Origin: Leptospirales bacterium
GTDB taxonomy: Bacteria; Spirochaetota; Leptospiria; Turneriellales; JAOUFE01
NCBI GenBank assembly: GCA_040326155.1
Contig: JBEQLE010000097.1
Coordinates: 1 to 12,827, forward strand
Direction: 5' to 3'
DNA: 12,827 bases
Shown here: piece after piece, positions 1 through 12,827 of the stretch
Position numbering within the stretch: position 1 is the first letter of the stretch
Layout: every line of letters starts with the position of its first letter
Notes under the pieces: generated by a model
Told to the model about the DNA's origin: nothing
What the model saw: only the letters and a program-made list of their open reading frames with translations
The model's database searches: none
Made by a program: the position numbers and the translations under genes

Positions 1-174
1 GTATTACAGTTGATTATTGACGACGGAGTTCCTTCGAGGGGACACCGAACTAATTTATATAACCCCGCTTTTAAAACTGTCGGAATAGGTGCTGGAAAAC
101 ATAAAGTGTATGGAATTATGTGCGTAATGGATTATGCCGGCGGGTTTATTGAGAAATCAAAAAAATCGAAATAA
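1..174 (+). CDS. C-terminal fragment of a CAP (SCP-like) domain protein, 5' truncated by the window
   Basis: Frame 1 reads [57 protein letters not shown] (stop 172-174). The DDG..SRGHR.N....F..VGIG...H......V.DYA pattern is typical of bacterial CAP domains. Not in the ORF track. Confidence 0.8.
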
Positions 175-221
175 ATTTAGATAGATTTGTTATTAAATGT
201 TAGAAAACAGGAATAAAACAC

Positions 222-839
222 ATGGGTGACCCAAATGTTAAAGAACCACTAACCACTTTTGATAAAATATCCGTTACTTTATATCGTAGCGGTATTGTTT
301 TTTCAACGTTGAGTCTTGTGTACGCCGTCGCTTTTTTTTATCTCGGCGCACAAGCTACAGCGTCTTCCATTTTTAGCGGGGGCCTCCCTTTTGCCGTATT
401 CTGGTTGTTTATTATTTGCGTCGATGTTTCCGTCTCTTTTTTACACCTTTACAGTAAACAAGTTTTAAGAATTATTCAAGGTTGCGCCGCCATGGGTACA
501 ATAATTTTACTGACAGGTTTTCTTTTTTTCGGTTTTTCAACATCCTCCATTTTTTACTCAGAGGGCATAATTGGTAAAGTTGGACTTGCCGGGCTTGGTT
601 TTGTTGCAGCGGGTTTTGCCGGAATAGGGGCCAAAGAAGCTTTTTGTTTCAAGTTAAATGAAGGTTATGCTTACGGGATTCTAAGCGCTCTTTTGGTGAT
701 CGGTCACTTTTTTGGAATATACAGCCCGCAAATTGCTCTTGGTTTTTTAGCCGTAATTACCGTGCTGGTGGTTGTCTTCACGATACGTAAACTTTTTTTA
801 CCGCTTCATTATGATATTGGCGATAAAAGCAAATACTAA
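222..839 (+). CDS. DUF2301-family integral membrane protein
   Basis: 205 aa, multiple hydrophobic helices. Motifs VTLYRSG, LHLY, AKEAFCF and C-terminal PLHYDIGDKSKY. AGGA lies upstream of the ATG. Confidence 0.85.
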   Translation: MGDPNVKEPLTTFDKISVTLYRSGIVFSTLSLVYAVAFFYLGAQATASSIFSGGLPFAVFWLFIICVDVSVSFLHLYSKQVLRIIQGCAAMGTIILLTGFLFFGFSTSSIFYSEGIIGKVGLAGLGFVAAGFAGIGAKEAFCFKLNEGYAYGILSALLVIGHFFGIYSPQIALGFLAVITVLVVVFTIRKLFLPLHYDIGDKSKY

Positions 840-896
840 ATTATAATACAGAATATTCGATTTTCAACCTGTGCTGTTTCAAAAAATTGTCTGAAT

Positions 897-3089
897 ATGG
901 GTTTATTTGAGAAAAACAGAGAGTTCGTAAACGTGCGAAGAGAGGTCACTCACCAGTTAATACTTTTTTTACCTCTGTTTATACTTGTGACAGGATTGGC
1001 CAGGGCAATGGTTTTATATGTTTCCATGTCGCAGGAGCCTATACTTAGTGTTTCAGTGCTGTTTTCGCATTCCTCTTTTTTGATTTCAGAAGACATAGTT
1101 AGCTTTTTTGCCGTTTTTTCACTGATGCTTTTGGTATCTCTGTTGTCCGTATGGTTTTCGAATAAAATTGTACGCATACTACAATCGGTTATTATATTCT
1201 TTTTTGTAGCGATCACTTTTTTCGGAGTCCAGTATTATTTTAAATATGATGTCCCGTTTGATTGGACCCACACGCGAATTTTAGCCGGGTTTTCTGAACT
1301 TGCCGAATCTTTCAGAGCCGAAGTTGATCGGTACACCCTGGCTTCACTTGTTTTTAGTCTGGTGTTGTCCCTTGCCTGGTATTTTGTACTTACCTCGTGT
1401 CGTTATACATTGAACAGATTTTTCACAAAGATTGAGCCGTCCGGAACCCGAATTTCGTTTGTTTTTAAGGTTTTTGTAGCTGTTTCTTCTTTAGTATGTG
1501 CTATATACTTGAGTGGGACGCATTATATTAGTTCCGTAAACTTTGAAAAAGTGCGGGCAAAGGCATTTGTAGAAGACCCGCAACTTTTTGCTTTGCGAAA
1601 TTTTGACGCACAGTTTAATCAGGTGTACCGTCTTATCTTTTACCGGGCGCCCGTTGTGGAAGAAGGGAACGGGAACACTAATTCGTTAGCAGGTATAAAT
1701 ACAGACCAGGTTTATTTTACATCCGAAACATTTCGTTTTCATACTATTTCTCCGCACGATGTACCTAAAAAACGGTCAATTTCATTTAACGGTAAAAGAA
1801 AAAAGTACAACGTTGTTTTATATCTTCTCGAAGGGGTAACAAAAGAGTACCTGGAATTAACCGTAAATGGAAAGTTCGTAACCCCGCGACTTGCCGATAT
1901 TACCCGTGACTCGTTTCAGGCTGAAAATTATTATGCAAATAACCCGCTTTCGGTGGACTCTCTTTTTACCCTGTTAAGTTCCTTGTACTCACTACCGAAT
2001 GATCGCTGGGCGATTAGCGATTATCCCGATCTAAAAGTAGAGACACTGCCTGAAACTCTTCGGCAAAACGGATATACCACCGCTTATTTTCATACGGGAA
2101 ATCTTAATTATGCCAGACAAAAAAAATTCCTGAAAAGACGTTTTGACCTTGTCTCCGACCGTATTGATTTAGAGACTCCGCAATACCGAAAAACGATTAA
2201 CTGGGGAATTGATGATCGTGCTTTGTTGGAACCTGCCCTTACTTTTATGGATGAGGCTCACAAATCAAACACACCGTTTTTTGCAATGTTGGCGCCTGTT
2301 TCGCCGCATCACCCTTATGAAATTCCAGATAGATCTTTCGAAATTGTAAACCCTCGGCGTAAAACAAGTTACAAGGAAAAAGGGTTTGCCAATTATAGAA
2401 ATTCTCTGCATTATAGTGATTATGTATTTGGGCAATTTCTAGACCGGTTGCAAGAGCAGGGGCTGCTCGAAAATACGTTGGTTATTGTAATCGCCGACCA
2501 TGGGGAGGCTTTCGGGACCCACCGGGGTAACTACAATCACCCGTTTTTTCTTTACCAGGAGAATTTGAAAGTTCCTTTTATAATTTACAATCCCGATATT
2601 TTTAAAGGGGGAGTTGTCTTTAACTTGAACTCTTCTCATGTAGATTTTGCTCCGACTCTTTTGGATATGCTTAATATTGACCCTCCGGGGCATGTCCAGG
2701 GCAGGTCTCTGTTCTCAAAAACCGGAACCGATATGCTGTTTTTTCACACCTATTGGAAAAACGATTACGACTCTTTACTCGATGGTAATTATAAATATAT
2801 CTATAACTATACCAGAAACAGCGGGGAACTTTTTAACCTTGCAAATGACCCTGATGAGAAAAATAATCTAGCTTATACCGACCCGGGGCTTTCTGAAATC
2901 TATCGTCACATTTTACTGGGCCAGAGACAATATAGAGAAGATGTCTATTTGACCCTCACCGGCGAAGAAATTCTACGCAGAAAAAACTTTATTATCGAGC
3001 ATGAAAAAGAGTCTCAGAAATCGGCCAAAGCAGATGATAATATGACGCCAGATGAAGCTGCTACAGCTTCTCTGAAAAATGCCCACTAA
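897..3089 (+). CDS. Membrane-anchored LTA-synthase/sulfatase-like (alkaline phosphatase superfamily) protein
   Basis: 730 aa. About 5 N-terminal TM segments, then NVVLYLLEG, SPHHPY, YRNSLHYSD, IADHGEAF, SHVDFAPTLL and ELFNLANDPDEKNNL. No CxPxR formylglycine motif. Confidence 0.85.
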   Translation: MGLFEKNREFVNVRREVTHQLILFLPLFILVTGLARAMVLYVSMSQEPILSVSVLFSHSSFLISEDIVSFFAVFSLMLLVSLLSVWFSNKIVRILQSVIIFFFVAITFFGVQYYFKYDVPFDWTHTRILAGFSELAESFRAEVDRYTLASLVFSLVLSLAWYFVLTSCRYTLNRFFTKIEPSGTRISFVFKVFVAVSSLVCAIYLSGTHYISSVNFEKVRAKAFVEDPQLFALRNFDAQFNQVYRLIFYRAPVVEEGNGNTNSLAGINTDQVYFTSETFRFHTISPHDVPKKRSISFNGKRKKYNVVLYLLEGVTKEYLELTVNGKFVTPRLADITRDSFQAENYYANNPLSVDSLFTLLSSLYSLPNDRWAISDYPDLKVETLPETLRQNGYTTAYFHTGNLNYARQKKFLKRRFDLVSDRIDLETPQYRKTINWGIDDRALLEPALTFMDEAHKSNTPFFAMLAPVSPHHPYEIPDRSFEIVNPRRKTSYKEKGFANYRNSLHYSDYVFGQFLDRLQEQGLLENTLVIVIADHGEAFGTHRGNYNHPFFLYQENLKVPFIIYNPDIFKGGVVFNLNSSHVDFAPTLLDMLNIDPPGHVQGRSLFSKTGTDMLFFHTYWKNDYDSLLDGNYKYIYNYTRNSGELFNLANDPDEKNNLAYTDPGLSEIYRHILLGQRQYREDVYLTLTGEEILRRKNFIIEHEKESQKSAKADDNMTPDEAATASLKNAH

Positions 3090-3142
3090 AAAACCGTCTC
3101 CCCCTTCTTGCTTTTCTTGTAATTTATATCTAAAAAAAATTC

Positions 3143-3162
3143 TGGTGTGTAATTTCAGACCA
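3143..3162 (-). repeat. Dispersed intergenic 20-bp imperfect palindrome, copy R1
   Basis: Minus strand TGGTCTGAAATTACACACCA(G), between convergent genes, 10 nt past the GDPD stop. Confidence 0.9.
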
Positions 3163-3172
3163 ATTGGCGAAT

Positions 3173-4054
3173 TTAATATCCTGGAAATAGAATATCGGTA
3201 TAAATACCACCGTAGCGATATTTAAGGATATTTTGCCTGACTTCTACTTCATTTATTGTATGAACAAAATAAGGGATATTTCGATTTTGTAACATTTGAA
3301 TCAGCTCTGGTTCATTTTCGTATAATTCGAGTGGCATGGCAACCCCGTAAATGTCGCGGGTCTGCTCAATTTGTAGAATTAATTCTTCAACCGTATTCGG
3401 GTTGTTATATAATGAAAAAATATATTTTTGAAACCCCAGCTCTTTTATAAAGTCAAAATCTTCCGGGGTAAAAACTTCAGGGATAATTCGTTGAAACAGT
3501 TTGGTCTGGTTTAACCGGTTGATCTCTTTAGCCAGGTAATTTAACCCTTCACGGTTACTGGATTTTATATCGGTAATAATATAAGCGTCGGGGTGAAAAA
3601 TTAACCAGTGGATAATATCGTGAAAAGAGAGCGGCGTTAGTTTCTCCACCATTTTCAGCTTTGAAAACTCTTCTCTTTTTGGAATTTTTATATCAGCGCC
3701 GGGAAAAAGAGTTGTGAAAATATTGTGCCAGTCATGGACCGCTACAAGGTGTCCATCTGAACTCCAGTTACCATCGATTTCAAAGCATCGAAAATCGAAT
3801 CTGTAATTTTTATTGAGAGCTTCCAGAGAGTTAGAGTAAACAATCCCATTGACCTCGCCCCCTGCATGGGCAATATGCCTGCATGGAAAGGAGGGTTGTT
3901 CTATTTCATATGTATACGACTCTTCTTCTTGTGGGGACAGTTGAGCTTGATCAGGTGTATATAAAATTACGTATAAAAGAAGAATACCGAAAACAGCAAA
4001 GGGCAGGGCGTTCCATATATGAGTTTGTATTTTGTTGGTTTGATTCCTTTTCAT
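3173..4054 (-). CDS. Glycerophosphodiester phosphodiesterase (GDPD)-like protein with N-terminal membrane anchor
   Basis: 293 aa. IAHAGG...YSNSLEAL, FEID...SDGHLVAVHD, IITDIK, FVHTIN and GIYTD motifs; hydrophobic segment at about aa 17-32. Confidence 0.85.
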   Translation of the reverse strand: MKRNQTNKIQTHIWNALPFAVFGILLLYVILYTPDQAQLSPQEEESYTYEIEQPSFPCRHIAHAGGEVNGIVYSNSLEALNKNYRFDFRCFEIDGNWSSDGHLVAVHDWHNIFTTLFPGADIKIPKREEFSKLKMVEKLTPLSFHDIIHWLIFHPDAYIITDIKSSNREGLNYLAKEINRLNQTKLFQRIIPEVFTPEDFDFIKELGFQKYIFSLYNNPNTVEELILQIEQTRDIYGVAMPLELYENEPELIQMLQNRNIPYFVHTINEVEVRQNILKYRYGGIYTDILFPGY

Positions 4055-4147
4055 AAGCGGATATATTCACCTGAATAAGGGACTTTGTCACGCAGTTGCT
4101 ACGCTTATGCTGCATTTACTTCATTTATTCGCAGCAGAGTTTTCAAT

Positions 4148-4672
4148 TTATTTAGCACACTCTTTCTTGAATCGTTTTATGTCGAATTTCGATTTATTTA
4201 AAATGGAATCTCGTTCTTTTTTTTTGAATACCCTGGTTGTGGGGGAGATTTTTATATATGCACTTTCTCCGGCATCATAACCGTATTCAGACTCTCCGGA
4301 TATATTAGGGCAAATAAATACTGTTTCTCCGGGCTGGACATTAAATGAGGTTTCAACCTGGGTCGATAAGTAATAAACCTGGCCTATTACAAATACCGCT
4401 TTTACCTCTATTTTATGTTCACCTGATGTTGTATAAAACAAATAAGGTTTTGTTGAACTATTTAACTTTCTTTTGACCTGTCCATCGAGACTTTTAAGAA
4501 GTAAACGCGGGTCAAGAGCGACCAGCGCCAGTTGGTCCTTGGGGATTTTTCGATTGGCATTCATAATGGGAATCGCACCACAGGAGTATGTTAATGTAAT
4601 TGCAAATAATACTAAAAGTATTGGCCTGGAAAAAAGTTTATTAAGTCGTTGATTATTTTTCGATGATATCAT
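4148..4672 (-). CDS. Putative lipoprotein of unknown function
   Basis: ORF track start is 4708 (GTG); ATG at 4672 (MISSKNN) is more likely. Basic N-region, hydrophobic stretch and LTYSC lipobox-like site, then a beta-rich domain (SGEHKIEV, FNVQPGETVFI). Confidence 0.65.
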   Translation of the reverse strand: MISSKNNQRLNKLFSRPILLVLFAITLTYSCGAIPIMNANRKIPKDQLALVALDPRLLLKSLDGQVKRKLNSSTKPYLFYTTSGEHKIEVKAVFVIGQVYYLSTQVETSFNVQPGETVFICPNISGESEYGYDAGESAYIKISPTTRVFKKKERDSILNKSKFDIKRFKKECAK

Positions 4673-4722
4673 TGTCAATAGTGAAGATTGTAGATACGGC
4701 TGCAACACTTTTTGAACTTATC

Positions 4723-4756
4723 TGTTAGCAAACTTGTTAGCAAACCTTGCTAACAA
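4723..4756. promoter_or_regulatory. Perfect inverted repeat plus tandem half-site, candidate operator or hairpin
   Basis: TTGTTAGCAA-acc-TTGCTAACAA (4734-4756, 10-bp arms). TGTTAGCAAAC is directly repeated at 4723-4733 and 4735-4745. Lies between the MarR stop and the lipoprotein start. Confidence 0.5.
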
Positions 4757-4765
4757 TGTTACTTG

Positions 4766-5209
4766 TTATTTTTCTTTTTCTTTGTAATCAATTACATTTG
4801 CGGCTATTTTTTTCAATAATTTGATGGTTGTTTTTTTCTCTTTTTCGGTAAAGCCCGCCATAACTAATGCAGACAAGTCAGCGGAGGTCTTTTCTAAGAT
4901 GTTTTCTATACTTTTGAGTTTTTTGGTTTTCGATATAATATGTATTCGGCGGTCCTCAGGGGAAATTTTCTTTTGAATATAACCTAAATCTACCAATTGT
5001 TTAATAATCTTAGATGTTGTTCCTTTGTCAACAAATAGTAATTGGGAAATTTCTTCCTGGTTCAAACTGTCTCTGTGCATCAACGTCATTAACAGGGGAA
5101 GATGTCCCGGGTTTATGTCATATTTTATACGTTTTTTTCCAACGTACACCAAAGCATATCGGTGAAGAATGGATATCCACTTGCCGATAGATTCATTTTG
5201 AAGGTTCAT
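4766..5209 (-). CDS. MarR-family transcriptional regulator
   Basis: About 147 aa from ATG 5209 (GTG 5218 alternative). LNQEEISQLLFVDKGTTSKIIKQLVDLGYI HTH and SPEDRR wing motif. Confidence 0.9.
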   Translation of the reverse strand: MNLQNESIGKWISILHRYALVYVGKKRIKYDINPGHLPLLMTLMHRDSLNQEEISQLLFVDKGTTSKIIKQLVDLGYIQKKISPEDRRIHIISKTKKLKSIENILEKTSADLSALVMAGFTEKEKKTTIKLLKKIAANVIDYKEKEK

Positions 5210-5394
5210 AATCCACACGTACCCTGTTTTACTTACTTTTTTCGTGGTATCAGGGTCCGCTGATTTTCCTCTTTCCCCTGCCTGCGACCAGCTGGTTTTC
5301 CGTCACCCCATACGATATCAGATTCTGTAAAAATTAGTTGACGTCTGAACGAAGTGTCGTATAAACGTTGTACTCCACTTTCGGAGGTACTCTT

Positions 5395-5430
5395 ATGATC
5401 TGTCATAACAATACCGCAAGGTTCCTTTAG
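5395..5430 (+). CDS. Putative leader peptide MICHNNTARFL upstream of rtcB
   Basis: GGAGGT (5383-5388), 6-nt spacer, ATG at 5395, 11 codons, TAG at 5428-5430. Confidence 0.45.
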   Translation: MICHNNTARFL

Positions 5431-5453
5431 AGCGAACACTCTTCGCTCCTTTT
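5430..5453 (+). terminator. Terminator/attenuator-like hairpin in the rtcB leader
   Basis: GAGCGAA-cactc-TTCGCTC, a perfect 7-bp stem, followed by CTTTT. It starts on the G of the uORF stop codon. Confidence 0.45.
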
Positions 5454-5556
5454 AACTATAACGCCACTGGCGTGTTTTTACAACAACCCTGAATTGAAAA
5501 TTATTCGGGAGATCCTGTTAATTTAAGAGATTAACTTGAATATTAATTAAAAATTT

Positions 5557-6666
5557 ATGGAAAAAAGTTACAGAATAATTGCGTCCTCAGAAAATCGGGT
5601 GGAAGAGGAAGCGAAATGTCAAATGGAAAAAGCTGCAAATTTACCCGGTGTAGTTTGCGCAGTTGGTATGCCCGACATTCATCCCGGTAAAGGGGGGCCC
5701 GTAGGCGTTTCGGTTATGACTCGTGATGTTATCTACCCGTATTTAATTGGCGGCGATATCGGTTGCGGCATGAGGCTGAGCCAGGTGGCCCGGCATCAAA
5801 AGAAATTGAAAATAGAGCAGTGGAAAAAGCGCCTGTTAAAACCTGTTGAATATGACATCGATTTGGAGAAAGAGTTCATTCGAAATGGTTTAGAAAGAAC
5901 AAAGTATGACGAACAGCTCGGAACAATAGGGTCGGGAAACCACTTTGCTGAGTTTTTAACGGTTGAGAAAGTTTTTGACTCGAAAAAATTTAACGAATCA
6001 GGATTAAACAAAGATTCCGTTTACTTGTTAATACACTCCGGCTCGCGACGTTTTGGTAATGACATCTTGCGAGAGTACGTTGACGCAAGAAAAGACGGGG
6101 GTTGTCGGCCAGGTGAAGATGCATATGAAAAATACATAGACTCTCACCACAAGGCTTTGCTGTGGGCTAAGTTGAACCGGGAATTGATTGCAAAACGGTT
6201 GCTTCAAAAGTTAGGCACAACCGATGCTACAATTTTAGACATCGCGCATAACTATATCGAGAGTATGGAGCATGAAGATGGCGGAACAACTTTTGTACAC
6301 AGAAAAGGAGCGATTTCAGCAGAATCTGATCTTGTGGTAATACCCGGTTCGCGTGGCACCCCGAGTTACCTTGTAGAACCTTTGAAAAATGAGGCCGCTC
6401 ATGGTTATTCTCTGGCTCATGGAGCGGGTAGAAAATGGAACAGAATAAAATCGCGTCAGATGAGTCGAATAAAATATAAAGACAAGGATATTCGAAATAT
6501 GAAAGGGCATTCAGCCTTGCTCACGAATGACCGAAATGTAATGCTGGAAGAGGCACCCGAGGCCTATAAAAACATTAAAACGATTATTGCAGACCTTGAA
6601 CAAGAGCGACTAATCCGGGTGGTATCTTGTTTTACTCCCCGCATAACGTATAAGGCGGAACTTTAA
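5557..6666 (+). CDS. rtcB: RNA ligase RtcB, PrfH-associated short form (RtcB2)
   Basis: 369 aa. [52 protein letters not shown] and EEAPEAYK catalytic motifs; directly followed by prfH. Confidence 0.95.
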
Positions 6667-6667
6667 A

Positions 6668-7429
6668 ATGGTAAACAAGATGAAAAAGAGAAACAAATTG
6701 TGGGTTCAAGTCACTTCAGGGCGGGGGCCGCAAGAGTGCAGGTGGGTTTGCCGGAAAGTGGCGCAGCAAATGATGAAAGAAGCTGTTCGTTTGAATATAG
6801 AGTGTAACATCGCCGAGCAAGAACTGCCTACACCGTCCATGCAAAAAACGTCTCGAAGCGCTTCAGGGCCGTTGGCTGCTTCTGTGTTGATGGTGTTTGA
6901 CGATACAGAAACTTGCCTGAGCTTTTTAGAAAAATGGCGAGGAACAATTTTGTGGACCGGGCAGAGCCCTTTTCGAAAAAAATGCAAACGGAAAAACTGG
7001 TTTGCAGGAGTTGATTATTTTCGCGACAAGAGCGCCGGTATGAGCGACACCGGGCCAAAACCTAATTTTCAGCAAACCGGCGAACGCACAACCAAAGTAA
7101 CCCGTGGTGAAGTGCAATTTGAGGTCATGCGCGCCGGTGGCCCCGGAGGGCAACATGTGAATAAAACGGAATCAGCAGTAAGGGCGACTCATATAGACAC
7201 AGGTATTGTAGTGATCGCCAGGGATGAAAGATCGCAAAACGCAAACAAACAGAAAGCTTTAGAACGGCTTGCTGTTTTGCTTCAAGAAAAAAGTGACAAG
7301 GAGTTAGTAGATTTTAAAGCAAAAAAATGGGGTTCGCATAATGAACTTGAACGGGGAAATCCGGTGCGGGTATTTACGGGAAAAGACTTTAAAGAAGTTC
7401 AACAGGGCGGAACAAATGAAAGTGGGTGA
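6668..7429 (+). CDS. prfH: Peptide chain release factor H
   Basis: 253 aa. [20 protein letters not shown]...[31 protein letters not shown] and LERGNPVR motifs; starts 1 nt after the rtcB stop. Confidence 0.93.
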
Positions 7430-7444
7430 AGTTTCCTCATTCGT

Positions 7445-8278
7445 TTATCGAGTTTCAGTCGGGATTCTTTTTAATATAATAACGGGAATTTCCGGTGGGG
7501 AGTTAAACCGTACGGGTAGTATGGAGGTGCCGATTCCTCTGCCGATAAAAATATCTTCCCCTTGAGCAGATTTACGAAAACCGCGATCATAAGACTTATT
7601 GTTTAGCGGCAAAATCGGAGCGTAATTAAAAAACGGGATTGCCACCTGGCCTCCATGTGTATGTCCGCAAAGGAACAGATCGACGTGGTTTACTCGCGGC
7701 AGATCAATTGTATCGGGGTTATGTGCAAGGACAATGCGAAAAAGGTTTTCAGGGGTTCCCCTCAGGGCTTTGTCAATGCCGGGACTGTCTTCATAAAAAT
7801 CCCCCGCCCCTGCGACGACTATGGATTGTTTGTTATGGGTAATTACCCTGTGTTGGTGGCGAACGGATAGCCCGCTTTCTTTGAGCAGCTTAAGTGAGCT
7901 CTCGTGGTCGGCCCAATGATCGTGGTTTCCGTTTATCATAAGGACACCATCTTTCGCCTTGAGGTTTTGCATGTGGCGCCAGGCAACGATCAACTCTTTG
8001 ACGTTCTTATGGCCTTTTACATAGTCGCCCAGACCGACAATAAGGTCTACGTCCAGAGAATTTGTTTTATTGATAATGCGTTTCAAAAAATATTCGGTGA
8101 GATAAGATGTATAGTGGACATCGGAAATAATTGCAATTTTATACCCATCAAACTCGGGCGGTATTTTTTCAGACTCGATGGTATAATAATTTACATTAAG
8201 TAGAAACGGCTCTACAAAAAGAGTGTAAGTGGCCCCCGCAACGCCAAGTGATAAAATAATGGTACGCATAGAAAACAT
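7445..8278 (-). CDS. Calcineurin-like metallophosphoesterase (YkuE/YaeI-like)
   Basis: ISDVH, GDYV, GNHD, LAHNPD, GHTHGGQ and GIGTS..PVRFNSPPEI motifs. The track's GTG at 8344 lies inside repeat R2, so ATG 8278 (or 8269) ahead of the hydrophobic anchor is the likelier start. Confidence 0.88.
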   Translation of the reverse strand: MFSMRTIILSLGVAGATYTLFVEPFLLNVNYYTIESEKIPPEFDGYKIAIISDVHYTSYLTEYFLKRIINKTNSLDVDLIVGLGDYVKGHKNVKELIVAWRHMQNLKAKDGVLMINGNHDHWADHESSLKLLKESGLSVRHQHRVITHNKQSIVVAGAGDFYEDSPGIDKALRGTPENLFRIVLAHNPDTIDLPRVNHVDLFLCGHTHGGQVAIPFFNYAPILPLNNKSYDRGFRKSAQGEDIFIGRGIGTSILPVRFNSPPEIPVIILKRIPTETR

Positions 8279-8326
8279 CGGGGTAATGTAAATGCCGGTT
8301 CTCAATCGTACAGTAATATTCTGTTT

Positions 8327-8346
8327 TGGTCTGAAATTCCCCACCA
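8327..8346 (+). repeat. Dispersed intergenic 20-bp imperfect palindrome, copy R2
   Basis: TGGTCTGAAATTCCCCACCA(G), between divergent genes; identical to R5. Confidence 0.9.
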
Positions 8347-8537
8347 GCGCAGATCATACGTATGCTGACTAAAGTGGTAAATATTTTATAGTTCGCAAAA
8401 ATCGTTTCTGTTCTGTAATTTTTGAATGGATTTGTTTCGATTGTTAATTTCCGTGGTCAAAAAGAATTGTTTTTATAATATGGAAGTTATAGGCATAGGT
8501 AGCTGTTTAACATTGCAATGAAATAACGGAAGAAATT

Positions 8538-9200
8538 ATGAAGATACGAGAATTTACAGGTTTCAGTTTACCGGATAAAAAAAGGGGTATTGCATTTTTC
8601 AATTGGAATCTGGCATGGGTTACTTGCTTTATTATTATGTATGGCTCAATGAATTGGATTACATCTAAAGAGCAGTCGCCTCTACAGTTGTTTTTTGAAT
8701 GGGAGCTTTCTATACCTTTTCTACCGGGGTTTATCTGGATATACTTATCGATTGTATTTATCTTTTTTGTACCCTTATTTTTTTCAAACGTGAACGGTAT
8801 TCGGTATTTAGGACCCAAAATGCTTTGGGCAACTTTTACGGCAGGCATTTTGTTTTGGTTGTTTCCCGCTGAAGCGGGTTATGTCAGGTCTGATACTATA
8901 GCGGACCAATACCTTCTATTTAGGATTTTGTATTTTTTCGACCATTATCCGCATAATCTGTTTCCTTCGTTGCATATTACATATAGTGCTATTCTTGTAT
9001 TTTCCATGTTGACAAGTGTCAAAACTGTCATAAAATGGTTATTATGGATTTGGTTTCTTGTAATTTGTCTGTCTGTTTTTGTTGTTCACCAACACCATCT
9101 TGTGGACGTTGCAGGGGGAGTTTTGTTAGCGTTGGCTATTCATATGCTGAGTCGACATGGTAGCAAACCCATTTTAAAAAATGAAGATAACACGGGGTAA
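8538..9200 (+). CDS. PAP2-superfamily integral membrane phosphatase/phosphotransferase
   Basis: 220 aa, about 6 TM. NLFPSLHI and HQHHLVDV motifs match the PAP2 C2/C3 catalytic motifs. Confidence 0.85.
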   Translation: MKIREFTGFSLPDKKRGIAFFNWNLAWVTCFIIMYGSMNWITSKEQSPLQLFFEWELSIPFLPGFIWIYLSIVFIFFVPLFFSNVNGIRYLGPKMLWATFTAGILFWLFPAEAGYVRSDTIADQYLLFRILYFFDHYPHNLFPSLHITYSAILVFSMLTSVKTVIKWLLWIWFLVICLSVFVVHQHHLVDVAGGVLLALAIHMLSRHGSKPILKNEDNTG

Positions 9201-9277
9201 GTTTATAATTAAAAGAATTCTTCCAATTCAATCGTTTTCATATTTTCCTGAGTTTCTTATGGTTATTTCTTGTTTTA

Positions 9278-9297
9278 TGGTTTGAAATTCCCCATCG
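9278..9297 (+). repeat. Dispersed intergenic 20-bp imperfect palindrome, copy R3
   Basis: TGGTTTGAAATTCCCCATCG(G), between convergent genes. Confidence 0.85.
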
Positions 9298-9398
9298 GAA
9301 TTTTTTGGCTGTGATCTCGCCTTCCTTAATTCTGTAAATCCGAAAAGCCTGTCTATTCATTTTCTCTTCGCGCACTTTGAACCTTTTTGGCTAAAAAT

Positions 9399-9418
9399 TG
9401 GTTTGAAATTCCCCACCA
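9399..9418 (+). repeat. Dispersed intergenic 20-bp imperfect palindrome, copy R4
   Basis: TGGTTTGAAATTCCCCACCA(G), 121 bp after R3. Confidence 0.9.
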
Positions 9419-9473
9419 GGAGAATTTTGTGTATCATACGTCGGGGGTGATGGAGAACCAACGGGTCGGAATC

Positions 9474-9496
9474 AGGGGGTAGGCTTACCCCCTTTT
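9474..9496. terminator. GC-rich hairpin directly after the YjdF stop, probable terminator
   Basis: AGGGGGTA-ggct-TACCCCCT, a perfect 8-bp stem (9474-9493). The T-run follows on the + strand; the tail is weak on the - strand. Confidence 0.55.
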
Positions 9497-10109
9497 AAGT
9501 TGTTGTATTCAATCGTGCAATTTGTCTGTTGTGGAATTTTGATAACAGTAGAAGTGAGCAAATGGCCCCGATGGCGGCTAAGAGCATATCGGACTGGGTG
9601 TCCCAGACATAACCCTGGGTTCCGAGGAAGGCTTCGGCTCCTTCTTCGCTTGTCAGGGCTACCCACCATTCGACGAGTTCGTAAAAAGCGCTGAAGGCGA
9701 GACAGATGGAGACGACGATGAAAAAGAGCCACCCCGACTTTACAACCACAGATTTACGGATTAGAATTTCACGGGTTAGAATGGCTGGTATAAAGCCCTG
9801 GGCAAAGTGACCAATCTTGTCGTAGTTATTTCGTTCGAATCCAAACCACTCTTTCATATGCTCAAACAAGGGGACTTCGGAGTATGTATAGTGACCCCCG
9901 ACCATTAAGATTGCGGCGTGTACCAAGATGAGTATATAAAGCAGTGGAGTCAGTGGAAAGGTTTTGCGAGTAAGTCCTATTAACACTAGGCCGATGATTG
10001 CGGGAAACACTTCGAGAAACCAGTTCCAGTAATCTTTCGGGGCAATTGCCGACCATATGAGAACGATGAAGAATATGGCTATCCATGTTATCTGGGTGAA
10101 GTATTTCAT
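9495..10109 (-). CDS. yjdF: YjdF/DUF2238-family inner membrane protein
   Basis: 204 aa. GGHYTYSEVP, RNNYDKIGHFAQG, AFSAFYELVEW and FLGTQGYVWDTQSDM motifs. Confidence 0.88.
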   Translation of the reverse strand: MKYFTQITWIAIFFIVLIWSAIAPKDYWNWFLEVFPAIIGLVLIGLTRKTFPLTPLLYILILVHAAILMVGGHYTYSEVPLFEHMKEWFGFERNNYDKIGHFAQGFIPAILTREILIRKSVVVKSGWLFFIVVSICLAFSAFYELVEWWVALTSEEGAEAFLGTQGYVWDTQSDMLLAAIGAICSLLLLSKFHNRQIARLNTTT

Positions 10110-10154
10110 TATGAATGGGTAAATGGCTAGTGTACTGTTGTAAAGGAGAATTTA

Positions 10155-10174
10155 TGGTCTGAAATTCCCCACCA
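10155..10174 (+). repeat. Dispersed intergenic 20-bp imperfect palindrome, copy R5
   Basis: TGGTCTGAAATTCCCCACCA(G), flanked by AGAATTTA at 10147-10154 and 10177-10184. Confidence 0.9.
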
Positions 10175-10190
10175 GTAGAATTTAAAGAGC

Positions 10191-10218
10191 AGGCTGGAAA
10201 ACAGGAAGTTCCCAGCCT
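10191..10218 (-). terminator. Hairpin downstream of the orphan gene, possible terminator
   Basis: AGGCTGG...CCAGCCT 7-bp arms with inner AAC/GTT pairing, 27 nt past the stop at 10246. The - strand tail is GCTCTTT. Confidence 0.35.
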
Positions 10219-10245
10219 ATAGCATTGGAAATTACGAGAAGGTCT

Positions 10246-10872
10246 CTATTTCCAGATATCCCCGTTAAAATGTTCCTCAAATTCCGCTTTGTAGGCTTTA
10301 TAATAAAAAGCCATCCAGTTTGCTTTATAGATATCATCGACATTTTTTTGTGCTGCGTCGCTGGTAAATATGGATTGTGACAAGGATGGTCCGACGATGG
10401 GAATCCAGTATAAAAATGTACGTAGACCAAATCCGTAACTTATGCTATGGATTATTTTATTCATTACTTGATCGATAAACCAGATGTCTTCTGTTGCATG
10501 TTTTTTTTGTGATTTGTAATCTTTACCATTGAGCGTTAAAGTAAAGTCACGTTTACGTCCCATTACAAAAAAGTCTGAAATTTCTCGCTTCATGTTACCC
10601 GTGACATCAGTTTTCAAATCACCGGTATTAAAGTACCTGCTGTCCGTGTTCATTGAACCCAGAAAATCTTTAAACTCGGGTGTCATTTTTGCCCATTTTC
10701 GACGCCTGTTCGCAAGCCGAAAGACGGGAACCAAAGTAACAAAGAATACTAATATTAAAAGAGGAATTGCTATTATTAGTATTGTACCACCGGAACCACC
10801 AAAAAGATTATCCCATTGTGTCCCTCTTAATATCGGAATGTATTTTTCTAAAAAATCAGTTATATATTTCAT
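10246..10872 (-). CDS. Hypothetical membrane protein, no recognised family
   Basis: 208 aa with AAGGA upstream of the ATG. TM helix TILIIAIPLLILVFFVTLVPVF followed by basic RRRK, and a second hydrophobic patch FLYWIPIVG. Confidence 0.7.
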   Translation of the reverse strand: MKYITDFLEKYIPILRGTQWDNLFGGSGGTILIIAIPLLILVFFVTLVPVFRLANRRRKWAKMTPEFKDFLGSMNTDSRYFNTGDLKTDVTGNMKREISDFFVMGRKRDFTLTLNGKDYKSQKKHATEDIWFIDQVMNKIIHSISYGFGLRTFLYWIPIVGPSLSQSIFTSDAAQKNVDDIYKANWMAFYYKAYKAEFEEHFNGDIWK

Positions 10873-11070
10873 GCTTTAATCCTTTTACATCAGTCTATTT
10901 TATTGGTTATTTTCTTTAAAACTATATTAGAAATTTGTATTTTCGTAAACTATAGCTGACCATAGAAATAATAATGGTTTTAGTCGCGTCAAGTCCTTTT
11001 CTCTTGCACGGCAATTTTCAGTTTCATTATCATGAGCAGCAGTTAGATGAAATAAAAAAGACTCTTGCCC

Positions 11071-11090
11071 TGATGGGGAATTTCAGACCA
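11071..11090 (-). repeat. Dispersed intergenic 20-bp imperfect palindrome, copy R6
   Basis: Minus strand TGGTCTGAAATTCCCCATCA(G), 28 nt past the DUF411 stop. Confidence 0.9.
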
Positions 11091-11118
11091 TGATTATTCT
11101 ATACCCTGAAGTTCTTGC

Positions 11119-11661
11119 TCAATATTTTTCGTAATGCTTGAATATACTGACTTTTCCCGCAGGTGCGTTCGGATCAATAGGGGCTTCAAATGAGAATACA
11201 CTAAAAACATCTTTGTGGCCGGGGTTTTCCATGCCTGGGGTCCCAACGGGCATTTTCGGGACGGTCAAACCTATGATGTCGGGACGTTCTGTAAGTAGTT
11301 GCACAATGTCTTCCGCCGGAACATGTCCTTCTATTATATAACCGTCAATAACTGCAGTGTGACAGGAGGCGAGGTGGGCAGGAACGCCGAGTTTTTGTTT
11401 CACCGGATCCATGTTGTCCGTTGGAATATCAATTACTTTGAAATTATGTTTTTCAAGGTGGGATATCCATTTTTTACAGCATCCACAGGTGGGGCTATGG
11501 TAGACCTCGATTTCCAGTTTTGAAACTTTTGAGGCGTCATAGTTTTTTAAGTCCCACACGTTGACTTCTGGTGTAGATGCTGCGGGAGTTTTTTCACAAC
11601 CAGCAAAGAGGGAAAATAGTAATAATAGTAAAAATAGTAAAAAATATTTGTTTGATTTCAT
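11119..11661 (-). CDS. DUF411-family (CopG-like) metal-binding lipoprotein
   Basis: 180 aa. LFAGC lipobox, SPTCGCCKKW, SCHTA, IEGHVPA and GLTVPKMPVGTPGME motifs; AGGA RBS. Confidence 0.9.
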   Translation of the reverse strand: MKSNKYFLLFLLLLLFSLFAGCEKTPAASTPEVNVWDLKNYDASKVSKLEIEVYHSPTCGCCKKWISHLEKHNFKVIDIPTDNMDPVKQKLGVPAHLASCHTAVIDGYIIEGHVPAEDIVQLLTERPDIIGLTVPKMPVGTPGMENPGHKDVFSVFSFEAPIDPNAPAGKVSIFKHYEKY

Positions 11662-11761
11662 ATAGTTTCCTGATTTAATTCAAAATATTGGATTTACAAA
11701 AAATCAGTTCAGAATGCTTGCGGTGTCAAGGGTTATTTCGGATTGAGAGTTATTGAATCTA

Positions 11762-11781
11762 AGGTGTGTAATTTCAGACCA
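11762..11781 (-). repeat. Dispersed intergenic 20-bp imperfect palindrome, copy R7
   Basis: Minus strand TGGTCTGAAATTACACACCT, 28 nt past the polymerase stop. Shares 20 contiguous nt (GGTGTGTAATTTCAGACCAA) with R1. Confidence 0.88.
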
Positions 11782-11809
11782 ACGGTGTACAGTCCATGAC
11801 CACACAAAA

Positions 11810-12826
11810 TCACCCAAACATCTCGAATTGACCGGTTTTAAGTTCATCGAAGTAAAACTTGTGGGGGGCAAAACTTTCCCAGATCTCTTTAAAGGCTTTC
11901 CATAGAACTCTTTCGTAGTAACGGGTATCGTAGGGTGGGCTTTTCCCCTTGCCGGCAATAGACTGGGCCCTTTCTTCTGACAAATAGCGGAGGCTTTTAT
12001 CGGGGCAACCTTCGTTCATTACGAGGTACTTTATTTTTTCACCAGCTTGAACTCCGCTTTGCAGGTTTTCTTCAAGTTCGCGCATCATCAATAGAGTGGC
12101 ATTTTCGGCAGAGTATTCCGAACGCTCTTTGGAGGCCGTGCGGCGAATAAGAAGTTTGCGCCAGGGAATTTTGCGGCTACGAACCTGGTCGCGGTAGCGA
12201 AAATAAACGACCTCCAGATTTTCCCTGGTATCTAAAATTTCTTTTATAGTCTGGCACTTCTCGAAAAATTCGAGTATCTCTTTTTGAAAATCTTTTATCC
12301 ACTCAGTGGTATCTTTTCGGCGAAGAGCGATGCCTCGGTATTTAAGTCCCCCGGTGCTAAAGCGCCCCAGATATCGATTTGCGACGGTAAGGCGAGAGTC
12401 GGCGACTGCGGTAAAAAACAGCATCCAGGAGAATACCCCATCAATACTCATCTCGACCCCTGTGGCCTCTGTAATTTCGTTGCAAAGATCCTCAAGTTCG
12501 TTGGAGCTTACGGGTTGCCTGTTCTCTTTTTGAATAAAGACACAATCGACTATGATGTTCAGGGTTCGAAACCCGTTTTTTTCGGAAATCTCTTTAGCGG
12601 TCAGTATTTTATCTCGACCGTAAGCGGTAACGGCTTCGTGAGACTCCAGCTTCCCAAACTTCGCGTTTCGATAACCAAGGTATCCAAAGGAGGTTACGAG
12701 CATCCACTTTAAAGAACCCTGGCGGGAGTCGTAGTGTTCAAGCTCCTTTTCGAGGTTTTGAATTTTACTTGTCAGTTGTTTGGATAATTCGTCAGGCAAT
12801 TTTCGGAGTATTTTGTCCTTCAACTC
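11810..12826 (-). CDS. Family B DNA polymerase, PolB2-like, C-terminal part (5' end outside the window)
   Basis: The frame is open to the window edge. Motif B region LKWMLVTSFGYLGYRNAKFG, motif C region NIIVDCVF, then NRYLG and KYRGIALRRKD. Confidence 0.85.
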   Translation of the reverse strand, partial: ELKDKILRKLPDELSKQLTSKIQNLEKELEHYDSRQGSLKWMLVTSFGYLGYRNAKFGKLESHEAVTAYGRDKILTAKEISEKNGFRTLNIIVDCVFIQKENRQPVSSNELEDLCNEITEATGVEMSIDGVFSWMLFFTAVADSRLTVANRYLGRFSTGGLKYRGIALRRKDTTEWIKDFQKEILEFFEKCQTIKEILDTRENLEVVYFRYRDQVRSRKIPWRKLLIRRTASKERSEYSAENATLLMMRELEENLQSGVQAGEKIKYLVMNEGCPDKSLRYLSEERAQSIAGKGKSPPYDTRYYERVLWKAFKEIWESFAPHKFYFDELKTGQFEMFG

Positions 12827-12827
12827 G

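Follow-up and report, generated by a model that had tools for sequence, protein, structure and literature searches.

A short asymmetric near-palindrome at the borders of accessory genes in a Leptospirales bacterium: a possible recombination substrate

Why does one short sequence recur in gap after gap between genes of unrelated function? This question is raised by a window of 12,827 nt from a Leptospirales bacterium (contig JBEQLE010000097.1), for which a preliminary description reported seven copies of a 20-bp imperfect palindrome and proposed that they delimit cassettes captured or shuffled by a recombinase or HUH nuclease encoded in trans. All seven copies were found where they had been reported: each matches a degenerate 19-mer with 0 mismatches, 200 dinucleotide-preserving shuffles gave no match, and a repeat finder recovered the copies independently (families D1 and D3).

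In order of position, the copies have the orientation - + + + + - -. R1 (3144..3162, minus strand) carries the variant TTGGTCTGAAATTACACACC between the convergent 3' ends of a sulfatase-family gene and a GDPD gene, and R2 (8327..8345, plus) has the consensus T form and separates the divergently oriented metallophosphoesterase and PAP2 genes. R3 (9278..9296, plus) and R4 (9399..9417, plus) are the only two copies of a GGTTTG variant in the genome and are also flanked by convergent 3' ends; R3 lies 78 nt after the PAP2 stop and R4 follows 121 nt later, 77 nt from the 3' end of a YjdF-like gene, with no tandem repeat detected across the two. R5 (10155..10173, plus) is located between the start of the YjdF-like gene and the 3' end of an orphan gene, R6 (11072..11090, minus; CCCCATC variant) between the 3' end of a DUF411 gene and the orphan gene start, and R7 (11763..11781, minus) 29 nt after the PolB stop. 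R1 and R7 are identical over 20/20 positions in a variant absent elsewhere in the genome; this private pair and the similar R3 and R4 are nested, and R2 and R5 have an identical 21-nt sequence, TGGTCTGAAATTCCCCACCAG, in common. The reported spacings of 951, 121, 756 and 691 bp are correct, and no gap between the metallophosphoesterase and PolB genes is without a copy. The statement that all copies lie outside recognisable genes needs one qualification, since R2 reaches 6 codons into the metallophosphoesterase ORF if this is read at its longest, from a GTG at 8344; the true start of the gene is probably further in, because family matches begin at residue 36-69. Spacings of 121-5183 bp with whole genes in the intervals rule out a CRISPR array.

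Three of the enclosed genes differ in their distribution from PolB. The PAP2-family gene (PF14378; 8538..9200, plus; ~35% GC) occupies the unit R2-R3 and a DUF2238 (YjdF-like) membrane protein gene (9495..10109, minus; ~46% GC) the unit R4-R5. Between the inverted pair R5 and R6 lies the orphan gene (10246..10872, minus), coding for a 208-aa membrane protein that matched no Pfam or NCBIfam family, and R6-R7 encloses the DUF411 gene (11119..11661, minus). The YjdF-like, orphan and DUF411 genes are present in 0, 0 and 1 of 40 relatives, whereas PolB is present in 9 of 12. GC content also shifts from one unit to the next across the window. These single genes are accessory. The longest interval, the 5.2-kb block R1-R2 (3173..8344), comprises the GDPD gene, a lipoprotein-like 186-aa ORF, MarR, rtcB, an RF-1-domain (prfH-like) gene and the metallophosphoesterase gene. 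In agreement with the preliminary description, family searches found no recombinase in the window, this block included.

A whole-genome scan of the assembly defined the motif family as GGTC[G/T]GAAATTCCCCACC, with 47 copies at no more than 2 changes, of which 36 are intergenic, 1 partly overlaps an ORF and 10 lie inside crude ORFs, though ORFs cover ~89% of the genome. At scores of at least 30 bits the ratio is 28 intergenic to 3 in ORFs. The fuller site, (T)GGTC[G/T]GAAATTCCCCACC(AG), is 18-22 bp of double-stranded DNA with inverted termini (GGT…ACC), and its information content is limited to ~22 nt. Most copies are solitary and dispersed over many loci, and their orientation relative to genes is random (in tandem gaps, 9 are sense and 7 antisense, as counted from the genome listing), which does not bear out the idea of one cassette array. 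The clustering in the window is far stronger than chance would give: its seven copies span 8.7 kb, whereas 38 copies placed at random in intergenic DNA, 2000 times over, never put more than 4 into such a stretch. Elsewhere the adjoining genes include HicA, HicB, HigB, VapBC, PIN and Fic, and the neighbours as a whole share no common function.

While 7/9 position pairs are complementary in most copies, in agreement with the reported imperfect palindrome, and pairs 0, 2, 5, 7 and 8 are so in 40-42 of 42 strong copies, pairs 3/14 and 6/11 are non-complementary in 42/42 and 41/42. The same asymmetry is seen in a related organism, the only other genome in which the motif was found, and a discrete subfamily has a TTTTT centre. 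Comparison of the flanks of 990 copy pairs (mean similarity 17.2 of 60 nt, sd 3.9) placed adjacent direct pairs on C81, C108 and C118 in all four top ranks (40, 35, 34 and 33 of 60 nt; best distant pair 29/60), and the direct repeats of these pairs measure 111 nt (95.5%) and 74 nt (93%). Neighbouring direct copies thus have either private variants or flanks of 70-111 nt in common. On account of the fixed asymmetry, the discrete subfamilies and the private variants, the family appears to grow by copying and not by the independent evolution of binding sites under site-by-site selection. Furthermore, the 18-mer is identical (18/18) at orthologous and paired sites where the flanks diverge by ~20% or more, which points to constraint.

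To what extent genes have moved at the motif can be judged from the related organism, whose proteins are 83-91% identical to those of the Leptospirales bacterium. There, one locus reads CysRS-SpoU, a single motif copy and geneX; in the Leptospirales bacterium, two direct copies enclose a 2.6-kb block of HigB, an IrrE-type antitoxin-like and a PNPOx-like gene at the same place. Other repeat families (216 and ~110 extra nt) are present in this gap as well, and the case is not exact to the base: no crossover point inside the motif can be assigned. Altogether, ~5 structural differences were seen and the HigBA block is the one bordered by motif copies: an indel of ~600 nt on C15, a gene replacement on C33 and the synteny break between geneX and C104 have no motif at their junctions, and an insert of ~395 nt (L042) contains motif copies but is not bordered by them. 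At C15, an orthologous copy is unchanged while its flanks are scrambled. Capture or shuffling of genes, as put forward in the preliminary description, is thus backed by the rarity of the enclosed genes, by the private variants in direct pairs and by one indel, and is not borne out at the other four differences; the cassette idea as a whole is partly supported.

In another genus of the order (G024), perfect-palindrome relatives (GGTGGGGAATTCCCCACC) fill dense mosaic intergenic arrays, and the motif represents the lineage-specific form of an order-wide GGAATTCC-core palindrome family. Our preferred reading, to which we give somewhat less than even odds, is that this fixed-asymmetric form acts as a portable recombination substrate which is spread by copying and lies at the borders of small accessory-gene blocks. 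Such a motif probably helps gene blocks enter or leave the chromosome. On this view, insertion of a block at a resident copy would leave a direct copy on either side of it, and an exchange between the two would excise the block again. The agent may be a dedicated trans-encoded recombinase that cuts the asymmetric centre, or the copies may supply short homology only; both the recombination and a protein that reads the motif are inferred.

A rather unlikely alternative, although the most serious one, is that the motif is an inert or selfish interspersed repeat of the REP or MITE type in permissive intergenic DNA, where accessory genes collect and where the one indel reflects ordinary recombination, the association of copies with gene blocks being incidental. 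The copies are indeed spread over tandem, divergent and convergent gaps much as the lengths of these gaps predict (0.45/0.37/0.18 seen, 0.53/0.31/0.16 expected, the last value being that of convergent gaps), and gaps with a copy are longer than others (median 352 versus 149 nt) and often contain other repeat families too. There is turnover of copies between the Leptospirales bacterium and the related organism, those of L042 arriving inside a composite insert, and the mosaic arrays of G024 and the four unbordered differences also count in favour of an inert repeat. So do two inverted doublets, on C120 (50 bp) and C119 (69 bp); a MITE would have terminal inverted repeats around a body of 50-500 bp and a target-site duplication, and most copies are single.

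On the other hand, the properties expected of a REP element are largely missing. No RAYT/Y1 transposase gene (PF01797) turned up in the assembly, which is 94.66% complete; the control search was positive in 6/14 known genomes. The T form, which every window copy has, barely folds: its hairpin energy as DNA is -0.8 kcal/mol versus -0.6 to -0.9 for shuffles, compared with -2.6 to -3.6 kcal/mol for the G form. With folding at shuffle level and no RAYT found, we rejected a hairpin REP. REP/REPIN families likewise consist of short species-specific intergenic near-palindromes that number in the tens and include some inverted doublets, but the arrays here are mostly direct with gene-sized spacing, unlike the alternating clusters of BIME type. 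Among 22 neighbouring pairs no more than 3.5 kb apart, 15 are direct, 5 head-to-head and 2 tail-to-tail; the spacing is mostly 0.7-2.7 kb, with a few pairs 32-214 bp apart. The conserved 18-mer within diverging flanks and the exact pairing of private variants around gene blocks likewise speak against an inert repeat. The fallback of the preliminary description, an unrecognised REP-like family, is closer to the whole picture in view of the order-wide family of palindromes.

We consider improbable the more far-reaching reading that the motif serves a chromosome-wide cassette exchange, in which an enzyme encoded elsewhere would insert, excise and invert single genes and toxin-antitoxin pairs. Here, the site would be an 18-bp core, inverted in its short arms and asymmetric in its centre, and centre subfamilies (AAATT versus TTTTT) together with the private variants would decide which copies pair. 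Candidate readers would be an order-specific, highly expanded tandem ribbon-helix-helix family or one of two extra Xer-like recombinases, and spirochaetes would then have an equivalent of dif modules or NIME arrays that uses an unrelated site. The searches lent no support to the proposed link to a recombinase or HUH nuclease: no integrase, serine recombinase or RAYT/HUH gene stands beside any copy. No serine recombinase was found in the genome, no integron integrase was found either (best TIGR02249 score 181.8 bits, cut-off 265), and neither the four tyrosine recombinases nor the IS110-type genes have a motif within 1.5-2.5 kb (within 1.5 kb for the IS110 family).

Comparison with known systems agrees with the earlier exclusion of attC, dif and CRISPR. 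Sites of the attC type span 50-150 bp as imperfect palindromes and carry R''/L''...L'/R' boxes (GTTRRRY). The motif was rejected as such a site: it is conserved over ~22 nt, its consensus is without GTTRRRY, its orientation is mixed and no intI was found. Integrons and CALINs do share with our genome the runs of single, unrelated, promoter-poor accessory genes split by a recurring site and the common toxin-antitoxin cargo, but the motif is 18-22 bp long, has neither GTTRRRY nor RYYYAAC ends and is dispersed over many loci. A dif/pdif site was likewise rejected, as the motif is not a 28-bp 11-6-11 sequence and lacks the XerC/XerD arms (…ATAA N6 TTATG…); the genome's own dif-like candidate is a separate sequence at C122:24682, unlike the motif.

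Closer parallels exist with the dif modules of Acinetobacter plasmids, in which single genes or toxin-antitoxin pairs are bordered by short sites without a recombinase inside. According to the excerpted part of PMC13141974, recombining partner sites in such modules have one and the same spacer, and higBA is a frequent cargo; to that extent, the motif pairs with common private variants and the HigBA block between two copies are comparable. The motif sites, however, are chromosomal, dispersed and mostly solitary, and their orientation does not alternate, with four consecutive plus copies in the window and most neighbouring pairs direct. With NIME/dRS3 elements, as far as an excerpt of their description goes (PMC1797815), the motif shares the ~20-bp unit with inverted termini, the restriction to one lineage, the intergenic position and the clustering in arrays. 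The same excerpt puts dRS3 forward as the target of a recombinase, or as a substrate for homology, through which neighbouring genes are more readily exchanged; it also describes filamentous phages that integrate into dRS3 and states that NIME-like arrays had, as of 2007, not been seen outside Neisseria (PMC1797815).

In the window, the 121-bp unit R3-R4 resembles dRS3-RS-dRS3, and the mosaic arrays of G024, the only dense ones, resemble NIMEs. Spacers here are mostly whole genes instead of 50-150-bp RS elements, the host belongs to the spirochaetes, and the motif has no linked phage or IS110-type recombinase. Conservation extends over the entire 18-mer with its centre, and the asymmetry is fixed, whereas dRS3 keeps only 6-bp termini, and there are ~47-100 motif copies, fewer than those of dRS3. 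We read the motif as a recombination substrate of the NIME/dRS3 or dif-module kind, rather than as attC, dif or REP.

Least probable of all is a protein-binding site for transcription or chromosome structure (e.g. of a tandem ribbon-helix-helix protein) that spread passively on mobile DNA: the near-palindrome, perfect in G024, would suit a dimer or pseudo-dimer, the core is conserved at orthologous sites, two promoter regions with divergent genes, that of ZIP / PCuAC-SCO1 and that of a TetR-efflux operon, contain inverted doublets, and the genome has 28 tandem-RHH loci, but of the 38 strong copies in intergenic DNA 7 are flanked by convergent 3' ends, as gap length alone predicts, the next same-strand gene start is 33 to 695 nt away, the neighbouring genes lack a common function, only 3/28 RHH loci have a copy within 500 nt, and asymmetry, subfamilies and private variants indicate copying. 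An operator or regulon, which the preliminary description had already discounted, was rejected on the same convergent share and unrelated neighbours.

To our knowledge, the movement of small accessory genes without a linked integrase or transposase is understood only in integrons, dif modules and possibly NIMEs. If the motif is the crossover site of the blocks, such gene traffic would extend to spirochaetes, with a new site. Even if inert, the family marks variable loci in an uncultured lineage, and a spirochaete order carries mosaic intergenic palindromes of a kind so far known mainly from Neisseria. The fixed asymmetry and the discrete centre variants would make the choice of recombination partners directly testable. 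One point against the substrate reading comes from the private variants that both members of a pair have: a simple attB x attP reaction would not predict them unless both parents carried them.

All seven copies of the imperfect palindrome that the preliminary description had reported for the window were recovered at their positions, without a mismatch to its degenerate 19-mer: R1 (3144-3162, minus strand), R2 (8327-8345, plus), R3 (9278-9296, plus), R4 (9399-9417, plus), R5 (10155-10173, plus), R6 (11072-11090, minus) and R7 (11763-11781, minus). The 19-mer gave no match in 200 dinucleotide-preserving shuffles of the window, a repeat finder picked up R1 to R7 independently, and a clustering of 7 copies in 8.7 kb was reached in none of 2000 random placements. 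ORF calling and a family search confirmed the gene layout as well. A sulfatase-family gene (+) is followed by R1, GDPD, a lipoprotein-like ORF and MarR (all -), rtcB with an RF-1-domain gene (+) and a metallophosphoesterase gene (-); then come R2, PAP2 (+), R3, 121 bp, R4, a DUF2238/YjdF-like gene (-) and R5, and finally an orphan membrane protein (-), R6, DUF411 (-), R7 and PolB (-). The overlap of R2 with the metallophosphoesterase gene concerns only the first codons of its longest possible ORF. GC content shifts between the units (PAP2 about 35%, YjdF-like gene 46%, orphan gene 34-38%). R1 and R7 are identical (20/20) and carry a double variant seen nowhere else in the genome, R3 and R4 have in common a variant absent from the rest of the genome, and R2 equals R5; these three pairs are nested and all direct. 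No tandem duplication was detected across R3/R4. Within the block bordered by R1 and R2, rtcB lies directly upstream of the RF-1-domain (prfH-like) gene (5557-7429); the two are the known RNA-repair and ribosome-rescue pair.

The window makes up one complete contig of a 4.26-Mb assembly (171 contigs, 39.6% GC) in which flagellar genes are present. A genome-wide position-weight scan with an intergenic count, as proposed in the preliminary description, revealed a dispersed, mainly intergenic family. With up to two mismatches the described pattern occurs in 53 places and its reversed control in 3; roughly one in four of the 53 matches is another sequence, GGTGTGAGATTCCACACC, located within a multi-copy gene. 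When up to two changes are allowed, the core GGTC[G/T]GAAATTCCCCACC is present in 47 copies, 36 of them intergenic, one partly over an ORF and 10 within ORFs, placements that rest on crude ORF calls and include several doubtful short ORFs among the 10; ORFs cover about 89% of the genome. The position-weight scan yielded 130 sites of at least 12 bits, against 10 with the reversed matrix, and sites of at least 30 bits were intergenic in 28 cases and in ORFs in three. Motif-like 18-mers at C86:12571 and C145:10373 (C, contig of this assembly) lie within the coding sequences of two paralogous eCIS-core-domain genes and look like coding look-alikes, not members of the family. The copy at C112:16414-16431 (3001-3018 of the extracted locus L014) comes about 70 nt after two tRNA genes, and beyond it lie genes for an ankyrin-repeat protein and a nucleotidyltransferase, an arrangement typical of island insertion points. 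Among the matches listed, literature searches gave no relevant paper for the motif string and, for Leptospira together with repeats, nothing on the family.

The information content is limited to about 22 nt plus a weak A-rich tail. Five position pairs of this near-palindrome are complementary in 40-42 of the 42 strong copies, whereas two are non-complementary in 42/42 and 41/42. Because of this fixed asymmetry and the discrete subfamilies, one of which is marked by a TTTTT centre, we infer that the copies descend from one master sequence. When flank similarity was compared for 990 copy pairs, the top four were all adjacent direct pairs, on C81, C108 and C118, with direct repeats of 111 nt at 95.5% and 74 nt at 93%; of the 22 neighbouring pairs up to 3.5 kb apart, 15 are direct. 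These comparisons argue that the motif spreads by copying.

With respect to relatives, the exact motif was absent from the 40 genomes searched, save one single-mismatch match. Among species representatives it was found once, on a contig of a Saccharibacteria genome, and one viral contig had a match; both are about chance level by estimate, not by computation. A metagenome scan gave seven loci. Four of them come from one metagenome and represent a related organism, with 68-86% identity in nucleotides and 83-91% in proteins, while the other three show no protein similarity to our genome and are likewise at about chance level by estimate only. The orphan gene and the YjdF-like gene were found in none of the 40 relatives and the DUF411 gene in one; by contrast, PolB is present in 9 of 12. 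By this distribution, these enclosed genes of the window are accessory.

One difference from the related organism is bordered by motif copies. The related organism has a single motif copy between CysRS-SpoU and geneX. In our genome two direct copies, with about 70 nt in common, lie at this place, and between them are HigB, an IrrE-type antitoxin-like gene and a PNPOx-like gene; the case is not base-exact, because the gap also holds other repeats. Four other differences from the related organism are not bordered by copies. Three are an indel of about 600 nt at C15, where the motif copy itself is orthologous and unchanged with scrambled flanks, a gene replacement at C33 and a synteny break after geneX. 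The fourth is an insert of about 395 nt in locus L042 of the related organism (about 1306-1856, compared with C141:12325-12385), absent from our genome, which has motif-like sites inside and none at its borders; it contains five or six GGAATTCC-core sites together with one member of an 80-100-nt repeat family. We make no claim of a crossover inside the motif there, because a junction in a motif-like site and an insert with 6-nt inverted ends are equally possible alignments. An extra Xer-like recombinase gene has its orthologue there, with the insert about 250 nt upstream of it. Family relatives (at most 56% identity) proved too distant for synteny downstream of PolB to be informative.

Our reading is that the motif, a double-stranded site propagated by copying, marks the borders of small accessory blocks, where its most likely role is that of a recombination substrate. 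The nearest known systems are NIME/dRS3 arrays (PMC1797815) and dif modules (PMC13141974). Family searches found no recombinase in the window, as had been described, and the suggested search for a recombinase, IS or RAYT gene flanked by the motif linked none in the genome. The genome encodes four tyrosine recombinases (XerD, a XerC-like protein and two further Xer-like proteins); all stay below the integron integrase cut-off, and no motif is located within 2.5 kb of any of them. The search for serine recombinases was negative, and no motif was linked to the IS110-type genes present. A dif-like 28-mer at C122:24682-24709, listed together with C83:67088-67115 and C66:16648-16675, is unlike the motif. 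Genome-wide there are 32 occurrences of the arm TTATGTCNCAT (27 intergenic); they include an 11-6-11 palindrome on C66 that has a motif copy about 75 nt away.

The motif does not qualify as a REP-RAYT element: the T form, to which every window copy belongs, shows no hairpin above shuffle level, the G form, with G at the variable position, folds into a modest one, and no RAYT gene was found in the genome. An operator had already been argued against, and placement agrees: 38 of the 42 strong copies are intergenic (17 tandem, 14 divergent and 7 convergent gaps), shares of 0.45/0.37/0.18 that match the intergenic-length shares of 0.53/0.31/0.16, the next same-strand gene starts 33-695 nt away, and the neighbours are as varied as tRNA synthetases, flagellar genes and toxin-antitoxin pairs. 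The same distances and neutral placement count against any promoter role. Comparison with sigma factor consensus sequences (sigma-54, ECF, sigma-28, Bacteroidota -33/-7) was made by eye; the Bacteroidota type was dropped because flagellar genes showed that the genome is not from this phylum, and a consensus promoter scan revealed nothing tied to motif copies. As an RNA element the motif fares no better, with two tRNAs as the only Rfam matches in 138.5 kb (window and 19 loci) and random orientation to transcription. Nor does the motif qualify as attC, dif/pdif or CRISPR by their defining features, as the preliminary description had it.

Palindromes of a looser pattern occur across the order, with 27 sites in G024, a genome from another family, mostly as the perfect palindrome GGTGGGGAATTCCCCACC, five in G001 and single sites in four other genomes. 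Among 24 G024 sites examined, 14 are intergenic and another 8 fall within ORFs 75-111 aa long. The G024 sites form mosaic arrays in which other GGAATTCC-core palindromes and a dif-like unit also occur. At loci L053-L072, intergenic arrays mix GGTGGGGAATTCCCCACC, GGTATGGAATTCCATACC, GTTCAGGAATTCCTGAAC and GATGGGGAATTCCCCATC, and a recurring TTAGTTACTAA-N8-9-TTATGTCNCAT unit of dif-like layout with variable spacers adjoins them. Each of the five G001 sites lies in the 3' end of a gene that belongs to a multi-copy family. This family has 28 loci in our genome (among them C82:39700-40480, C100:6175-6735 and C15:6299-6859) and matches in 22 of the 40 relatives, up to 26 per genome. The repeated unit, about 790 bp long, codes for a single 187-aa protein, which matches no Pfam family and is predicted to form two ribbon-helix-helix units in tandem (mean pLDDT 69). 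The best fold matches were small chains, unnamed in the matches, of F-plasmid relaxosome entries (E 0.017); TraY is a tandem ribbon-helix-helix protein. GGTGTGAGATTCCACACC lies within the 3' coding end in 12 of the 28 loci. Any link to the motif is a lead and not a finding, because only 3 of the 28 loci have a copy within 500 nt.

Other repeats were considered as companions of the motif. The palindrome GGGGATTTCCCC was rejected as a partner site (4 of 33 copies near the motif), and so were repeat families B, C and D as parts of one larger element, none having a fixed arrangement with it: most of the roughly 20 copies of B are without motif, and 6 of 11 matches of C and 7 of 100 of D are near one. 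The 80-100-nt intergenic family (CGGTAGCATTCCGCAC…TTTACGCTACG…CGTCGTCTGCC; C81:8204-8280, C81:11690-11764, C83:68099-68178 and about 17 other places) directly adjoins the motif at three sites. Rfam gave no match for this family, and its variation looks like compensating changes in a hairpin. Two more abundant intergenic families were seen (C97:25640-25860 and about 45 other loci; also C146:14000-14300 and C108:17000-17200). One is MITE-like, with arms of about 80 nt and about 100 BLAST matches; the other, with about 75-80 copies, flanks the motif copy at C146:14120 on both sides in inverted orientation.
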